DNA of 64,000 nt from an uncultured Acidobacteriota bacterium (GTDB lineage Bacteria; Acidobacteriota; Thermoanaerobaculia; Multivoradales; JAHEKO01). A program made the translations under genes and the position numbers. Shown here piece after piece: positions 1 to 64,000 of this stretch. Every line of letters begins with the position of its first letter. Within the stretch, counting starts at the first letter, position 1. The DNA lies in NCBI GenBank assembly GCA_963713825.1, contig CAVQNG010000005.1, positions 192,001-256,000 on the forward strand, given 5' to 3'. The notes below the pieces were generated by a model. The model saw only the letters and a list, made by a program, of their open reading frames with translations. It made no database searches and had not been told where the DNA came from.

Positions 1-2
1 AG

Positions 3-686
3 CGACAACCCGGCGCCATGAGTCAGCACATCACCGTCGAAAGGACCGCAGAGGGGGAGGAGTCCGCCTGGTGGAGGATCGGACTGCGCAACGGGTGGCA
101 CCGGATATGGCTGGTGTTGTTCCTGGTGTTGAGTCCGGCGCTGGCAGTGCCGTTGCTGTTTGGTGGGATGACTCTCCGGGATCGGTCTCTCCTACCACTG
201 GCACTGGCCTGTGTCCTGGTCTTGCTGGGCCACTTCGCTTCCGACCAGTTCTACCCCCACTACTCGGCGCCTCTGACCGCTCCGATCTGGACCCTGGCCA
301 TGGTGATTCTGGCGAGTGCATACAACTGGCGGTGGCGGGGGCAACGAGTGGGGGCTGGTCTGAGCCTGGTGGCGATCGGCTTGATCGTGGTGTCGTTTCT
401 GGCCCAGATTCCGGCATTCCGACCCGACACCGACGCGCCGATCCGGGAGCGCCTGGCCTATCAGCAAGAGCTGGCTGACAGGCCAGGCCGACATCTGGTC
501 TTGGGGCAGAGGAGTGTCATCTACAACTACAATCCTGCCGACCTCCGCGGCGCCGACGTGCTGTGGGCGGCGGACCTGGGGACCGAGCAGAATCGGCTGC
601 TGATCGAGCTATTTCCCGAGTACGAGGTGTGGTGGTTGGAGATCTATGGCAGGTCGGTCGAGTTGCAGCCTTTCGAGCTGGAGTAG
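3..686 (+). CDS. Multi-pass membrane protein, probably 5'-truncated by the window edge (GT-C-like glycosyltransferase possible)
   Basis: Frame is open from position 3. Several hydrophobic segments are followed by a soluble C-terminus (..YNYNPADLRGADVLWAADLG..). The family is a guess. Confidence 0.55.
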   Translation, partial: RQPGAMSQHITVERTAEGEESAWWRIGLRNGWHRIWLVLFLVLSPALAVPLLFGGMTLRDRSLLPLALACVLVLLGHFASDQFYPHYSAPLTAPIWTLAMVILASAYNWRWRGQRVGAGLSLVAIGLIVVSFLAQIPAFRPDTDAPIRERLAYQQELADRPGRHLVLGQRSVIYNYNPADLRGADVLWAADLGTEQNRLLIELFPEYEVWWLEIYGRSVELQPFELE

Positions 687-706
687 AGCCTCCAGGGGTT
701 CGAGAC

Positions 707-1462
707 TCACTCCCAGCTGAGGGCCTGTAACCCGTCGACGAACTGCTGCGATTCCTCTGGCATGAAGGGCACATCGTGCTCGAAGAGGATGGCCCCCGGC
801 CAGATGTAGTTGCCATAGTACTTGCGGATGGCCTTCGAGCTCATCGCCAGGCGTGTGCCCTCGAACGAAGCACCAGCGAACAATCCACTGGCCCTCGAGT
901 AGATATAGATGTCCTCGGTCAGATCCTTGGCCGAGGTGATCCCAGCGGTGTCGCTGTAGGGTCCGGCGGCGACACTCAAATCGCCACCGAGCGCGAATTG
1001 GGGCTCTAGAATCGTCTTCGCTGCCTTTTCGGTGACGAGGAACATCATGATGTCACTGGCCTGATAGCCGAGCTGAAGTCCGAAGCTTCCTCCGCTGAGC
1101 TTCAGAAAGGCAGGAGGACTCCAGAGCCCTTCTTCGTTGCGACAGCTGATGACACCCGTTCCGTGGCGCCCTCCGAAAACCAACGCCGCCTCGTTGAGGC
1201 CAGGAAAGATAGCGACACATTCGGTGGCCTGGAGAATCGCTGCCGGAAGCCTCTTGGTCGGGCTCTGTAGCACTTCCTCGTAGACCCAGCGGGCGTTCCT
1301 GACCTTGCCTACCTGTTTGTCGCCGGCCTGGACCGACTGGGCTAGGAGACTCGCAAGCAGCACAACCATGAGAGCGATAGGCACTCGACTTCGATCGGCG
1401 CGACCCCGGGTCGGCAGGCCATTGGGAATCGTCTTCAAACGGTCTCTCATCGTCGTCTCCAT
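707..1462 (-). CDS. Ysc84/SYLF lipid-binding domain protein, secreted
   Basis: Motifs CVAIFP, GGRHGTGV, WSPPAF, GGSFGLQLG, SVAAGP, YSRASGLFAGASFEG. Signal-like hydrophobic stretch. ATG at 1462 has an AGGAG RBS (alternative start 1450). Confidence 0.85.
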   Translation of the reverse strand: METTMRDRLKTIPNGLPTRGRADRSRVPIALMVVLLASLLAQSVQAGDKQVGKVRNARWVYEEVLQSPTKRLPAAILQATECVAIFPGLNEAALVFGGRHGTGVISCRNEEGLWSPPAFLKLSGGSFGLQLGYQASDIMMFLVTEKAAKTILEPQFALGGDLSVAAGPYSDTAGITSAKDLTEDIYIYSRASGLFAGASFEGTRLAMSSKAIRKYYGNYIWPGAILFEHDVPFMPEESQQFVDGLQALSWE

Positions 1463-1551
1463 AGCTTCTCCTGGGGATCCGCCCAACTCTACATCGAGTC
1501 GCACCTGAACCCCACCCATTCAATGCCCGGAGCACGGCGCGGTGTGTTCCG

Positions 1552-2433
1552 TCATGAAGGAGAGGAGATGCGTTCCTTGAAGTAGCCTGCGGCGTTGGCA
1601 AGTTGCCAGATTCCGAGCAGAGCCAGCGCTGTGGTGCGCTTCTTCAGCGGTAGCTCCTTCAGCGGCTGCCGCAACATCCCCGGCAAGCGTCGATGGAAGA
1701 CGGCGTCGTCACGCAGCTGGCCGGAGCCCCGCTCGGCCCGAAGGCGATGGTAGTGGTGAGCTCCGCGGCCATAGGTGAAGTGCTGTCTCCAGTACCTTTG
1801 AAGGCTCGCCGGGCGCGCGTGAATCAGGTGTGCCTCGGGAACATAGAGCAGATCGTGTCCCAGGTGACGCCAGCGATCGCACAGTTCCCGATCCTCCGAG
1901 GCGCGGGGAAAGAACTGGGGATCGAAACCACCGACATCCCGCAGCAGCTCTGCAGAGATCGCCATGTTGTTCGATGGAAAGAAGCTGGCACCCTGGCCGG
2001 ATTCGTTGTAGAAGCGATGGACGGCGTCGAAGATCAACTGATTGGTTTCGGAATAGGGGTCCCCGGGTTGCTGCGTGGTGCGTCCCCCGATCAGGGCCTC
2101 GGGGTGCTCCTCGAGCGCCGACTCGAGCGCTCGAAGCCATTCTCGGTCGATGAGGCAGTCGTCGTCGGTGAAGGCGATGAACCGCCCTCGTGCGGCTGCC
2201 AAACCCAGGTTGCGAGCCGGACCAGGTCCAGCGTTTTCCTGTCTGAGCACGGTCAACTCGAGGCGATCTCTCCAGGGCTTCAGCTGGGGCTCCAACGGTT
2301 CGGGAGTACCGTCGTCGACGACAAGGACCTCGAATTCGTCACCAGGTGGATCGACTTCGACTAGCGTGTCCAGACAATTGCGAAGCTGGTCGGGCCGGCC
2401 GTAGGTTGGAATGATGATGGAGAAGGTCAGCAT
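1552..2433 (-). CDS. Glycosyltransferase family 2
   Basis: Motifs FSIIIPTY, VVDDG, NAGPGPARNLG, FTDDDC (DxD), SEDREL. Confidence 0.9.
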   Translation of the reverse strand: MLTFSIIIPTYGRPDQLRNCLDTLVEVDPPGDEFEVLVVDDGTPEPLEPQLKPWRDRLELTVLRQENAGPGPARNLGLAAARGRFIAFTDDDCLIDREWLRALESALEEHPEALIGGRTTQQPGDPYSETNQLIFDAVHRFYNESGQGASFFPSNNMAISAELLRDVGGFDPQFFPRASEDRELCDRWRHLGHDLLYVPEAHLIHARPASLQRYWRQHFTYGRGAHHYHRLRAERGSGQLRDDAVFHRRLPGMLRQPLKELPLKKRTTALALLGIWQLANAAGYFKERISSPS

Positions 2434-2497
2434 CGCTCTGGAGGGGCAGCGTAGCACGGTGAAATGTCAGCCAAACGAGGCTACTGACGAAAAATCC

Positions 2498-2526
2498 TTG
2501 CCAAGGAGTCGGTGCGGGAATATGGT
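2498..2526 (+). promoter_or_regulatory. Putative sigma70 promoter for the FmdB gene
   Basis: TTGCCA-N17-TATGGT, upstream of an AGGAG RBS and ATG 2555. Confidence 0.4.
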
Positions 2527-2554
2527 TTGAGGGTATTGCGTTAGGAGTTGCGTC

Positions 2555-2782
2555 ATGCCTATGTACGAATACATCTGCAAGAGTTGTGACCACCAGTTCG
2601 AGATTCTGCAGCGCATGGGAGAGGGGGCCGAGGGCCTATCTTGTCCCAAGTGCGGTGAGAAGCGCGTCGAGAAGCAGTTCTCGACCTTTTCCAGTAGCGG
2701 TCCAAGTACCCCCACGTCGGCTGGTTTCAGTGCCGGTGCCGGTTGCGGCGGCGGCAGCGGCAGCGGCTTCAGCTGAGCGTAG
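2555..2782 (+). CDS. FmdB-family zinc-ribbon protein, predicted selenoprotein (TGA 2774-2776 = Sec; ends ..CGGGSGSGFS-U-A, TAG 2780-2782)
   Basis: MPMYEYxCxxC...CPKCG motif. The in-frame TGA is followed by GCG TAG and a SECIS-like hairpin, and selC is 130 bp downstream. If TGA is a stop, the CDS ends at 2776. Confidence 0.8.
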
Positions 2783-2820
2783 TGAATGAGCGGCCCGGCG
2801 GGCCGCTGAACTTTCACCAC
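2779..2820 (+). promoter_or_regulatory. Bacterial SECIS-like element
   Basis: Upper stem AGCGGCCC(2789-96)/GGGCCGCT(2800-07) with a GGC loop starting 20 nt after the TGA. Lower stem GTGAA(2782-86)/TTCAC(2813-17). Confidence 0.7.
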
Positions 2821-2911
2821 CTCCATCGGAAACAGAGTCGTCACGGGACTAGGCACTGCCTAGTTGGTGACTCTGTCGGGGAGAAGAGGTGTGATGGGCT
2901 AGAATCCACCC

Positions 2912-3011
2912 GGAAGCGCTCAGGGGCTGGTGCCTCTCGCGGTCTTCAAAACCGTAGTCCCGCGCCGGTGTCGGCGAGGGGGGTGGGTTCGATTCCCATG
3001 CGCTTCCGCCA
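2912..3011 (+). tRNA. selC: tRNA-Sec (anticodon UCA)
   Basis: 8-bp acceptor stem GGAAGCGC/GCGCTTCC, 6-bp D stem with TGGT loop, anticodon loop CTTCAAA (TCA 2946-48), long variable arm, 5-bp T stem with TTCGATT loop, G discriminator and encoded CCA. Confidence 0.97.
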
Positions 3012-3071
3012 CTGTCTTTCCCCCGCAAGCATGTCGATGGTCAATTCCCTCTTGGAGGTCGGCTGACTGTT

Positions 3072-3226
3072 GCGTGGGAATCGAACACGGAGGGGCAGGT
3101 ACGGGTGGTGCAGTGTAGGCGACCGTCAGGAGCCAACCCAGCTCGCTGAGCGCTTGCGCGAAGCGGCCAGAAGGCACAGTTCGTCCCGAGGTCGCGGGCG
3201 ACCTCGGTTCCCATGCGCTTCCGCCA
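3072..3226. repeat. selC-linked repeat / att-like remnant
   Basis: 3208-3226 is an exact 19-bp copy of the tRNA 3' end (2993-3011). 3072-3086 is a 14/15 inverted copy of 2987-3001. A 9-bp-stem hairpin lies at 3186-3207. Confidence 0.8.
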
Positions 3227-3342
3227 TTTGTTTTCAATAACTCAGGTAGTTTTCGGTTGTTCTGTGAGCTGCCTCACTGAGCTCCTCTCCCAATACAATT
3301 GGGGCGGGTCGAGCTGTGAATTACCCGATGAGGAGCCGTGCC

Positions 3343-3654
3343 ATGCGCATTCGCGATCTGTTTCGACGCACCAGGGACTGCGATCATGTCGCTGAGTTGA
3401 GCGAGGTCGAACCCAACTCACCGGATTCCTGCCTGCTATGTGTCGAGATGGGAGACACCTGGGTCAACCTGCGGTTGTGCCTGACGTGTGGCCATGTCGG
3501 ATGCTGCGATGCTTCGAAGAACAAGCACGCCACTGCCCACCACAAGGAGACAGGGCACCCGATGATCCAGTCCTATCAACCGAAAGAGCGGTGGCGGTAC
3601 TGCTATGTGGACGATCAGATGGTGACGGAGGCTGATACACCAGCACGCCACTAG
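3343..3654 (+). CDS. UBP-type (ZnF-UBP) zinc finger protein
   Basis: Motifs CDH, CLLC, WVNLRLCLTCGHVGCCDAS-NKHATAH, WRYCYVD. AGGAG RBS before ATG 3343. Confidence 0.9.
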   Translation: MRIRDLFRRTRDCDHVAELSEVEPNSPDSCLLCVEMGDTWVNLRLCLTCGHVGCCDASKNKHATAHHKETGHPMIQSYQPKERWRYCYVDDQMVTEADTPARH

Positions 3655-3776
3655 GGACCGCTTCAGTGGTTCTTTCTCTGCCGATCTCGGCATTGCCGAC
3701 GCGAGATCGACCTTGGGCAAAGAAAAAGCCGAGGGCGAGGCCGGGCTCCGACGAGTACCACTGCCCTGGGCTGGTT

Positions 3777-5318
3777 CTACTCGATCGTGGTGCTGCACCT
3801 GTCCGTGTCGCCGGTCTCGAAATTCTCGATGAAGATCGTAGGCTCGCCAAGGAAGGTCCACACCTTGCCGGCGTCGTTGGTGGTCAGGTCGTAGTAAGGC
3901 GCGGCGATGACCATGTCGTCATAGCCGTCGCCGTCGGTGTCGCCGGTCGACAGGGACCAGCCGAAGTAGGAGGACGCCTGGTCTCCCTCGACCGCCCAGT
4001 CTGCGTAGTCAAGCGGTCCTTCAGCGCCGAGACCATCCTCGGTACCAAGCCAGAGCAGGGTCATTCCGGCGTAGTTCACGGCACCGACAGTGTGCCCGAT
4101 CGCCCCGATCAGGACGTCATCGTAGCTGTCACCGTTGTAGTTCAGGACCCTGACATTGCCACCGAACTGGTCGTTCTCGGCTGCGCCGTATGCCAGCCAA
4201 TCGTTGTTGATCGGGTCTCCATCGACGTCTCCCAGACCGTCTGCGGAGCCATACCAGACGAGAGCCATTCCATCGTTCGTTTCCATGTGGTCATAGAGTC
4301 TGATACCTACGATGAGATCGTCGTAACCGTCGGCATCGAAATCACCGCTTGCCACGGCATTCATTGCAGATGTGCCCATTCTGGCGTCTGCCTGATCTCC
4401 CTCCGCCGTCCAGTCGGCGTTGGAAGGATTCCCTGGAGCGCCGAATCCTGTGGCCGATCCGTACCACACGAACACCTTGCCCTCGTTGGCCTGGCCGGCG
4501 TCATAGAACGGAGCTCCAATCAAGATGTCGCCGTATCCGTCGCCGTTGAGGTCACCTGCGGAACCGAGAACGGTGCCGAAGCCGGCATCGTCCCAAGGGA
4601 TACACTGATCACCCATTGCGTACCAGTCGGCGCTGGCTACAGTCGTGGTACCCACCCGCGCGTTCGATCCGTAGAACAAATACCCGTGGTTGATGATGGG
4701 CGCTGCCCCATTGCAGGCGTCGTAGCGCCGGGCACCGATGAGGATGTCGTCGTAGCCATCGTTGTCGAGATCGCCAGCAGAGGCCACCTCGAGGCCTGTG
4801 TGAGCATACAGAGCGGTCCCGGTGACTCTCCAATCCCAGTTAGCGTCTAGACCGCCATTCGATCCGTAGTAGAGGAAAACAGCTCCGTCATCTGACGTGG
4901 ATGAGTCGTAGTTCGGCATGCCGATGAGAAGATCGTCGTGGTTGTCACCGTCGACGTCAGCGGCTGCGACGGCTTCGCCGAAGTAGCCATGGGCGTTGAT
5001 GACCGGAGGATTGATGATCAGGTTGGGTGTGGTGGCCGGACCGTCTTCCGAGCCGTAGAACACCCACACCCTGCCGGAACGAACCTGGCCTGAATTGAAG
5101 AATCGCGAGCCTACCGCTACATCGGAGTAGCCGTCGTTGTTGAAGTCACCGGTTGCGCTGACCGATTCTCCGAGGAAGTTCTCCAGTTGATCTTGTTCGA
5201 AGTCCCAGATTGCGTCGGCGAGAGTGGCCCAGGCGCCGATGGCAAACGCGGCCGGAGAACTGACTAGAGAAATGAGAAACGCACCCACAAGAAGCCGCCG
5301 GATCAGCTTGTTGTCCAT
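3777..5318 (-). CDS. Secreted FG-GAP (integrin-alpha-like) repeat protein
   Basis: Signal peptide. About 7 repeats of the type FG..V..AGDxNGDGYDDxxIGA. C-terminal IFIENFETGD motif. AAGGAG RBS. Confidence 0.9.
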   Translation of the reverse strand: MDNKLIRRLLVGAFLISLVSSPAAFAIGAWATLADAIWDFEQDQLENFLGESVSATGDFNNDGYSDVAVGSRFFNSGQVRSGRVWVFYGSEDGPATTPNLIINPPVINAHGYFGEAVAAADVDGDNHDDLLIGMPNYDSSTSDDGAVFLYYGSNGGLDANWDWRVTGTALYAHTGLEVASAGDLDNDGYDDILIGARRYDACNGAAPIINHGYLFYGSNARVGTTTVASADWYAMGDQCIPWDDAGFGTVLGSAGDLNGDGYGDILIGAPFYDAGQANEGKVFVWYGSATGFGAPGNPSNADWTAEGDQADARMGTSAMNAVASGDFDADGYDDLIVGIRLYDHMETNDGMALVWYGSADGLGDVDGDPINNDWLAYGAAENDQFGGNVRVLNYNGDSYDDVLIGAIGHTVGAVNYAGMTLLWLGTEDGLGAEGPLDYADWAVEGDQASSYFGWSLSTGDTDGDGYDDMVIAAPYYDLTTNDAGKVWTFLGEPTIFIENFETGDTDRCSTTIE

Positions 5319-5404
5319 TTCGATCTCCTTTCGCTCGCAAGTCTCGAAGGTGATGACAAACATCAGTCGAGCACGAACTGTACTCGGCATCTCTGCAACT
5401 CGGG

Positions 5405-5520
5405 CCTTCGGTAGCTCGGCGGTCCTGGAGTCCTGCTGGGCGGAAGGTCCGTCCTGGAGGAGACAAGGACCCGTGGCTTTGCGCCCCCGACTCTCGTCGG
5501 GTTTGCCTTTGTCGTGACAC
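5405..5520 (-). ncRNA. c-di-GMP-I (GEMM-I) riboswitch
   Basis: Minus strand reads CACGACAAAGGCAAACCCGAC-GAGA-GTCGGGGGCGCAAAGCCACGGGTCC...GGACCGCCGAGCTACCGAAG. It matches the GEMM-I consensus (GGCAAAC, GNRA-capped P2, CGCAAAGC, ..ACCGA) and lies ~85 nt upstream of a CDS. Confidence 0.88.
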
Positions 5521-5544
5521 TTTCAGGTTACGTCCGGGGGCCGA

Positions 5545-5571
5545 GAAAAGCCCCACCCGAAAGGGTGGGGC
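5545..5571 (-). terminator. Intrinsic terminator after the DUF4097-like gene
   Basis: GCCCCACCC-GAAA-GGGTGGGGC hairpin followed by TTTTC on the minus strand. Confidence 0.75.
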
Positions 5572-5611
5572 AGAGCTCCACGGTTGTGGATCGAGGAAGA
5601 AGGGTGGCGAC

Positions 5612-6424
5612 CTAGGGCACTTTGACGTTGCCTTCGATGTGATTGGTGTGCACTCCACCGCTGCCATCTCGCTCGACAATGAAGTCGCCGGCGACGTGCT
5701 CGGCTCGAATGCTCCCTGAACCGTCCTCCTGAACCAGGACATCGCCGCCGATATGGTCGAGCTCGATGCTGCCGGAGCCGTCCTCGATGATGTTTACGCT
5801 GGCTTCGATGTCGCGCACGGTGATCTCGCCGGAGCCATCTTCGATCGTCACAGCCCCGCCAACGTGTTCGACCGAGAGGCTTCCCGACCCGTCGTCGATG
5901 CGGACTTGACCGCCGACTTCGGTGACCTCGATCTCGCCAGAGCCATCCTCGATCTCGATGCCCTCCGCAATCTTGCGCACCAGAATGTCTCCGGAGCCAT
6001 CTTCAAGCTCCAGACCTCGCACTCCTTCGATCTTCACCGAGCCACTGCTGTCCTCGACGTCCAGAAGGAGGTTCTCGGGTACCTCGATCTCGAGATCGAG
6101 GTAGGGGCTGTGGCGTCTCCAGTTGCCGTCAGGGGTTTCGACTTCGACATAGAGAGTGTCGCCCCGGCGATCGGTGCGGAGCTCGATCTCGTCGAGGACG
6201 TCCTTGTCAGGGGCGCATGCTTTGCCTTGCACCCGGACTTCCGACAATCCTGCAGAGCCTCGGATACTCAAGTAGCCAGCCTTGGCGTCGACGCGGAGCG
6301 TCGTTGCACCAGCGGCATCGAGGGTGGCATTTCGCGGCTCGCTGTGGGGGCAGTCACCAGCGGTCGAGGTGAGCGGCAGTCCCAGGAAGGCTGCCGCGAC
6401 GATCAGCATCATGACGAATCGCAT
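5612..6424 (-). CDS. DUF4097-like beta-strand repeat (putative adhesin) protein
   Basis: Signal peptide and many (I/V)xDGSG(E/S)I repeats. GGAG RBS. Confidence 0.8.
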   Translation of the reverse strand: MRFVMMLIVAAAFLGLPLTSTAGDCPHSEPRNATLDAAGATTLRVDAKAGYLSIRGSAGLSEVRVQGKACAPDKDVLDEIELRTDRRGDTLYVEVETPDGNWRRHSPYLDLEIEVPENLLLDVEDSSGSVKIEGVRGLELEDGSGDILVRKIAEGIEIEDGSGEIEVTEVGGQVRIDDGSGSLSVEHVGGAVTIEDGSGEITVRDIEASVNIIEDGSGSIELDHIGGDVLVQEDGSGSIRAEHVAGDFIVERDGSGGVHTNHIEGNVKVP

Positions 6425-6516
6425 GCGTATCTCCTCCAGTAAGGTTCTCTTTTCCCTACGGGGTTCCGCCGAAGAGGTTTCGTCTCAGTGGCGGGCAAGA
6501 GTCGAAAGCCGCTGAC

Positions 6517-7743
6517 TTAGCGCTCGGGCGAAGGCCAATTCGCCAGGGGCAGGAATTCGCAGGCCTGCCCAGGCTGGGCCTCGGGGGAGTGGGCCCGGAC
6601 GCGAACGAGGCCGGTACCCCTGGCGAACGCCGCCAGATCGTGCGACCCCTTGGGCGCCAGCGGTGCCACCAGAAGGCGACCCTCCCGGAACTCGACTTCG
6701 GCTGTGAGAAAACGGTCCCTTTCCTTAGCCGCCGGTAGAGGTGCCGTCAGCTCGCCGGCGAGAGCGCCGTACCAGAAGCCGTCCTGTAGTCCCATTAAGC
6801 GCCTGAGCGTGGGTCGCACGAATAGAAAGAAGCTGGCCATGACGGAGGCAGGGTTGCCGGGCAGACCGAAGACCAGGCCACCGGAGTGCGTGGCCGCGAC
6901 CAGGGGCTTGCCAGGTTGGACCGCGACGGCGTCGAACAGAAATTCGCAACCGAGCTCTGCCAGCACATCTTCGACAAAGTCATAGTCGCCCTTCGAAACG
7001 CCGCCACCGATCAGCAGAACATCCGATTGGATTCCTGCTCCGATCTTCTCGCGGAGATCCTCCGGTCGATCCGCAGCGATGCCGAGAGGCTCGACTTCGA
7101 TTCCCAGGGAGCGGCCAGCAGCCAGAAGGAAATCGGTGTGGGAGTCTCTCAATTGGCCGGGCCGCGGCTCGGTATCCGGCGGCACCACTTCGTCGCCGGT
7201 CGCCAGGAAGGCCACCCGGGGCTTGCGGTGAACCGAAACTGTAGCAATGCCGTGGGTGGCCAACAGGCTCAAACCCCCGGCCGTGAGCAGCGTGCCAGCT
7301 GGCAGCAGGGGGTCACCCGAGCTCTGGATCTCGGCCCGCCGGCGAACATGGGCGCCCGGCTCGGTCCCGGAACGAAATAGCACCTCGTCCTGGGTGGAGC
7401 TGGTTTGCTCGACTGGGATGACCCGGTCGGCGTCTCGCGGTATCGGTGCCCCCGTCATGATGCGCATGGCAGTGTCAGGCGCGAGCTCGCAGTCCGGGCT
7501 GGCTCCGGCCGGGATGACGCCGCTGATCGGCATACAATCTCCAGCCACCACTTCTCCGAACACAGCGAATCCATCCATGGCAGATAAATCCATTGGAGGC
7601 ACATCCACGGTAGCTTCCAGGGATCCGGCAAGCACCCTGTCGAGGGCCGATCGCCGATCGATTTCTTCTGGTTCTAGCGGCGAGCAGTACTCCGCCAGTC
7701 GCTGCCAGGCGCTTTCAGGAGAGAGCCAGTTGTCGGTTGTCAT
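6517..7743 (-). CDS. moeA: Molybdopterin molybdenumtransferase
   Basis: Motifs SAMDGFAV, RIMTGAPIP, ATGDEV, GGVSKGDYD, QPGKP, GLPGNP. Confidence 0.95.
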   Translation of the reverse strand: MTTDNWLSPESAWQRLAEYCSPLEPEEIDRRSALDRVLAGSLEATVDVPPMDLSAMDGFAVFGEVVAGDCMPISGVIPAGASPDCELAPDTAMRIMTGAPIPRDADRVIPVEQTSSTQDEVLFRSGTEPGAHVRRRAEIQSSGDPLLPAGTLLTAGGLSLLATHGIATVSVHRKPRVAFLATGDEVVPPDTEPRPGQLRDSHTDFLLAAGRSLGIEVEPLGIAADRPEDLREKIGAGIQSDVLLIGGGVSKGDYDFVEDVLAELGCEFLFDAVAVQPGKPLVAATHSGGLVFGLPGNPASVMASFFLFVRPTLRRLMGLQDGFWYGALAGELTAPLPAAKERDRFLTAEVEFREGRLLVAPLAPKGSHDLAAFARGTGLVRVRAHSPEAQPGQACEFLPLANWPSPER

Positions 7744-7885
7744 AAGCAAGCCTGTGAGGTAGCGGGTTAGAGGCCTTTCTCACATGAGAGGGCGAAGGCC
7801 CGATGCTATACTTAGCGCCGTTTGTCGCTCCTCGGACCCTGTCGGTCTACCGGCCCGTCATAGCAGTAACAGCCTTGATCCAATT

Positions 7886-8668
7886 GTGACTCCAAAGTTC
7901 AAATATCGGGGCAATCTGGCGCAGGCCACGCTGCCGGAAATGCTACACACCATCGACCGATTCCGGGTGCCCGGCGTCGTCGAGGTGCGGCGCAGCGGGG
8001 TCATCAAGCGAGTCTACATCCGTGATGGCTACATCATCCATGCCAGCTCGACCGATCGCGAGGACAGTCTCGGAGCCTATCTGCTGCGGGCGGAGATCGT
8101 CCCCAAGGACGCTTTGGAGAGTGTAGCTCGTCTGCGGCAGAGCTCGAACAAACGTCTCGGCGTCCTCCTCATCGAACGGGAAATTCTGGCCCCCGGAGAA
8201 GTGTTCGAGTCGATTCGGAAGCAGATCGAGTCGATCGTCTGGAGCCTGTTCTACTGGCAGGATGGAGAGGTCACGTTCGGGGTCGGCGCACTGGAAGAAG
8301 AAGAGATGGTGCAAATCCAACTGCCGATCAAGCGCGTCATCATCCAGGGGATCAAGAGCGCCCCTGATGCCAAACCTCTCGTGACTCGCCTCGGCAGCAA
8401 GGACACCGTTCTGGAGCCCTGTTTCGATGTGGAAGATCTCGTCGAAACCGGTCTCGACGAGGACGACTACAAGTTGCTCCGTAGGGTGAATGGTTCGAGG
8501 ACGCTGTATCAACTCTGTGGCGAAGGGGCCAAGGCGCCAGCCGAGGCTGCGAAGCTGCTGTACGCTTTCCAGGTGTTGAAGTTGGTGCGACGGGTAAGCG
8601 CCCAAAACTCCGGTGGAGGTCCGCTGAAGATCAAGCTGGGCACCTCTGGCGACCGTATGACAAAGTAA
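7886..8668 (+). CDS. DUF4388 domain protein
   Basis: Motifs YRGNL..LPEML, KRVYIRDG.IIHASS, LG..L, LF.WQDGEVTF. GTG start at 7886. Extended -10 TGcTATACT at 7804-7812. Confidence 0.75.
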   Translation: MTPKFKYRGNLAQATLPEMLHTIDRFRVPGVVEVRRSGVIKRVYIRDGYIIHASSTDREDSLGAYLLRAEIVPKDALESVARLRQSSNKRLGVLLIEREILAPGEVFESIRKQIESIVWSLFYWQDGEVTFGVGALEEEEMVQIQLPIKRVIIQGIKSAPDAKPLVTRLGSKDTVLEPCFDVEDLVETGLDEDDYKLLRRVNGSRTLYQLCGEGAKAPAEAAKLLYAFQVLKLVRRVSAQNSGGGPLKIKLGTSGDRMTK

Positions 8669-8719
8669 GTGTCTCGATTCGAGACGTTGACGATCGAGAA
8701 CTTGAGAGAGCCTGTTTCT

Positions 8720-9040
8720 ATGCCTCTGTATGAATACGAGTGTCAGTCCTGCGGCGAACGAGTCGAGGTCCTGCAGCGAGTCGGTGCCCCGGCGATCGGA
8801 GTCTGCGATGCCTGCGGTGGCGAATTGAAGCGACTTCTGTCAGCGCCCGCCTTCCAGTTCAAGGGCACTGGGTGGTATGTAACGGACTATGCCAAGAAAA
8901 ACTCCTCGCCGGCGGGGGAGTCGCAAGGCACCAACGAGGGCTCCAATTCGAAGCCCGAGGCGTCGGGTGACGCCAAACCGCAGACCAAGAGCAAGGCCGC
9001 CAAGGAGAGCTCAGACAAGAAGACTCCCGCCTCCAGTTGA
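8720..9040 (+). CDS. FmdB-family zinc-ribbon protein
   Basis: MPLYEYECQSCG...CDACGG...FQFKGTGWYVTDY, followed by a low-complexity tail. Confidence 0.9.
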   Translation: MPLYEYECQSCGERVEVLQRVGAPAIGVCDACGGELKRLLSAPAFQFKGTGWYVTDYAKKNSSPAGESQGTNEGSNSKPEASGDAKPQTKSKAAKESSDKKTPASS

Positions 9041-9068
9041 GACGAGAGGTAGATAGGGCGGCCCAAGG

Positions 9069-10397
9069 ATGAGGCGAATGACAACGCCAGCCCACTTGCA
9101 GCAGAGAACGGAAGACGGCGCTCCTGGAGCGCGTCAAGGGCCAATAGGGCCCGTTGCCTTGGTCGTTGCTGGCCTCCTGGCCCTGCTTTCGGTGGGAGTA
9201 TCGCAAGCGACGACCTTCACCATGATCGCCGACGAGGAGCTGGCGAATCAGGCGGAGGTCATCATTCAGGCAGTCGTCCTCGCCAGGGAGCCGTCCCCCA
9301 TCCCGTCTCCACCCTCGACGGACTATTTCGTCCAGGTGGAAAGAGTTCTGAAAGGTTACGTTGCAGGCAGTACGGTGGTAGTCCGCCTGGCTGGGGGTGT
9401 GGGACCCGACGGAGTGGGCCTCAGGGTATGGGGTAGTCCCCAGTTTCACCAAGGGGAAAGGGTCCTTTTGTTCCTGGTTCCGCAAGCCGATGGGACCTAC
9501 GGGGTGCTGCATTTGATGCTGGGCGTTTTTCATGAAATTCAGGTCGGTGGGCGGCGGCTGGCGGTACGAGATCTCAGTGAAGCTCTCGAGGCGCTGTCCG
9601 AGTGGGACCTGCTGTCCCAGGGCCCGGTGGCCTCTCTGGATCCCCCGCGGCGATGGGACGCCTTCACAAGATGGCTGGCGGAGCTGGAAACGGTGGACAA
9701 GCGGAGCCCAGCCTACCTCGATCTCGAGCCTGTGGCTGACATTCAGGACAACGGACCTCGATCGGAGCTTCTCCTCGAGCCATGCACAGGTCTTGGATTT
9801 CGCTGGTTCGATTTCAATCGCCGTAGGCCGATCTCCTGGAAGCTGAATCTCGGCCCGTTCAAAGGGCTGCTGAGGCCGCCCACCCTGGCGATTGCTCTGG
9901 AAGTATGGGAAATGGCCACCGCGGGTCGGTTGCAGCTTGCGATGAACGGGACCACGACGTCGAGATCAGGCTTCTCGGAGGAGGATGGCCTCAACACCGT
10001 GCTTTTCGACGATCCCGAGGAATGGCTGGTCGGACATTACGACTGCCAGGCCGGTGGAGTGCTCGCGGTGTCTGCCGTGTGGTTCGATAGCGGTCGAGAT
10101 CAGCAGTGTCGACTGAGCAAGGTGGGCAAGAAGGCCAATGCGGGGACCAGGACGTACCTGAAGATCTCGAGTGCGGACATCGTGACCAACGATGGGGCTG
10201 GGTGTTTCCTCGTTGGTGATGGATCCAGGCTCTTGGAGGTTCTGGCCCACGAGTTCGGTCACACGCTTGGTCTGACGCATGCCGACGAAGTGGAGGCTCT
10301 CATGTTCGGAGTGGCGCACGACGATGGTCGCGGAGCCGCTCTCGACGCCTGGGATCAGCGAGCCATCAACCAGATCTACGGCCCCCCAGTCCCCTAG
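9069..10397 (+). CDS. Matrixin (M10-like) metzincin metalloprotease, secreted
   Basis: HEFGHTLGLTH zinc motif, Met-turn ALMF, signal-like segment and N-terminal pro-region. Confidence 0.8.
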   Translation: MRRMTTPAHLQQRTEDGAPGARQGPIGPVALVVAGLLALLSVGVSQATTFTMIADEELANQAEVIIQAVVLAREPSPIPSPPSTDYFVQVERVLKGYVAGSTVVVRLAGGVGPDGVGLRVWGSPQFHQGERVLLFLVPQADGTYGVLHLMLGVFHEIQVGGRRLAVRDLSEALEALSEWDLLSQGPVASLDPPRRWDAFTRWLAELETVDKRSPAYLDLEPVADIQDNGPRSELLLEPCTGLGFRWFDFNRRRPISWKLNLGPFKGLLRPPTLAIALEVWEMATAGRLQLAMNGTTTSRSGFSEEDGLNTVLFDDPEEWLVGHYDCQAGGVLAVSAVWFDSGRDQQCRLSKVGKKANAGTRTYLKISSADIVTNDGAGCFLVGDGSRLLEVLAHEFGHTLGLTHADEVEALMFGVAHDDGRGAALDAWDQRAINQIYGPPVP

Positions 10398-10433
10398 GCC
10401 CCACGCCTTCAAGCCTCTGCTGCTCTTGGAGTT

Positions 10434-11837
10434 CTAGTCGCCGGGCTCGGTGGCGGGAAAACCGGCGCTCGACGTCAGCCCCATTTTCCTCGCGTAGTAG
10501 CGGAACGACCGGAAGCTCATACCAAGCACGTCGGCCGCCTGGGTTTGTACCCCGGCGGCGCGATCGAGCGCCTCGGCCATCAGCTGCTTGCGAATCTCGT
10601 CGAGGTACTGCTCCAGGTTCATCCCCTCGGCCGGTAGGCTGGGAGCATCTCCGATGGGTGGGGCCGGTTCCAGAATCTGGGCTGGCAGATCGTCGGCGCC
10701 GAGAGTGTCCTCTGCGGCGAGGGCCAGCGCGCGCTCGATGACGTTCTCCAATTCGCGCACGTTGCCGGGCCAGTGGTAGCCCTCCAGGATGCGCATCGCT
10801 TCGACGGAGATCTTGCGGGGCTCGATGCCCAGCCCGGTACTGCATTTCTTGATGAAGAAATCGACCAGGAGAGGGATGTCTTCGCGTCGCCGCCGCAGTG
10901 GAGGCAGTCGAATCTGGATGACGTTGATCCGATAGTAGAGGTCCTCGCGGAAGACGCCTTGCTCGGTCAGTTGTCGGAGGTCCTGGTTGGTAGCGGCAAT
11001 GATCCGGACATCGACCGGTTCCTCCGTGCTACCGCCAACCATGCGAATTTTCTTCTCTTGCAGGGCCCGCAGCAGCTTCACCTGCATGGCGGGAGTCATC
11101 TCGCTGATCTCATCGAGAAGGAGCGTGCCGCGGTTGGCTTCCCGAAACAGCCCCTTCTTCTCACGCACGGCGCCGGTGAAGGAGCCGCGCTCATGTCCGA
11201 AGAGCTCGCTCTCGAGCAGGTTCTCTGGCAGAGCACCGCAATTGACCGAGAGGAACCGATGTGAGGACCTCGGGCTCTCGTAGTGGATGGCGCGCGCGAT
11301 CAACTCCTTGCCTGTTCCGCTCTCGCCTTCGAGCAGCACCGTCGAGTTGGTGCGCGAGACCCTCTCGATGAGCTCGAAGATCTCCTGCATTGGTCGACTG
11401 CGACCGATGATGTTGGAGAAGCGGTATTTCTGCTCCAGCTCTCGCCGCAGGTAGAAGTTCTCGTCCACCAGTTCGGCCTTTTCCAGTGCTTTCTGGATGA
11501 CCACCTTGAGCTCTTCGACGTCGAAAGGCTTCGAGACGTAATCATAGGCGCCTCGCCGCATGGCCTCGATAGCGGTCTTGGTCGAGGTGTAGGCGGTCAT
11601 CATGATCACGGAAACGCGGGAATCCTGTTGCTTGATCTCGCGCAGGAGATCGAGCCCATTGCCGTCGGGCATGATGATGTCGCACAGGACCAGATCGAAT
11701 GCGCTGTCGCGAATCTGCGTACGCCCCTCCTCGACGGAGCTAGCCGTGGTGACCTGATAACCGATCTCCTCTAGGAGCAATCGCAAGAAGTCCAGCATGC
11801 TCTGCTCGTCGTCTACAACCAGAATCCGAGCTGTCAA
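10434..11837 (-). CDS. pilR: Sigma54-dependent response regulator, PilR-like
   Basis: REC domain, GESGTGKE, GSFTGA, WPGNVRELEN and a Fis HTH (..LGMSFRSFRY). Follows pilS. Confidence 0.85.
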   Translation of the reverse strand: MTARILVVDDEQSMLDFLRLLLEEIGYQVTTASSVEEGRTQIRDSAFDLVLCDIIMPDGNGLDLLREIKQQDSRVSVIMMTAYTSTKTAIEAMRRGAYDYVSKPFDVEELKVVIQKALEKAELVDENFYLRRELEQKYRFSNIIGRSRPMQEIFELIERVSRTNSTVLLEGESGTGKELIARAIHYESPRSSHRFLSVNCGALPENLLESELFGHERGSFTGAVREKKGLFREANRGTLLLDEISEMTPAMQVKLLRALQEKKIRMVGGSTEEPVDVRIIAATNQDLRQLTEQGVFREDLYYRINVIQIRLPPLRRRREDIPLLVDFFIKKCSTGLGIEPRKISVEAMRILEGYHWPGNVRELENVIERALALAAEDTLGADDLPAQILEPAPPIGDAPSLPAEGMNLEQYLDEIRKQLMAEALDRAAGVQTQAADVLGMSFRSFRYYARKMGLTSSAGFPATEPGD

Positions 11838-11840
11838 GTG

Positions 11841-13610
11841 TCAAGCCTCCTCTGCCAATCGTGTCGGTTCTCCGGGTGTGAGTGGTAGAGCCACCGTAAT
11901 CACGGTGCCTTGCCCGGGCTGGCTGTCGACCGCCAACCGACCTCCATGTTCTTCGACAATCCTGTACACGATAGCCATGCCTATCCCTGAGCCGCCATCG
12001 AAGAAAGAGCGAAACGGGTGGAACATCGTACCGCGCTCTTCGAGGCTCATGCCCCGGCCATCATCAGTGAACCGGATGCAGTACTCCTGGCCTTCAACGC
12101 GGCCGTCGACCTTGAGGCTGCCGCCCCCCGGCATGGCTCGCAGGGAATTGCGGGCCAGGTTCCAGAAGATCTGACTGATCTGGTCCGGATCTGCGATCAG
12201 CGTGACGGACGGAGGTTCGACGACCAGATCCAAATGATGCTGCGGTGAAACCTCTGGACTGTTGATCAGTAGCTGGACATTCTCGTTCAACAAACGGGCG
12301 ATGTCGAAGCGCACGCTCGAGCGCTCTTTGGGACGGGCGAACTGTAGGAAGCTCTTGATCGTCCGGTCCAGCCTCTGACTCTCCTTGAGGATGATGTCGA
12401 GCAGCCGGCGGTGAGCCGAGTCGTCCTCGAGGGCCGTCGTCAGCATCTGCACCGAGCCGGAGATGGCGGCCAGGGGATTGCCGACCTCGTGGGCGATACC
12501 GGAGGCCAGCTCGCCAACGGCGGCAAGTCGCTCTCGGAGTTGCAGCTCGTCCTGCAGCTGGCGCCATTCCGACAGGTCCTGGAAGATGAGAATGAACCCG
12601 GTCCTGGTGCCTTCGGCGTCTGCCAACAGGGTGACGGAGTAGCCGACGTGACGCTCCGAGTCCCCTCGCTGGTAGGTGACCTCGGGCCGAACCCGGCGAT
12701 CCGGGCTGGTGAACTCCTTGATTTCGCTCCATTCCTCTTCGGTGAACAAATGGGTTGCCGCCACCGGCTTGCCGAGCAGAGCTTCGCGGCTCCGGCCGAG
12801 GATGTCCTCCGCCGCCAGATTGACGCTGGTGACAGTGCCCTCGAGATCGCAGGTGATCAGGCCGCTGGGAACGGACTCGACGATGTCACGGTGGATGACC
12901 TGCAGGTCGGCCAGGTCGAGTTGCTTCTCCTGCAGCTCCTGCTCGGCTCGCGAGATGTTCTGAGCCAGACGCGTTGTTAGGTAGGCGACCGTGTAGAAGC
13001 CGAAGATGTGAGTGATGAGGTTGTAGAACAGCCTCCATGCGGGCAGGGAAGTAGCCTGGGCCAGCTCCTGCGGCGCGAGGGTCGAGACAGAGCCAACGAC
13101 AGCTGGGAGGGCTCGGTGCAGGGTCTCTGCCGATGGCGGTATCCAGCCAAAGTACAGCGCGACGACGGTGGCCGCGTAGAGAAAGCTGGCCAACGAAGCA
13201 ACAGCAAAGCCGGTTGCCCGTTGGAATAGAGCCGAAGCGACAATGATGATGATGAAGTAGAGAATTGAAAAGGGACTTGCGACTCCGCCGAAGTAGTACA
13301 CCATGCCGGTGATCAGAAGCAGGTCACCGACGAACTGGATGAGGGCTTGCGCTCTCCAATGTCCGTGCAGCAGCTTCAGCAGGGCAATGTAGATGAGGCT
13401 GGCGCCATAGGTGAGACCCGCTAGCAGGTAGAGGAAGGAGAACTCTCGGCTCTCTTCGGCGGAGGCGAGCTGCAGGAGAAAATAGGGCAGCACCACGCTG
13501 GTGATGACCACCAGTCGAATTCCGATCATCCAGCGCAGCTGGCGCTCCAGCGCCACGAGGCTCTGAGGAGACTTGGAGTCGGGCTGCGCCGAACTGCCCA
13601 CGTTCGTCAT
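11841..13610 (-). CDS. pilS: Membrane PAS sensor histidine kinase, PilS-like
   Basis: N-terminal TM helices, PAS domain, H-box AHEVGNPL, N/G boxes. Located between pilC and pilR. Confidence 0.85.
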   Translation of the reverse strand: MTNVGSSAQPDSKSPQSLVALERQLRWMIGIRLVVITSVVLPYFLLQLASAEESREFSFLYLLAGLTYGASLIYIALLKLLHGHWRAQALIQFVGDLLLITGMVYYFGGVASPFSILYFIIIIVASALFQRATGFAVASLASFLYAATVVALYFGWIPPSAETLHRALPAVVGSVSTLAPQELAQATSLPAWRLFYNLITHIFGFYTVAYLTTRLAQNISRAEQELQEKQLDLADLQVIHRDIVESVPSGLITCDLEGTVTSVNLAAEDILGRSREALLGKPVAATHLFTEEEWSEIKEFTSPDRRVRPEVTYQRGDSERHVGYSVTLLADAEGTRTGFILIFQDLSEWRQLQDELQLRERLAAVGELASGIAHEVGNPLAAISGSVQMLTTALEDDSAHRRLLDIILKESQRLDRTIKSFLQFARPKERSSVRFDIARLLNENVQLLINSPEVSPQHHLDLVVEPPSVTLIADPDQISQIFWNLARNSLRAMPGGGSLKVDGRVEGQEYCIRFTDDGRGMSLEERGTMFHPFRSFFDGGSGIGMAIVYRIVEEHGGRLAVDSQPGQGTVITVALPLTPGEPTRLAEEA

Positions 13611-13681
13611 GAGAGAAGTGTCACTGCAGTAGGTGATTCCGAGATTCGTCCGAGGTCGATTCTAGCTTGAAACCACCAAAC

Positions 13682-13720
13682 AAAAACCCGGGTTCCGGCT
13701 GAAGATACCGAAACCCGGGT
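13682..13720 (-). terminator. Probable intrinsic terminator after pilC
   Basis: ACCCGGGTT..CGG / CCG..AACCCGGGT inverted repeat followed by a T-run on the minus strand. Confidence 0.6.
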
Positions 13721-13762
13721 GGAGAATCTCTTGCGTTTGCCGATTGTCGGGCGCCCTGTTGC

Positions 13763-14965
13763 TCAGATCTGTCCCAGAATCGTGTACAGGGGCAGGTACA
13801 TGGCGGTAACGATGACGCCGATAATCCCACCCAGGACCACGATCATCAGGGGCTCGATCAGCTTGACCAGGCCGGCGACCGCTGTGTCCACTTCCTCTTC
13901 GTAGAAGTCAGCGATCTTGGAGAGCATCTGATCGAGAGCACCGGTCTGCTCACCCACGTTGATCATCTGCACGACCATTGTCGGGAAGACTCCGGTCTCG
14001 CCCAAGGGAGCGCTGATCGTCTTACCCTCTTCGACAGCCTTGCGGACTGCCATGATGGCGTCTTGAATGATGGTGTTGCCGGAGGTCTTGGCGGTGATCT
14101 CCAACCCGTCGAGGATGGGCACACCTGATGACGTCAGCGTTGCCAGGGTACGGCAGAACCGCGCTACCGCGATCTTCCGCAGCAGCATACCGATCACGGG
14201 TATCTTGAGCAGCAGGCCATCGAGCACGCGCGCTCCACGCTCGGTCTTGTGCCAAGCCCGAAGCGCCCAGATGACGATACCTATCCCTATGATGATCAGC
14301 CAGGAGTAGCGTCCTACCCACTTGCTCGCGGCCACAACCACCTGCGTCAGCATGGGTAGCTCTCCGCCCAGGCCGGCGAACAGCTGGGCAAATACTGGAA
14401 TCACTTTCCAGAGGATGATCCACACCACGACGAGGGCGATCGAAATCACGGTCGAGGGGTAGATCAGGGCCGATTTGACCTGCCCTTTCAGCTTTACGGC
14501 CTTTTCCATGTAGGTCGAAAGTCGCTGCAGAATGACATCGAGAATACCGCCGGCTTCACCAGCCGCCACCATGTTCACGTACAGGTCGTCGAAAGCCGCC
14601 GGGTGCTTCTTCATGGCGTCGGCCAGCGAGGCGCCGGATTCCACGTCGGTGCGGACCTGCCCGATGATCTCCTGGAAGCGCTTGTGCTCCTGTTGCTCGC
14701 CCAGGATCTCCAGGCACTGCACCAGAGGCAGACCGGCGTCGAGCATGACCGAGAACTGTCGGGTGAAGATCGCGACGCGCTTCTCCCCGATGTGAATCGG
14801 GAACTTGGGTAGGAGTGGAAACTCCTTGCCCTTCTCGCGGATCGAAGTTACCTGGATCTGCTGACGTCGGAGCGTCGCTACCGCAGCGTCGCGGGTGTCG
14901 GCCAGCAAGACACCTTCCTGGAATTGACCCGCTCGACCTTTGCCTTTCCAAACGAAACTCGGCAT
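13763..14965 (-). CDS. pilC: Type IV pilus platform protein PilC (GspF family)
   Basis: Motifs FTRQFSVMLDAGLPL, AGEAGGILD, VGEQTGALDQML, MYLPL. Confidence 0.95.
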   Translation of the reverse strand: MPSFVWKGKGRAGQFQEGVLLADTRDAAVATLRRQQIQVTSIREKGKEFPLLPKFPIHIGEKRVAIFTRQFSVMLDAGLPLVQCLEILGEQQEHKRFQEIIGQVRTDVESGASLADAMKKHPAAFDDLYVNMVAAGEAGGILDVILQRLSTYMEKAVKLKGQVKSALIYPSTVISIALVVVWIILWKVIPVFAQLFAGLGGELPMLTQVVVAASKWVGRYSWLIIIGIGIVIWALRAWHKTERGARVLDGLLLKIPVIGMLLRKIAVARFCRTLATLTSSGVPILDGLEITAKTSGNTIIQDAIMAVRKAVEEGKTISAPLGETGVFPTMVVQMINVGEQTGALDQMLSKIADFYEEEVDTAVAGLVKLIEPLMIVVLGGIIGVIVTAMYLPLYTILGQI

Positions 14966-14969
14966 CGAC

Positions 14970-16088
14970 TCAGCTCCTTACGGGGGCTCTGGGATTGATC
15001 AGAGCCGGATTTAGGGCCCCGGCGCCGCGGGCGATGATTTCCTGTAACTCGTCCGGGTAGGAGGACCGGGCCATGGCTGTCTGTAGGCTGATCTGGCGCC
15101 GGAAGTAGAGCGCCGCCAGCGCTTGATTGAACGTCTGCATCCCGAACTTCGCCTGACCTGCCTGCATCATGCCGTAGACCTGATGAATCTTGTCTTCGCG
15201 AATCAGGTTACGAATGGCGGTCGTCGGAATCATGATCTCCATCGCCAGCACTCGACCCTTGCCACTGGCCTTGTGGAGCAGGGATTGACAGAGAATGCCC
15301 TGCAGCACGAAGGAGAGCTGGACCCGTACCTGCGCCTGCTGATGAGGCGGGAAGACGTCGATGATTCGGTTGATCGTTTCGGCCGCCGAGTTGGTGTGCA
15401 GGGTGGCGAAGGTCAGATGGCCGGTCTCCGCGACCCGCAGGGCAGCTTCGACCGTCTCGTAGTCACGCATCTCGCCGATCAGCACGACATCGGGATCCTG
15501 GCGCAACACCGATTTCAGGGCGTTTGCGAAGCTGTGGGTGTCGGCCAACAACTCCCGCTGATTGACGATGCAGTTCTTGTGGCTGTGGAGGTACTCGACC
15601 GGGTCCTCGATGGTAACGATGTGCTCGTGACGCTCGGAATTGACGCGGTCGAGCATGGCGGCCAATGTGGTCGATTTACCCGAGCCTGTGGGGCCTGTAC
15701 AGAGCACCAACCCTCGTGGCTTCTTGCAAAGTGCCTCCACGATTGGCGGTAGGCCCAGCTCTCTGAAGCCGCGAATCTCGTAGGGAATCTGCCGGAAAGC
15801 CGCGGCGATGGCGCCCCGCTGATGAAAGACGTTGGCGCGAAACCTAGCCAGACCCTTGATGCCGAAAGAGAAATCGAGCTCGAGGTTCTCTTCGAGTCGC
15901 TGCTTCTGTTTGTCGGTCAGGATCGAGTAGGCGATCTGTTTTGTGTCGGAAGGATTGAGCGGGGGAGAGTTCAACGGCCGGAGCTGCCCGTCGACGCGAA
16001 CCTGGGGCGGTGAGTTGGTCGTCAGATGGAGGTCTGAAGCCCCCTGATCCACCATGGTCTTCAGCATGGAATTCAGAGTCGGTGGCAT
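14970..16088 (-). CDS. pilT: Type IV pilus retraction ATPase
   Basis: Motifs GASDLHL, GPTGSGKSTT, TIEDPVE, LRQDPD, ETGHL, AIRNLIRE. Confidence 0.97.
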   Translation of the reverse strand: MPPTLNSMLKTMVDQGASDLHLTTNSPPQVRVDGQLRPLNSPPLNPSDTKQIAYSILTDKQKQRLEENLELDFSFGIKGLARFRANVFHQRGAIAAAFRQIPYEIRGFRELGLPPIVEALCKKPRGLVLCTGPTGSGKSTTLAAMLDRVNSERHEHIVTIEDPVEYLHSHKNCIVNQRELLADTHSFANALKSVLRQDPDVVLIGEMRDYETVEAALRVAETGHLTFATLHTNSAAETINRIIDVFPPHQQAQVRVQLSFVLQGILCQSLLHKASGKGRVLAMEIMIPTTAIRNLIREDKIHQVYGMMQAGQAKFGMQTFNQALAALYFRRQISLQTAMARSSYPDELQEIIARGAGALNPALINPRAPVRS

Positions 16089-16262
16089 CGCAGCTCCCCT
16101 AAGTTATGTCGGCAGAAGACGTTGCGTCAGTTTATATCATCACGCTTCGACCTCAACTGTGGTAAACGTCACAGATGGGATCGTCACGAGCACAAGGGCT
16201 GTTGCACCGACGATTGTAGTCACAGGTTTACCTCGGGTCTATGGCTTTTGGCACTGCCAGAG

Positions 16263-16844
16263 CTACTCACCAGCCTCGTCAGAGATTTCGGCTGAATCGG
16301 GTGACTCCAGTCCTTCGATTTCACCGAGTAGCTCAGCGAGTTGCTGCATCCGTTCCTTGCCCTCGCCTTCCGGATAGACAAAGGAGACGGTGAGCAGCCG
16401 ACTCTGGATGGGATGGAGGGCAAAGACCCGGATTTCCCCGACTCTTCCGTCCTCTCGGTCGTAGGCTCCTCGTGCCGTGAAAGCGGAGCCGAATGGAGCC
16501 ACCAGCTCGAGGTTGCCGAAGTACTGACCGTTGCCCATCGACTCGAAATACTGCTGAGAGGCCTTGGCTTCGGCTGGCAAATTGATGGCAGTGGATCCTG
16601 CCGGTCCGACACCGATTGCGACACTGCCGGCACCATTCAATCCCGGCGCCGTCAGACGGAGATCGGAGCCCTGATTCACGACGACCTCGAAGGCTGACGG
16701 TAGGGCAGCGATGGCGATACCGAGATCGGGATTCTCGACTCGCTCGGGCGCGGCTGGCGCTGGCTCGGGTTTCTGGCATGCCGCACTCAGCAAGGCCATC
16801 GAGCCTGCGAAGAGTACCGCTGTGTGGCTGGGAAGTCGGATCAT
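16263..16844 (-). CDS. Hypothetical lipoprotein
   Basis: Lipobox LSAAC. Co-oriented between the CBS gene and pilT. Confidence 0.65.
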   Translation of the reverse strand: MIRLPSHTAVLFAGSMALLSAACQKPEPAPAAPERVENPDLGIAIAALPSAFEVVVNQGSDLRLTAPGLNGAGSVAIGVGPAGSTAINLPAEAKASQQYFESMGNGQYFGNLELVAPFGSAFTARGAYDREDGRVGEIRVFALHPIQSRLLTVSFVYPEGEGKERMQQLAELLGEIEGLESPDSAEISDEAGE

Positions 16845-16949
16845 GGTAGAGACCTTTCCATCGCGAGGGTTGTTAGTGCGAAGACTGATTCTTCAGGATC
16901 TCCAGCCAATCGGCAACCGCTTTGAATGAGAAACTCGAACGAGCGGCGG

Positions 16950-18863
16950 CTAGCTCAGGTAGGCCTCCAGCAGCTGGCCGGCGATGGACATGAAGTCCCG
17001 CTCCGTGACGATGCCCACCAGGCGCGTCCTCTTGTCGATGACCGGAAGGCAGCTCACCCTTCGGTCTCGCATCAACCGGATGGCCTCGAGCGTCGACATC
17101 GTTGGACTGGCCGTTACCAGGTCGGTCTTCATGATCTCACTGACGGGAACCGGGCTTTGCTCCTGGCCGGGGGTGTTGTCGGCAAGGAGCCTCAAGAGCG
17201 AGCGGTGGGTGACCAGGCCGACGAGCCGGTGGAGGTTGTCCTCGACCGGTACATGGCGGATGTGATGCCAGTTCATGACACAGGCAACAATGTCCACCAA
17301 CTCGTCCTGATTGACAGTGAACAAATCGGTCGTCATCAACTGACCGACCCGCAGGTGATGCTTCTTGCCATCCCCGGCTTCCTCGAGGGATGCCAGCTCC
17401 CAGGTGTGGACCGGTTGCTCGGTTCGTTGCCGGCTCACCGTCGCCGCGACGAGGGCGGTCAGACACTCGGCCGGCGAACCATCGCACTTCATGCGGTCAT
17501 AGGAGTCCACCTGCCATTGAGAACCAGTCCGAAGGCTACTGACTCTCTCTTCGACAACCCCCAGATACCGATCGATATCGGAGGAGTCGGTGTCGAGATC
17601 CTGCAGTCCCTGCCGGGCGATCGGTAAGAGCTCGACCAGGAGGAGCTGCTGGGCTGGGATGTTGCCTCTGTCTGGCCAGCTCAAATGCGCTCCCAGGCCG
17701 AGCCGGGCGGCCGCAACGAAGTTCTCCCGTGCGACTTCGAACTCCATGACCTCGGTGACATCCGGGTACAGAGTGGAGACTCCATTCAGCAAACCGAACC
17801 AGAGGGCGGCGTTGGCGACCTCGTCGAGTGGAGTTGGGCCGGCCGGCAGAATTCGGTTTTCGATGCGCAGATGGGCCTTGTCTCCCGAGATTCCATAGCA
17901 GGGCCGGTTCCACCGATAGATGGTGCCGTTGTGCAGGCGTAGTGCTTGGAGTCGAGGCGCCACCCCTCGGGCCATGACCTCGAAGGGATCTTCGTCCACG
18001 TCGGTGCTCATGAGAACGCGGAAGCGCGAAATGTCCTCTTTGAAGATCTCGACGACCGACTCGTCTACCCACCGCCGCCCGAAACTCACTCGTGGGCTCT
18101 GCATCCTGAGATGCCCGGCTGGCGAACGGGTATCGATGGACTGCTGAAAGAGCGCGATGCGGGTCTCCCGCCAGAGTTGCCTGCCGAAAAGCATGGGGGA
18201 GTTCGTGGTCGCCGCCAAGACAGGAGCAGCCACCGCTTGAGCAGTGTTGTAGAGACGGGCAAAGTTCTCGGGCTTGACCTGAAAGTGAACCTGGAAGCTG
18301 GTGTTACAGGACTCGAGCATGACGTTGTCATGCGTGACGTTGATCTCGTCGCGGCCTTTGAGGTGCAGGTGATAGCGTCCACCGCGCAACCGGGTCATCG
18401 CTTCGTTGAGGGCGAAGTACCGTGCCCGTGGCGTCATGTTGTCGAGGGAGAGGTCGGCCTTGTCGAGAGTAGGGAGAATCCCGCACAGAACGACTTCCGT
18501 GTCCAGTTCTTCTGCGGCCAGACGGGCCTTGTGGAGCAGCACGGTGAGCTGCCGTTCCATCTCCCGCAAAGAAGTGCCACCGAGCGTGATCGGGTCGAGG
18601 TTGCACTCCATGTTGAAGCGACCCAGCTCGGTCGTGAAGTGGGGATCGTCGATGCGCTCGAGCAGCTCGGTGGCGACCGGTGCCGGGCGCCAATCTCGAT
18701 CGACGAGGAACATCTCCTGCTCGGCCCCGATACGTCGCACTTTGGTCTCGAAGAGGCCATTCTCGAGCATTGTCTCGAGAGCCCGAAGGTCTGTGAGGAG
18801 CTTGCGGCTGAACAGGCGGAGCTGCTCGGCGTCGAACTGGTTCTTGACTTTCTGCTCGCCCAT
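16950..18863 (-). CDS. Glutamate-cysteine ligase-like (GCS2-fold) protein with a C-terminal CBS pair
   Basis: Motifs IGAEQE, TELGRFNME, SFQVH, HNGTIYRWNRPCY, LRIENR. The C-terminal ~130 aa form two CBS domains. GAGG RBS. Confidence 0.85.
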   Translation of the reverse strand: MGEQKVKNQFDAEQLRLFSRKLLTDLRALETMLENGLFETKVRRIGAEQEMFLVDRDWRPAPVATELLERIDDPHFTTELGRFNMECNLDPITLGGTSLREMERQLTVLLHKARLAAEELDTEVVLCGILPTLDKADLSLDNMTPRARYFALNEAMTRLRGGRYHLHLKGRDEINVTHDNVMLESCNTSFQVHFQVKPENFARLYNTAQAVAAPVLAATTNSPMLFGRQLWRETRIALFQQSIDTRSPAGHLRMQSPRVSFGRRWVDESVVEIFKEDISRFRVLMSTDVDEDPFEVMARGVAPRLQALRLHNGTIYRWNRPCYGISGDKAHLRIENRILPAGPTPLDEVANAALWFGLLNGVSTLYPDVTEVMEFEVARENFVAAARLGLGAHLSWPDRGNIPAQQLLLVELLPIARQGLQDLDTDSSDIDRYLGVVEERVSSLRTGSQWQVDSYDRMKCDGSPAECLTALVAATVSRQRTEQPVHTWELASLEEAGDGKKHHLRVGQLMTTDLFTVNQDELVDIVACVMNWHHIRHVPVEDNLHRLVGLVTHRSLLRLLADNTPGQEQSPVPVSEIMKTDLVTASPTMSTLEAIRLMRDRRVSCLPVIDKRTRLVGIVTERDFMSIAGQLLEAYLS

Positions 18864-18980
18864 CGGACCTCACCGCGGGGGGACCCGAGCAGCCCTAGGG
18901 GGAGCGCTCCCTCCCGCCGCCAGGCTGCTTCGGGGACCGGAACCGCAACTGATCGATTGCTCGAGGATTTTACGCCGACG

Positions 18981-19053
18981 GGGCACCACCGGCAAATCCG
19001 ATGGTGCCCCGTGAGTGTTTGAGACTGGCTCGGCCCGAGGCGATCGGGCCGAG
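18981..19053. terminator. Two hairpins downstream of pntB
   Basis: GGGCACCA..TGGTGCCC (18981-19009) and CTCGGCCCGA..TCGGGCCGAG (19029-19053). No clear U-tract. Confidence 0.4.
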
Positions 19054-19061
19054 ATGCGAGA

Positions 19062-20501
19062 TCAAGCCGCGGCGATCAGGCTCTTGACCTCACTGACGAT
19101 CTCCTGCAAGACCTTCTTGGCATCGCCGAAGATCATCATGTTGTTGTCGTACTCGAAAAGCTCGTTCTTGATGCCCGCGAAGCCGGGACTCAAGGAGCGC
19201 TTGATCATCATGACCGACTGAGCCTCCCAGACCTGCAGGACCGGCATTCCAGCGATGGGACTCGTCGGGTCCTTCTCCGCAGCAGGGTTCACTACGTCGT
19301 TGGCACCAACGACGAGCACGGCGTCGGTCTGCTTGAATTCCGGATTGATGGTGTCCATTTCGATCAACTGCTCGTAAGGGACATCGGCTTCGGCCAGCAG
19401 AACATTCATGTGGCCAGGCATCCGGCCCGCTACCGGGTGAATCGCATAGGAGACCTTGACGCCGCGCTTCTGCAGCAGATCCGCCAGCTCTTTGACTGTG
19501 TGCTGCGCCTGCGCCACCGCCAGACCGTAGCCCGGCACGATGACCAGCGATTCGACGGTCTCCAACACCATGGCCGCCTCCTCGGGACTGTAGGAGCGGA
19601 CGGTGCCGTATTCTCCGGCATCCGCTGACCCGCCCTCTTGACCGAAACCGGAGAACAGCACGTTGCTGAGAGTCCGGTTCATGGCCACGCACATGATCTG
19701 CGTCAGGATCAATCCGGAGGCTCCGACCAGGGCACCGCTGATGATCAGCACGTTGTTGCTCAGCACGAAGCCCGTCATGGCGGCGGCGAGACCCGAGAGT
19801 GAGTTCAAGAACGAGATGATCACCGGCATGTCGGCGCCACCAATCGGGATCACCAGCAGCACTCCGAGAATGAGGCTGATGGCGGTTGCCACCAAGGCAC
19901 CCATGACCATGGTGGAAGGCTCGGTGCTGAAGAACCCGATGTAGATACCCGCGGCCAGACAGCCCAGGAAGAACAGTCCGTTGATGACGTGTCGAGCCGG
20001 CAGTAGCGTCGGTTGACCACCGATCTTGCCGCTCAGCTTCAAGAAAGCCACGAAACTGCCCGTCAGTGTGATCGAACCGATGAGGATCGAAAGAAAAGCG
20101 GTGACGGCGGAGGCGCCACCTAGCGCTTCGGCTGCTGATCCTGCGAAGGCAGGCTCGATGAGTGCCTTCCAAACGATGGAGAGGGCCACAAGGGCAGACG
20201 CTCCACCGCCGAAACCGTTGAACAGAGCGACCATCTCGGGCATCGAAGTCATCTCGACTTTGATCGCCGCAATGCCGCCGATCAGGCCACCGATGATGAG
20301 ACCGGCGATGATCCACTGGTAGTCCACGACTCCGAGGTCCAGCAGGGTCGTCACGATGGCGATGAGCATCGCCAGCGCCGCCAGGGCGTTGCCGCGGCGC
20401 GCGGAGCGCACGCGTGTCAGGCCTTTGAGCCCGAAGATGAAGAGCACTGCCGACAGCAGATAGAGAACTGGGACGATGATGTTGTTCAGAACGTCGTTCA
20501 T
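19062..20501 (-). CDS. pntB: NAD(P) transhydrogenase subunit beta
   Basis: Motifs MPEMVALFNGFGG, IGGADMPV, VPGYGLAVAQAQH, HPVAGRMPGHMNVLLAEA. Confidence 0.97.
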   Translation of the reverse strand: MNDVLNNIIVPVLYLLSAVLFIFGLKGLTRVRSARRGNALAALAMLIAIVTTLLDLGVVDYQWIIAGLIIGGLIGGIAAIKVEMTSMPEMVALFNGFGGGASALVALSIVWKALIEPAFAGSAAEALGGASAVTAFLSILIGSITLTGSFVAFLKLSGKIGGQPTLLPARHVINGLFFLGCLAAGIYIGFFSTEPSTMVMGALVATAISLILGVLLVIPIGGADMPVIISFLNSLSGLAAAMTGFVLSNNVLIISGALVGASGLILTQIMCVAMNRTLSNVLFSGFGQEGGSADAGEYGTVRSYSPEEAAMVLETVESLVIVPGYGLAVAQAQHTVKELADLLQKRGVKVSYAIHPVAGRMPGHMNVLLAEADVPYEQLIEMDTINPEFKQTDAVLVVGANDVVNPAAEKDPTSPIAGMPVLQVWEAQSVMMIKRSLSPGFAGIKNELFEYDNNMMIFGDAKKVLQEIVSEVKSLIAAA

Positions 20502-20791
20502 GACTTGGCCTTCTTCTTGCTGAACATGCCCAGCATGCGATCGGTGACCAGGAAGCCGCCCACCACGTTGATGGTGGCGAAGATAATCGCGACGAAGGCG
20601 AGGATGCTGCTCATGATGATTTCCCCGCTACTCGCTGCGGCGATGGAGCCCACCAAGGTGATTCCGGAGATGGCGTTGGCTCCCGACATCAGGGGCGTGT
20701 GAAGCGTCGGTGGGATCTTCGTGATGATCTCGAAACCGACGAAACACGCCAAAACAAAGACATAGATGCCTACCAGAAGGGGTCCCATCAT
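20498..20791 (-). CDS. pntAB: NAD(P) transhydrogenase alpha part 2
   Basis: Motifs LHTPLMSGANAISG, NVVGGFLVTDRML. Confidence 0.95.
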   Translation of the reverse strand: MMGPLLVGIYVFVLACFVGFEIITKIPPTLHTPLMSGANAISGITLVGSIAAASSGEIIMSSILAFVAIIFATINVVGGFLVTDRMLGMFSKKKAKS

Positions 20792-21930
20792 GACTGTTCT
20801 CCTCGCAGCTTCTCAGCCGTGGGTGCATGGGCAACTTCGCCTGCATGGGTCAGCAGGCTGCCGGCCACGACTTCGTCCTCTAGATCGATCTGAATGGCCT
20901 CGTCCTTCATCATGCCCTGAAGTAGAGCCAGAACATTGCGCGCGTAGACCATGCTCGCGTCGTGAGACATGGTGGTGGCGAGATTCACAGGTCCGAGAAT
21001 CAGCACGCCGTTGTGGACGACCTCTTCTCCGGCCCGGGAGACCTCGCAGTTACCCCCCTGCTCGGCTGCCAGGTCGACGACCACTGCCCCTGGTCGCATG
21101 GCATTCAACATGTCGAGGGTCAGCAGTCGTGGCGCCTGTTTGCCAGGCACCTGGGCCGTGGTGATGACCACATCCGCAGCACCGACGTGCTCGGTGAGAA
21201 TCTCTCTTTGTCGCCGCAGGAAGTCCTCGCCCATCTCCTTGGCGTAACCGCCGGTTCCTTCGCCGGTCTCCTCGAACGGCAAGTCGATGAATCGACCGCC
21301 CAGCGACTCGACCTGTTCCTTGACGGCTGGCCGAATGTCCGAGACCTCCACCACTGCACCCAGACGCTTGGCGGTTGCCACAGCCTGAAGGCCGGCGACG
21401 CCTGCACCCATGATGACGACTCTGGCCGGCGGAATGGTGCCAGCCGCGGTCATCAGCAGCGGAAAGTACCGGCTCAGCCGGCTCGCTGCCAGGATGACGG
21501 CCTTGTATCCGGCGATGTTGGCCTGCGACGAAAGCGCATCCATGGACTGAGCGCGAGTGATGCGCGGCACCAGTTCCATAGCCAGCGATGTGATGCGCTG
21601 CGAAGCCAATTGGCGAACCATCTCGGATTCGCGGTAGGGGTCGAGGAGCCCGACGACAATGGCTTCCGGCTTCAGGGCCTCGATCTCGTTGGTCGCCAGT
21701 GGCCCGACCTTGAGAACGACATCCGCGTCGCCCCAGGCAGATGCGTCGTTCGAGACGATCTTGCCACCGACCTCCTCATAGCCTGTATCCGGCAAGTACG
21801 AAGCCTCGCCGGCGCCGGCTTCGATCGTGACTTCGAAGCCGTCCTTGATGAGTCGTTTGACTGTCTCTGGTGTTGCTGCCACGCGAGTTTCACCCGCGCG
21901 TGTCTCTTTCGGAATCAGAATTTTCGCCAT
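20788..21930 (-). CDS. pntAA: NAD(P) transhydrogenase alpha part 1
   Basis: Motifs PKET..GETRVA, RITRAQSMDALSSQ, GAGVAGLQA, GGYAK. Confidence 0.95.
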   Translation of the reverse strand: MAKILIPKETRAGETRVAATPETVKRLIKDGFEVTIEAGAGEASYLPDTGYEEVGGKIVSNDASAWGDADVVLKVGPLATNEIEALKPEAIVVGLLDPYRESEMVRQLASQRITSLAMELVPRITRAQSMDALSSQANIAGYKAVILAASRLSRYFPLLMTAAGTIPPARVVIMGAGVAGLQAVATAKRLGAVVEVSDIRPAVKEQVESLGGRFIDLPFEETGEGTGGYAKEMGEDFLRRQREILTEHVGAADVVITTAQVPGKQAPRLLTLDMLNAMRPGAVVVDLAAEQGGNCEVSRAGEEVVHNGVLILGPVNLATTMSHDASMVYARNVLALLQGMMKDEAIQIDLEDEVVAGSLLTHAGEVAHAPTAEKLRGEQS

Positions 21931-22122
21931 TTTCCCAGGGGGTTGTCGGTCGTTCGACCGGAGTGGAAGATGAAGCACCCGCCGCCACCCGAAATCCTCT
22001 TGCAACGGCCATCACATGTCAAGGCCCAAGCAGCGGAAACCGGGGTCGGATCTCGAGAGATCAGAAGCGCTGGTAGGAGGGTGGGAATTGGTCGGCGCCC
22101 TGGCGAGTTATCGTTCAATGAC

Positions 22123-22533
22123 ATGTCGTCGGATAGCGAGCTGATTTTCTTCGATGGCGGGTGTGGTCTGTGCCATGCCGCTGTGCGCTTCATTCTCGAG
22201 CACGATCGGCAGGGGCGGTTTCGGTTCGCTCCCCTTCAGGGCGAGACATTCCTGGCGCGGGTTCCCGAGGTCGTTCGCAGTCGCCTGCCCGACACCCTGG
22301 TGGTCTCGACCGGCGATGGGCGCTACCTCTTGCGCTCGGATGGCGTTGTCTATGTTCTCGAGAGTCTCGGTGGATCCTGGAGGGTCCTGGGTCAGACCAT
22401 GGCGTGGCTGCCGCGCCGCCTGAGGGATTTTCTCTACGATGTCATCGCTGCCTGGCGAGCCCGCCTGTTTTCGAGCCCCAGCCAGGACTGCCCCGTCGCA
22501 GAGCCCGAGCTGCGCCGACGATTCGACCCCTGA
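22123..22533 (+). CDS. DCC1-like thiol-disulfide oxidoreductase
   Basis: Motifs FFDGGCGLC, FRFAPLQG, LRD.LYD.IA..R. True start is ATG 22123; the longer ORF in the track is an artefact. Confidence 0.88.
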   Translation: MSSDSELIFFDGGCGLCHAAVRFILEHDRQGRFRFAPLQGETFLARVPEVVRSRLPDTLVVSTGDGRYLLRSDGVVYVLESLGGSWRVLGQTMAWLPRRLRDFLYDVIAAWRARLFSSPSQDCPVAEPELRRRFDP

Positions 22534-22563
22534 TCCCCACGGGGACATGGTAGTTTCTGCGTC

Positions 22564-23211
22564 ATGACGGCGCTGTTCATCACTTTCGAGGGACTCGATG
22601 GCAGTGGCAAGTCGAGCCACCTTCAAGAGGCATACCGCTGGCTGGCGGATCACGACATCGAGTGCCAGGTCGCACAGGAGCCGGGCGGCACGCCGTTGGG
22701 AGAGGCGATCCGAGAGACGTTTCTCGATCCCAGGTGGGGCGAGATCGACGGCACAGTGGAGGCTCTGATGGTCTTTGCGAGTCGTCGCCAGCACCTGCTG
22801 GAGGTGATCGAGCCGACTCTGGCCGCCGGCCGACACGTCATTTGCGACCGCTTCACAGACTCGACGTTCGCCTATCAGGGCTACGGTCGTGGAGTACCGA
22901 TGTCGATCCTGCGAGACGTGGACCGGTTGGCGACCGGCGGCCGGGTTCCTGACCGAACGTTGTTGTTCGACCTCCCTGCCGAAGTGGCTCGAGAGCGGGG
23001 GCACTCCGAAGCTCGCCGCGAGAGCGAAGAAGGGGTCACTCGGCTCGATGCCGAGGCGCTCGAGTTTTATGGCAAGGTGCGACAGGGATATCTCGAGCTG
23101 GCTAGTGAGCATTCCGATCGGTTCATCGTGATCCGCTCGGAGGGCACTTTCGAGAGCACTCAGCAGCAGGTGAGGCAGGCGCTCGGAGGAATCTTCGGCT
23201 TCGAACCATGA
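22564..23211 (+). CDS. tmk: Thymidylate kinase
   Basis: Motifs FITFEGLDGSGKS, EPGGT, CDRFTDSTFAYQG. Confidence 0.97.
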   Translation: MTALFITFEGLDGSGKSSHLQEAYRWLADHDIECQVAQEPGGTPLGEAIRETFLDPRWGEIDGTVEALMVFASRRQHLLEVIEPTLAAGRHVICDRFTDSTFAYQGYGRGVPMSILRDVDRLATGGRVPDRTLLFDLPAEVARERGHSEARRESEEGVTRLDAEALEFYGKVRQGYLELASEHSDRFIVIRSEGTFESTQQQVRQALGGIFGFEP

Positions 23212-24092
23212 ATCTCGCGGCGACCGAACAGCTGGCCCGACTGGGCAATCTCTACCCGGCGGTCATTCTTCACGGCAAAGCGGCACAGGACAGGCAGGCA
23301 GCCGCCCTTCTCTTGGCGCGGACCCTGTTGTGCGAGGCGGAGCAATCAGACCGCCCATGCGGGGACTGCAAGCACTGTTCGAGGGTTGTCTGGCCAGGCG
23401 AAAAGAGCAGTGCATTCCATCCGGACTTTCGTGTTCTGGAGAGGGATCTGAAGACTTCGACCTCGGTCGCCGCGACCAAAGCCTTCCTCCAGGATGCCCA
23501 GTTGGCGCCGTTCGAGGCCCGCGGCCAGGTCTTCGTGATTGCCAGTGCGGAGAGCTTGACGGGTGAGGCTGCGAACGCCCTTCTCAAGACCCTCGAAGAG
23601 CCCCACACCTCGGCGCCGAGGCACTTTCTGCTCCTCAGCCCTTCGCAATTCGACCTTCTGGCCACGGTCAGAAGCCGCTCGCTAGCGGTCTTTCTAGGAG
23701 CCTCTGAGACCGTCTTCACCGAGGAGATGGAAGGTCTGGCTGAGGAGTTTGCGGCCTGTGTGAGGAACTTCATGAGCTCGGGGAGCACCCTGCATCTGCT
23801 AGCTGGTGCCGAGGTTCTGAGTCGGGTCAGCTCCTGGAAGGATCCGAGAGACGCCGCAGGTTGGTCGCAGGTGGCTGCGATCGTTCGCCGCAGCTGCGAC
23901 CTGGTCGATCGCCGAGGTCGGCGAGGCTTGTTGACCCTGGCCGAGGAGCTACTCGGCGGATGGCAGTCACGCGTGCGGGGGATACAGGCCCACAGAATCC
24001 TCGAAGGGACCGTGGAGAAGGCACTGGCGCCCCTGGCACCCAAAGTCGAGCGGCGCGCTCCGCGGCTTGTTCCATCCGGCGATGGTGGATAA
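23208..24092 (+). CDS. holB: DNA polymerase III delta' subunit
   Basis: Zinc motif C..PCGDCKHC, HPD, AANALLKTLEEP, TVRSR. Follows tmk. Confidence 0.85.
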   Translation: MNLAATEQLARLGNLYPAVILHGKAAQDRQAAALLLARTLLCEAEQSDRPCGDCKHCSRVVWPGEKSSAFHPDFRVLERDLKTSTSVAATKAFLQDAQLAPFEARGQVFVIASAESLTGEAANALLKTLEEPHTSAPRHFLLLSPSQFDLLATVRSRSLAVFLGASETVFTEEMEGLAEEFAACVRNFMSSGSTLHLLAGAEVLSRVSSWKDPRDAAGWSQVAAIVRRSCDLVDRRGRRGLLTLAEELLGGWQSRVRGIQAHRILEGTVEKALAPLAPKVERRAPRLVPSGDGG

Positions 24093-24167
24093 GATGTCAG
24101 CTCTCGTGCGCAGCCGATAACCCGCCTGCATTCCTATACTTACAGTCAATCCGAGGAGTCCATCGGC

Positions 24168-25238
24168 ATGTATCTACTTCGAATTCACCTGAGGGGCTCG
24201 GCAGTGGCCCTCCTGCTTGTAGTCGCTTTCCTGTCGCAGGCCTGCACGGTCTCCGATTCGGCCGTCTATGCTGCCAAGGACGATCAGGCCGAGCCAAGTG
24301 TCATGGCGGTGGTGGGGGGGAGCGCAATCACCGAAGACGAGGTGGCCGGGTCGGTGGCGGGGGAGCTGCTTCGGGTCAACAGGGAGCGCTACGAGATTCT
24401 CGAAAAGGGCCTCGACAATCTGATCACGACGCGTTTGCTGGAGCTGGAAGCGGAGGCCAGAGAGATGTCTGTCGACGAGCTCATGGCCGAGGCCGTCGAG
24501 TCGAAGGTCGAAGCGCCATCACAGGAAGCAATCGATGCCTTCTACGAGGCCCGCAAAGGACAGATCAGACAGCCCAAGGAAGCCGTGGAAGAGCGCATCG
24601 GACAGTTCTTGACCCAACAGCAGCAGCAGACGGCCCTGGCCGAGTTCATTTCCGAGCTGAAGGACAAGTATGGGTTTGAAAGCTACTTGGAACCTCTAAG
24701 GGTACCGGTGGAGTCCGCCGGGTATCCTGGCCGCGGGCCCGAGGGTGCGGCGGTGACCATCGTCGAGTTCTCGGATTTCGAGTGCCCCTATTGCTCACGG
24801 GTCGTGCCGACCATCGAGCAGATCCTCGAGAACTATGGTGACCAGGTGCGGGTTGTCTTTCGTCAGTTCCCGTTGAACAACATCCATCCCAATGCCCAGA
24901 AAGCGGCCGAGGCTTCACTCTGTGCCAACGACCAGGGCAAGTTCTGGGAGATGCACGATCTCATGTTCAAGGAGCAGAGGAGTCTGGAGCTCGAACAGCT
25001 AAAGGAAAAGGCCGCTCGGCTCGAGCTCGACGTCGAGGCCTTCAACGAGTGCCTTGACTCCTCTCAGCACGCCGAAGCCGTGATGAGTGACCAGGAGGCG
25101 GCAAGTCAGATTGGCGTCACCGGCACTCCGGCTCTGTTCATCAACGGCCGATTCCTGTCGGGCGCGCAACCCTACGAGCAGCTCGCCAGCATTATCGACG
25201 AAGAGCTGGGGAAGCGAGAGCCCAAGACCGATTCCTGA
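24168..25238 (+). CDS. DsbA-like thioredoxin with SurA-like N-terminal domain, possible lipoprotein
   Basis: Motifs EFSDFECPYC, FPL..HPNA, GVTGTP, ING. N-terminal LSQAC. Confidence 0.9.
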   Translation: MYLLRIHLRGSAVALLLVVAFLSQACTVSDSAVYAAKDDQAEPSVMAVVGGSAITEDEVAGSVAGELLRVNRERYEILEKGLDNLITTRLLELEAEAREMSVDELMAEAVESKVEAPSQEAIDAFYEARKGQIRQPKEAVEERIGQFLTQQQQQTALAEFISELKDKYGFESYLEPLRVPVESAGYPGRGPEGAAVTIVEFSDFECPYCSRVVPTIEQILENYGDQVRVVFRQFPLNNIHPNAQKAAEASLCANDQGKFWEMHDLMFKEQRSLELEQLKEKAARLELDVEAFNECLDSSQHAEAVMSDQEAASQIGVTGTPALFINGRFLSGAQPYEQLASIIDEELGKREPKTDS

Positions 25239-26684
25239 ATGTCGCAAGACGTCAGTGACCCCGAGCTGAGGGCAGCCCTCCACAGGGTTGCCGACATGGT
25301 TTCCGACTATTTGCAGGATGTCGGCCAGTACCCGGTGCTGCCGAGGGTCCAACCCGGAGAGGTGGCTTCGATGCTGCCGAGCTCGCCGCCGAGCGAAGGG
25401 GAGTCCCTGGACGCCATTCTCGACGATTACGCTCGAGTGATCGAGCCCAATGTCACCCACTGGAATCATCCGGGTTTTCTCGGCTACTTCTCGATCACGG
25501 GTTCGGGCCCCGGCATTCTGGGCGAAGTGCTGTCAGCCGCTCTGAATGTCAATGCCATGCTGTGGCGCACGTCTCCAGCCGCCACCGAGCTGGAGGAACG
25601 CGTCTGCGATTGGCTGCGGCAGATGCTGGGACTGCCGGACGACTTCAGAGGCCATATCAACGACACGGCCTCGATCAGCACCATGCTGGCCCTGGCGGCA
25701 GCGCGCCACGCGCAAACGGATCTGCAGGTCAGGGACCTGGGACTGGCGGGCAGGCCCGAAGTTCCTGAATTGGTCGTCTACACCAGCGATCAGGCCCATT
25801 CCTCTTGTGACAAAGCCGCCATGACCCTGGGCCTCGGCCTGGAGCACGTTCGCAGGATCGAGTCCGATGGGCAGTTCCGGATGCGCTTCGACTCCCTGGT
25901 CGAGGCAATCGATGCCGATCGGCGTGCGGGTCGCCGTCCCATGGCTGTAGTGGCGACGGCGGGGACGACTTCGACAACGAGCGTCGATCCCATCGATCGC
26001 ATTGCGGAGCTCTGTCGTCGAGAAGGGATCTGGCTGCATGTCGATGCCGCCTATGCCGGCAGCGCGGCGATTTGCCCCGAGCTCCGGGAGCAATTTTCTG
26101 GCTGGGAAAGAGCCGACTCGATCGTCTTCAACCCGCACAAGTGGCTGTTTACACCGATCGATTGTTCAGTGCTGCTGATGCGCGACGTGGATACCCTGCG
26201 GGAAGCCTTTTCCCTGGTGCCCGACTACTTGAAGACCGACGAGGAAGGTGTCACCAATCTGATGGATCTCGGGGTTCAGCTGGGTCGCCGGTTTCGGTCC
26301 CTGAAGCTCTGGATGGTCATTCGGACCTTTGGAGTCGAGGGCCTGCAGGTGCGGATCCGTGAGCACTGCAGGATGGCCAGGGATCTGGCTTCGATGATCG
26401 AGAGCGACCCCGACTTTGTGGTTGCGGCCCCTGTACCGTTCAGTGTTGTCTGCTTTCGGTGGCTGGTAGGGGACTCGCCCGAGCAGCAGGATCGGCTCAA
26501 TAAAGCGCTTGTCGACGAAGTCAATGCGCAAGGCCCGGTGTTTGTCACCTCCGCGGTGCTGAAAGATCGATACACGCTTCACCTGGCCATCGGCAACCTC
26601 AAGACGACCGACGAGCACATCCAGAACGCCTGGCACATCATCCGCACCTCAGCCGATAGCGTTTCAGCAGCTCAGCGGCGCTGA
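25239..26684 (+). CDS. Group II PLP-dependent (aromatic L-amino acid-like) decarboxylase
   Basis: Motifs THWNHP, SPAATELE, AHSS..KA, HVDAAYAG, NPHKW, LGRRFRSLKLW. Confidence 0.93.
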   Translation: MSQDVSDPELRAALHRVADMVSDYLQDVGQYPVLPRVQPGEVASMLPSSPPSEGESLDAILDDYARVIEPNVTHWNHPGFLGYFSITGSGPGILGEVLSAALNVNAMLWRTSPAATELEERVCDWLRQMLGLPDDFRGHINDTASISTMLALAAARHAQTDLQVRDLGLAGRPEVPELVVYTSDQAHSSCDKAAMTLGLGLEHVRRIESDGQFRMRFDSLVEAIDADRRAGRRPMAVVATAGTTSTTSVDPIDRIAELCRREGIWLHVDAAYAGSAAICPELREQFSGWERADSIVFNPHKWLFTPIDCSVLLMRDVDTLREAFSLVPDYLKTDEEGVTNLMDLGVQLGRRFRSLKLWMVIRTFGVEGLQVRIREHCRMARDLASMIESDPDFVVAAPVPFSVVCFRWLVGDSPEQQDRLNKALVDEVNAQGPVFVTSAVLKDRYTLHLAIGNLKTTDEHIQNAWHIIRTSADSVSAAQRR

Positions 26685-26695
26685 CCAGATTCAGG

Positions 26696-27116
26696 GGGTT
26701 GAGGCGTCCGGTCGTACCTCCCGGCCGATCTTTGCAGGCTTGGGTCCTGGGTTCTGAACTGATATCCGACTACTTGTTGAGGTCCGTCCGAGTGGTCCGC
26801 CGGGGGACGGCGTCGGCTACTCATGCTGCGACGGGGGGCCGCCACCTCGTCTCGTCATCGCGCCCTTATCTCCTGTGGCCTATGAAGAATCGTTGCGGCC
26901 GCGCTCGACTCGGCGCCCCCTGTCGAACCGGCCCGAACGAACTTCATAGGCACCGATAAGGGGCATAAGGGCTAGGGGCGGCTAGGGGTTGTAGGGGAAT
27001 GGCGAGGGGGCCTAAGCGGACTCAAAGGCGGGCCGGAGGGAGCGACGGGTATCAGTTCAGAACCCAACCCAAGCCTGCAAAGACCGGCCGGGAGGTACGA
27101 CCGGACGCCTCAACCC
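26696..27116. repeat. 421-bp palindromic element (MITE/REPIN-like or structured RNA)
   Basis: Arms 26696-26768 and 27046-27116 are reverse complements apart from 2 substitutions and a 2-nt indel. Internal hairpin at 26863-26962. The structure is directly seen; its identity is unknown. Confidence 0.85.
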
Positions 27117-27307
27117 TAGTAGTAGTCGGAGCAGGAAAGGTAGTAGCCGCACTGCGGATGTGGGCAGTAGAGCTTGCACTTGCGCTGCGCGAGCGTGCTG
27201 CCGCAGTTGGGACAGGTCATCATCGTCTCTGCGCTCGAGGAACTGGCTTGGCGCCGGTCAGGTGGCTGACGCGGTTGGCTCGTCTCTACTCGTCTGGGAT
27301 AGCGCAC
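27116..27307 (-). CDS. Small Cys-rich zinc-finger protein (start uncertain: 27307, 27223 or 27220)
   Basis: CPNCG....[21 protein letters not shown], a recognisable small conserved Cys-rich pattern. Confidence 0.75.
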
Positions 27308-27434
27308 GTGGCTCGAGGTTAGGGTCGCAGGCTCATCGAGTCAAGCCGGTGGGCCCATCACCTCTGGGTGATACTCTGCATCGAGGTTATTGGCGGCAGA
27401 TGCTCGATCGGTCGAGTGGCATGGAGGATCAGCG

Positions 27435-28481
27435 GTGAAAGCACTCGTTCTTGCTGGAGGCAGCGGCACTCGTTTCTGGCCGGTGAGTCGACGACAGAGG
27501 CCGAAACAGCTACTGTCTCTGGAAGGTGGCCCCAGTCTTCTGCAGGCAACGGTCGACCGACTGCAACCGTTGGTGGATCCGTCGCAGGTCTGGGTCTGCA
27601 CGACGGAGAAGCTCAGCGCTCAGGTTCGTCAGCAGTTGCCTTTGGTGCCTGAGGAACAGGTCCTGGCGGAGCCCGCTGGGCGCAACACGGCGCCGGCCAT
27701 TGGTTGGTCTCTGCACAGCATGCCGGCCGACGAGCGGGACGACGTGGTGCTGATCCTGCCGGCGGACCATCGAATCGAGGACCGTGAGGCCTTTCTGGAA
27801 ACTCTTGAATCGGCGGAGAGAATCGCCCGCGAAGACGACCGGGTGATGACACTGGGTGTCCAACCAACAAGACCGGACACCGGCTATGGATACCTCGAGC
27901 TCGGGCCCCTGATCGAGCCGGAAACGGGTTTGCGCCAGGTTGTGCAGTACAAGGAGAAGCCGGACCAGGCCACCGCCGACCGATTCGTCGAGAGTGGTGA
28001 CTATCTTTGGAATGCGGGCATTTTTCTTTTCCGCGCCGGACGCCTGCTCGAGCTGCTCCAGGTCCATCAGCCCGACCTCGCCCAGGGCCTCGGCGAGATC
28101 GAACAACGACCGGATCGAATCGTCGAGCTCTATCCTCGGCTGCCATCGATATCGATCGACTTCGGTGTCATGGAGCACCTCGACGAAGTCTTCACTCTGC
28201 CACTCGACTGTGGTTGGAGTGATTTGGGCTCCTGGGAGGCCTTGGCGGAGATTCTGCCGCGGGACGAGAACGGCAATGTCACCAAGGGAGATGTCGTCTC
28301 GATCGATTGTCATGGCAGCGTTCTTTTTGCCGATGCAGGCACGGTCGCCGCCCTGGGAGTCGACGGCCTGGTGATCGTCAAGACGGGCGATGCGGTGCTG
28401 GTCGTTCCCAAAGACCGTACCCAGGAGATACGGAAGATCGTTGCCGCCCTCGAAGATCGAGGGCTGACGCGGCTTCTCTAA
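27435..28481 (+). CDS. manC: Mannose-1-phosphate guanylyltransferase
   Basis: Motifs LAGGSGTRFWPVSR..PKQ, EP.GRNTAPA, PADH, EKP, WNAG.F, WSDLGSW. GTG start with GGAGG RBS. Confidence 0.93.
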   Translation: MKALVLAGGSGTRFWPVSRRQRPKQLLSLEGGPSLLQATVDRLQPLVDPSQVWVCTTEKLSAQVRQQLPLVPEEQVLAEPAGRNTAPAIGWSLHSMPADERDDVVLILPADHRIEDREAFLETLESAERIAREDDRVMTLGVQPTRPDTGYGYLELGPLIEPETGLRQVVQYKEKPDQATADRFVESGDYLWNAGIFLFRAGRLLELLQVHQPDLAQGLGEIEQRPDRIVELYPRLPSISIDFGVMEHLDEVFTLPLDCGWSDLGSWEALAEILPRDENGNVTKGDVVSIDCHGSVLFADAGTVAALGVDGLVIVKTGDAVLVVPKDRTQEIRKIVAALEDRGLTRLL

Positions 28482-28485
28482 TCGG

Positions 28486-29175
28486 ATGATTCCCATTGCC
28501 GCCTGTGCGGGCGATATCGAGTACACCCTGCGGCAATTGGCCGCTCCCCTGGACCTGCAGGGCCTGGTGCCTGGTGCCAAAGCCTGGGAAGTGGAATTAG
28601 GCTTTGGCAAGGGGCGCTATCTTCTTCGCCGCGCCGAGGCAGAGCCGGATCGTGGCTTCGTGGGCGTTGAGATGGCTGGCAGCTACTACCATCTGGCGCA
28701 GCGCAGGATGACTCGACGCCGGTTGACCAATACGGTCCTCATGCACGGTGAGGCCTTGTACCTCCTGGCAGCGGTCCTGCCCCGGGGATTCGCCTCGGCG
28801 GTGCATGTCTATTTCCCCGACCCGTGGCCGAAGGCGCGTCACCAGAAGCGACGCCTCTTCGACGCCGAAACCATCGACCTGGTACTGGATCTGCTAACGG
28901 CAGATGGGCGGCTGTACTTCGCAACCGATTTCCTCGAGTACGGTGATGCCGTCAAGGAAATTCTGGACTCGTACCCCCCGATCGAGGTGACCGAAGTCTC
29001 AGGGTTGTGGACCGATGGGGCTCGCACCAACTACGAGTCGAAGTATTTGCGGGAAGGGCGGCCCATTCTGCGGCTGGAGGTGCGGCGCGATGCGCCAACC
29101 GGCGCGCCATTGCATCCTCGCGGCGAAGCCTCGGTGCTGGCTGCGGTCGGTGCTCGGAAGGAGGTGGAGAAATGA
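28486..29175 (+). CDS. trmB: tRNA (guanine-N7)-methyltransferase
   Basis: Motifs ELGFGKG, FPDPWPKARHQKRR, ATD, TNYE.K. Confidence 0.9.
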   Translation: MIPIAACAGDIEYTLRQLAAPLDLQGLVPGAKAWEVELGFGKGRYLLRRAEAEPDRGFVGVEMAGSYYHLAQRRMTRRRLTNTVLMHGEALYLLAAVLPRGFASAVHVYFPDPWPKARHQKRRLFDAETIDLVLDLLTADGRLYFATDFLEYGDAVKEILDSYPPIEVTEVSGLWTDGARTNYESKYLREGRPILRLEVRRDAPTGAPLHPRGEASVLAAVGARKEVEK

Positions 29176-30089
29176 AGGTCCTGATCCCCGGAGGGTCCGG
29201 CCTGGTGGGACGGGCTCTCGTACCTGAGCTGACATCCAGGGGACACAGCTGTGTGATCTTGACTCGGAGTCCCGAGGTGGTGTCGGGATTTCCGGCTGGA
29301 ACCGAGTTGGTAGCTTGGTCGGGCACTTCTGCCGAGGGCCTTCAGCCGACGTTGGAAGGCGTCGATGCGGTGGTGCACTTGGCAGGTGAGAGCATTGGGG
29401 CCGGGCGGTGGACGGAGGCGCGTAAGAAGTCGATCCTCGACAGTCGAACCCAGTCGACCCGTGCTTTGACTGCAGCCCTGCTTGCTATCGGTAACAGCAA
29501 GATCGCTTTGGTACAGGCTTCGGCGGTTGGTTTCTATGGACCCCGGGCGGGCGAAGAGATCTCGGAGGATGCCGCGGCCGGCAGTGACTTCCTGGCGCGG
29601 GTCTGCCGCGAATGGGAAGCAGCCAGTGCGCCCGTCGAAGAGGCGGGCTTGAGGCGGGTGGTGATTCGGAGCGGTGTCGTTCTCAGCCGAAACGGCGGGG
29701 CACTGCCGAAAATGCTGATGCCGTTTCGCTTCTTCGCGGGCGGTCCGCTAGGCGATGGTCGGCAGGTCGTTCCCTGGATCCATATCGCCGATGAAGCCGC
29801 CGCAATCTGCTTTCTGCTCGAGGACCAACAAGTCCGAGGGCCGTTCAATCTCGTCGCACCCGGCGCGGTGACGAATCGACAGCTTGGCGAGACGATCGGC
29901 AAGGTCCTGGGCAAGCCCAGCCGGGTTCCGACTCCGGCCTTTGCCATGCGGATGCTGCTCGGCGAGATGTCGACCCTCGTGCTGGACGGGCAGCGGGCAA
30001 TCCCGCAGCGCTTGCTGGCGGCGGGCTTCGAGTTCCGATTTCCCGACCTGGAATCAGCGCTGCGCGACCTGCTGGGTTCCTCCTCGTAG
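29172..30089 (+). CDS. TIGR01777-family NAD-dependent epimerase/oxidoreductase
   Basis: Motifs GGSGLVG, HLAGE.I..RWT..K, ASAVGFYG, FLA.VC..WE, PWIHI.D. Confidence 0.92.
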   Translation: MKVLIPGGSGLVGRALVPELTSRGHSCVILTRSPEVVSGFPAGTELVAWSGTSAEGLQPTLEGVDAVVHLAGESIGAGRWTEARKKSILDSRTQSTRALTAALLAIGNSKIALVQASAVGFYGPRAGEEISEDAAAGSDFLARVCREWEAASAPVEEAGLRRVVIRSGVVLSRNGGALPKMLMPFRFFAGGPLGDGRQVVPWIHIADEAAAICFLLEDQQVRGPFNLVAPGAVTNRQLGETIGKVLGKPSRVPTPAFAMRMLLGEMSTLVLDGQRAIPQRLLAAGFEFRFPDLESALRDLLGSSS

Positions 30090-30183
30090 CCTCGCTGCCA
30101 GCCGATTGAGTGCCGTCTGCAATATCGCTGGCGATGGAATACCCAGATCGTCGGCCACACCCATAGCTCCCGAGATGGGGCGC

Positions 30184-31392
30184 TCAAACGGTCCAGTGCG
30201 CCTGCAGACTCGCCGTGATTTCGGAGACCAGTTGCGGTGGTGTGTAGATCCGGTATCGGTCGATGCGGCCGAGATGGCGGACGAAGTGACTGGCCTCTTC
30301 CATGGGCTCCAACTGTCCATCGAATCGCTGTACCAGAACCCGGCTCTCGCCCAGGCGATGAGGGTCCTTTGCAGCGTGGGACACCAGGATATGAGCCCGG
30401 CCGAACTCGGTGCGGAGCATGGGAACCATCTCTTCGAAACGGAGCTTCTCTTCGGGTGACAAATGCTCCCGAGTCTCGAAGACCATGGGAAAGTAGCGGC
30501 GCTCGACCACGGCCAGGGCATGCTCACTCTGCGACCGGCGCATGGCTGTCAGTGTCGAGATGTCGTCGAGCTCGAGAAAGGCCTCGGGGTCGGCCGGCCA
30601 GTGCTGATCGATTTCCTGGAGCCACTCGTTGAAGTGCAGCTCCAGGGCCTTGCCAACCCGATTGAAGTAGACCTGGGTGAACATGTAGTACCGGGCCATG
30701 ACCAGAGCCTCGAGCGCGTGCACACCTCCTTCCGCCACTCCCAGTCCCCACTCGCCGGTTTCGGGATCTTCGAGCGGCAGCATGGTGTCCAGGAGCCGGG
30801 CCAGATCGAAGTTTCCGTAGCGCACGCCGCAGAAGAGGCTGTCCCTCAGCAGGTAGTCCATTTTGTCGACATCCAACTCGCTGGAGACGATCTGGGCCAG
30901 CAAGCGCTCCTTCGGTGTCTCCGGGTTCTTCAAGAGGCGGGCTACCTGAGTTGGTTCCACGCCTTCGCCCCATCGTTGGAAGATGGCCTCGAGCTCTGCA
31001 GTGCCCAGGAGCCTCTGGGTCATCGCCTCGTGGTCGAGGTCATCTTCGAAGAGGCCTTCGGCCGAGTGGCTGAACGGCGCATGCCCGATGTCGTGAAGCA
31101 GGGCGGCGATCCGGACCAACCGCCGGTCGCGACTCTCCGCCCGAGTGTCGAGCAGGTCGGGACTGCGGGTGGCAATGGCGTCGTAGACCCGTCCCGCGAG
31201 CTCCATCGCCCCCAGCACGTGACTGAACCTGGTGTGCTCGGCACCGGGGAAGACCAGTGAGGTGAAACCCAGCTGGCGAATCGATCTAAGGCGTTGAACG
31301 GGCCGGCTGTCGATCAGGGCTCGCTCGAGGGAGTCGGCATGGATGAAGCCGTGAATCGGGTCGCGGAACGAAGCTGTCGATCGAATAGCCAA
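30184..31392 (-). CDS. HD-domain phosphohydrolase (YwfO/dNTPase-like)
   Basis: Motifs RDPIHG, QRLR.IRQLG, HTRFSH.LG, LLHDIGH.PFSH, DVDKMDYL.RD. Confidence 0.92.
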   Translation of the reverse strand: MAIRSTASFRDPIHGFIHADSLERALIDSRPVQRLRSIRQLGFTSLVFPGAEHTRFSHVLGAMELAGRVYDAIATRSPDLLDTRAESRDRRLVRIAALLHDIGHAPFSHSAEGLFEDDLDHEAMTQRLLGTAELEAIFQRWGEGVEPTQVARLLKNPETPKERLLAQIVSSELDVDKMDYLLRDSLFCGVRYGNFDLARLLDTMLPLEDPETGEWGLGVAEGGVHALEALVMARYYMFTQVYFNRVGKALELHFNEWLQEIDQHWPADPEAFLELDDISTLTAMRRSQSEHALAVVERRYFPMVFETREHLSPEEKLRFEEMVPMLRTEFGRAHILVSHAAKDPHRLGESRVLVQRFDGQLEPMEEASHFVRHLGRIDRYRIYTPPQLVSEITASLQAHWTV

Positions 31393-31458
31393 AGGTCGTC
31401 CCCCTACCGCTTTACTGCGGCGCCTTGTTCGGTATCTGGAACTCGGACCGTGCCCTTC

Positions 31459-32724
31459 TCACCCTGCAGGAGCCACGCTCTGATCGACACCAGTCTCACC
31501 TTCGGAGCGGGCGATGATTGCGGCGCCACAGGAATCGCTGAAGACGTTGACCACCGTGCGGTACATGTCCAGCGGCCGATCGACGGCCAGCATCGCTCCG
31601 ACCAGAACCTCGACTTCCGGTCCGCGAAGATTCACCGCCTCGAGCACGATGAAGATGATGACCAGGCCCGCCGAGGGAACCGCAGCCGCACCAATCGAGG
31701 CGAGCAGCGCGGTGATCACCACGACGGCCTGCTGCCCGAGGGACAGATCGACTCCCAGGGCCTGAGCGATGAAGAGGACTCCGGCACACTCGTAGAGCGC
31801 GGTGCCGTCCATATTGACGGTTGCTCCCATGGGCAGGACGAACGAAGAGATGCGGTTCGACACGCCGACCTTGTTCTCGACCGCGTTGAGCGTCACGGGC
31901 AGGGTGGCTCCCGAGGAGCTGGTCGAGAAAGCCATCGCCATGGGCTCTGCCATGTTTCGGAAGTGAATCCGCGGCCGGATTCGCCCCAGCACGATCAGCA
32001 GGAGCGGCAGGGTGACCAGCAGATGAAACGTCAGGCCGAACGCAATCGTTGCCATGTAGAGACCGAGAGCCCGAAACGACTCCAGGCCCGAGGTACCGAC
32101 CACCCTGGTGATGAGGCCGAAGACCCCGATCGGGGCAAACCGTATGACGCCGGAAGTGAGCCTCATCATGGCTTGAAAGGCGGCATCGAACAGCTGGATG
32201 AGGAAGTCGCGAGGCTTGTCGGGCAGGCCGGCGATGCTCATTCCCATCAGAATGCTGAAAAAGATCATCGCTAGCATGTTGGGCTTTGCAGCCGCCGCAA
32301 CAACGTTTTCGGGCACGATGTCCAAGAGCAGCTCGACCGGAGAGCTGGGGGTGGAGAGCTCTGGGATCGTGGCGGTCTCGGTGCCGGCGATATTGGCACC
32401 GACACCCGGCTGGATCAGATTCACCATGACGAGGCCGGCCAGGATCGCCAGTGTGCTCGACAAGATGTAGTACCCCATCGTCTTGCCGAACAGTCTTCCC
32501 AGACTGCGACCGCCTCCAACGGCCGATACTCCAGAGACAATGGAGGTGACGATCAGCGGCACGATGACCATCTTGAGCAGGCGAATGAAGAGGGTGCCGA
32601 GCCAACCGACCTTCGGTGCGACCTGCTCACCCCAGATCAGGCCGACCAGGGTTCCGAGGGCCATGGCGATCAGGATCTGCCAGTGCAGTCTCTTGTACCA
32701 GGGAGCGACGGTGCTGTTTTCCAT
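31459..32724 (-). CDS. Dicarboxylate/amino acid:cation symporter (DAACS, GltP-like)
   Basis: Motifs AFSTSSS.ATLP, PMGATVNMDG, DMYRTVVNV. Confidence 0.93.
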   Translation of the reverse strand: MENSTVAPWYKRLHWQILIAMALGTLVGLIWGEQVAPKVGWLGTLFIRLLKMVIVPLIVTSIVSGVSAVGGGRSLGRLFGKTMGYYILSSTLAILAGLVMVNLIQPGVGANIAGTETATIPELSTPSSPVELLLDIVPENVVAAAAKPNMLAMIFFSILMGMSIAGLPDKPRDFLIQLFDAAFQAMMRLTSGVIRFAPIGVFGLITRVVGTSGLESFRALGLYMATIAFGLTFHLLVTLPLLLIVLGRIRPRIHFRNMAEPMAMAFSTSSSGATLPVTLNAVENKVGVSNRISSFVLPMGATVNMDGTALYECAGVLFIAQALGVDLSLGQQAVVVITALLASIGAAAVPSAGLVIIFIVLEAVNLRGPEVEVLVGAMLAVDRPLDMYRTVVNVFSDSCGAAIIARSEGETGVDQSVAPAG

Positions 32725-32828
32725 TGAATCGTGACGTTACGGTAAGAGCTTGTGTCAGCGCAACTGCACGACAAGCTCGTCAGCGATTTCGTTGGAACGG
32801 CTCGGAACCCCGGCCCCAGTCAAGAGGG

Positions 32829-33347
32829 CTAGGAGGGGACTCCATGCTTCCATGTGACCTTTTCAATCGGTTGCTCGTCGCCCAGGGCTGCCAGGAGCTC
32901 GGCCACGGTCTCGCCGCCCGGCGGTACCGGTACCGCAGCGGCGATCTCGGCCAGCGGGGCCAAGAAGAAGCGTCGCTCTCGGAGGCGTGGATGGGGCAGC
33001 TGAAGCTCCGGCTCATCGATCCGGAGGTCGCCGCAGAGTAGTAGGTCGATGTCGAGATGGCGCGGACCGAAACGTGCTGTCTTGACCCTGCCACCTTGGA
33101 TTTCGAGGGCCTTGGCCAGCCCGAGAAGCTGCCAGGGGTCCAACCTTGTCTCGGCCAGGAGTGCCGTGTTCAAGAATGCGGGCTGGGGGATGGAGGAAAT
33201 CGGGCTGGAGCGGAAGAGCGGCGCGACTCGCAGGATCCGGAGGGATCTTTTCAGCTCGTCGATGGCGCTTCGAAATGCGGCTTCGGGACGCCCGAGATTA
33301 CCGCCGAGCGCCAGTGCTACCTCGAGCGGTTGGTTCACAGGCGGCAC
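32829..33347 (-). CDS. folK: 6-hydroxymethyl-7,8-dihydropterin pyrophosphokinase
   Basis: Motifs LALGGNLG, FLN, GPR.LDIDLL, LPHPR..ER.F. Confidence 0.93.
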   Translation of the reverse strand: MPPVNQPLEVALALGGNLGRPEAAFRSAIDELKRSLRILRVAPLFRSSPISSIPQPAFLNTALLAETRLDPWQLLGLAKALEIQGGRVKTARFGPRHLDIDLLLCGDLRIDEPELQLPHPRLRERRFFLAPLAEIAAAVPVPPGGETVAELLAALGDEQPIEKVTWKHGVPS

Positions 33348-33387
33348 GGGGTGCCACGTAGCGAACCTGTCCGTTGCCCGAGCCTGG

Positions 33388-33657
33388 TCATGATTCCGTC
33401 GTGGAGGTGTCTTCTGCTTCGCCTTCCGGTGCGTCGTCTTTTGCGGCCTTTTTCGCCTTCTTGGCCTTCTTGGCCTTCTTGGCCTTCTTCGCCTTGCTGG
33501 CTGACGGCTTGCCGGCGGCCTTACCTTCCTCTGCAGATCCTTTGGCCAGTTCCTCCTGGTCGCCGCCGCAACTCGGGCAGACTAGCTGGGTGCGGCCCAG
33601 GTCGTAGAATTTGGTCCCGCAATTCAGGCATTCGTGCTTATTTCCCAGGTCAGCCAT
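33388..33657 (-). CDS. FYDLN-acid family (TIGR02300-like) protein
   Basis: DLGNKHECLNCGTKFYDL...CPSCG. GGAG RBS. Confidence 0.88.
   Translation of the reverse strand: MADLGNKHECLNCGTKFYDLGRTQLVCPSCGGDQEELAKGSAEEGKAAGKPSASKAKKAKKAKKAKKAKKAAKDDAPEGEAEDTSTTES
33446..33495 (-). repeat. 9-bp tandem repeat (~5.5 units) encoding (AKK)n
   Basis: Units of GCCTTCTT(G/C), one variant GCCTTTTTC, inside the FYDLN gene. Confidence 0.85.
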
Positions 33658-33688
33658 GTCGGATCACTCCTCGTAGAAAGCGAGCGGC

Positions 33689-33717
33689 AAAGTAGCATCG
33701 GTCCGCGGGGCTGTCAA
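33689..33717 (-). promoter_or_regulatory. Sigma70 promoter for the FYDLN gene
   Basis: TTGACA-N17-TACTTT with an extended -10 TG. Confidence 0.65.
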
Positions 33718-33848
33718 GCAGGGGGCACCGTTTTGCTGGTTGCATTGGACGGATTGGGGAGGTAGCATCCGTCTCGCCCCTTGGCTCCTGGATCTAGGAT
33801 CCGGTGTGGGTGCCGGACTGTAGTTCCTTTATCTTAGAGATCATCTGA

Positions 33849-34574
33849 ATGTCCCTTATCAGGATCTGTGTAGCCTGCCTACTGCTGGCGATCTCGGCCC
33901 CCGTCTGGTCTGAGGAGGCGCTTCCCAATCCGCGGGTTGAAGGCCAGAGCCCGTCAGAGAAGCTCGGTGCTCTCGTCGAGAGGGTGAGGCTCGAGCAAGG
34001 CAGGATCAGCACTCTCGAGGCCGACTTCAGGCAGCTCAAAGAGAGCTCCATGCTGGTGGAGTCGGTGGAGGCGGTGGGGACGTTCGTCTACTCCGCGCCG
34101 GATCAGGTGCGTTGGGACTACGCCACTCCAAACCCGATCTCGATGCTGATCGATGGCGATGAGATGACGACCTGGTTTCGAGATCTCGGGCAGGCGGAAA
34201 GGGTCAAGGTCGGCCGCCGGTCGCAGCGGGTTCTCGAGTACCTCGGTGCGACGAGCCCTCTGGACGATATGTTGCAGTACTTCTCGGTCAGCCTGACTCT
34301 GCCCGATGACCTCACTCAGCCCTATCTCTTGCAGCTTTCGCCTCTATTCGACAAGGTGGCCAAGCGCCTCCGAGGAGTCACGATCTGGATCGGCGCCGAC
34401 CATTTCCTGCCGATTCGGCTGCGCTATGTCGACGCCGATGGCGACGTCACCGACCTGAGTTTCGAGAACCTCAGAATCAACGGCTCGGTGCCCGTCGAGC
34501 GATTCGACTTGAGTCTGCCGGAAAGTGTCAACGTTCGGATCGTCGAGTTGGATCAGCGCACTCGCCTGCAGTAG
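33849..34574 (+). CDS. lolA: Outer-membrane lipoprotein carrier LolA-like
   Basis: Signal peptide; motifs L.ADF.Q, G.F....P..RW.Y..P, DG. Confidence 0.8.
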   Translation: MSLIRICVACLLLAISAPVWSEEALPNPRVEGQSPSEKLGALVERVRLEQGRISTLEADFRQLKESSMLVESVEAVGTFVYSAPDQVRWDYATPNPISMLIDGDEMTTWFRDLGQAERVKVGRRSQRVLEYLGATSPLDDMLQYFSVSLTLPDDLTQPYLLQLSPLFDKVAKRLRGVTIWIGADHFLPIRLRYVDADGDVTDLSFENLRINGSVPVERFDLSLPESVNVRIVELDQRTRLQ

Positions 34575-34607
34575 GAATCTCAGCTTCTTGCGCGGCTCTT
34601 CGTGCCG

Positions 34608-35759
34608 ATGAACTTCGAAGTCCTCGCCCGCGATGGTAGTGCTCGTCGAGCGCAGCTCTCGCTGACGCACGGAATCGTGGAGACTCCTGCCTTCATGCCG
34701 GTGGGAACGCTCGGGGCGGTCAAGGGCCTTTCACCCCTCGATCTGGAGGCCGCTGGCGCCGCGGTGATGCTCTCCAACCTGTACCACCTGAGCTTGCGCC
34801 CCGGCATCGACATCATCGAGTCGCTGGGCGGTTTGCACGAGTTCACCGGTTGGCGGCGGCCGATCCTCACCGACAGCGGTGGATACCAGGTGTTCAGCTT
34901 GGCGAACCTGCGCCACGTCGGAGTCGATGGGGTGACGTTTCGCAGCCACCTCGACGGTGCCGAGCTCCGCTTGACACCCGAGTCGGTGGTCGAGTCGCAG
35001 CGCCGCCTGGGAGTGGATATCGCCATGGTTCTGGACGAGTGCCCGCCCTGGCCTGTGGCGCGTGAAGAGGCAACTGCCTCCCTGGAGCGGACGTATCAGT
35101 GGGCTGTTCGGGCGCGCCAGGCCTGGCAGGGAAACGGCATGTCACTGTTCGGAATCGTCCAGGGCAGCACCTTCACCGAGCTTCGCCAGCGAGCGGCGGA
35201 GCAGCTGGCCGAGCTCGATTTCGGGGGCTATGCCATCGGTGGAGTGAGCGTGGGAGAGCCCACCCGCGCGCGGCGATCGGTAGTCGAGTGGACGACCCCT
35301 TTGCTACCTGCTGCCAAGCCGAGGTATCTGATGGGTGTCGGAACCCCGAGAGACATCGTCCATGCCGTTCAACATGGCATCGATCTCTTCGACTGCGTGC
35401 TGCCGTCGCGCAATGCAAGGCATGGAATGCTGTTTACCAGCCAAGGCCTGGTGCGCATCAAGAACGCGCGGTACCGCGACGACTCCCGACCCGTGGATGC
35501 CGACTGTTCGTGCCCTGTTTGCCAACGCGTCAGCCGCGCCCTGCTGCATCATCTGATTCGTAGCGGTGAGCTCACCGGAGCAGTGCTGGCCACCCAGCAC
35601 AATGTCCGCTTCTATCTTGACTTTGTGGCTCATCTCAGAGAAGCTATCGCGTCCGGAACGCTGACCGGTTTTGCGGCGTCGGTCGCTGCTCGCTATCCGG
35701 AAAATGGTTCGTTCTCGGAATCGCCGGCAACTCCCGATTCAACCGCTTCCATACCCTGA
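34608..35759 (+). CDS. tgt: tRNA-guanine transglycosylase
   Basis: Motifs TPAFMPVGT, LTDSGGYQVFSL, GIVQG, PRYLMGVG, FDCVLP, C.CPVC. Confidence 0.97.
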   Translation: MNFEVLARDGSARRAQLSLTHGIVETPAFMPVGTLGAVKGLSPLDLEAAGAAVMLSNLYHLSLRPGIDIIESLGGLHEFTGWRRPILTDSGGYQVFSLANLRHVGVDGVTFRSHLDGAELRLTPESVVESQRRLGVDIAMVLDECPPWPVAREEATASLERTYQWAVRARQAWQGNGMSLFGIVQGSTFTELRQRAAEQLAELDFGGYAIGGVSVGEPTRARRSVVEWTTPLLPAAKPRYLMGVGTPRDIVHAVQHGIDLFDCVLPSRNARHGMLFTSQGLVRIKNARYRDDSRPVDADCSCPVCQRVSRALLHHLIRSGELTGAVLATQHNVRFYLDFVAHLREAIASGTLTGFAASVAARYPENGSFSESPATPDSTASIP

Positions 35760-35842
35760 TCTCGAGAAGGATTTCGGAGAGTTCTACCTTGACGCCGCCG
35801 AGGAATCGGGCGTAATCGCCGCAGGCTAGAGGAAAAGCACCT

Positions 35843-36169
35843 ATGAGTCAGCACATCGCAATTCTCGCCGCCGCAGAAGGGGCATCGGCACCTGCATTCA
35901 TGCAGTTCGTGCCGATCCTGCTGGTCTTCGCTATCTTCTACTTCTTGTTGATCGCGCCGATGCGCAAGCGGCAGAAGGCGCTTCAGGGACTGATCGAAGG
36001 CCTGAAGAAAGGCGATCGGGTGGTCACGAACGGCGGACTGTACGGTACGGTCGCGGCCGTCGAGGAACAAGTGGTCATCCTCAAGCTGGCCGAGAACCTG
36101 AAAGTCAGAGTCGCGAAGTCGGCGATCGCGGGCCTCGAGGGACAAGAGGAGCAAGGAGAGCGTAAATGA
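35843..36169 (+). CDS. yajC: Preprotein translocase YajC
   Basis: Motifs IFYFLLI.P..K.QK, LKKGD.VVT.GG.YG. Located between tgt and secD. Confidence 0.95.
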   Translation: MSQHIAILAAAEGASAPAFMQFVPILLVFAIFYFLLIAPMRKRQKALQGLIEGLKKGDRVVTNGGLYGTVAAVEEQVVILKLAENLKVRVAKSAIAGLEGQEEQGERK

Positions 36170-37740
36170 GCAGCAAACTTCTCTGGCGGGGACTTCTGAT
36201 CGCGGCTGTCGTCGGGCTGGCGATATTTTCGGCTTATCCCCTTCAGGAAAAACTCAAGCTCGGGCTGGATCTGCGAGGCGGCATTCACCTGGTTCTGCAG
36301 GTGGAAGTCGATGATGCCGTCAGGTCGGAGACAACCAAAGACATCGATCGCCTGCTTCAAGAAGTTGCCGATGCTGGACTCGAAGGCGTCACAGCGAACC
36401 AAACGTCGAGCTCCAGCTTTGAGATGCAGGGTGTACCCCAGGGGCGAGATCGAGAGGTCGGTGGCATCGTCAGCGAGTATATGCCTGGCTGGAATTGGCA
36501 GCGGCGGGGAGATCTGTTGGCTTTCAAGATGGAAATCGCCAATCTCAACGAGATCGAGAACCTGGCTGTCAAGCAGGCGCTGGAGACAATCCGCAACCGT
36601 GTAGACGAATTTGGTGTTGCCGATCCACTCATTCAGCGCCAGGGCATGGAGGGTGATCGTATCGTGGTGCAGCTGCCCGGGGTCGACGACCCCGAGCGCG
36701 TCAAGAAGCTGATCAAGAACACTGCCTTTCTGGAGTTTCGGCTCGTTACCCATCCTCCCGGTGGTGGGGGCGTTGCGAGCCGTGAGGAGATCACGGCCCA
36801 CTACGGCGGTCAGATCCCCTCGAGCATCGAGATTCTCACCGGATCCATTCGTGATGACCAGGGCCGGGCAATTGGGCAGCAGTTCTATGCGGTGGAGAAG
36901 CGGACAGTCATCACCGGTCGTGACCTGAAGACTGCGCGGCCCGGTGTCGGTGAGTTCAATCAGCCGGTCGTCAACTTCTATCTCACCCATGAGGGTGGGA
37001 AGCTGTTCGCCGAGGCCACCGGTGCCAATGTCGGCAAGGGGCTGGCAATCGTGCTGGACGGCAATGTGGTCTCCGCTCCGAACATCCGGTCGCGAATCGG
37101 CGACTCTGGTCTCATCGAGGGTTCCTTCACCAGGCAGGAAGTCGAAGATCTGTCGACCGTCTTGAGATCGGGTGCCCTGCCTGCCGGCATCACCTATCTG
37201 GAGGAGCGAACAGTGGGTCCGACCCTGGGTCAGGACTCCATTCGGCAAGGCCTCAGGGCGGGTGTCATCGGACTGTCCCTGGTAGTTCTTGCCATGCTCC
37301 TGGTCTACAAGGGCACGGGGTTGAATGCCATTATCGCCCTGATTCTCAACATCATTCTCATTTTCGGAGCGCTGGCCTATTTCGGCGCCACCCTGACCTT
37401 GCCCGGCATCGCAGGCATCGTGCTGACGATTGGCATGGCCGTCGATGCCAACGTGCTGATCTTCGAGCGAATCCGTGAAGAGCTGCACCATGGCAGGACG
37501 GTGAAGTCGGCCATCGACGCCGGCTTTGGCAAGGCCCTGTCGTCGGTGATGGATGCCAATATCACGACCTTGATTGCGGCGCTGTTTCTGTTCCAGTTCG
37601 GAACCGGACCGATCCGGGGATTCGCGGTGACCCTGTCGATCGGCATCCTGGCGTCGCTGTTCACCGCTATCTTCGTGAGTCGATGGATCTTCGACGTGGT
37701 TCTTTCGAGGCGACGTCGAGTCGATCGGTTGTCGATCTAG
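36166..37740 (+). CDS. secD: Protein translocase SecD
   Basis: Motifs LGLDLRGG, RNRVDEFGV, VGPTLG, GMAVDANVLIFERIREE. Confidence 0.97.
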   Translation: MSSKLLWRGLLIAAVVGLAIFSAYPLQEKLKLGLDLRGGIHLVLQVEVDDAVRSETTKDIDRLLQEVADAGLEGVTANQTSSSSFEMQGVPQGRDREVGGIVSEYMPGWNWQRRGDLLAFKMEIANLNEIENLAVKQALETIRNRVDEFGVADPLIQRQGMEGDRIVVQLPGVDDPERVKKLIKNTAFLEFRLVTHPPGGGGVASREEITAHYGGQIPSSIEILTGSIRDDQGRAIGQQFYAVEKRTVITGRDLKTARPGVGEFNQPVVNFYLTHEGGKLFAEATGANVGKGLAIVLDGNVVSAPNIRSRIGDSGLIEGSFTRQEVEDLSTVLRSGALPAGITYLEERTVGPTLGQDSIRQGLRAGVIGLSLVVLAMLLVYKGTGLNAIIALILNIILIFGALAYFGATLTLPGIAGIVLTIGMAVDANVLIFERIREELHHGRTVKSAIDAGFGKALSSVMDANITTLIAALFLFQFGTGPIRGFAVTLSIGILASLFTAIFVSRWIFDVVLSRRRRVDRLSI

Positions 37741-37795
37741 TCATACGGGCTTGATCTCGATCGGTTGACGAACTACGGTCGCGGGAGTTGAGAGT

Positions 37796-38971
37796 ATGGA
37801 GTTCTTCCAAAACACGAACATCGACTTCATGAAGTATCGCAAGCACTTCGTGCTGATTTCGATCGCACTGCTGGCGATCTCTGTCCTCGAGGTCTTCATC
37901 CAAAAGAGTCTGAACGTGGGCATCGACTTCGCGGGCGGTACCCAGTTGACGATCAAGTTCAGCGACAAGCCCGAGGTCGATGAGTTGCGGGATGTCGTTT
38001 CCGCCGCCGGGGTGAGAGATGCGCAGATCCAGAGATTCGGAGCCGAAGAAGCCGACGAGGTGATCATCAAGACCGCCACTGTCGCTGGTAATGAGGAAGG
38101 CACCCAGGCTGAAGTCGTCCAGGCTCTGGATGAACGTTTCAACGGCGAGTCAGCCGGCGGATTCGACCTCAACCGGCGCGGCAGGGACGCTCTGGCCAGC
38201 CTGCTTCTGGAAAGCGACCCGGATCGGGTCGTGGCGCAAGACCCGGAAGTGGCCCGGCAGCGCTATGAGGAGCTGGCCGAGGCGATTCTCGAGCAGCGTC
38301 GCGTTAACGGTTTGCTGGAGTCCTGGGACGAGGTGGCAGGAGTCAGCAACGAGGTTCGGACCGCGCTCGAAAGGCAGACCTATCTGGGCGAATTTGCCGT
38401 TCTTGGGTCCGAGAACGTTGGCCCCCAGATCGGAGCGGAATTGCGGCGCAAGGGCATTCTGGCCGTGGTCTCTTCCCTGCTCGGGATGCTGATCTACATC
38501 TGGTTCCGATTCGAGCTACGTTTCGGGGTCGGAGCGCTGGTAGCGGTGACCCATGACGTGCTGATCGTTCTCGGTCTGTTCTCCATGGCCGGCTTCGAGT
38601 TCAATCTGACGACGATCGCCGGCTTCTTGACGCTGATCGGATATTCGGTCAACGACACTGTCGTCGTCTTCGACCGGGTGCGGGAGAATCTCCGCCGCAG
38701 CCGACGGGAGCCCCTGGTGGAGACCATGAACAAGAGTCTGAATCAGACCCTCTCCCGAACTGTGCTGACCTCAGGCACGACTCTTCTCGCGGTTGGCAGC
38801 CTCCTGCTGTTCGGTGGAGATGTCTTGAGAGGCTTCGCGTTCATCATTACGGTTGGCGTGATCGTCGGGACCTATTCCTCTATATATGTAGCCAGCCCAT
38901 TCGCTCTACTCTGGGAAAAATGGTTCGGCAGCGAACGCGGGCGGCAATCTCCAAGACAGAGTCCGGCCTGA
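37796..38971 (+). CDS. secF: Protein translocase SecF
   Basis: Motifs GIDFAGG, VGPQIG.EL, HDV, GYSVNDTVVVFDRVRE. Confidence 0.97.
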   Translation: MEFFQNTNIDFMKYRKHFVLISIALLAISVLEVFIQKSLNVGIDFAGGTQLTIKFSDKPEVDELRDVVSAAGVRDAQIQRFGAEEADEVIIKTATVAGNEEGTQAEVVQALDERFNGESAGGFDLNRRGRDALASLLLESDPDRVVAQDPEVARQRYEELAEAILEQRRVNGLLESWDEVAGVSNEVRTALERQTYLGEFAVLGSENVGPQIGAELRRKGILAVVSSLLGMLIYIWFRFELRFGVGALVAVTHDVLIVLGLFSMAGFEFNLTTIAGFLTLIGYSVNDTVVVFDRVRENLRRSRREPLVETMNKSLNQTLSRTVLTSGTTLLAVGSLLLFGGDVLRGFAFIITVGVIVGTYSSIYVASPFALLWEKWFGSERGRQSPRQSPA

Positions 38972-39171
38972 GTCCAAGCGCACCGCGCCCACGGTGCGGA
39001 GAAACCAGATCGATCGACACCTCTTCTATCGGGTTCGTTCAGCGGGCTGGGCAGCAGCTGCAGTGTGCCGCAGGATAGCGGTGCCGACCGTCCTCTATAA
39101 TTCGCCAGGAAAGCGCGGCTGCCCAGATTTTTGTGTCGACGTCGGCATTCTCGCAGTCGCCGAGACGGCGC

Positions 39172-41418
39172 ATGGCGAACCTCAGACGATCCTTCGGCTC
39201 CAACCACCTCCGACCACCGGTCGAGGTGCGCGAGGACGTGCAGTTCGAGGACGTTCTGGCAGGGCTGAGGCGTCACGACAGGCCATTCGACGAAGCGTTT
39301 CTCCAGTCTCTCTACGAGTTCTCCCGTGACACCCACGGGGACCAGGTGCGGCGCTCCGGCAAGCCGTACTTCACCCATCCCCTCCATGTGGCATACATCC
39401 TGGCCGACCTGGGCTTCGACGAGACCTGCGTTGCTGTCGGCCTGCTGCACGACGTGTTGGAGGACACCCTGGCCGAGAGGCAGGAGCTGGCCGATCGTTT
39501 CGGTGAGGAGATCGCTCAACTGGTCGATGGGGTCACCAAGATCGGTCGCCATTCGTACGTGCGGCGCGACCAGGCACAGGCCGAGACCTTTCGCAAGTTG
39601 ATCCTGGCCTCGGCCAAGGACATTCGCGTCATCCTCGTCAAGCTGGCGGACCGTCTGCACAACATGCAGACTCTCGAGCACATGCCAGTCGAGTCGCGGC
39701 GGCGCATCGCTCGAGAGACGCTGGAGATCTACGCGCCGACCGCCCATCGCCTCGGCATGTCGAAAGTGCAGGGCGACTTACAGGACCTGGCGTTCTTTCA
39801 TCTTCATCCCAATGACTTCAGCGAGCTCCGAACACAGATTCAGCAGAAGGTCAAACTTGGACGGCAGGCCACCGAGAAGATTCGTGCCCAGTTGGTCGAC
39901 TTGTTGAGCGAGGCAGGGCTCGAAGCCGAGATCAGTTTTCGGGTCAAGCGCTTCTATTCCATTTACCAGAAGATGCGTCGGCAGGGGATTGACGCCTCGC
40001 AGCTCTACGATTACCTGGCCTTTCGAATCGTCACTCCGTCGGTCCGTGACTGTTACGCCTGTCTGGGCGTGGTGCATCAGGCCTGGCGACCGGTACCCGG
40101 TCGATTCAAGGACTACATCGCCATGCCGAAGCCGAACCTCTATCAGTCTCTGCACACCACTCTCGTCAGTCCCAATGGCGAGCCGTTCGAGGTCCAGATT
40201 CGCACCCAGGAGATGGACCTGATCGCCGAGGACGGTATCGCTGCACACTGGCGCTACAAAGAGGGCGATCCGGAGCCGGCCGAAACCGATCAGAGCTTCT
40301 CCTGGCTACGCCAGCTCCTGGAGTGGCAGAAGGACGTGCAAGACCCGCGCACATTTCTCAATTCTCTGAAGATCGATCTCTATCCCGACGAGGTGTATGT
40401 CTTTACCCCGAAGGGTGACGTGTACTCGTTTCCCCGCGGCGCCACGCCCTTGGACTTCGCTTACAAGATCCACACCGATCTGGGGCACCACTGTGTGGGG
40501 GCGAAGATCAACGGCAAGCTCGAGCCCCTGCGCAGCGAGCTCAAGAACGGCGACATCGTCGAGATCGTGACCAACCCCTCCCGCTTCCCGAGTCGCGACT
40601 GGCTGAGTTTCGTCGCCACGTCCAGAGCCAAGACCAAGATCCGTCAGTGGCTCAACACGGAGCAGAAAGAGCGCGCGACAGAGATCGGCAAGCGTCTGGT
40701 GGAGAAGGAGCTCAAGAAGCACAAGGTCGGCATGAAGCGCTTCCTCGACAGCGACGGCCTGGGCGAGTACCTGACCGCCGAGGGTATCGCCCGCCCAGGG
40801 GATCTCTTTGCCTCAGTCGGGTACGGCAAGACCTCGGTGCGACACCTACTGAATCGAGTCCTGACGAGCGACGAGCTGGAGACGGTGGAACAAGAGCCAG
40901 GCCCCTTGCGTCGCGCCGTCACCAAGATCCTGCCCTTCGGCAGTGACGCCATCGCGGTCAAAGGCCAGAGCGATCTGCTGGCCTACCTGGCCAAGTGCTG
41001 CAGCCCAGTTCCCGGCGAGCCGATCGTCGGCTACATCACGCGGGGCAGAGGTGTGTCGGTGCACTCGGTAGAGTGCACGAACGTCCAGAACCTGCTGTAC
41101 AACCAGGAGCGAGAGATCGAGGTCGAGTGGGCTCGCCAGAGCGATGAGCTGTACCCGGTGGTGCTGGTCATCGAGACGGAAGACAACCCCGGCATGCTGG
41201 CCCGGCTCACTGAGGTGATGGCGAAGCACAACAGCAACATCCGGCAGATCGAGGCGGAAACCATCGAGTCGGGTCGTGGCCTGATCGAAGTCGTTGTCGA
41301 GGTGCAAAACCGCAAGCACCTAGAGCGACTCCGCCAGAGCATCCGCGCTCTGCCCGGAGTCTTCGAAGTCGGACGACGACGTGGCCCAGGCTTGAAGACA
41401 GACCACAACACAGACTGA
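39172..41418 (+). CDS. rel: Bifunctional (p)ppGpp synthetase/hydrolase (long RSH)
   Basis: Intact HD motif (LLHDVLEDT), KLADRLHNM, RFKDYIA.PK.N.YQSLHT, and TGS, ZFD, ACT domains. Start uncertain (39133 or 39172). Confidence 0.95.
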   Translation: MANLRRSFGSNHLRPPVEVREDVQFEDVLAGLRRHDRPFDEAFLQSLYEFSRDTHGDQVRRSGKPYFTHPLHVAYILADLGFDETCVAVGLLHDVLEDTLAERQELADRFGEEIAQLVDGVTKIGRHSYVRRDQAQAETFRKLILASAKDIRVILVKLADRLHNMQTLEHMPVESRRRIARETLEIYAPTAHRLGMSKVQGDLQDLAFFHLHPNDFSELRTQIQQKVKLGRQATEKIRAQLVDLLSEAGLEAEISFRVKRFYSIYQKMRRQGIDASQLYDYLAFRIVTPSVRDCYACLGVVHQAWRPVPGRFKDYIAMPKPNLYQSLHTTLVSPNGEPFEVQIRTQEMDLIAEDGIAAHWRYKEGDPEPAETDQSFSWLRQLLEWQKDVQDPRTFLNSLKIDLYPDEVYVFTPKGDVYSFPRGATPLDFAYKIHTDLGHHCVGAKINGKLEPLRSELKNGDIVEIVTNPSRFPSRDWLSFVATSRAKTKIRQWLNTEQKERATEIGKRLVEKELKKHKVGMKRFLDSDGLGEYLTAEGIARPGDLFASVGYGKTSVRHLLNRVLTSDELETVEQEPGPLRRAVTKILPFGSDAIAVKGQSDLLAYLAKCCSPVPGEPIVGYITRGRGVSVHSVECTNVQNLLYNQEREIEVEWARQSDELYPVVLVIETEDNPGMLARLTEVMAKHNSNIRQIEAETIESGRGLIEVVVEVQNRKHLERLRQSIRALPGVFEVGRRRGPGLKTDHNTD

Positions 41419-41525
41419 GCTGGCATGGCCTGCTCAACCGGGACTGGACGGGCTCACCCACCGTGGGGCGAGTCTGGTTTTCAGGAGTGGAGTCGGATCG
41501 CTTCGAATCGAAAGAGCCTGCCACC

Positions 41526-41756
41526 TCAAGAATCGACTTCGACCTCTTCGGGCTGCCAGTTACGAGTCTCCGGCTTTTGCACCTTGCCGCTTCTCAGGCA
41601 GCGGGTGCAAACCCAGACGCGCTGAGTCGCACCGTCGATCACCGCGCGCACCTTTTGCAGGTTCGGTTCCCAGGTCCGGTTCGAGACGTTGTGGGCATGA
41701 CTGATACTGCGTCCTGCCACGGTTCCTTTGCCACAGATTGCACATTGCTTGGACAT
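41526..41756 (-). CDS. rpmB: 50S ribosomal protein L28
   Basis: MSKQCAICGK..G..ISHAHN..R.W.PNLQ...VCTRCLRSG. AAGGAG RBS. Confidence 0.97.
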   Translation of the reverse strand: MSKQCAICGKGTVAGRSISHAHNVSNRTWEPNLQKVRAVIDGATQRVWVCTRCLRSGKVQKPETRNWQPEEVEVDS

Positions 41757-41987
41757 GTTGTGGATCTCCTTGACTTCTCAGAAGAAGGCGCCTACGGTAG
41801 CAGAAACGTGGGAGAGATCCAATAGATGCGACTCGAAAATGAACGGTTCGAAATCTGGTGTGTTGGGGTTCGAGATGCATCTATGCAAACTCGTCGAAGC
41901 TGCGGAGGGAGACAAGACGGTCACCGGGAGGTCGGGCTGCTCGATGGAAAGCGTCCGATTCTGACCGAGAGTTTGTGACCGGTGCCC

Positions 41988-42017
41988 TTGACAGGAAAAA
42001 AGGCTTCTTGTTAGTTT
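41988..42017 (+). promoter_or_regulatory. Putative sigma70 promoter for pilMNOPQ
   Basis: TTGACA-N18-TAGTTT with a preceding TG, in an AT-rich context. Confidence 0.5.
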
Positions 42018-42086
42018 CCAGTAAAGCTTGAAGAATTGATGTGCAAACTTGCATAAACACAGTGTTTTCAGGAGTTTCCTGGCGTC

Positions 42087-43145
42087 GTGTTTTGGTCACG
42101 GTCTAAAAGCGTAGTAGGGCTAGACATCGGTAGTTCCGGTGTCAAGCTCGTCGAGCTCAAAGAGCGCAAGCCCGGCGACTACCATCTCCTTCGGGTTGGA
42201 GTGGAGCCTCTGTCACCGGAAGCCATTGTCGATGGGTCCATCATGGATTCGTCGCTGGTCGTGGATGCCATTCAAAAGCTAACTCAGGAGACCGGCGCCA
42301 AGGGGTCGAGTTGCGCCACTTCCGTCTCCGGGCACTCGGTGATCATCAAGAAGATCCAGGTGCCGGCGATGCCGACCGCCGAACTGGAGGAGTCCATCCA
42401 GTGGGAGGCAGAGCAGTACATCCCATTCGACATCAATGATGTCCGACTCGACTATGTCGTGTTGTCCGAAGGGATGTCCGGGGATGACTCGATGGAGGTG
42501 CTGCTGGTTGCCGTCAAGCGGGACAAGGTCAATGACTACGTGTCCGTCATCAGCCAGTGTGGCAAGAGCCCGGCGGTTGTCGATCTCGATGCCTTCGCGG
42601 TGCAGAACGCGTATGAGGTCAACCACGACCTGGACCCCAATAAAGTAGTCGCGCTTGTCAACATGGGTGCGGGTGTCACCAACATCAACATCCTGGCACA
42701 CGGCTCGACGGTCTTCTGGCGGGATATTTCATTCGGTGGTAATCAGTTCACCGAAGCCCTGCAGCGTGAATACAACCTGTCCTTCGATCAGGCCGAGAGA
42801 GTCAAACGGGGCGAGCAGGTCGAGGAGTGCTCGGCAGCAGAAGCTCGTGCGGTTCTCGACTCTGTTTCCGCGGAGATGGCTTCTGAGATCCAGAAGACCT
42901 TCGACTTCTTCGCTGCCACGGCCGCCGAGGACAGTGTTGATGAGCTAATGCTCTCTGGCGGTTGTGCACAGACGCCGAATCTGCAGTCCGTACTGCAAGA
43001 GAGGTTCGGAGTTCGCACCGAGCTGATGAACCCGTTGCGCCGCATTCACTTCCGGGAGAGCGACTTTGACAGCCAGTGGCTACAGTCCATCGCGCCGATG
43101 CTGACCGTGGCCGTAGGACTGGCAGTCCGCAAGGTCGGGGAATAG
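42087..43145 (+). CDS. pilM: Type IV pilus assembly protein PilM
   Basis: Motifs VGLDIGSS.VK.VEL, WEAEQYIPF, LSGG.A, AVGLA.R. Confidence 0.95.
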   Translation: MFWSRSKSVVGLDIGSSGVKLVELKERKPGDYHLLRVGVEPLSPEAIVDGSIMDSSLVVDAIQKLTQETGAKGSSCATSVSGHSVIIKKIQVPAMPTAELEESIQWEAEQYIPFDINDVRLDYVVLSEGMSGDDSMEVLLVAVKRDKVNDYVSVISQCGKSPAVVDLDAFAVQNAYEVNHDLDPNKVVALVNMGAGVTNINILAHGSTVFWRDISFGGNQFTEALQREYNLSFDQAERVKRGEQVEECSAAEARAVLDSVSAEMASEIQKTFDFFAATAAEDSVDELMLSGGCAQTPNLQSVLQERFGVRTELMNPLRRIHFRESDFDSQWLQSIAPMLTVAVGLAVRKVGE

Positions 43146-43151
43146 CGAACC

Positions 43152-43757
43152 ATGATCAAGATCAATCTGGTTGGCGAAAGAAAGCGTCCGGCTGCGCCTG
43201 GGCCCTCGCAGTTGAAGGGTATCCAGGAGGGCGCCAACGCTGGGTTGTGGGCTCTGGTGGGGCTGGTTCTGGCCGGCATCCTGATCACTCTTGGACACCT
43301 CTATATCGTCAACGGCAAGGTGAAGGATATGCAGGCGCAGGTTGTCGAGGCCGAGAAAGAGGTCAAGGAGCTCGAGCCCTACATCAAGGAAGTCGAAGCG
43401 TACAAGGCCAAGAAGTCCGAGCTCGAGCGCAAAGTCCAGGTCATCAATCAGTTGAAGACCAACCAGAGAGGGCCGGTCCAGATCATGGACCAGGTATCCC
43501 GTGCCCTGCCCGAGCTGCTGTGGCTCACCAAGATGGACGTCACGCCGACGACCATCACCATTTCTGGCGAGGCCTTCAACACCAATGCCGTAGCCAACTT
43601 CATCGAGAACCTCGATCGCGTCACCGAGTTTCAGGAACCGATACTCAGAGATACGTCGCAGCGGGGTCAGATCTACACTTTCGTGGTGGCTTTCAATTAC
43701 ACCTATCAAGTTCCGCCGGCGGAGCAGCCCGAAGGGGCCGACGCCACGGCAGGATAG
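43152..43757 (+). CDS. pilN: Type IV pilus assembly protein PilN
   Basis: N-terminal MIKINL, one TM helix, coiled coil, LP..LWLT. Confidence 0.93.
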   Translation: MIKINLVGERKRPAAPGPSQLKGIQEGANAGLWALVGLVLAGILITLGHLYIVNGKVKDMQAQVVEAEKEVKELEPYIKEVEAYKAKKSELERKVQVINQLKTNQRGPVQIMDQVSRALPELLWLTKMDVTPTTITISGEAFNTNAVANFIENLDRVTEFQEPILRDTSQRGQIYTFVVAFNYTYQVPPAEQPEGADATAG

Positions 43758-43772
43758 GAGAGGCTGGCGAGA

Positions 43773-44378
43773 ATGGGAATCCGAACCGGTCTGGAAGACA
43801 AACCCTGGTGGGTCTCGGCAATCGTGGGCCTCGTGCTGGCATGCTTGCTGTACTGGGGCGGGCACCACTATTTGCTGAAACCCAAGTACAAGGAGCTCGA
43901 CGCCCAAGAGGCGAAGTTGGCCGAGCTTCAGATCAAGATTCAAGAAGGTCGGGCGGCCAAGGCAGAACTGCCGCGCTTCCGAGAAGAGGTCCAGCGCCTC
44001 GAGCTCGAGTTGGACAAACTGCTCCGAATTCTTCCGGCTCGTCGCAACACTCCCGAGTTGCTGCGTCGAATCCGGGACCTGACCGAGCAGGGTGACTTCG
44101 AGCTCAAGCGATTCACACCTGGGAACTTCATCGATCAGGAGTTCTACAGCGAGTGGCCGATCGCCATCAGCCTGGACGGCACCTATCACAACCTTGCTCT
44201 GCTCTTCGATCGCGTGGGTCGGTTCTCCCGCATCATCAATATCGAAGGGTTGAAGATTCAGAACGTTCGCTCGCGAGACTCGGGGGCCGACACCATCGAG
44301 GCCAGTTTCACGGCGAAGACATTCATCTACAAAGAGCCCACCCCTGTCGAAGAAGAGGGCGTGGTCGAGGGTCAGTAG
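43773..44378 (+). CDS. pilO: Type IV pilus assembly protein PilO
   Basis: TM helix plus coiled coil; motifs LP....P.LL, FY.E.PI, G.YH, RIINI. Confidence 0.93.
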   Translation: MGIRTGLEDKPWWVSAIVGLVLACLLYWGGHHYLLKPKYKELDAQEAKLAELQIKIQEGRAAKAELPRFREEVQRLELELDKLLRILPARRNTPELLRRIRDLTEQGDFELKRFTPGNFIDQEFYSEWPIAISLDGTYHNLALLFDRVGRFSRIINIEGLKIQNVRSRDSGADTIEASFTAKTFIYKEPTPVEEEGVVEGQ

Positions 44379-44401
44379 ACGGAATGAGAATCGGGAGAAG
44401 G

Positions 44402-44944
44402 ATGATGAAATCGACAGCAAAGCGAACCCTGGCATCGACAGCGCTGTTCATGGCGTTGGCCCTGGTCATCGGGTGGCAGTCGACTGCTGTCTTGGCCCAG
44501 GAGCCAGAGGCCGCGCCGGCCCAACCGACGCTGCCGGCCCTGGATGACGAACCCGATACCAACGTGGACGACCTCCTGAAAGACGAATCAGCGATGTTGG
44601 CTGGTGAGGGCTACTACTACGATCCGGGTGATCGTCGGGACCCCTTCAAGTCGTTGATGGAGGCCAGAGACCGCCCGTTGATTCGGGGACCCAGGCCGGA
44701 AGGTATTCCTGGCCTGTTGATTGATGAGATTGACATTACCGGCGTCTTTGTCACTGCGAATGGGCCGATCATTCAGGTCCAGTCCTCTGACCGAGAGCAG
44801 AGCTATCTCCTGAGGATCGGGGATCAACTCTACGACGGTGATGTGATCGGTATCAGTGGCAACGAAGCGATATTCAAGCAGATTGTGGACGACCCGACCG
44901 CTCTTAAGCCGTTTCGGGAGGTGGTCAAGAAGCTCAACCCATGA
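44402..44944 (+). CDS. pilP: PilP-like assembly protein
   Basis: YDP..RRDPF motif; located between pilO and pilQ. Start 44384, 44402 or 44405. Confidence 0.8.
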   Translation: MMKSTAKRTLASTALFMALALVIGWQSTAVLAQEPEAAPAQPTLPALDDEPDTNVDDLLKDESAMLAGEGYYYDPGDRRDPFKSLMEARDRPLIRGPRPEGIPGLLIDEIDITGVFVTANGPIIQVQSSDREQSYLLRIGDQLYDGDVIGISGNEAIFKQIVDDPTALKPFREVVKKLNP

Positions 44945-44994
44945 GCGGGCACGGGATATCCCGGGCACCTGCTGGTGGGAGGGAGGCGAGCGCC

Positions 44995-47598
44995 ATGCGT
45001 AGTATCGCGAATAGAATTAGTCGGAGGGGTATGCGGCTCCTTGGCGCCTTGTATGGCGTCACGGCAGCGATGATCCTGATCGCTGCTGTAACGGTTCTAC
45101 CGGCCCAGGCTGCGGCGACCTCGACAACTGAGATCCAAAACCTGGCGGTACATCGGGGGTCGGGTGGGGCCCAACTCGAGGTGGCTAGCGATGGCACCCT
45201 CGTTTGGACTACCTATCGGGACGCCGATGGCCGTCTGGTTATCGAGCTGCCCAACAGCACGCCGGCAGACTCGGTCATCGACCTTTGGCCTGACGACGGC
45301 CTGCTCGAGGCCGTGGAGGTCACTACCGAGAACGGTGGTGATCGCCCCCTGACGCGTCTCACCATTCGGACGCGGGGTGCCACGGAACACTCGATTCAGG
45401 CTTCGGGGCCCGCCCTGTTGGTGGATTTCACCGCCATCGGCGAGGTCGCTGAGCGAACCTGGGACGAGCCGTCAGCAGACGACGCCGACACCCTGGCCGT
45501 GCAGTCGGTCGTGGTCGAGGAAGAGACTCTGCCAGCGGCACCGCCAGCCCCGAGAGTATCGACGGCCGAAACGCCGTTCGATGCTATTCAGGGACCGGTC
45601 GGTGAACCGATCGGCGTCGCGGCGACACAGCTCGAAGGCATCGAGGTGTCGAGTCATGACGGCGAGACCGTCGTGCGGATCGTCGGTGACGGTGGCTTCT
45701 ATTTTTCGAGCTTCAACCTCGATGCGCCCGATCGCTTCGTGGTCGACCTGCTCGGAGTCGCCAATCGGGCGCCTTCCCCCAGCATCATGGTCGAGAACCA
45801 CACGGTCGAGAGAGTGCGGATTGCCCAGTTCAAGGCGCAGCCCGACATGGTCTCCCGGGTCGTTGTGGATTTGAGAGATGCATCGGATACCCGGGTCGAG
45901 CAGATTCCGAACGGCCTGGAGCTGCGATTCGCTTCCAGCGCAGTGGCAACCATGGAGCTCCAGGAGAGCCCCATGGTCGAAGAGGCTCCCCAGGTTGCGG
46001 CTCTCGAGCCGACACCGGTCGAGCCCGAGCCTGTCGCCGTCGCGGAGCCGATCGTCGAGCCTGAGCCGGAAGGCATGGGTGCCAATGAGAACGGTACTGT
46101 CGGCGCCCATGAGCTTTCGACTCCGCCGGCTGCACTTCCTGTCGAGATCCAGCCCGAGCCGATCGCTCCCGAACCGGAGCCGGAGGTCGTCGAGCCCATC
46201 GCTGCAGCGACTCCCGAACCGGAATACCAGATTGCCGATGCGAGCCTGACCCGAGAGCCGGAACCCTCCTTTGTTAGCAGCAGCTATCAGGACGAGGTTG
46301 TCGAGGGCGGTGCGGCGCCACAAGCACAGGCCGCGCAGTCCTTTTCCAGCCAGACTGTCAGTGGCGATGCTCCGACCTACACCGGAGCGCCGATGTCCAT
46401 CAGCCTGAAGGATGGCGACATCAAAGACGTCCTGCGGTCCTTCGCTCAGATCAGCGGCTTGAACATCGTCGTGCAGCCCGGCGTCACGGGAACAGTGACC
46501 GTCGAGTTGACGGATGTTCCGTGGGACCAGGCGCTCGAAGAGATCCTCAAGATCAACGGTCTCGGCTACGTGCTCGAAGGCAACATCATGCGCGTCGCCC
46601 CGATCAAGGTCCTGGCCGACGAAGCGTCGGAGCGGCAGAGATTACGCCAGGCCAATGCGCTCTCCGTGCCGCTGAAGACCATCATGAAGCGCGTCAGCTA
46701 CGCCGAGGCGAGCACGATGGCCGGCATTCTCATGTCCGGTGGTGGTGCCAGTCTGGTGAGTCAGCGCGGTTCGGTAGTCGTCGATTCGCGGACCAACACC
46801 CTGATCATCAAAGAGCTGCCGGACTACATCGACACGGTCCTGGCGGTCATCGAGACCTTGGATGTTCCAGAGCCTCAAGTCATGATCGAGGCCAGGATCA
46901 TCGAGACCACGAAGCGATTCAATCGAACTCTGGGTATCCAGTGGGGCTTCAATGGAGTTTCGTCTCCCGCTTATGGGAACACGACCGGACTCCAGTTCCC
47001 GAACCAGGGCTCGGTCGACGGTAGTGTCAATCTGCTGACCGGTGGTAGCAACGGTCTCCTGGATATTTCCCTGGGGAACGTACTCGGGACCTTCTCGATC
47101 GACGCAACCCTGCAAGCGGCCGAGGACGAGGGGCTGATCAACATTCTGTCAGCCCCGAAGGTCGCGACCCTGAACAACGAGCAGGCCTCCATTCAGAGCG
47201 GTCTGCAGATCCCGATTCAGACGGTGGCCAACAACACAGTCAGCGTGCAGTTTGTCAACGCCACGCTGCGATTGGATGTCACTCCGCATGTCACTGCCGA
47301 GGGCACCGTGCTGATGGATATCAATATCCAGAAGCGAGAGCCTTTGCTGGCCTTCACCGTTGTGGGAGCGACGAACGCCCCCATCGCGACGAAGGACGCG
47401 CGGACCCGAGTGATCGTCCGGGACGGTGGTACAACGGTCATCGGAGGTATCTACAAGGTTACTTCGGACCAGGGTGAGGATCGAGTCCCAGGGCTCGCCA
47501 ATATTCCTGTTCTGGGTCATCTCTTCAAGAACAAGCGTCGAAGCGATGAGAACGAAGAGCTGTTGATCTTCATCACCCCAAGGGTGATCAAGCTATAG
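44995..47598 (+). CDS. pilQ: Type IV pilus secretin with two AMIN domains and a Pro/Glu-rich linker
   Basis: AMIN-like repeats, VPWDQAL, D.RTNTLI, QVMIEARI, IP.LG.LFK, ELLIFITPR. GGAGG RBS before 44995. Confidence 0.95.
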   Translation: MRSIANRISRRGMRLLGALYGVTAAMILIAAVTVLPAQAAATSTTEIQNLAVHRGSGGAQLEVASDGTLVWTTYRDADGRLVIELPNSTPADSVIDLWPDDGLLEAVEVTTENGGDRPLTRLTIRTRGATEHSIQASGPALLVDFTAIGEVAERTWDEPSADDADTLAVQSVVVEEETLPAAPPAPRVSTAETPFDAIQGPVGEPIGVAATQLEGIEVSSHDGETVVRIVGDGGFYFSSFNLDAPDRFVVDLLGVANRAPSPSIMVENHTVERVRIAQFKAQPDMVSRVVVDLRDASDTRVEQIPNGLELRFASSAVATMELQESPMVEEAPQVAALEPTPVEPEPVAVAEPIVEPEPEGMGANENGTVGAHELSTPPAALPVEIQPEPIAPEPEPEVVEPIAAATPEPEYQIADASLTREPEPSFVSSSYQDEVVEGGAAPQAQAAQSFSSQTVSGDAPTYTGAPMSISLKDGDIKDVLRSFAQISGLNIVVQPGVTGTVTVELTDVPWDQALEEILKINGLGYVLEGNIMRVAPIKVLADEASERQRLRQANALSVPLKTIMKRVSYAEASTMAGILMSGGGASLVSQRGSVVVDSRTNTLIIKELPDYIDTVLAVIETLDVPEPQVMIEARIIETTKRFNRTLGIQWGFNGVSSPAYGNTTGLQFPNQGSVDGSVNLLTGGSNGLLDISLGNVLGTFSIDATLQAAEDEGLINILSAPKVATLNNEQASIQSGLQIPIQTVANNTVSVQFVNATLRLDVTPHVTAEGTVLMDINIQKREPLLAFTVVGATNAPIATKDARTRVIVRDGGTTVIGGIYKVTSDQGEDRVPGLANIPVLGHLFKNKRRSDENEELLIFITPRVIKL

Positions 47599-47617
47599 GC
47601 TGACGGAGGAGCTGCTA

Positions 47618-48178
47618 ATGCGCCGTGTCACGAACTATTTGTTGATCCTAATCCTGGCCGTTGGCGTTGCTGGATGCGACAGCAATACGGACAGGACCGA
47701 TGGTGGTGGCGTCCTGCTCTCGGTCAGCGACTTCGACGGACTGCCGCTGTTGGCAAGTGTCAATTCGACATTGTCAACCGGCGGTCTGATTCAAATCGAG
47801 TCGTTAACCATTCAGAACATCGCCAAGAACCCGACGGGTACTACCAGCGATCTGATGAACGTCGAGATTCAGTCGTACGAGGTCCAGTACTCGCGAGCCG
47901 ATCGAGGAACGCGGGTGCCGACCCCCTACGTGCGCGGGATTTTCGGCGTGGCGCCGGTCGATGGGACCGTGGACTACGAGAACTTGCCTGTCATGAGCTC
48001 CGATCAGCTGAATACGACGCCTCTGTCGGACCTCAAGTACTCCAATGGAGGCGTCGACACAGAGACAGGGGAGCCCAAGATCGTTCTGAACTTCCAGGTC
48101 CGATTCTTCGGCCGTACACTGTCGGGTGACACCGTCGATACGCAGCCGATCTTCTTCACAATCGAGTTCATTCCTTAG
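47618..48178 (+). CDS. Hypothetical lipoprotein in the pilQ operon
   Basis: Lipobox VAGC, GGAGG RBS, starts 20 bp after pilQ. Confidence 0.75.
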   Translation: MRRVTNYLLILILAVGVAGCDSNTDRTDGGGVLLSVSDFDGLPLLASVNSTLSTGGLIQIESLTIQNIAKNPTGTTSDLMNVEIQSYEVQYSRADRGTRVPTPYVRGIFGVAPVDGTVDYENLPVMSSDQLNTTPLSDLKYSNGGVDTETGEPKIVLNFQVRFFGRTLSGDTVDTQPIFFTIEFIP

Positions 48179-48209
48179 CCCTGCGGGGCCGTAGAGCAGG
48201 AGAGTCGCC

Positions 48210-48734
48210 ATGAGTCGACTGAAAGACAGAAGGTTCCAAGGGCTGATCGTCACCGCCGTTTGCGGGCTGGCCTTGCTGGTGGCGTGTTCGACAGATTCGC
48301 CGACGGCCCCCTTGCAGGTGCCACCACCACCAACTGACGGAGGTGGTGGCGTCGGTACCGGGGAAGCCCCCTTCATTACTAGCATCTCACCCAACACTGG
48401 AACCGGGGCCGGTGGCACGACCGTCGAGATCAAGGGAATAGGTTTCTTCGCTCCGCTTCGGGTGGATTTTGACGGCGCTCTGGCAATCGTACAAAGCGTC
48501 TCCTCCAATGGCACCTCCATCAGGGTCAAGACTCCGCCCTACGGTGGAGATTACGACCTGGACGCCTGCGACTATATTGGGCTGCTGGACGGAGAACGCA
48601 ACTCGCCGACGCCGGTGGACGTCACGGTTGAGCTTTCTGCTTCCGGTGGGAGCGATTCCGTCACAGCGGGTTTCAACTACGTGCCAGTGGACACGGAGTG
48701 CTACGAGGCTGGAATCCTAGGAGTAGGAAATTAG
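48210..48734 (+). CDS. Lipoprotein with an IPT/TIG domain
   Basis: Lipobox LVAC; P.ITSISPNTG..AGGT.V.I.G.GF; AGGAG RBS. Confidence 0.82.
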   Translation: MSRLKDRRFQGLIVTAVCGLALLVACSTDSPTAPLQVPPPPTDGGGGVGTGEAPFITSISPNTGTGAGGTTVEIKGIGFFAPLRVDFDGALAIVQSVSSNGTSIRVKTPPYGGDYDLDACDYIGLLDGERNSPTPVDVTVELSASGGSDSVTAGFNYVPVDTECYEAGILGVGN

Positions 48735-48798
48735 GGCAACGGAGGCTTCTACTAGCAAGACTCGCTAGTAAGGATTCAGTTGAGTGCAGAGAGTCTCC

Positions 48799-48835
48799 GA
48801 GGCGGCTACCTAGACGGGTAGCCGCCTCTGTTCGT
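48799..48835 (+). terminator. Hairpin, probable terminator or attenuator
   Basis: 12-bp stem GAGGCGGCTACC/GGTAGCCGCCTC followed by TGTTCGT. Confidence 0.55.
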
Positions 48836-48851
48836 ATACTCCTGTGAAGCC

Positions 48852-50108
48852 ATGCGCTATTTCCTGACAGCCTGCGTGATTGTGCTCCTGATAGCCGTCG
48901 TACCTGGCTGTGACAAGGCCTCCCCGGTTGCCCCTGCCGGTACGACGATCAGTCTCAGCGTCAATCCATCTCGCATCGATATCAGCGGCACTGCCTCGAT
49001 CACGGCCATCGTCAGGCGCGACAACGGTACCGCGGTCAACCCGGGCACCGAAGTCAATTTCTCGACCTCGCTCGGATTACTGGATCCAGAGCTCGCCACG
49101 ACCGATGATGCCGGTGTGGCCCGAACCACGTTGAAGGGGGCTGGGCAGGTCGGAGTGGCCACGATCGAGGCCAGTACCGGGGCCGCAACGCCCTCGACGG
49201 TGGAGTTGCAGATCGGCTCCCTGGCTTCTTCGGCCACTCTCGTGGCCAGCCCTACCGCTATTGGACAGGGAGGTGGGACCATCGAGCTGCTGGCCGTCGT
49301 GCGCGACGATGCCGGTCAGCTGCTGAACGAGCTGGCTGTCAACTTCTCGACGACTGCGGGGACACTACAATCGCGTGGTGCGGCAATACTCACCAATCAG
49401 CTTGGCGAGGCGAGAGACCAGCTGACGGTTACCGAGCTCGACATCATCGCCCTGACAACAAACGTCATTACGGTCACTGTGTTCGCCTCCACGGACGGCG
49501 GCTCGCTCTTGGAGACCACGACGGACATCAGCGTTCGGGGTCTGATCTCCAATATCTCTCTCCAGGTCTCACCGGGCTCGGTGGCGGCATCGGGTGGCAC
49601 GCTGAAGCTGCTCGCCCTGGTGAAGGACGACGTGGGGCTGGGAGTCCAGGGGGCGGGTGTCAACTTCGTCAGCCAGGCCGGTACGCTGGCCTCGGGTGGA
49701 GGGGTTCTGCGCACCGATTCGGGTGGACAGGCCGAAGACTCCCTGACCTTGACGGTGCAAGATATCGATGCGCTCGGCAGTCGAACCTTCAAAGTCCAAG
49801 CCTTCAGTACCGACTCGACAGGGGCGCAAATTTCGGCCGAATTCACGGTCAGCGTACAGACCGGTGCACCGATTGCCGACTTCACCTTTGTGGCGACGGG
49901 GCTCTCCGTCCAGTTCAACAATCAGAGCTCAGGCGATCAACCGCTGTCCTACTTGTGGGATTTTGGCGACAGCACGACGCCCGCCAACCGGACCGAGGCC
50001 AATCCACTGCACAGCTACACCAATCCCGGCACGTTCAACGTGACGCTGGAAGTCACCAACTCGGTGGGAACGGACAGCGTCACCAAACCGGTCGTGGTTC
50101 AACAGTAG
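48852..50108 (+). CDS. Lipoprotein with three invasin-type Ig-like (Big-1) repeats and a C-terminal PKD domain
   Basis: Lipobox VPGC. Three repeats of V.F.T..G.L...T...G.A. PKD motifs P.ADF, Y.WDFGD, NP.HSY..PG.F.V.L.V.N. Confidence 0.85.
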   Translation: MRYFLTACVIVLLIAVVPGCDKASPVAPAGTTISLSVNPSRIDISGTASITAIVRRDNGTAVNPGTEVNFSTSLGLLDPELATTDDAGVARTTLKGAGQVGVATIEASTGAATPSTVELQIGSLASSATLVASPTAIGQGGGTIELLAVVRDDAGQLLNELAVNFSTTAGTLQSRGAAILTNQLGEARDQLTVTELDIIALTTNVITVTVFASTDGGSLLETTTDISVRGLISNISLQVSPGSVAASGGTLKLLALVKDDVGLGVQGAGVNFVSQAGTLASGGGVLRTDSGGQAEDSLTLTVQDIDALGSRTFKVQAFSTDSTGAQISAEFTVSVQTGAPIADFTFVATGLSVQFNNQSSGDQPLSYLWDFGDSTTPANRTEANPLHSYTNPGTFNVTLEVTNSVGTDSVTKPVVVQQ

Positions 50109-50294
50109 CTGCGCCTGCGATAGCAGACTCGAAATTCCTCGGCGGCGCCTCGCGCCGGTTCACTCCTCTGCACCCGAGCTGTCGAATCTCGGCTATAATC
50201 TGGCAGTTCCATGTCGGGTGAGAGTGCACGCACTCTCGATAGAGAGAGGCCTGTAAATCTCGCCAGTTTGCCCTCGAATCGGATGGGTCGAGCC

Positions 50295-51380
50295 ATGAGC
50301 GAATCGATCGAAGAGATGCTCCAGCGGTGGGAGGAAGAGCCCACACCACAGCTGTCCCTACAGCTGGCTGAAGAGTACCGTCGACAGGGTCGGCTCGAGG
50401 AGGGCACCACCATCCTCGAACAGGCTCTACGGCTGCATCCGAACCATGTCGCTGCCCGCGTCGCCTACGGGCGATTCCTTCTCGAGTCGGGCCAGATGGA
50501 AGATGCTGCAGCGGTTCTGGAAGCGGTGGTCGATGAAGATCCGACCCACCTGGTGGCCAACAAGCTCTTGATCGGCCTTTACCTCGAAGGCAACCGTCTC
50601 AAGGACGCCAGGGATCGTCTCGATCTCTACAAACTGCTCAACGAGAGCGATCCGGAGATCGAAATGCTCGAGGCGCAGCTGACGTCGAGCGGCTCTCCTG
50701 GAGCTCCGCCAACCTCGGTCGATGCGGGAGGGCGGGTCTTCGTGCTCGGTGGGTCGCCACCGCCACCGGATCTCCAGAGATTGGTTGCTGAGGGCGGTTC
50801 GAGAGTCGGGCTGCGGGCCCGGCCGAGGGCTCTGGCATCCGAAGGCCCTTTCGGTGATCTCTGGCAGGGTGTCGATCAGGAGGAGTACGACCACGCACTC
50901 GGAGCTGAGGGGATTTTTCCTGTCGTTGTAGCGGTGGTTGCCGAGGAGTCCGAGGCAGCTCTGGTGGTCGAAATCGAAGACGTCGAGGCGCCGGAGATCG
51001 AGCTGGTCTCGGAGCCGGAGTTGGCTGAAGAGGAGCTTGAAGAGGCGGCCGTGGAGCCCGAGCCGATCATGGAAGCGGTGGAAGATGCGCCGCTTCCAGC
51101 GATCGGAGCAACGACGACTCTGGCGAATCTCTATCTGGACCAGGGGCACTTGGACGATGCCGCGCTGGCATTCGAGGAGGTCCTGGCGAGAGAGCCGGAC
51201 AATGCGGCTGCGAGCCACGGCCTGGCCGAGACGCGCCGCAGAATGGGTGAATCCCTGGAGGCCGAGGATTCGGCGGATGGGGAAGAGGAAGACGACAGGC
51301 TGGGGGCCCGCGATCGAAAGGCTCGTGTTCTGCGTCAGTACCTCGATCGACTGAAGGCTGCCAGCGGGAGGCTGCAATAG
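50295..51380 (+). CDS. Tetratricopeptide-repeat protein with an acidic linker
   Basis: N-terminal LAEEYRR.G..EE TPRs, C-terminal T.TLA.LY..QG TPR, terminal L..YL..L helix. Confidence 0.82.
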   Translation: MSESIEEMLQRWEEEPTPQLSLQLAEEYRRQGRLEEGTTILEQALRLHPNHVAARVAYGRFLLESGQMEDAAAVLEAVVDEDPTHLVANKLLIGLYLEGNRLKDARDRLDLYKLLNESDPEIEMLEAQLTSSGSPGAPPTSVDAGGRVFVLGGSPPPPDLQRLVAEGGSRVGLRARPRALASEGPFGDLWQGVDQEEYDHALGAEGIFPVVVAVVAEESEAALVVEIEDVEAPEIELVSEPELAEEELEEAAVEPEPIMEAVEDAPLPAIGATTTLANLYLDQGHLDDAALAFEEVLAREPDNAAASHGLAETRRRMGESLEAEDSADGEEEDDRLGARDRKARVLRQYLDRLKAASGRLQ

Positions 51381-51383
51381 ATC

Positions 51384-51743
51384 ATGTTTCAGGAAAGACT
51401 GCAGAGTATCTGCGACAGCATCGATGGCGCCCTGGCAGTGTCCCTCGTCGACGCTGATGGCATTACCGTAGAAGCGATCAGCGACGGCTCCTCCCTCGAT
51501 CTGGAGGCACTTGGCGCCGAGCTTTTGGCGCAGACGCGGACAATCTCGAGGGACCACCGGGAGTTGGCGATGGGGGAGGTGCGACAGCTCTCCGTCACGA
51601 CCGACCTGTACACGGTCCTGGTGAGCGCGCTGACCGGCAACTACAGTCTGCTTCTGGTTCTCGAGGAAAAGGGCGGCAGCTATGGGAAAGCCCGTTTCGA
51701 GCTGCGGCGAGCGCAGTTGAAGCTCGAGGGTGACCTGGCCTAG
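51384..51743 (+). CDS. Roadblock/LC7 domain protein (MglC-like)
   Basis: MF.E.L..I...I.GA....L...DGI; C-terminal GKARF.LR. Confidence 0.85.
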   Translation: MFQERLQSICDSIDGALAVSLVDADGITVEAISDGSSLDLEALGAELLAQTRTISRDHRELAMGEVRQLSVTTDLYTVLVSALTGNYSLLLVLEEKGGSYGKARFELRRAQLKLEGDLA

Positions 51744-51805
51744 CCTGGCAATCGATGCCTGGTGCCCGGTCCAACGACTATCGAGTCCATAGGTGAGGAG
51801 CGTCT

Positions 51806-52306
51806 GTGCTGACTTTCGAACAGATCAAGGAGTTGATCGACCTCGTTCGAGAACGCCAACTACTGGGTGTGGAGATCGAGAGGTCGGGATTTCGATTGAA
51901 GATCGACGGCCGACCCGCCGAAGCGGTGACCGTGATTGCAGGCGACGCCCAGTCGGATAGCCGTAGCGCGGCAGGCCAGGTATCGAAGGCAATCGCGGCC
52001 GACAGCGAGTCGGCCACTCCAACGGCTGCGGAGGCGGAAGCAGCTGCCGAAGCCGAGTTGGCCGGGGTTCATGTCCTGCGGTCCCCGATCGTCGGCACGT
52101 TCTACACCGCTCCCAGTCCAGATGCCGAGCCCTACGTCAGGGCCGGTGACCGGGTCAAGCGGGGGCAGGTGCTGTGCATCGTCGAAGCGATGAAGCTGAT
52201 GAACGAGATCGAGTCCGATGAAGACGGAGTCGTCGAAAAGGCCTTCCCCAAGAACGCGCAGCCGGTGGAATTTGGTGAGCCGCTTTTCGCCATCATCCCC
52301 GATTGA
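51806..52306 (+). CDS. accB: Acetyl-CoA carboxylase biotin carboxyl carrier protein
   Basis: Motifs SPIVGTFY, EAMKLMNEI. Confidence 0.97.
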   Translation: MLTFEQIKELIDLVRERQLLGVEIERSGFRLKIDGRPAEAVTVIAGDAQSDSRSAAGQVSKAIAADSESATPTAAEAEAAAEAELAGVHVLRSPIVGTFYTAPSPDAEPYVRAGDRVKRGQVLCIVEAMKLMNEIESDEDGVVEKAFPKNAQPVEFGEPLFAIIPD

Positions 52307-52359
52307 GTTTGGATGTAGCCTCGGCATTCCAGACTTGAAAGCGCAGTCCATCCTGTTCG

Positions 52360-53724
52360 ATGTTTGAAAAAGTCCTCATTGCGAACCGCGGCGAGATCGC
52401 GCTGCGGCTGATTCAAGCGTGTCGGGAGCTGGACATTGCGACGGTGGCCGTGCACAGCACCGCGGATGAGGACTCGTTGCACGTCACCTATGCCGACGAG
52501 GCGGTCTGTATCGGGCCGCCAGCTTCCAGCGACAGCTACCTCAATGTGTCGAGCATCATCGCTGCGGCGGAGATCACCGGGGCCGATGCGGTGCATCCGG
52601 GATATGGCTTCCTGGCGGAGAATGCAGCCTTCGCGGAGGTCCTTGGCGAGTGCAACCTGAAGTGGATTGGCCCCTCACCCGACAGCATCCGGCTGATGGG
52701 AGACAAGGCGAAGGCGAGGCAGACCGCAGCGGAGGCGGGCGTCCCAGTCTTGCCTGGCAGCAAGGAGCCCCTGGCAGATGCCGCTGGCGCCGAACGAGCG
52801 GCCGGCGAGGTGGGCTACCCGGTCATCCTGAAGGCGGCTGCCGGAGGTGGTGGCCGCGGCATGAGAATTGTTCAAGAGCCCGCCGAGTTGGAGAGCCAGT
52901 TCAATACCGCCAGCGAAGAAGCTCTGAAGGCGTTCGGCGACGGCACCATCTACCTCGAGCGCTACCTCGTCGAACCGCGGCACATCGAGTTCCAGGTGCT
53001 GGGAGACAAGTACGGCAAGATCATCCATCTTGGAGAGCGGGAGTGCTCGATCCAGCGGCGCCACCAGAAGCTCATCGAAGAGGCACCTTCGCCCGTTTTG
53101 ACGCCTCTGCTGAGGGACCAGATGGGAGCTGCGGCCGTGCGACTCGCGGCAGTCGTCGGATACGAGAATGCCGGCACCGTTGAGTTCCTCCTGGACCATG
53201 ATGGCCGTTTCTATTTCATGGAGATGAACACCCGTATCCAGGTCGAGCACCCGGTCACCGAGATCGTGACGGGACAGGACCTGGTCAAGTGGCAGATCCG
53301 GCTGGCCGCTGGCGAGCGGCTGAATCTGCCCGATTCAGTGCCGGTCAGGGGACATGCCATCGAGTGTCGGATCAACGCCGAGGATCCGAAGCGGTTCACC
53401 CCGTCGCCGGGCAGAATCGAGTCGTATCACCAGCCTGGCGGGCCGGGAATCCGGGTCGATACCCATGTCTACGGTGGCTATTTCATTCCCCCTTACTACG
53501 ACTCTCTCATCGCCAAGTTGATCGCCTTCGGTGAAACTCGTGACGAAGCGATCGTTCGCATGGAGAGGGCGTTGGAGTTCTTCGTCGTCGAGGGGGTGGA
53601 GACTTCCATTCCGCTTCATCAGCGCATCATGCGAGATGCCAGGTTCCGGTCCGGCAACATCTCGACTCGATTCATGGAGCGCTTCCTGGAGGCGAGCGGC
53701 GATCGGCCGAGAGTCGAGGCGTAG
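52360..53724 (+). CDS. accC: Biotin carboxylase
   Basis: Motifs [38 protein letters not shown]. Confidence 0.97.
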
Positions 53725-53795
53725 AATCTCTGTCAATAGAGCAGTGAAGGTACTTCTGCCAAGCAGCTGATCGCAAGGCTGATGGAGGGTTGCGT

Positions 53796-55244
53796 ATGAG
53801 TGCGACAGAGCAGTTCAGCTCACGCTGGGGCCTGATTCTGGCGACCCTGGGTATGGCTGTCGGCACCGGCAACATCTGGCGGTTCCCACGGATCGTTGCG
53901 ACCAACGGCGGTGGCGCTTTCCTGGTCTCCTGGGTCGTCTTTCTCTTTATCTGGTCGGTGCCCCTGATGATTGTCGAGTTCTCGTTTGGCAAGCGGGGCC
54001 GCAAGGGCACGGTGGGCAGCTTCATCACCATGGGCGGCAAGGGCGCCGGATGGATGGGCGGCTGGGTGGCCCTCTGCGCGACCTTCATCATGTTCTATTA
54101 CTCGGTCGTGGCGGGATGGTGTCTGCGCTACTTCGCGGCCGCCGTACAGGGGGGGCTTACCGGCCAGAGCTCGACGGCCTTCTGGGAAAGTTACGCCGGT
54201 AGCGGCCTGGCGTGGGTCACGAATGCCATCGCCCTGGGTCTGGCCATCGGAGTGGTCTGGTTCGGGGTGCGTGGAATCGAGCGCGTGGCCAAGGTCCTGA
54301 TCCCCACTCTGTTCGTCCTGGTCTTGATGCTGGCCATCCGAGCGGTGACCCTGCCTGGGGCGACCGCTGGCCTCGAGTTTCTGTTCCGACCGGACTGGAG
54401 CGCCCTCGGAGACGTCAGGATCTGGCTCCAAGCGCTGACGCAGAATGCCTGGGACACAGGCGCCGGGTGGGGCTTGATTCTGACCTTTGCCGTCTATATG
54501 AAGTCGCGGGAGGACATTCCGCTGAACGCCTTCCTCATCGGCTTCGGCAACAACAGCGTGTCACTGCTGGCCGGCATCATGGTCCTGTGCACGGTCTTCG
54601 CGATCAATCCCGGCGCCCGCAGCGAGATCGTCGGCGCCGGCAACGAGGGGCTGACCTTCATCTGGATGCCGCAGCTGTTTGCGCAGATGCCAGGTGGCCA
54701 GTTCTTCATGATCTTCTTCTTCCTGGCCTTGTCGTTCGCGGCCCTCACCAGCCTCATATCGATGGTCGAGCTCCTGACTCGCAACCTCATGGATGCTGGC
54801 ATGAGGAGACGCAAGGCCGTCGGTATCGTCGCTCTATTGGCTCTCGCATTCAGCACGCCGTCGGCGTTGTCATTGAGCTTTCTCCACAACCAGGATTGGG
54901 TATGGGGAGTAGGTCTGGTGCTGTCAGGCCTCTTGTATGCCGTGGCGGCACGCCGATTCGGGGTCGAACGACTACGGCGGGAGGTTGTCAACGCGGACGG
55001 CTGCGACCTGCCTGTCGGTAGCTGGTGGACCTTCATCGTGTCTGTCGTCGTACCCATCGAAGCCGTCGTGCTGATGATCTGGTTCCTCTGGGAGGCCAGG
55101 GGAGCGGATCCTGAACACTGGCTCGACCCGTTCAAGTCGGGCTCCGTGGGTACGGTTCTGGCGCAGTGGGCGATCGTTCTGGTGGCGCTGCTGGTACTCA
55201 ATCGTTGGTTGGGCCGCCGAGTCGGTGCCGAGGGTGCCTCGTGA
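53796..55244 (+). CDS. Sodium-dependent transporter (NSS/SNF family)
   Basis: GMAVGTGNIWRFP motif, NGGGAFL, and many TM helices. Confidence 0.93.
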   Translation: MSATEQFSSRWGLILATLGMAVGTGNIWRFPRIVATNGGGAFLVSWVVFLFIWSVPLMIVEFSFGKRGRKGTVGSFITMGGKGAGWMGGWVALCATFIMFYYSVVAGWCLRYFAAAVQGGLTGQSSTAFWESYAGSGLAWVTNAIALGLAIGVVWFGVRGIERVAKVLIPTLFVLVLMLAIRAVTLPGATAGLEFLFRPDWSALGDVRIWLQALTQNAWDTGAGWGLILTFAVYMKSREDIPLNAFLIGFGNNSVSLLAGIMVLCTVFAINPGARSEIVGAGNEGLTFIWMPQLFAQMPGGQFFMIFFFLALSFAALTSLISMVELLTRNLMDAGMRRRKAVGIVALLALAFSTPSALSLSFLHNQDWVWGVGLVLSGLLYAVAARRFGVERLRREVVNADGCDLPVGSWWTFIVSVVVPIEAVVLMIWFLWEARGADPEHWLDPFKSGSVGTVLAQWAIVLVALLVLNRWLGRRVGAEGAS

Positions 55245-55287
55245 CGACTGGTCGGAGTCGGCGAACGAGCTGCGGGGAGAACAGACT

Positions 55288-55416
55288 ATGAGTACTTCGG
55301 CAATCGTCATGATGGTCCTGATCTGCGGCGTCGTCTGGGGTGGGTTCGTCTATTTCTTGACTCGTGCGATGCGAAGCGAGGGTAGGAAGCAGACAGCAGC
55401 CCGAGCGGACGACTGA
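55288..55416 (+). CDS. Small single-TM subunit of the NSS transporter (MetS-like)
   Basis: MSTSAIVMMVLICGVVWGGF pattern, GGGGAG RBS, directly after the NSS gene. Confidence 0.8.
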   Translation: MSTSAIVMMVLICGVVWGGFVYFLTRAMRSEGRKQTAARADD

Positions 55417-55438
55417 GTCGCCGTTGAGAGATCATCGC

Positions 55439-55972
55439 GTGACAACACCTCCAGTTCGACACATCTATCTGACCGGTTTCATGGGAGCGGGTAAGTCGAC
55501 TGTCGGTCGGGCCTTGGGCAAGAGCCTCGGCTGGAACTTCCTGGACCTCGACCGGTTCGTCGAAGAGCGCTGTCAGATGTCGATCTCACGGGTCTTCACC
55601 GAGAGGGGTGAGGACTGGTTCCGGCAGCAGGAGCACGAAGCTCTGGCGGCGGTTCCGAGCCAGGCCGAGACGGTCGTCGCCGTTGGAGGCGGAGCCCTGG
55701 TGCGGCCAGACAATCGGCGCTTGATGCGACAGAGAGGCGTCACGGTCTGGCTAGATGCGCCCTTTTCGCTTATCCTTCAGCGTCTGGGTGACGGCGAGCG
55801 CATGGCGAGGCCCCTGTTTTCCGATGAGGGTGCGGCCCGAGCGCTGTTCGACCAACGCCGATCGCTATATGCCCGCGCGGACCACGTTGTTCAAATACGA
55901 CCGGAGTCGGAACCCGAAGCTGTGGCCAAACACATCGTCAACCTGATCGAGAAGTCGATATGCGCTACCTGA
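55439..55972 (+). CDS. aroK: Shikimate kinase
   Basis: Motifs LTGFMGAGKSTVG, D.D, GE..FR, GGG, RP, R..LY. Confidence 0.93.
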   Translation: MTTPPVRHIYLTGFMGAGKSTVGRALGKSLGWNFLDLDRFVEERCQMSISRVFTERGEDWFRQQEHEALAAVPSQAETVVAVGGGALVRPDNRRLMRQRGVTVWLDAPFSLILQRLGDGERMARPLFSDEGAARALFDQRRSLYARADHVVQIRPESEPEAVAKHIVNLIEKSICAT

Positions 55973-56703
55973 TCGTCGCAGACATGCACGGCAACGGTCC
56001 GGCGCTGGCCGCAGTGCTGGATCATGCCAACGAGCGGGGCTTCGATGCGGCGCTCATTCTCGGCGACCTGGTGGGCTACGGGGCTTCGCCCAACGAGGTG
56101 GTAGGGACTCTCAGGGACCTGCCTGTTGCGAAGCACTTCGTGCGCGGGAACCACGACAAGGTGGCTGCCGGAATCACCGATGGCAGAGGCTTCAATCCGA
56201 CGGCCCTGGCTGCTGCTCGGTGGACTCAAGCGGCGCTGGCCGAGGACAACCTGGAGTTCGTGCGCGAGATGCCGCAGGGTCCACTGACTGTCGAGCCGGG
56301 CTTGGTGATCTGCCATGGAAGCCCATTCGATGAAGACGAGTACCTGCTCTCAGCGGGCCATGCCGAGGAGATCTTCGAGTCGATGCCGGGCCAGTGGACG
56401 TTCTTTGGCCATACCCACCTGCCGTCGTTGTTTCGCCGCTTCGAGGGGCGTGTCGAGGCCAGTTTGCTGGATGGCGAGGAGCAGGTTCTCCAGCTGGAGG
56501 GTGGAACCGACGTTCTGCTCAACCCGGGGTCGGTAGGCCAACCAAGGGACCGTGACCCCCGAGCCTCCTACATGCTCCTGGATACAGGGTCCTCTCGGGT
56601 CGAGCACTTCAGGGTCGAGTACTCGATCGTCGAAGCCCAGCAGGAGATCCGGCAGGCAGGGCTGCCCGACGCACTGGCGGACCGCCTGGTTCTCGGAATC
56701 TGA
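55960..56703 (+). CDS. Metallophosphoesterase
   Basis: Motifs D.HGN, LGDLVGYG, RGNHD, HGSP, GHTH, NPGSVGQPRD. Confidence 0.92.
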   Translation: MRYLIVADMHGNGPALAAVLDHANERGFDAALILGDLVGYGASPNEVVGTLRDLPVAKHFVRGNHDKVAAGITDGRGFNPTALAAARWTQAALAEDNLEFVREMPQGPLTVEPGLVICHGSPFDEDEYLLSAGHAEEIFESMPGQWTFFGHTHLPSLFRRFEGRVEASLLDGEEQVLQLEGGTDVLLNPGSVGQPRDRDPRASYMLLDTGSSRVEHFRVEYSIVEAQQEIRQAGLPDALADRLVLGI

Positions 56704-56762
56704 TCTGCGATGGAAGGCGGTTCCGGCTCGCTATCGACCGAGAACCAACAAAGTCGGGGGCA

Positions 56763-57740
56763 CTACTGCGGTGCGGCCCCGCCGATCACTGCACCAGATT
56801 CTGCCATTCTCAAGAGCTCTTCGAAGTCCGGGTCGCTCCCGCCGGCCATTTCGAGGCCGATTTGCCAGGTGTCGACGGCCTGCTCGACCTCGCCGAGCTG
56901 ATACAGAGCCAGGCCACGGTAGAGCAACGCCTGCTGATGGTCGGGATAGGTCGCCAGAACCCTGTCGAGAAGGTCCCTCCCGACCTCGAACTGCCCCATG
57001 CTGACACGCACGATGCCGTGGACCAGCAGGGCGTCGGGATCGTCGGGGAGGCGCTGCAATACCTCGCCAGCCAAGGAGAAGGCCTCGAAGAACTGGCCTG
57101 CCGACAACAGGATGAGAGACAGCTGTTTCTTGGCAGCCCAGTCTTCGGGATCGTTGACGATGCGTGTCTGCAGTTCCGCCGCCTGTGCCGCGAGCGCTGG
57201 CGGCAATGCCGCCATCTGGCCCGAATGGGGATCTTCGGAAGCTCCAGGCGCGGCCTGAGCCATCGGCTGCTGCGCTGCCGGTTTCGCATCGCGCACGGCG
57301 AAGTAGACCAGCAGGGCGACAATTCCAACCATGGCGGCACCGATGAGGACGCCCGTGAGCATGGGGCGGCCCCGCGGGGCAGTGCCATCGGTCGGCGGCT
57401 GCCGGGCTTCGTCCAGCTCGTCTTGTTCGACGGTTTCCGCCTTGGCAGGTGCGATCTCGGGCTGCTGCTCCTGGAGTCGATCGAGCTCCATGAGAGTCCT
57501 GGCGGCCGCGTCCACGAGGGAGTCGCGCTCGGACTGGCTCAGATTGTCCTCGTCGGCTGCTCGCAGCCGCCGATAGAGGTCGTCCCGCCGGTCCTCCAGG
57601 TCGCGGATCTTGAGGGCAACGTCGGCTGCTTCCGCTTCTTTCTCCGCCGCCTGATGGCGAAATCGGAGGGCCAGCCAGATGCCCGTCGCCAGGCCCACCG
57701 CCAGCACCAGCAAGCTCGGCGCCCAAGTCATCTCATTCAC
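56763..57740 (-). CDS. ccmI: CcmI/CycH-like TPR protein
   Basis: Two TM helices, coiled coil and C-terminal TPRs. Last gene of the ccm operon. Confidence 0.75.
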   Translation of the reverse strand: MNEMTWAPSLLVLAVGLATGIWLALRFRHQAAEKEAEAADVALKIRDLEDRRDDLYRRLRAADEDNLSQSERDSLVDAAARTLMELDRLQEQQPEIAPAKAETVEQDELDEARQPPTDGTAPRGRPMLTGVLIGAAMVGIVALLVYFAVRDAKPAAQQPMAQAAPGASEDPHSGQMAALPPALAAQAAELQTRIVNDPEDWAAKKQLSLILLSAGQFFEAFSLAGEVLQRLPDDPDALLVHGIVRVSMGQFEVGRDLLDRVLATYPDHQQALLYRGLALYQLGEVEQAVDTWQIGLEMAGGSDPDFEELLRMAESGAVIGGAAPQ

Positions 57741-58279
57741 GATGCAACCTCCCGTCTGACTCGCTCCCGGTAGCTTTCGAGCTCATTCTCCGAGCTCGAC
57801 ACAGCGGGAGTCGACTCCTCTGAAGCGACGGCTGCCGGCTTTTTCATTCTCGCCGCCAGAAAGATCAGGCCGCCCAAAAGCACGGCAAGAGGTGCTAGCC
57901 AGACGAGAAGGTTGAATCCCCTGGCTTTCGGCTCGAGACGGATGAACTCGCCATAGGACTGCTCGAAGTATTCCAGCACCTGCGACTCCGAGTAGCCTTT
58001 CGACAGCATATCCCTGACTTCGCTCTTCATCGCCATGGCGAGGGCCGTCGGCGAGTCGGCGATGGAGAGACCCTGGCAGACCGGGCAACGCATGATCCCG
58101 GCGACGTCCTCGGTGATGAGGTCTAGCTCCGGGCCGGAGAGCGGTGGGCCGGCGGGCTCACCCACGAGGTCCCAGTTGGCGGCCCCGATGGGCGCCTCCT
58201 GGCCCGTCGCGGCAGGCGAGACGCAGACCGAAAGAGCGATGAGAAGTAGGGCAGAACCGATTGAACGCATGGCTATCAT
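57737..58279 (-). CDS. ccmH: Cytochrome c maturation protein CcmH
   Basis: Motifs MRCPVCQG.SIADS, YGEFI.LEP. ATG overlaps the ccmG stop. Confidence 0.92.
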   Translation of the reverse strand: MIAMRSIGSALLLIALSVCVSPAATGQEAPIGAANWDLVGEPAGPPLSGPELDLITEDVAGIMRCPVCQGLSIADSPTALAMAMKSEVRDMLSKGYSESQVLEYFEQSYGEFIRLEPKARGFNLLVWLAPLAVLLGGLIFLAARMKKPAAVASEESTPAVSSSENELESYRERVRREVAS

Positions 58280-58797
58280 CCGCTGCTGAGCATGCCGTTG
58301 AGGAGACTTGCGAGCTCGTTGGGGTGAAGTGCGCCGGTGGCCTTCTTGATGATCACACCATCCCGGTCGATGAAGAAGGTCTCGGGCGCTCCGTAGACAC
58401 CATAGGCAATCGCGACGGTACCGGCGTCGTCTACAAGGCTGGGTCCCCAGGCCCCACGTCGATCGATGAAAGCCTGGATATTCTCCGGCTCGTCCTGGTA
58501 GATCACGCCGAGGAACTCGACAGAGCCTTCGTATTGCTTGGCCCCAGCTTGTAGCACCGGATGCTCGGCGATACAGGGCTGGCACCATGTGGCCCAGAAG
58601 TTGATGACCACTGGCTTGCCGCGCAGATCGGCCAGTCGCACCATCTCGCCGTCCAGACCGCGCAGAGCGAAGTCGGGAGCGGCCCTGCCGACCAGGGGTG
58701 AGTCGATCGCTCGGGGATCCTTGCCGAACGACAGGGCGAGGAAGACGAGGAGAGGAGTGACGATCAATGCTCCTACAATGAGCACTTTCCGATTCAT
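58276..58797 (-). CDS. ccmG: Thiol:disulfide interchange protein CcmG/DsbE
   Basis: Motifs NFWATWCQPC..EHP, YGVYGAPETF. Confidence 0.92.
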   Translation of the reverse strand: MNRKVLIVGALIVTPLLVFLALSFGKDPRAIDSPLVGRAAPDFALRGLDGEMVRLADLRGKPVVINFWATWCQPCIAEHPVLQAGAKQYEGSVEFLGVIYQDEPENIQAFIDRRGAWGPSLVDDAGTVAIAYGVYGAPETFFIDRDGVIIKKATGALHPNELASLLNGMLSSG

Positions 58798-60779
58798 CAG
58801 GTCGTTGCCTCCACAGTTCTGGCGCTCTTGGCCGTGGCCGCGGATCGGGGTGGAATCAGGCAGACGACTGTGCCAGCCACCATGATCAAGACGCCGAGCC
58901 AGACCCAGACTACAGCCGGAGTCACGATAGCCCGCAGGCCAATGCGTCCGTCCTCACCGACACTCATGACCGTCAGGTAGAGGTCATGGGTCAGTGTCGT
59001 GCGCACGGCGGGGGTGCCGATGGGCTCCCTCTGAGTCGGATAGTGATTGAATCTCGGTTCGAGGATTCCCTTGTCCTTGCCCTTGTGCACGACCTGGATG
59101 GTCGCCTTCTCGGCGGTCAGATGGGGCTCGCGCTCGATGGTGAGCTGAGTGAACGTCAGATCGTAGCCACCGACAGCGGCCGATTGACCCGGCGCCAGGG
59201 TCGCCTCCAGATTCTCCTTGTAGGTCGAGGAGATGGCGATCGCCACGAACGTTACGATGACTCCCAAATGCACGAGATAGGCGCCTGTCCGCCGCGGTGC
59301 GCGAACGAAGGTCTGGAGAACCGCCTGCCCGGCGGATTCGCCCTTCTTCGCACGGAGGCGCGCTGGCCGCAAGGCCTGATCCAAAGTGACCCAAAGGGCG
59401 TAACCGGCCAGGAAGGCGGTCAACAGTATCGACCAGGATCGCGCCCCGGCCAGCAGCGCCAGAATGAGTCCGACAACGGCGGCTGGCAGCGGCCAGACGA
59501 GGGCTCTCTGTAGAGCCTGCTTGTCAGCTCGGCCCCAAGGTAGGGCCGGGCCGATGCCGATCAGAGCCAGCAATCCGAGGCAGATCGGTACCGCCATGCG
59601 ATTGAAATAGGGCTCACCGACGCTGACCTTCACCCCACGTACAGCCTCGGCAATGATGGGGAAGATCGTGCCGACCAGCACCGTGAAGGTAAAGGTGACC
59701 AGCAGCAGATTGTTGAGAAGGAACGCTCCTTCCCGGGCTACGACAGCGTCCTCCGAAGGTTCGGAGACCAGAGTGTCGATCCGCAAACTGAGCAGGATGA
59801 TCGAGGCTACCAGAGCGATGCCGAGGAAGATCAGAAAGAGAGGCCCGATCGGGCTCTGGGTGAAGGAGTGAACCGAGTTGACGACACCGGATCGGGTCAG
59901 GAAGGTGCCCAGGATGGTGAGCAGGAACGTCACCATCACAAGAATCACGGTCCAGGCCTTGAGGGTGCCGCGGCGCTGTTGCACAACCGCGGAATGGAGT
60001 GCGGCAATCGCTGTCAGCCAGGGCAGGAAGGATGCGTTCTCGACGGGATCCCAGGCCCAGTAGCCGCCCCATCCCAGCACCTCGTAGGACCACCAGCCAC
60101 CCAGCATGATGCCCAGAGTCAGAAAGCTCGTGGGCACCAGAAGCCAGTTGCGGAGTGGGCGCAGCCAGCTGGCACCCAACTGGCCTCGCAGCAAGGCCGC
60201 GACGGCCATGGCGAACGGTACGCTCATGCCGACATAGCCGAGGTAGAGCATCGGCGGGTGGATGATCATCAGGATGTGGTTCTGCAGCAACGGATTCGGG
60301 CCAGGGCCATCCGTCGGGATGGGCAGGGGCGTTGGCCGGAACGGATTGGCCGGTCCGGCGATCAGGAAGCTGAAGAATAAACCGATGAGGAAGAGAGTGC
60401 CCAGGGTATAGGCCAGGTAGTCTTCGTGGCCTCTGCGCTGCAGCAGTGTCACCCCGGCGGTGAAAAGCCCCAGAACCAGACCCCAGAACAGAATGGAGCC
60501 CTCCAGGGAAGACCAGAGGGAGACGATCGTGATGTGCAGCGGTGTGGCCAGCGAACCGACGCTAGCGACATAGGACACGGAGAAGTCCCTGGTGACCAGG
60601 GCGTACTCCATAATGAGGTTGGCCAAGATCATGAACAGCGCAAAGGCCAACGCCATGCGGCGGGTCCACTGCAGGCCAGCAGCCGATCGGCTCGCCCCCG
60701 CAAAGAAGCCGAGAGGCGCCCCGATTGCACAGGTCATGAGGGCCAGGAGAACGGCCGCTGAGCCGAGTTGGCTGATCAC
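58797..60779 (-). CDS. ccmF: Heme lyase CcmF
   Basis: Motifs EGS.LFW, NPLLQN, HPP.LY.GY, WGGYWAWDPVENAS, SVHSF. Confidence 0.97.
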   Translation of the reverse strand: MISQLGSAAVLLALMTCAIGAPLGFFAGASRSAAGLQWTRRMALAFALFMILANLIMEYALVTRDFSVSYVASVGSLATPLHITIVSLWSSLEGSILFWGLVLGLFTAGVTLLQRRGHEDYLAYTLGTLFLIGLFFSFLIAGPANPFRPTPLPIPTDGPGPNPLLQNHILMIIHPPMLYLGYVGMSVPFAMAVAALLRGQLGASWLRPLRNWLLVPTSFLTLGIMLGGWWSYEVLGWGGYWAWDPVENASFLPWLTAIAALHSAVVQQRRGTLKAWTVILVMVTFLLTILGTFLTRSGVVNSVHSFTQSPIGPLFLIFLGIALVASIILLSLRIDTLVSEPSEDAVVAREGAFLLNNLLLVTFTFTVLVGTIFPIIAEAVRGVKVSVGEPYFNRMAVPICLGLLALIGIGPALPWGRADKQALQRALVWPLPAAVVGLILALLAGARSWSILLTAFLAGYALWVTLDQALRPARLRAKKGESAGQAVLQTFVRAPRRTGAYLVHLGVIVTFVAIAISSTYKENLEATLAPGQSAAVGGYDLTFTQLTIEREPHLTAEKATIQVVHKGKDKGILEPRFNHYPTQREPIGTPAVRTTLTHDLYLTVMSVGEDGRIGLRAIVTPAVVWVWLGVLIMVAGTVVCLIPPRSAATAKSARTVEATT

Positions 60780-61267
60780 TCTGCGCTCTCCTTCTCCTTG
60801 GCCTGCTTGTCCATCTCGAACTGCATGGACTTCATCATTTCGGCCATGTCCACACTCTCACCGTCACCGGGCGCCTGATACTGGTTGTCGTGCTTGACCA
60901 GGAGGCGTTGGGTTTCGAATTGGCCAGCCCGATTGACGGAGCCTTCGACCACCACGCCGACACCTTCGCGGAACATGGCGGGCGGCACCGATTTCGTGCT
61001 GATCGGAATGCTGGCCTCGCCGTCGGTGACGGCGAACTTCAGGGTCAGACCGTCCTCACTGTGTTGAATCGTGCCCGGCTCCACCAGGCCACCGAGTCGG
61101 ATGGTGGCTCCGAGGGCTTTGTCGCCCGAGGCTTCGAGCTCCGTCGGACTCCAGTAGTAGACGAGGTTCTCTCCGATACCACCAAAAGCCAGGAAGGCCA
61201 GTACTCCAGCGGCGACCATGATGGCGACAACTGCCAGGATTCGACGTCGATTTCTTTCGCTGCTCAT
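60776..61267 (-). CDS. ccmE: Heme chaperone CcmE
   Basis: Motifs N.VYY.SP, IRLGGLV, P..FREG.G.VVEG, KHDNQY (HxxxY). Confidence 0.93.
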   Translation of the reverse strand: MSSERNRRRILAVVAIMVAAGVLAFLAFGGIGENLVYYWSPTELEASGDKALGATIRLGGLVEPGTIQHSEDGLTLKFAVTDGEASIPISTKSVPPAMFREGVGVVVEGSVNRAGQFETQRLLVKHDNQYQAPGDGESVDMAEMMKSMQFEMDKQAKEKESAE

Positions 61268-61280
61268 GCTAGAAGTCCTC

Positions 61281-61406
61281 TTACTCGAGTTCGGTTTTCC
61301 GGCGGCGGTGAATAAGGCTCCATGCATACACGGCCAGTCCCGCCACGGTAATGCTGTAGGCTGCTACTACGTAACTCCAACCACCGACAATAACGCCATC
61401 AGTCAT
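61281..61406 (-). CDS. ccmD: Heme exporter protein CcmD (41 aa, absent from the ORF track)
   Basis: Manual translation gives MTDGVIVGGWSYVVAAYSITVAGLAVYAWSLIHRRRKTELE*. AGGAGG RBS; located between ccmC and ccmE. Confidence 0.85.
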   Translation of the reverse strand: MTDGVIVGGWSYVVAAYSITVAGLAVYAWSLIHRRRKTELE

Positions 61407-62100
61407 GGCTCGATCCTCCTATGGGGGCTAGGCGCTCCGGCTCTGCCACATTGTCCTGACGCCTTCTGGCGAGCTCCAGTCGGGCCCGCTGAGCCATCAT
61501 CCAAATGGCGATAAACAGGATCGCGAAGGCGTTGATCCGCAGCGGCACGACCATCATGGGAGCCACGGTGTCCGGAGTGGACTGTACCTGATGGAGGCTG
61601 CGCCACCAGCGGACGCAGAAGTAGACCAGGGGCACATCGACGAAGGCGACGATCGTGGCAATCGCGGTCCAGGTGGCTCGCCGGCCCGAATCGTGGACGA
61701 ACGAGCGCAGCGCCAGGACGCCGGCAAACAACAGGAGCATGATGAGCGAGGTCGTCAACCGGACGTCCCAGTCCCACCAGACACCCCATGTCGCCCGCGC
61801 CCAGATGCTGCCTTGGACCAGGAGCAGTGCATTCAGGACGATGCCCACTTCGGCGGCGGCCGTCGTCATCGCATCCCATTTCGGGCGATGCGTCCAAAGC
61901 GAGACGATAGCGAAGATGAAGGCGAGGGTGTAGAGCAGCATCGCATTCCACGCACAGGGCACGTGGACATACATGATGCGCTGCACCTCGCCCATGTAGC
62001 GCTCGGCCGGCGCCACGAAGAGCCCGATATAGCTGCCGATGAAAAGCAGCAGCAGGCCCAACAGGCCGAGGCCCGAGTCCCATTTGAATTGGCGCGTCAT
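61399..62100 (-). CDS. ccmC: Heme exporter CcmC
   Basis: Motifs RIMYVHVP, GSIWA..TWG.WW.WD.RLT, WWRSLHQ. Confidence 0.95.
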   Translation of the reverse strand: MTRQFKWDSGLGLLGLLLLFIGSYIGLFVAPAERYMGEVQRIMYVHVPCAWNAMLLYTLAFIFAIVSLWTHRPKWDAMTTAAAEVGIVLNALLLVQGSIWARATWGVWWDWDVRLTTSLIMLLLFAGVLALRSFVHDSGRRATWTAIATIVAFVDVPLVYFCVRWWRSLHQVQSTPDTVAPMMVVPLRINAFAILFIAIWMMAQRARLELARRRQDNVAEPERLAPIGGSSHD

Positions 62101-62783
62101 ATGCCCTCCTCGATGGCGTGTGGGAAAAGCAGGCCACAGAGACTCCAGTAGATGATGGCGAAGCTTGCCAGCAATGTGGCCCACGAACCGACCTGAGACA
62201 TAGGGTCACCCGTCAAAATCAGGGTGGTGGACTTGACCGCCCCCATGAGAACAGGAATAACCAGGGGAAACAGCAGCAGAGGCAGGAGAACGTCCTGGCT
62301 CTGCAGGCGACTCGTCATGGCGGCGTAAAGGGTTCCGGGAGCCGATAGGCCCGCTGCCGCCAACGTCCACAGGCCAAGCAGCACCGCCAGACCCTTGAGA
62401 TCCAGTTCAACGGAGTAGAGGATCAGCCCCACCGGAGTCAGTACCGGTGCCAGCAACATCAGGAACAGCGTGTTGCTCAGCGTCTTGCCGTAGTAGAGGG
62501 CGATAGGGTCGACCGGCAGCAGTAGGAGGCCCTCGATGGCTCGTTGCTCCTGTTCGACTCTGAAGCTCTCCGAAAGGCCCAGGGTCGAGCTCAACAAGAG
62601 GGCGAGAACCAGGAATCCTCCAGCCGCGGCCCGCAGCAGCGTGCTGTCCGGACCGACCGCGAACGAGAACAGCAACAGGGTGACGACCCCGAACAGCAGG
62701 ACGGAGATCAAACGACCCTTGCCTCGCCATTCCAGCAAGAGATCCTTGCGCACGACCGTCATGGCCTGACCGAGCAGATTCAT
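62097..62783 (-). CDS. ccmB: Heme exporter CcmB
   Basis: Motifs KDLLLEWR, F..E....IEGLLL.P, LLPLLLFPL.IP. Confidence 0.93.
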   Translation of the reverse strand: MNLLGQAMTVVRKDLLLEWRGKGRLISVLLFGVVTLLLFSFAVGPDSTLLRAAAGGFLVLALLLSSTLGLSESFRVEQEQRAIEGLLLLPVDPIALYYGKTLSNTLFLMLLAPVLTPVGLILYSVELDLKGLAVLLGLWTLAAAGLSAPGTLYAAMTSRLQSQDVLLPLLLFPLVIPVLMGAVKSTTLILTGDPMSQVGSWATLLASFAIIYWSLCGLLFPHAIEEGI

Positions 62784-63490
62784 ACCGTCGTACCCACGTG
62801 GTCCAGCAGCTCGTTTCCGGTGCCCTGCCAGAGCATCTGTCCTTGCTGCAGGAGAATCGCCCGATCGCACAGCTTCGTTGACCGCGGCAGGTTGTGAGAG
62901 GCGAGAACAACGGTCTTGCCGGCCGTGCGGTACCCTTCGATCCACTCCTCGATGAGATTCTGCCCCGCGGCATCGAGGGCGGAGAAGGGCTCGTCCAGAA
63001 GCACGAGCTTGGGTTTCTCGAGCCTGGTGCGTAGCAGTGTGAGGCGCTTTCTCATGCCAGCTGAGAACCCTCCAACCGGATAGTCCCGGCGATCGTCGAG
63101 GTCTACCTCGCGCAGGAGCTCGATCGCCTGCTCCTCGGCCAGCTCCATGCCGCCGAGCCGGGTCCAGACCTGGAGCATCTCGAGAGCTGACAGTTGTGAG
63201 TAGAGGTAGTTGTCATGCCCCACCAGCGTCAGGGTGCGACGGCAGGCCAGCTTCTCCTGTTCCGGGTCCATCCCGTAGATCATCATGCTGCCTTGGGTCG
63301 GCTTGTAGAGGCCGGCAATGAGTCGCAGAAGTGTCGTCTTGCCCGAACCGTTGGCGCCGGCCAGGAGCAGGACCTCGCCGGGGCGGACTTCGAGATCGCA
63401 ATGCGCCAGGGCCCACTGGCGTCCGAACCGCTTTCCGAGGCTGGTGGTCTGGACGGCAAGAGGAGCGGAGTCTGCGGCGCGGGTAGACAT
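62780..63490 (-). CDS. ccmA: Heme ABC exporter ATPase CcmA
   Basis: Walker A GANGSGKTT, signature FSAGMRKR, LLDEPFSALD, H-loop. Confidence 0.92.
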   Translation of the reverse strand: MSTRAADSAPLAVQTTSLGKRFGRQWALAHCDLEVRPGEVLLLAGANGSGKTTLLRLIAGLYKPTQGSMMIYGMDPEQEKLACRRTLTLVGHDNYLYSQLSALEMLQVWTRLGGMELAEEQAIELLREVDLDDRRDYPVGGFSAGMRKRLTLLRTRLEKPKLVLLDEPFSALDAAGQNLIEEWIEGYRTAGKTVVLASHNLPRSTKLCDRAILLQQGQMLWQGTGNELLDHVGTTV

Positions 63491-63667
63491 GATTGGGGCT
63501 GTGATTGGTGGTACGCGGGTCGGGAAAAGACAGATCTACGACAACCACCCAGTCTGGACCCGCAGCGGGTAGGCATCGGCCGCCAACTCTAGCAGAATCC
63601 TGCGGGCTAGCGACAGTTGCCGACAACGCCACGAATCATGCCATGGACGCCAGGGAAGTGTCGTAGC

Positions 63668-64000
63668 ATGGGGCTCGTGACCGTCAAGCGACTCTCAATC
63701 GTCGGCGCTTTGATTCTGGCCTCTTGCAGTGGTGCTCATGCTCCGGAAGGAGCCGTGGACAGGTACACCTGGGAGGTCTCCGACCTGCAGGAGCGTGGGA
63801 TGCTCCTGCTGCTGGAGGATCGGCGCCAATACGACCCGTTTGCGGTCGAAATGACGCGAGATGCCAACCCGGATTTGCGCGCTGATCTGGCAGGAACTCT
63901 GGGAAGAGTACGCGACCCGCAGGGATTGACCATCCTCGAGGAGTTGTTGGCCGACCCAGAGGCGGTCGTTCGACGCGCTGCGGCCTTTGGGCTTGGGCTG
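63668..64000 (+). CDS. HEAT-repeat lipoprotein, 3'-truncated by the window edge
   Basis: Manual translation MGLVTVKRLSIVGALILASC...LADPEAVVRRAAAFGLGL, open to the window end. Lipobox LASC. Confidence 0.75.
   Translation, partial: MGLVTVKRLSIVGALILASCSGAHAPEGAVDRYTWEVSDLQERGMLLLLEDRRQYDPFAVEMTRDANPDLRADLAGTLGRVRDPQGLTILEELLADPEAVVRRAAAFGLGL

Follow-up and report, generated by a model that had tools for sequence, protein, structure and literature searches.

A predicted selenocysteine in the C-terminal tail of an FmdB-family zinc-ribbon protein, with a SECIS-like hairpin behind the stop codon and a tRNA-Sec gene downstream

In a 64-kb stretch of DNA from an uncultured Acidobacteriota bacterium (64,000 nucleotides, here called the window), we found a small FmdB-family zinc-ribbon gene, at positions 2555 to 2782 of the forward strand, that we predict to encode a selenoprotein. 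In the reading that we prefer, and to which we assign a probability of roughly 0.85 from comparative sequence data, the UGA at codon 74 is decoded as selenocysteine (Sec) by SelB acting on a hairpin in the 3' untranslated region, which would give a protein of 75 residues. An earlier, sequence-only reading of this DNA had proposed a 75-residue product with a Cys...Sec tail attached to a zinc ribbon, and this proposal is now backed by a conserved TGA, a coding signature in the tail codons, and a SECIS-like hairpin. We read the position of Sec in the tail and the location of the SECIS wholly behind the stop codon as the new elements, while the protein family and the recoding mechanism are already known.

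The open reading frame (2555 to 2776, forward strand) encodes 73 amino acids with the C-terminus ..GAGCGGGSGSGFS, followed by TGA GCG TAG, exactly as the sequence-only reading had described this end of the gene. When the TGA at 2774 to 2776 is translated as U, the frame continues to the TAG at 2780 to 2782, and the product is a 75-residue protein with the C-terminus GFSUA; codon 74 is the sole in-frame TGA of the gene. On the same strand, an AGGAG Shine-Dalgarno-like motif can be read from the sequence at 2543 to 2547, and a promoter consensus scan returned one match, compared with 0.2 expected, to a sigma-70-like promoter (TTGCCA-17-TATGGT, 2498 to 2526, 29 nt 5' of the ATG), which is a match to the consensus only.

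The predicted protein matched PF09723 (Zn_ribbon_8) over residues 1 to 42 (8.1e-16, 58.2 bits, cut-off 34.4) and the FmdB family model TIGR02605 over residues 1 to 50 (2.2e-18, 66 bits, cut-off 31.3). Its two CxxC motifs fall in an N-terminal segment of about 41 residues, and with scores above the curated cut-offs it shows the features by which membership of the FmdB family is recognized. The zinc ribbon covers residues 1 to 45, and its four cysteines (C8, C11, C30, and C33), all encoded by TGC or TGT in the window, are invariant or nearly so across an alignment of 67 sequences. In proteins of the FmdB family, the ribbon is followed by a degenerate C-terminal stretch of low complexity, and the Ser/Gly/Ala-rich residues 46 to 73 fit that description: a Ser/Gly/Ala linker leads to Cys64, followed by GGGSGSGFS, U74, and A75. 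An AlphaFold2 model built on the 67-sequence alignment had a mean pLDDT of 66.9 and is usable for distinguishing order from disorder only; it gave values of 74 to 84 for residues 1 to 40, consistent with a moderately confident ribbon, and below 50 for residues 51 to 63 and 65 to 71, so that the tail is predicted to be disordered. A profile search of PDB sequences returned only spurious C2H2 zinc-finger matches.

A first protein search identified 55 relatives, nearly all of which share the C-terminus ..GCGxGxGF[ST], the outcome expected if their annotated sequences had been truncated at a common TGA. We assembled a comparison set of 81 genes, consisting of the window gene and its counterparts in 80 loci (mostly from Thermoanaerobaculia, and from other Acidobacteriota MAGs), and read each gene beyond its first stop, using 438 open reading frames of at least 150 amino acids from the same loci as controls. 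The first stop is TGA in 77 of the 81 genes, which are related by descent and so do not count as independent events; the conservation of this codon in homologues, as opposed to TAA or TAG, was one of the checks that the sequence-only reading had proposed. We also found a second in-frame stop one or two codons further on in 67 of the 81 genes, compared with 16 of the 438 controls. In this set of 67, the first stop is TGA without exception, the tail between the two stops is two codons long in 62 genes and one codon long in 5, and the second stop is TGA in 48, TAG in 15, and TAA in 4.

The codons between the two stops of these 67 genes carry a signature of translation. The codon after the TGA encodes Ala in 55 genes, as GCG (30), GCC (21), GCT (2), or GCA (2), while the following codon most often encodes Ser, drawn from both of its codon families (AGC or AGT in 16 genes, TCC or TCG in 10). 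The use of both codon families for Ser, together with synonymous variation at Ala, argues that selection acts on the amino acid, and thus that the tail codons are translated, although the signal is confined to a few sites because the translated tail is just one or two codons long. The window gene has a TAG stop at the second tail codon, where its three closest relatives have TCC, so the final residue is dispensable. Upstream of the TGA, a Cys lies 6 to 11 residues before the Sec position in all 67 genes (6 to 8 residues in 62 of them), and GF[ST] immediately precedes the TGA in 58. Elsewhere in the window and in the other loci, TGA serves as a conventional stop: it ends 31 of 63 long open reading frames in the window and 249 of the 438 controls, and TGA-ending genes, including those for PntB and Tgt, match their own Pfam profiles over the full length.

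Behind the TGA, a SECIS-like hairpin at 2789 to 2807 of the forward strand, AGCGGCCC-GGC-GGGCCGCT, is supported by folding, by covariation, and by its fit to a bacterial SECIS (bSECIS) model. Positions 2789 to 2796 pair with 2800 to 2807 in a perfect 8-bp stem with an energy of -15.3 kcal/mol, and the GGC loop occupies 2797 to 2799; with that loop's closing C-G pair left unpaired, the apex becomes C-GGC-G. The hairpin begins 12 nt past the TGA and its loop begins 20 nt past it, so the stem length, the GG at the start of the loop, and the spacing given by the sequence-only reading were all exact. A 25-nt fold of the site reached -16.8 kcal/mol (z = -3.5), a stability attained by none of 200 shuffled sequences. 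We know of no bacterial SECIS family in Rfam. A covariance model of the TGA, tail, and hairpin, whose training set included the window site itself, scored 38.2 bits at this site (E = 2.5e-6), compared with 14.3 bits for the next best match in the 64 kb, so that we saw no convincing second copy in the window by this model. Matches to the same model in the loci, apart from its training sites, did not resemble genes and were rejected: one at position 5144 of locus L007 is a near-copy of the fmdB 3' end of the same locus with CGA replacing TGA, and those at 5122 in L036, 7417 in L013, and 4884 in L014 have only short Arg-rich open frames upstream.

To examine the hairpin across relatives, we aligned the 67 genes from the TGA to position +47; since these genes were chosen by their near second stop, every figure for the hairpin depends on this selection. 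RNAalifold recovered a hairpin with compensatory changes in all six of its pairs, and when a seventh pair was added, all seven stem pairs showed changes on both sides. Of the cells, 89.8% were paired, compared with 70.5% in column shuffles and 38 to 47% when the 3' partner was slid, and 68 cells were changed on both sides, compared with 16.6 in the shuffles; the covariation score was reached by none of 500 shuffles. The alignment contains 31 distinct stem sequences beneath a near-constant apex, (C)G[G/U]N(G).

The published bSECIS model describes a stem of 4 to 16 bp and a loop of 3 to 9 nt that has a G within its first two positions, mostly as N1-G-[G|U]-N-N2 in which N1 pairs with N2; it also sets a distance of 16 to 37 nt from the UGA and an energy of -7.5 kcal/mol or lower (PMC13188914, Fig. 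2 legend). We applied these constraints to perfect stems only, and found hairpins within them in 65 of the 67 genes with a near second stop, in 0 of 14 relatives without that motif, and in 55 of the 438 controls. The window hairpin, with its 8 bp, GGC loop, 20-nt distance, and -15.3 kcal/mol, lies within all of them. Among the 65 passing hairpins, the loop begins with the G[G/U] pattern in 64 and starts 16 to 22 nt after the UGA in 63 and 27 nt after it in two, and the median stem energy is -13.4 kcal/mol; the two genes that failed (L008 and L055) have the same hairpin carrying a mismatch. The hairpin is thus conserved and covarying among homologues, the second check that had been proposed, and the combination of TGA, near second stop, and motif hairpin occurs in 57 of the 81 genes and in none of the 438 controls.

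The tRNA-Sec gene (selC, anticodon TCA) at 2912 to 3011 of the forward strand was identified by both ARAGORN and Rfam (RF01852, 69.2 bits, compared with a gathering score of 47). It starts 135 nt past the TGA, on the same strand and close to the distance of about 130 bp that had been noted before. Its D-stem differs from that of L001 by a compensatory A-T to G-C change, and from its sequence the window selC looks functional. Folding of 2760 to 2915 gave a long second stem-loop at 2821 to 2883 (forward strand, core 2832 to 2876), with no T-run after it, in a stretch whose sequence is not conserved in the closest relatives, L001 to L003. Further downstream is a TAGAAT -10-like box at 2900 to 2905 (forward strand), 6 nt 5' of tRNA-Sec, in a conserved position and with its flanking GGCTAGAATCC invariant in the window and L001 to L003. 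The sequence TA[GC]AAT is found 6 or 7 nt 5' of the mature selC end in all nine selC copies, including that of L032, where selC is 1.7 kb downstream of fmdB, and on this basis selC probably has its own promoter, of which TAGAAT is probably an element.

Directly 3' of fmdB, on the same strand and at a distance of 56 to 136 nt, selC is present in the window and in 7 of the 80 other loci; L032 is an eighth locus with selC nearby, and we found no selC within the examined flank of the remaining 72. The synteny that the sequence-only reading had suggested checking is therefore real in a minority of loci and absent from most. A tree of the 67 proteins has too few columns to resolve their relationships and was used only to follow changes in selC adjacency, of which there were at least three on well-supported branches, so that the selC-adjacent genes fall in at least three tree groups and the linkage is either recurrent or repeatedly lost. 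Proximity to selC provides circumstantial support for placing the fmdB gene in selenium biology.

A protein whose synthesis would depend on Sec-tRNA(Sec), and whose gene is repeatedly sited before selC, might itself help to regulate how selenium is used, with feedback on selC. Such a protein could report or buffer the status of selenium or Sec-tRNA, or carry selenium on its Cys/Sec arm. The FmdB family was first named as a putative regulator, and in L027, L048, and L068, where only 56 to 57 nt separate the Sec codon from selC, the DNA of the SECIS sits at what would be the -35 region of selC, which is suggestive. We consider this role for the protein, and the forms we give for it, unlikely.

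The sequence-only reading had placed the control in the RNA, as a selenium-sensing module in which occupancy of the SECIS by SelB and Sec-tRNA would regulate selC on a shared fmdB-selC transcript. The same-strand order in at least three tree groups, the absence of a terminator-like site between the gene and selC in the window, and the overlap of the hairpin with the would-be -35 region of selC in the three compact loci are in line with this idea. However, 72 of the 80 loci have no selC in the examined flank, the selC box is present in every copy including the distant one in L032, and the spacer between hairpin and box has no sequence common to the window and L001 to L003. Since the linkage is a minority state, selC has its own conserved box, and the spacer is not conserved, the sensing module is not supported, and we regard it as quite improbable.

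If the TGA were instead an ordinary stop, the protein would end at 73 amino acids, the hairpin would terminate or stabilize the transcript of a small stand-alone gene, and the second stop would serve as a safeguard. No stop codon is used more often than TGA in these genomes, where it ends 249 of the 438 controls. Hairpins lie at the same distance behind the stop in 37 of the 438 controls, which indicates that GC-rich hairpins after stops are not rare, and the hairpin described here could alternatively serve termination or transcript stability. In addition, every public annotation ends the protein at the TGA, and the L013 gene stops at a comparable ..DFS-TGA but has neither a hairpin nor a second stop close by. 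However, no T-run follows the window hairpin, and a terminator scan of 2300 to 3400 returned 0 sites. A terminator would also leave unexplained the near second stop, the synonymously varying Ala codon, the Ser codons drawn from two families at +2, the (C)G[G/U]N(G) loop that is conserved while the stem takes 31 different sequences, and the presence of TGA as first stop in 67 of 67 genes. Ordinary termination at the TGA is thus, in our judgment, very unlikely.

Selenocysteine sites usually have homologues with Cys at the same position. Among the 140 closest database proteins, 122 end exactly at F[STAI], which agrees with the suggestion that gene callers truncate this protein, and the source annotations call it only a "zinc ribbon domain-containing protein" or a "putative FmdB family regulatory protein." None of these 140 proteins has Cys at the exact Sec position, although alignment of the Gly-rich tail is loose. 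When 1.84 billion cluster representatives were searched with a profile, 18,534 matched at E ≤ 1e-3, and of the best 150 of these, 53 have a GF[ST] C-terminus and one (P0073) is a clear Cys case, ending ..CGAGFCAN where Sec forms end ..CGAGSGFTUAN. Many of the more distant members among the same best 150 of 18,534 end in CxxC or CxC plus one to three residues. The L014 protein, whose gene lacks a SECIS-like hairpin, and four database clusters end in CGPxCxCVH, which places a Cys equally far (-3) from the C-terminus. The replacement of TGA by Cys that had been proposed as a check may therefore be present in P0073 and the CGPxCxCVH forms, and is not seen at the exact position in any of the 140 closest proteins; judged from these sequences, the Cys-counterpart expectation for a Sec site is only partly borne out.

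The UGA might alternatively be read through without SelB and Sec-tRNA(Sec), either by a Trp or Cys tRNA acting as a near-cognate or through some other recoding. In line with this, the comparative data reveal a translated tail and not the inserted residue, and a Pfam scan of 51 long open reading frames of the 64-kb window found no selA, selB, or selD. We consider such read-through extremely improbable, given a hairpin that matches the SelB-type SECIS consensus in spacing, loop, and energy, a tRNA-Sec gene adjoining fmdB here and in seven other loci, and Cys at what is probably the equivalent position in P0073 and the CGPxCxCVH forms, as is usual for Sec sites. A SepSecS match (1.1e-7) in the open reading frame at 25239 to 26681 was set aside as secondary to a full pyridoxal-decarboxylase match (6.5e-105).

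Under the preferred reading, with its steps taken from the known bacterial mechanism, a ribosome would arrive at the UGA at 2774 to 2776 while the hairpin at 2789 to 2807, 12 nt downstream, holds SelB and Sec-tRNA(Sec), and selenocysteine would be delivered. One further residue, Ala, would be appended before termination at the TAG. Because translation would end there, before the hairpin, the SECIS would lie wholly in the 3' untranslated region. The neighbouring tRNA-Sec gene, apparently under a promoter of its own, would supply the decoding tRNA. The predicted product has a four-Cys FmdB-type ribbon, a disordered Ser/Gly/Ala linker, and a conserved tail, C-x(5-7)-U-A-x, and would thus carry one Cys and the Sec on a flexible arm.

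C-terminal Sec arms are known from animal thioredoxin reductase (GCUG) and from proteins of the SelK/SelS type, which, like the predicted tail, have Sec near the C-terminus on a flexible, Gly-rich segment with a partner Cys. This likeness underlies our proposal of a selenenylsulfide swinging arm. The most likely, if speculative, function of the Cys/Sec pair, tethered to the zinc ribbon, would be to form a reversible selenenylsulfide or to chelate a soft metal or metalloid. The protein would in that case be a small redox or metal-handling module and not a separately folded enzyme. The animal proteins belong to another domain of life and have no homology to this one, and their Cys and Sec are adjacent, whereas here the two are 6 to 8 residues apart and there is no redox partner domain.

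FmdB-family selenoproteins have been predicted before, from two sequences of the Global Ocean Sampling (GOS) metagenome in which Sec belongs to a CxxU motif of the ribbon (Zhang and Gladyshev 2008, PMC2398784), and review listings give the Sec motif of the family as U/CxxU or UxxU (PMC9312934, PMC13188914). The statement in the sequence-only reading that the family includes predicted selenoproteins was therefore right as to the family, whereas the Sec described in that work is in the ribbon and not in the tail. As they are presented there, the GOS proteins belong to the same TIGR02605/COG2331 family as the window protein, and in both cases a SECIS-like hairpin follows an in-frame TGA. In contrast to the GOS proteins described in PMC2398784, in which Sec replaces a ribbon Cys, the window gene has ordinary codons for all four ribbon cysteines and no TGA in place of any of them, and its Sec would lie in a disordered tail, 2 to 3 residues from the C-terminus, with the SECIS behind the true stop. 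Since the published members carry Sec inside CxxC, we describe the present gene as encoding a variant of FmdB selenoprotein with a different Sec position. In the literature that we searched, no FmdB protein with a C-terminal Sec is described, although an earlier description in BSepDB is possible.

No model in NCBIfam release 20 is dedicated to a tail-Sec form, and the read-through protein scored above the curated cut-off for TIGR02605 only. The models NF041197 (Dual CXXC motif small selenoprotein) and NF033934 gave no match at E ≤ 10, although matches weaker than about 0.1 are mostly removed by the filters of HMMER. The second of these models represents KCU-star (DUF466), presumably named for its C-terminal KCU motif. 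KCU-star is, in the review that covers it, also a small bacterial protein with Sec at the extreme C-terminus next to a Cys, with the motif tabulated as "CU" (PMC13188914), which likewise leaves room for its SECIS only at the end of the coding region or past it. It belongs to an unrelated family, and its Cys-Sec-stop end differs from the C-x(5-7)-U-A-x-stop found here. In work on recombinant thioredoxin reductase, an untranslated SECIS just after a C-terminal UGA reportedly functions in E. coli. Compared with the E. coli fdhF SECIS, which has a bulged U, the hairpin of the present family is untranslated and consists of a perfect 6- to 9-bp G+C stem with no bulged U. The two share, in the terms of the bSECIS description, a position just 3' of the UGA, at a spacing of 16 to 37 nt, a small apical G[G/U] loop, and a stable upper stem (PMC13188914).

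If confirmed, the tail-Sec form would add a selenoprotein subfamily that is truncated in every annotation examined and that is apparently widespread in Thermoanaerobaculia and other Acidobacteriota, judging from the 53 GF[ST] ends in the best 150 of the 18,534 representatives. It would also offer a clean natural example in which the whole of a bacterial SECIS is situated in the 3' untranslated region and Sec is 2 to 3 residues from the C-terminus, and the conserved Cys/Sec arm would be a first functional handle on the very large, uncharacterised FmdB family. Surveys of selenoproteomes that need close Cys homologues, or a long coding region after the UGA, can miss genes of this kind.

The genomic surroundings of fmdB vary among the loci. 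The only Rfam matches that reached the gathering score in the window were tRNA-Sec and a c-di-GMP riboswitch. When we clustered 622 flanking open reading frames, no neighbour was conserved in more than seven loci, frames overlapping the gene aside, and 17 representative neighbours had unrelated functions by Pfam. In one subgroup of Thermoanaerobaculaceae, a gene for an ArsR-type regulator lies upstream of fmdB (6 loci) and a DUF302 gene lies downstream (5 loci).

In a comparison of nine copies of tRNA-Sec (selC), namely, that at positions 2912 to 3011 of the window and those of the related loci L001, L002, L003, L018, L027, L032, L048, and L068, we found a conserved TA[GC]AAT box 6 to 7 nt before the mature tRNA 5' end in all nine, with the window copy at 2900 to 2905. 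This implies that tRNA-Sec transcription would start at the first tRNA nucleotide or at an adjoining one. We also observed a second copy of the tRNA-Sec 3' end (2989 to 3020) 215 nt downstream, at 3204 to 3235, with 84% identity, and an inverted 15-nt copy of the T-arm at 3072 to 3086. These two repeats could have been left behind when selC underwent an integration or a rearrangement.

At another related locus, L007, positions 5144 to 5194 are a near-copy of the 3' end of that locus's own fmdB gene, 930 nt downstream of it, which takes in the tail codons, the SECIS hairpin, and 25 nt beyond and has CGA where fmdB has TGA. This looks like a local duplication.

In a Thermoanaerobaculaceae subgroup (L044, L056, and relatives), the fmdB gene with the predicted Sec codon is preceded by an ArsR-family HTH gene in six loci and followed by a DUF302 gene in five, and the encoded proteins share an additional conserved tail motif, MPCGAPSA. 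Sec-type fmdB genes that share the Sec tail and the hairpin were also found in bins labeled Polyangiaceae, Cytophagia, Dehalococcoidales, and Deltaproteobacteria (L033, L055, L063, and L071), which could reflect either transfer or mis-binning; those of L063 and L055 are strongly divergent.

The window contains a second FmdB-family paralogue (8669 to 9040, plus strand; TIGR02605, 1.3e-17), preceded by a DUF4388 gene and followed by a gene for a matrixin-like peptidase. In this paralogue the zinc ribbon begins internally, at MPLYEYEC. The tail is rich in Lys and Ser and lacks Cys, Sec, and a SECIS-like hairpin. The first gene past selC (3316 to 3654, plus strand) codes for a zinc-finger protein of 112 aa with a zf-UBP domain (PF02148, 5.4e-14), which is more familiar from ubiquitin hydrolases of eukaryotes. 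On the minus strand, a c-di-GMP-I-GGC riboswitch (5406 to 5516; RF03167, 72 bits versus a gathering score of 59) lies immediately 5' of a gene for a 537-aa FG-GAP repeat protein (3777 to 5390).

Follow-up and report, generated by a model that had tools for sequence, protein, structure and literature searches.

The 421-bp rod-shaped palindrome that lies between two convergent genes in the window, a 64,000-nucleotide stretch of DNA from an uncultured Acidobacteriota bacterium, belongs to a new BIME/REPIN/MITE-like mosaic repeat family. It is almost certainly one member of that family, as opposed to a functional RNA found only here, and with a probability of roughly 0.55 we read it as a full-length copy of a composite interspersed repeat, non-coding and specific to one genus, with the following history. 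Each of the two convergent genes would carry its own REP unit, with the core between them, and given this placement the long duplex would be a by-product. The family would have expanded as non-autonomous mobile DNA in the ancestor of the genus, and would since have persisted through re-insertion, or through the replacement of copies, at the same sites between genes. Mobilisation may have been REPIN-like, that is, hairpin-directed and single-stranded, carried out in trans by an HUH/Y1-type enzyme and leaving no target duplication; we favour this, tentatively, as the most likely route.

The original prediction described near-perfect arms of 73 and 71 nt. An inverted-repeat search resolved these into outer arms of 50 nt that are 98% complementary (26696-26745 / 27067-27116) and inner arms of 21 nt that are 95% complementary (26748-26768 / 27046-27066), with two mismatches and a 2-nt CC that is present in the left arm only and absent from the right. 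The same kind of search found a 10-nt inverted pair, GCCTATGAAG/CTTCATAGGC, inside the rod. As had been proposed, the element starts 12 nt past the decarboxylase stop and adjoins the stop codon of the zinc-finger gene, its last base overlapping the stop of the minus-strand ORF (Table 1). Folded as RNA, the whole 433-nt stretch reached -285.1 kcal/mol, compared with -189.9 +/- 6.6 kcal/mol for shuffled sequences (z = -14.3; 0 of 100 shuffles as good), and folded as single-stranded DNA it reached -153.3 kcal/mol (z = -13.8). When copies were compared, the family-wide unit proved to be the outer 50 nt of each arm only. The inner 21-nt arm pair is copy-specific, other aligned copies having ACGATTCAACCCC in place of GTATCAGTTCAGAACCCA, and its proposed role as the terminal inverted repeats (TIRs) of a nested element was therefore dropped; the family-level TIRs are the core's own ends. 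A further proposal, an inner hairpin of ~100 nt, is well paired in the window copy and less so across the family, where covariation support is lacking. The REP covariance model R1 matched the left unit (C5:218692-218743, 68.5 bits) and the right unit (C5:219069-219120, minus strand, 64.3 bits). Between the units, the pre-core linker is conserved in part upstream of many cores, the 3' tail is conserved downstream of the core in most copies with a number of heptamers that differs among them, and the degenerate remnant can be aligned to the first (~+85) of the two tandem units that follow the core in other full copies.

Table 1. Features of the rod and its flanking genes (window coordinates; T, terminator-like orientation).
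Feature	Position	Strand	Description
PLP-dependent decarboxylase, 481-aa ORF	25239..26684	+	Pfam PF00282, 351 bits; upstream convergent gene
Left REP-like unit	26696..26745	+	T orientation for the decarboxylase gene; arm; one of 248 units
Make-up of left unit	26696..26745	+	GGGTTGAGG, hairpin CGTCCGG/CCGGCCG, then ATCTTTG..GGCTTGGG
Pre-core linker (TCCTGGGTTCTGAAC...)	26746..26778	+	Contains copy-specific inner arm 26748-26768
Core repeat, 167 bp, non-coding	26779..26945	+	Imperfect ~30-nt TIRs: 5' 26779-~26806, 3' 26916-26945
3' tail (..GGCACCGAT..), then G-rich heptamers of TAGGGGC / TAAGGGC type	26946..27010	+	
Degenerate REP-like remnant (..ACTCAAAGGCGGGCCGGAGGGAGCGACGG)	27011..27045	+	
Copy-specific inner arm	27046..27066	+	Inverted copy of 26748-26768; other aligned copies differ here
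Right REP-like unit	27067..27116	-	T orientation when read on the minus strand, immediately behind the stop of the minus-strand ORF
Small Cys-rich zinc-ribbon-like ORF (CxxC...CxxxxxC), 63 aa	27116..27307	-	Downstream convergent gene

In its own genome (G000), the window element is matched by BLAST at 122 places and has 286 profile hits. The composite consists of two inverted ~50-nt REP-like units and a 163-167-bp core with ~30-nt imperfect TIRs and a G-rich heptamer tail. Cores number ~83-85 in this genome (83 non-overlapping), and 118 of 136 strand-wise matches have a TIR-bounded length of 163-165 bp. One 17-nt motif, with at most three substitutions, is shared by the core ends at 68 loci; a TIR helix joins these ends in the consensus fold of 40 copies, and conserved sequence extends past the TIRs on both sides. 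An upstream unit accompanies 26 of the 83 cores, in the T orientation in all 26, and a downstream unit accompanies 45, in the anti-T orientation in all 45. The unit offsets from the core cluster at ~-58/-105 and ~+85/+135, and units are placed around cores at a fixed spacing and in a fixed orientation. Twelve copies, the window's included, have units on both sides and are full-length, and five of these twelve composites measure ~400-420 bp. The element had been said to hold no credible ORF; family-wide it lacks 3-nt periodicity, 1-nt indels dominate and stops occur in all frames, and coding potential was rejected for the core, which exists in subfamilies.

The repeat family is confined to one genus. 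Its core was found in all five congeners, in none of 19 other genera of the family and in none of 16 genomes of other families. The REP covariance model gave 45-133 matches per congener and, outside the genus, a single marginal one (E = 9e-4) among 39 genomes from 19 other genera. Among the loci listed for the exact TIR pattern, 78 of 84 came from five Thermoanaerobaculia/Acidobacteriota MAGs. Since the relatives' copies often lie at contig ends, the repeats would account for the fragmentation of this genus's MAGs into many contigs. The flanks of the window locus are themselves orthologous: the decarboxylase has 74-83% identity in four congeners and a truncated match in a fifth, and the 63-aa ORF, for which no Pfam match was found, has 79% nucleotide identity in the sister species G003 and no BLAST match in G001, G004 or G005. 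For 13 of 15 relatives' copies G000 has a core at the same site (2 of them partial), and for the other two it has REP units only; comparisons of filled and empty sites across these 15 yielded no pair with clean insertion boundaries. At two orthologous loci the core is the sole alignable intergenic segment, with sharp ends, and the species carry different subfamilies. The G003 site orthologous to the window reads GGGGGTCGAGG-hairpin-CTTCAACCCCC, an a-palindrome-a^c form seen at this one site, and Bertels & Rainey (PMC3337134) attribute that form to REPIN excision. A scan of G000 for it gave two loose pattern matches, neither convincing.

G000 contains 248 REP-like units of ~50 nt. In 50 of them 89.2% of hairpin cells are paired, compared with 80.9% in shuffles (0 of 500 reach this value); double changes occur at six of seven pairs, and slid controls pair at 15-52%. 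Selection acts on the pairing of this hairpin. Beyond the stem, the flanking sequences (GGGTTGAGG, TCTTTGAGGGCTTGG) are conserved across 140 aligned units. Gene context was assessed for 140 of the 248 units with crude gene calls of our own, by which 125 are intergenic and 102 face a gene 3' end in the T direction, at a distance of up to 20 nt for 60 of the 140 and up to 60 nt for 88. No unit has a gene 3' end within 20 nt on its opposite side, and five have one within 60 nt. Units at gene ends directly follow the stop codon and always read hairpin-then-TCTTTG in the direction of the gene that they follow, and convergent spacers hold 62 of the 140 (44%) against a background of 833/4243 (20%). 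Among neighbouring units there are 96 same-orientation pairs (94 abut or overlap), 23 T..anti-T pairs and no anti-T..T pair, the commonest arrangement being tandem direct arrays and not inverted doublets. A G+C-rich hairpin and sense placement after genes, both features of intrinsic terminators, are present in these units, and the T-run falls below our scan criterion (4 T in 8 in the unit tail; at least 5 required); the terminator scan of 26400-27400 returned no site. It is fairly probable that the units act, or are tolerated, as 3'-end hairpins, either as weak intrinsic terminators or as mRNA 3' stabilisers.

The idea of a nested MITE/REPIN-like element survives in outline, as the element is multi-copy and an inverted REP-like doublet surrounds a TIR-bounded core in an architecture seen 12 times; its details fell away, since the TIRs are not the named pair and neither a target-site duplication nor a cognate IS or RAYT was found. 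The remark that no transposase or reverse transcriptase lies nearby was borne out, with none of nine ORFs scanned in 22534-32736 matching such families. G000 has four Y1_Tnp genes (311-363 aa), and none of the 248 REP units lies within 6 kb of any of them. The Y1 genes are flanked by inverted repeats of their own, with a AGGTGCCACCC core common to three of the four loci and unrelated to the REP unit or the core; this Y1 TIR motif has 60 exact sites, 15 of them intergenic, compared with ~30 expected, and so amounts to a small family at most. The distribution of the Y1 family, present in 18 of 20 genera, does not follow that of the repeats, which occur in one. No TnpB (PF07282) was found in G000, a 96%-complete assembly. 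The single IS110 copy, on contig C26, was considered as a parent and rejected: it sits within a variant core and is adjoined by a ~58-nt double hairpin belonging to the IS's own upstream end, and for these reasons looks inserted into a copy. Likewise rejected was a 1.3-kb core interruption at C3:766.6-767.9k, which proved to be an unrelated IS carrying inverted ends of its own and a 347-aa ORF that we take, by its sequence, to be an integrase-type DDE transposase.

The preferred, REPIN-like reading draws on several shared features. Inverted REP-like units, each a short palindrome between flanks, form a long hairpin in REPINs, which are described together with RAYT transposases from Pseudomonas fluorescens SBW25 and enterobacteria (Bertels & Rainey 2011; PMC3337134, PMC3116915), and here the doublet is represented by the 98% complementary 50-nt arms, the 12 T-core-anti-T copies and the 23 T..anti-T pairs. 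Further points of likeness are high copy number, extragenic location, lack of target duplication, Y1 (IS200-like) genes in the genome and a putative a-palindrome-a^c remnant at the orthologous site in G003. The distances quoted for REPINs of SBW25 in PMC3337134 range from ~34 to 110 bp, with no two spacers identical in sequence, whereas the spacer here is 321 nt long and holds a conserved TIR-bounded core. Doublet units are better conserved in Pseudomonas REPINs, but not here: median profile scores were 37.45 bits for 34 units of both-arm cores, 38.3 for 76 of one-arm cores and 36.7 for 138 solo units, and doublet units were not better conserved than solo ones (37.45 versus 36.7 bits, Mann-Whitney p = 0.82; the other comparison, p = 0.55). 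Head-to-tail tandem arrays dominate here, no Y1 gene is flanked by REP units, and the Y1 family does not specifically co-occur with the repeats. In contrast to IS608-type elements, which show a replication-direction bias, the cores have no bias in orientation relative to replication (29:28 and 12:10, p = 0.81). Only one independent pair of cores is at least 95% identical, so we see no sign of current activity. The GTAG/CGTC tag, given as a feature of the REP super-families in Di Nocera 2013 (PMC3733652), is absent here; the 50-unit consensus reads GGCGnCCG, with no base reaching 50% at the third CGTC position and no GTAG. The same study describes TIRYT genes and TIR repeats of Acidobacteria, the same phylum, in which Y1 genes carry inverted repeats, and states that repeat families and tyrosine transposases are often uncorrelated; unlike in that system, the TIR motif of the Y1 genes here bears no relation to either the REP unit or the core. 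The pattern also resembles small non-coding TIR elements such as Correia (Neisseria), ERIC and the BOX/RUP/SPRITE elements of S. pneumoniae, which according to PMC10969869 have stable folds, are intergenic and nest in one another; there Correia TIR duplexes in transcripts are RNase III substrates, a fate that the original prediction had suggested for this rod, and SPRITE resembles a rho-independent terminator. Prokaryotic MITEs of this kind differ in that no target-site duplication or related IS was found here and in that the T-run of the units is weaker than that of a canonical terminator.

We regard this as a moderately interesting new repeat family of "junk-like" mobile DNA and not as a new kind of system. 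The BIMEs of E. coli are extragenic mosaics in which REP/PU units, alternating or in tandem, are combined with other conserved modules, frequently at operon 3' ends. The present family is likewise an extragenic mosaic of palindromic units with a conserved module; it differs in that the extra module is a 164-bp element with TIRs of its own, and its sequences are unrelated and come from a different phylum. A literature search found no description of such repeats in Thermoanaerobaculia. The family is a REP/REPIN-like system from Thermoanaerobaculia (Acidobacteriota) that combines features usually found apart, namely tandem gene-end hairpin units, inverted doublets and, nested at a fixed spacing, a TIR-bounded core, and to this combination no transposase can be assigned. 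For annotation, the ~250 hairpin units and ~83 cores in each genome of this genus are best treated as repeats to be masked, and not annotated as genes or new RNAs. Should the units be portable terminators, or the core be under selection, the family would provide a useful natural case of repeat domestication.

The alternative that survives best, though we think it unlikely, is that the core or the whole 421-bp unit is a classical MITE, a deletion derivative of a DDE-transposase IS that moved by TIR cut-and-paste and whose autonomous partner has been lost or was left unassembled. A small non-coding core (163-165 bp) with ~30-nt imperfect TIRs, a composite with ~50-nt TIRs, subfamilies, a high intergenic copy number with enrichment between convergent genes (39 of 83 cores), and relatives' copies at contig ends, as repeats do, would all suit such an origin. 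Against this, inspection by eye of 70 of the 136 strand-wise matches showed no copy-specific target-site duplication at the core ends, and none was seen at the outer ends of the 12 full copies. Conserved sequence runs beyond the TIRs on both sides. Nor was a transposase with matching ends or a long element with the same TIRs found in G000: 15 left and 12 right core ends are without a partner, and of the only two long-range core-end pairs one is due to an unrelated IS that had inserted into a copy and the other to a mosaic of several copies. Viral contigs and plasmids gave no match to the core.

A lesser probability attaches to the reading that the core or the whole rod is a functional structured RNA or DNA module, for example a small RNA, an RNase III-processed 3'-UTR element or an insulator between convergent genes, whose copy number reflects function and not selfish spread. 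In an alignment of 99 copies, most core columns between ~84 and 255 show 80-99% conservation and the median identity to consensus is 0.884, and between species the flanking coding DNA is 74-88% identical in all but one pair; since the core stays at ~88% to its consensus despite diverged flanks, and a long-dead neutral element should have decayed further, the core may be under constraint. That the core alone aligns between genes at orthologous loci, with sharp ends, points the same way. One strand of the core folds consistently better than the other (z of -4.45 versus -2.77): this holds for 51 of 57 copies when RNA parameters are used (medians -90.8 and -79.8 kcal/mol, p = 3e-10) and for 55 of 57 under DNA parameters. 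RNAalifold found almost no structure in 99 hmmalign-aligned cores, and in 40 MAFFT-aligned cores it found 36 pairs, nearly all invariant, with compensated double changes at only four of the 36, three of these in 1-3 of the 40 copies, and a covariation term of -0.31 kcal/mol. Pair 77-146 does covary (CG in 30 copies, UA in 10, none broken), which could reflect two linked subfamily markers. Pairing of the inner hairpin across the family was no better than in shuffles, and a de novo helix scan of the core gave many alternative short helices and was uninformative. The large structured RNA named in the original prediction thus found no support, as the core and inner hairpin lack covariation, the orientation of cores relative to genes is 17 versus 17, and a search of 26300-27500 against Rfam 15, with E up to 10, returned noise only (the best three matches scored 12-14.3 bits, against thresholds of 50-75). 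The public runs listed as holding the sequence included none of RNA. A simple scan of the rod region found no promoter-like and no terminator-like site; the restriction of the family to one genus and the presence of copies from different subfamilies at the same locus also argue against a functional module. In one version of it the core would be no dead selfish DNA but a selected single-stranded RNA or DNA module, with one strand read, kept or re-acquired at ~80 intergenic sites per genome in this genus; three results would fit, namely ~88% conservation of the core amid turnover, different subfamilies at the same locus in sister species and the better folding of one strand. We hold this version to be equally improbable. 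If true, the module could serve some recombinase as a guide-like or recombination-site element, or be a domesticated insulator of convergent genes.

It is very improbable that the family was never mobile, its units being gene-end terminator hairpins that grew alike by convergent selection and local tandem duplication and the palindrome a coincidence of convergent genes. The strict orientation of units and their closeness to stop codons, their tandem arrays and their varied yet compensated stems would suit this account, but the flanks GGGTTGAGG and TCTTTGAGGGCTTGG are conserved in 140 units, which hairpin function does not need, and the units keep a fixed spacing to a 164-bp core that is itself repeated ~83 times; moreover, the family is absent from 19 sister genera that also must terminate transcription, and the unit tail is under the T-run criterion of the scan.

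Finally, an assembly fold-back is practically excluded, because each side of the rod joins a different unique gene and the interior is asymmetric and homologous to ~83 other copies, 11 of the other copies being full-length. In four public runs (Logan contigs, which are short) no listed contig covers the whole stretch and 26956-27037 is uncovered, yet short contigs bridge the decarboxylase gene and left arm (26443-26725, 0 differences), the left arm and core (26696-26821), and the right arm and zinc-ribbon gene (27087-27265, 0 differences); these contigs come from runs of different studies, one of which may be the source sample, and confirm the outer junctions only.

An inverted-repeat search of the window confirmed that the palindrome between the decarboxylase gene and the convergent small ORF is built as the original prediction had described it, with an outer and an inner pair of arms and a 2-nt CC on the left side only. 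Folded as RNA, a 433-nt stretch gave -285.1 kcal/mol, compared with -189.9 +/- 6.6 for shuffled sequences (z = -14.3; 0 of 100 as good), and as single-stranded DNA it gave -153.3 kcal/mol (z = -13.8). A PLP-dependent decarboxylase gene (PF00282, 351 bits) stops 12 nt before the start of the element, and the far end of the element falls on the stop codon of a small convergent ORF (63 aa, Cys-rich) without a Pfam match. The neighbours of the element from 22534 to 32736 are housekeeping genes, and the earlier statement that no transposase or reverse transcriptase lies nearby held across this interval. The small Cys-rich ORF is kept in one congener, G003, at 79% nucleotide identity, and BLAST gave no match for it at the orthologous site in G001, G004 or G005; an ATG giving MMTCPNCG... 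is its likely start (~35 aa).

Copy number was then assessed in the element's own genome, G000 (5.4 Mb in 38 contigs, 96% complete), where it proved to be multi-copy: the 421-nt sequence had 73 matches, local BLAST located 122 places, and an iterated nhmmer profile gave 286 hits. Coverage along the element was uneven, and it was therefore divided into separate modules, which are listed in the table together with other features. An Rfam scan gave nothing above noise, with scores of 12-14 bits where the thresholds are 50-75. We conclude that the element is no artefact but a genuine mosaic repeat of the REP/REPIN/BIME/MITE kind, specific to its genus and with an unusual nested and fixed geometry; the proposal of a nested MITE/REPIN-like element was right in substance, the element being a recurrent REP doublet around a core bounded by terminal inverted repeats (TIRs). 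We found no description in the literature of such repeats in the class Thermoanaerobaculia.

Modules of the element and related features in the window, in its genome (G000) and in two congeners (G003, G005)
Feature	Location	Remarks
Outer arms	window 26696-26745 / 27067-27116	50 nt, 98% complementary
Inner arms	window 26748-26768 / 27046-27066	21 nt, 95% complementary
Arm module	outer ~49 nt of each arm	from uneven match coverage
Central module	central block, about 165-200 nt	from uneven match coverage
Tail module	G-rich tail	from uneven match coverage
Small Cys-rich ORF	window 27116-27307 (minus)	
Further palindromic module	L060:2720-2800 (G005); L052:~1720-1800 (G003); C5:159k, C4:338k (G000)	GGGGACCTCCAGGGGGTTCTTGCAGCGGAAGGGAGGATAGCC/GGGGGCCCCA
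Y1_Tnp genes	L031-L034: C3:1031k, C5:483k, C3:1296k, C3:1152k (G000)	
IS110-family element	C26:21300-22670 (L035, G000), outside window	327-aa ORF, PF02371 + PF01548
1.3-kb insertion	C3:766600-767940 (G000), outside window	347-aa ORF

The arms carry a REP-like unit, for which a dedicated profile found 248 copies in G000. In its terminator-like (T) orientation relative to a gene, the unit reads GGGTTGAGG, a short G+C-rich hairpin and then ATCTTTGAGGGCTTGG, with conserved flanks and a stem that is variable yet compensated. In an alignment (A1) of 50 distinct units from G000 and its relatives, 89.2% of stem cells were paired, compared with 80.9% in shuffles (0 of 500 as high), changes on both sides occurred in six of seven pairs, and sliding the partner by 1-3 columns lowered pairing to 15-52%. 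Gene context was scored for 140 of the 248 units using our own crude gene calls, in which a log-odds score of codon usage gave 4281 ORFs that cover 89% of the genome. Of these 140, 125 were intergenic and 44% lay in convergent spacers, a class that makes up 20% of all spacers. Read in the T direction, 102 of them face the 3' end of the upstream gene, at a distance of up to 20 nt in 60 cases and up to 60 nt in 88, whereas on the opposite side a gene end lies within 20 nt for none of the 140 and within 60 nt for 5. Neighbouring units share one orientation in 96 pairs, of which 94 are head-to-tail tandems that abut or overlap, and inverted neighbours always run T then anti-T (23 pairs; the reverse order, 0), so the orientation of a unit is set by the gene that it follows. 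A simple terminator scan, which requires at least 5 T among 8 nt of tail, did not call these units, whose tail has 4; thus a role as terminator or 3'-stabiliser is inferred from position and orientation only.

The core is present in about 83-85 copies in G000. It is bounded by imperfect inverted repeats of ~30 nt, AGAGGTCCGTCCGGGTGGTCCG..CAGGGGG and CCCCCTGTCGAACCACCCGAACGAACCTCT, which pair as a long-range helix in the consensus fold of 40 copies; of 136 strand-wise matches, 118 have a TIR-bounded length of 163-165 bp, and a variant of 205-213 bp carries an extra ~58-nt double hairpin. The core is non-coding: its variation has no 3-nt periodicity (0.137/0.131/0.131), 204 of 227 deletions are 1 nt long, and stops occur in every frame. 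Conservation is 80-99% in most columns from model position ~84 to ~255, so predicted pairs are mostly uncompensated and say little about structure. Among 40 copies, 32 of 36 pairs had no compensated double change and three of the remaining four had one in just 1-3 copies; clear covariation was confined to pair 77-146 (CG in 30 copies, UA in 10), which may represent two linked markers of subfamilies. The inner hairpin of ~100 nt that had been predicted paired no better than shuffles (70.6% of cells compared with 70.8%; 307 of 500 reached it), and the alternative reading of the element as a novel large structured RNA appears to be without support. Convergent genes flank a disproportionate share of the cores (39 of 83), and core orientation relative to neighbouring genes is unbiased (17 vs 17). 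The complement of the strand given here folds better as RNA in 51 of 57 copies (medians -90.8 vs -79.8 kcal/mol, p = 3e-10; z against mononucleotide shuffles -4.45 vs -2.77), and with DNA parameters in 55 of 57. Core orientation had no relation to GC skew (29:28 and 12:10, p = 0.81). On contig C3 the skew, in 50-kb bins, switches from about -4% (750-800 kb) to +4% (800-850 kb), which is probably a replication origin or terminus.

Around the 83 cores, REP units occupied fixed positions and orientations only. An upstream unit was T-oriented in 26 of the 26 cores having one, at about -58 or -105, and at all 45 cores with a downstream unit that unit was anti-T, lying at about +85 and +135. Both arms were present at 12 cores, including that of the window, a downstream arm only at 33, an upstream arm only at 14, and neither at 24. 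This regularity makes the 421-bp rod a recurrent unit, whose shape arises from a pair of opposed gene-end hairpin units with a TIR-bounded core between them; the 21-nt inner arm, which lengthens the palindrome in the window, is specific to this copy. The target-site duplications suggested as a check were seen neither at core ends nor at the outer limits of the 12 full copies. The same intergenic mosaics also repeat a further palindromic module beside REP units and cores.

The core was found in all five other species of the genus. Searches of 19 other genera of the family, at one genome each (18 without G006, which is unpublished and alone represents genus g2), and of 16 genomes from other families of the order found none. 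With a covariance model built on the REP unit, each congener gave 45-133 matches, and 39 genomes of the 19 other genera (38 without G006) gave a single marginal one (E = 9e-4). An exact core-end pattern matched at least 84 loci in species representatives; among the matches listed, five MAGs with the title Thermoanaerobaculia or Acidobacteriota bacterium account for 78, and six single hits in Actinobacteria records look like chance. No core matched viral contigs or plasmids.

The orthologous site of the window's element holds a different mosaic in each of four readable congeners. G001, G003 and G005 carry a T-oriented unit ~10 nt past the decarboxylase stop, like G000; G004 has other sequence and a truncated core instead. 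The G003 site is just GGGGGTCGAGG-hairpin-CTTCAACCCCC, that is, left flank, hairpin and complement of the left flank, which is exactly the a-palindrome-a^c form left by REPIN excision according to Bertels & Rainey (PMC3337134). For 13 of 15 copies in relatives with usable flanks, G000 has a core at the same place (two partial), and for the other two it has REP units only. Same-locus copies usually resemble each other no more than random paralogs do: the median identity of core paralogs is 0.819, and 7 of 11 same-locus copies have ranks between 23rd and 77th of 83. Two same-locus pairs are 98-99% identical; the flanks of one (98.8%) are only 79-83% identical and those of the other 87-98%. When two orthologous spacers were fully aligned, the core alone was alignable, with sharp ends, and the two species carried different core subfamilies. 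Only one independent core pair in G000 reaches 95% identity, near-identical contig regions inflating such counts. Our reading is that the family expanded before the species diverged and that copies were later re-inserted or replaced at the same sites, with current activity low or absent; constraint on the core is a possible alternative. The near-identical regions comprise C13, C14 and C16, small contigs whose core copies are 100% identical, and C26, C27 and C3:974-979k, C26 and C27 being 98% identical over 21 kb; copies from the same region are identical or 97-98% identical, and these may be duplications or co-assembled strain variants.

We also searched for genes that might mobilise the family. 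Like REPINs, it has an inverted doublet; it differs in having no flanking RAYT and no better conservation of doublets. A sequence with the form of an excision footprint occurs once, in one relative. No REP unit lies within 6 kb of the four IS200-like Y1_Tnp genes of G000 (311-363 aa). Their flanking inverted repeats share AGGTGCCACCC at three of four loci, followed by a T-run in two, and this 10-mer has 60 sites in G000, 15 of them intergenic, about 30 sites being expected. With inverted repeats of their own, these genes resemble the TIRYT genes of Acidobacteria described by Di Nocera et al. (PMC3733652). The Y1 family occurs in 18 of 20 genera (17 of 19 without G006) and so does not track the repeats; its relatives are multi-copy in other genera of the family (up to 23 copies). 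TnpB was not found in G000. On contig C26, a variant core contains an IS110-family element (PF02371 88.8 bits, PF01548 67.8 bits). The upstream end of this element has a ~58-nt double hairpin that at least six other cores also carry at the same position (core ~122 to ~138), which suggests site-specific insertion into the core and later loss of the IS body. About 10 further places also have this hairpin, and two matches reach into the upstream region of the IS110 element. In a core copy on C3, an insertion of 1.3 kb that has inverted ends of its own lies inside the 58-nt hairpin, making three levels of nesting; its ORF presumably encodes an integrase-type DDE transposase.
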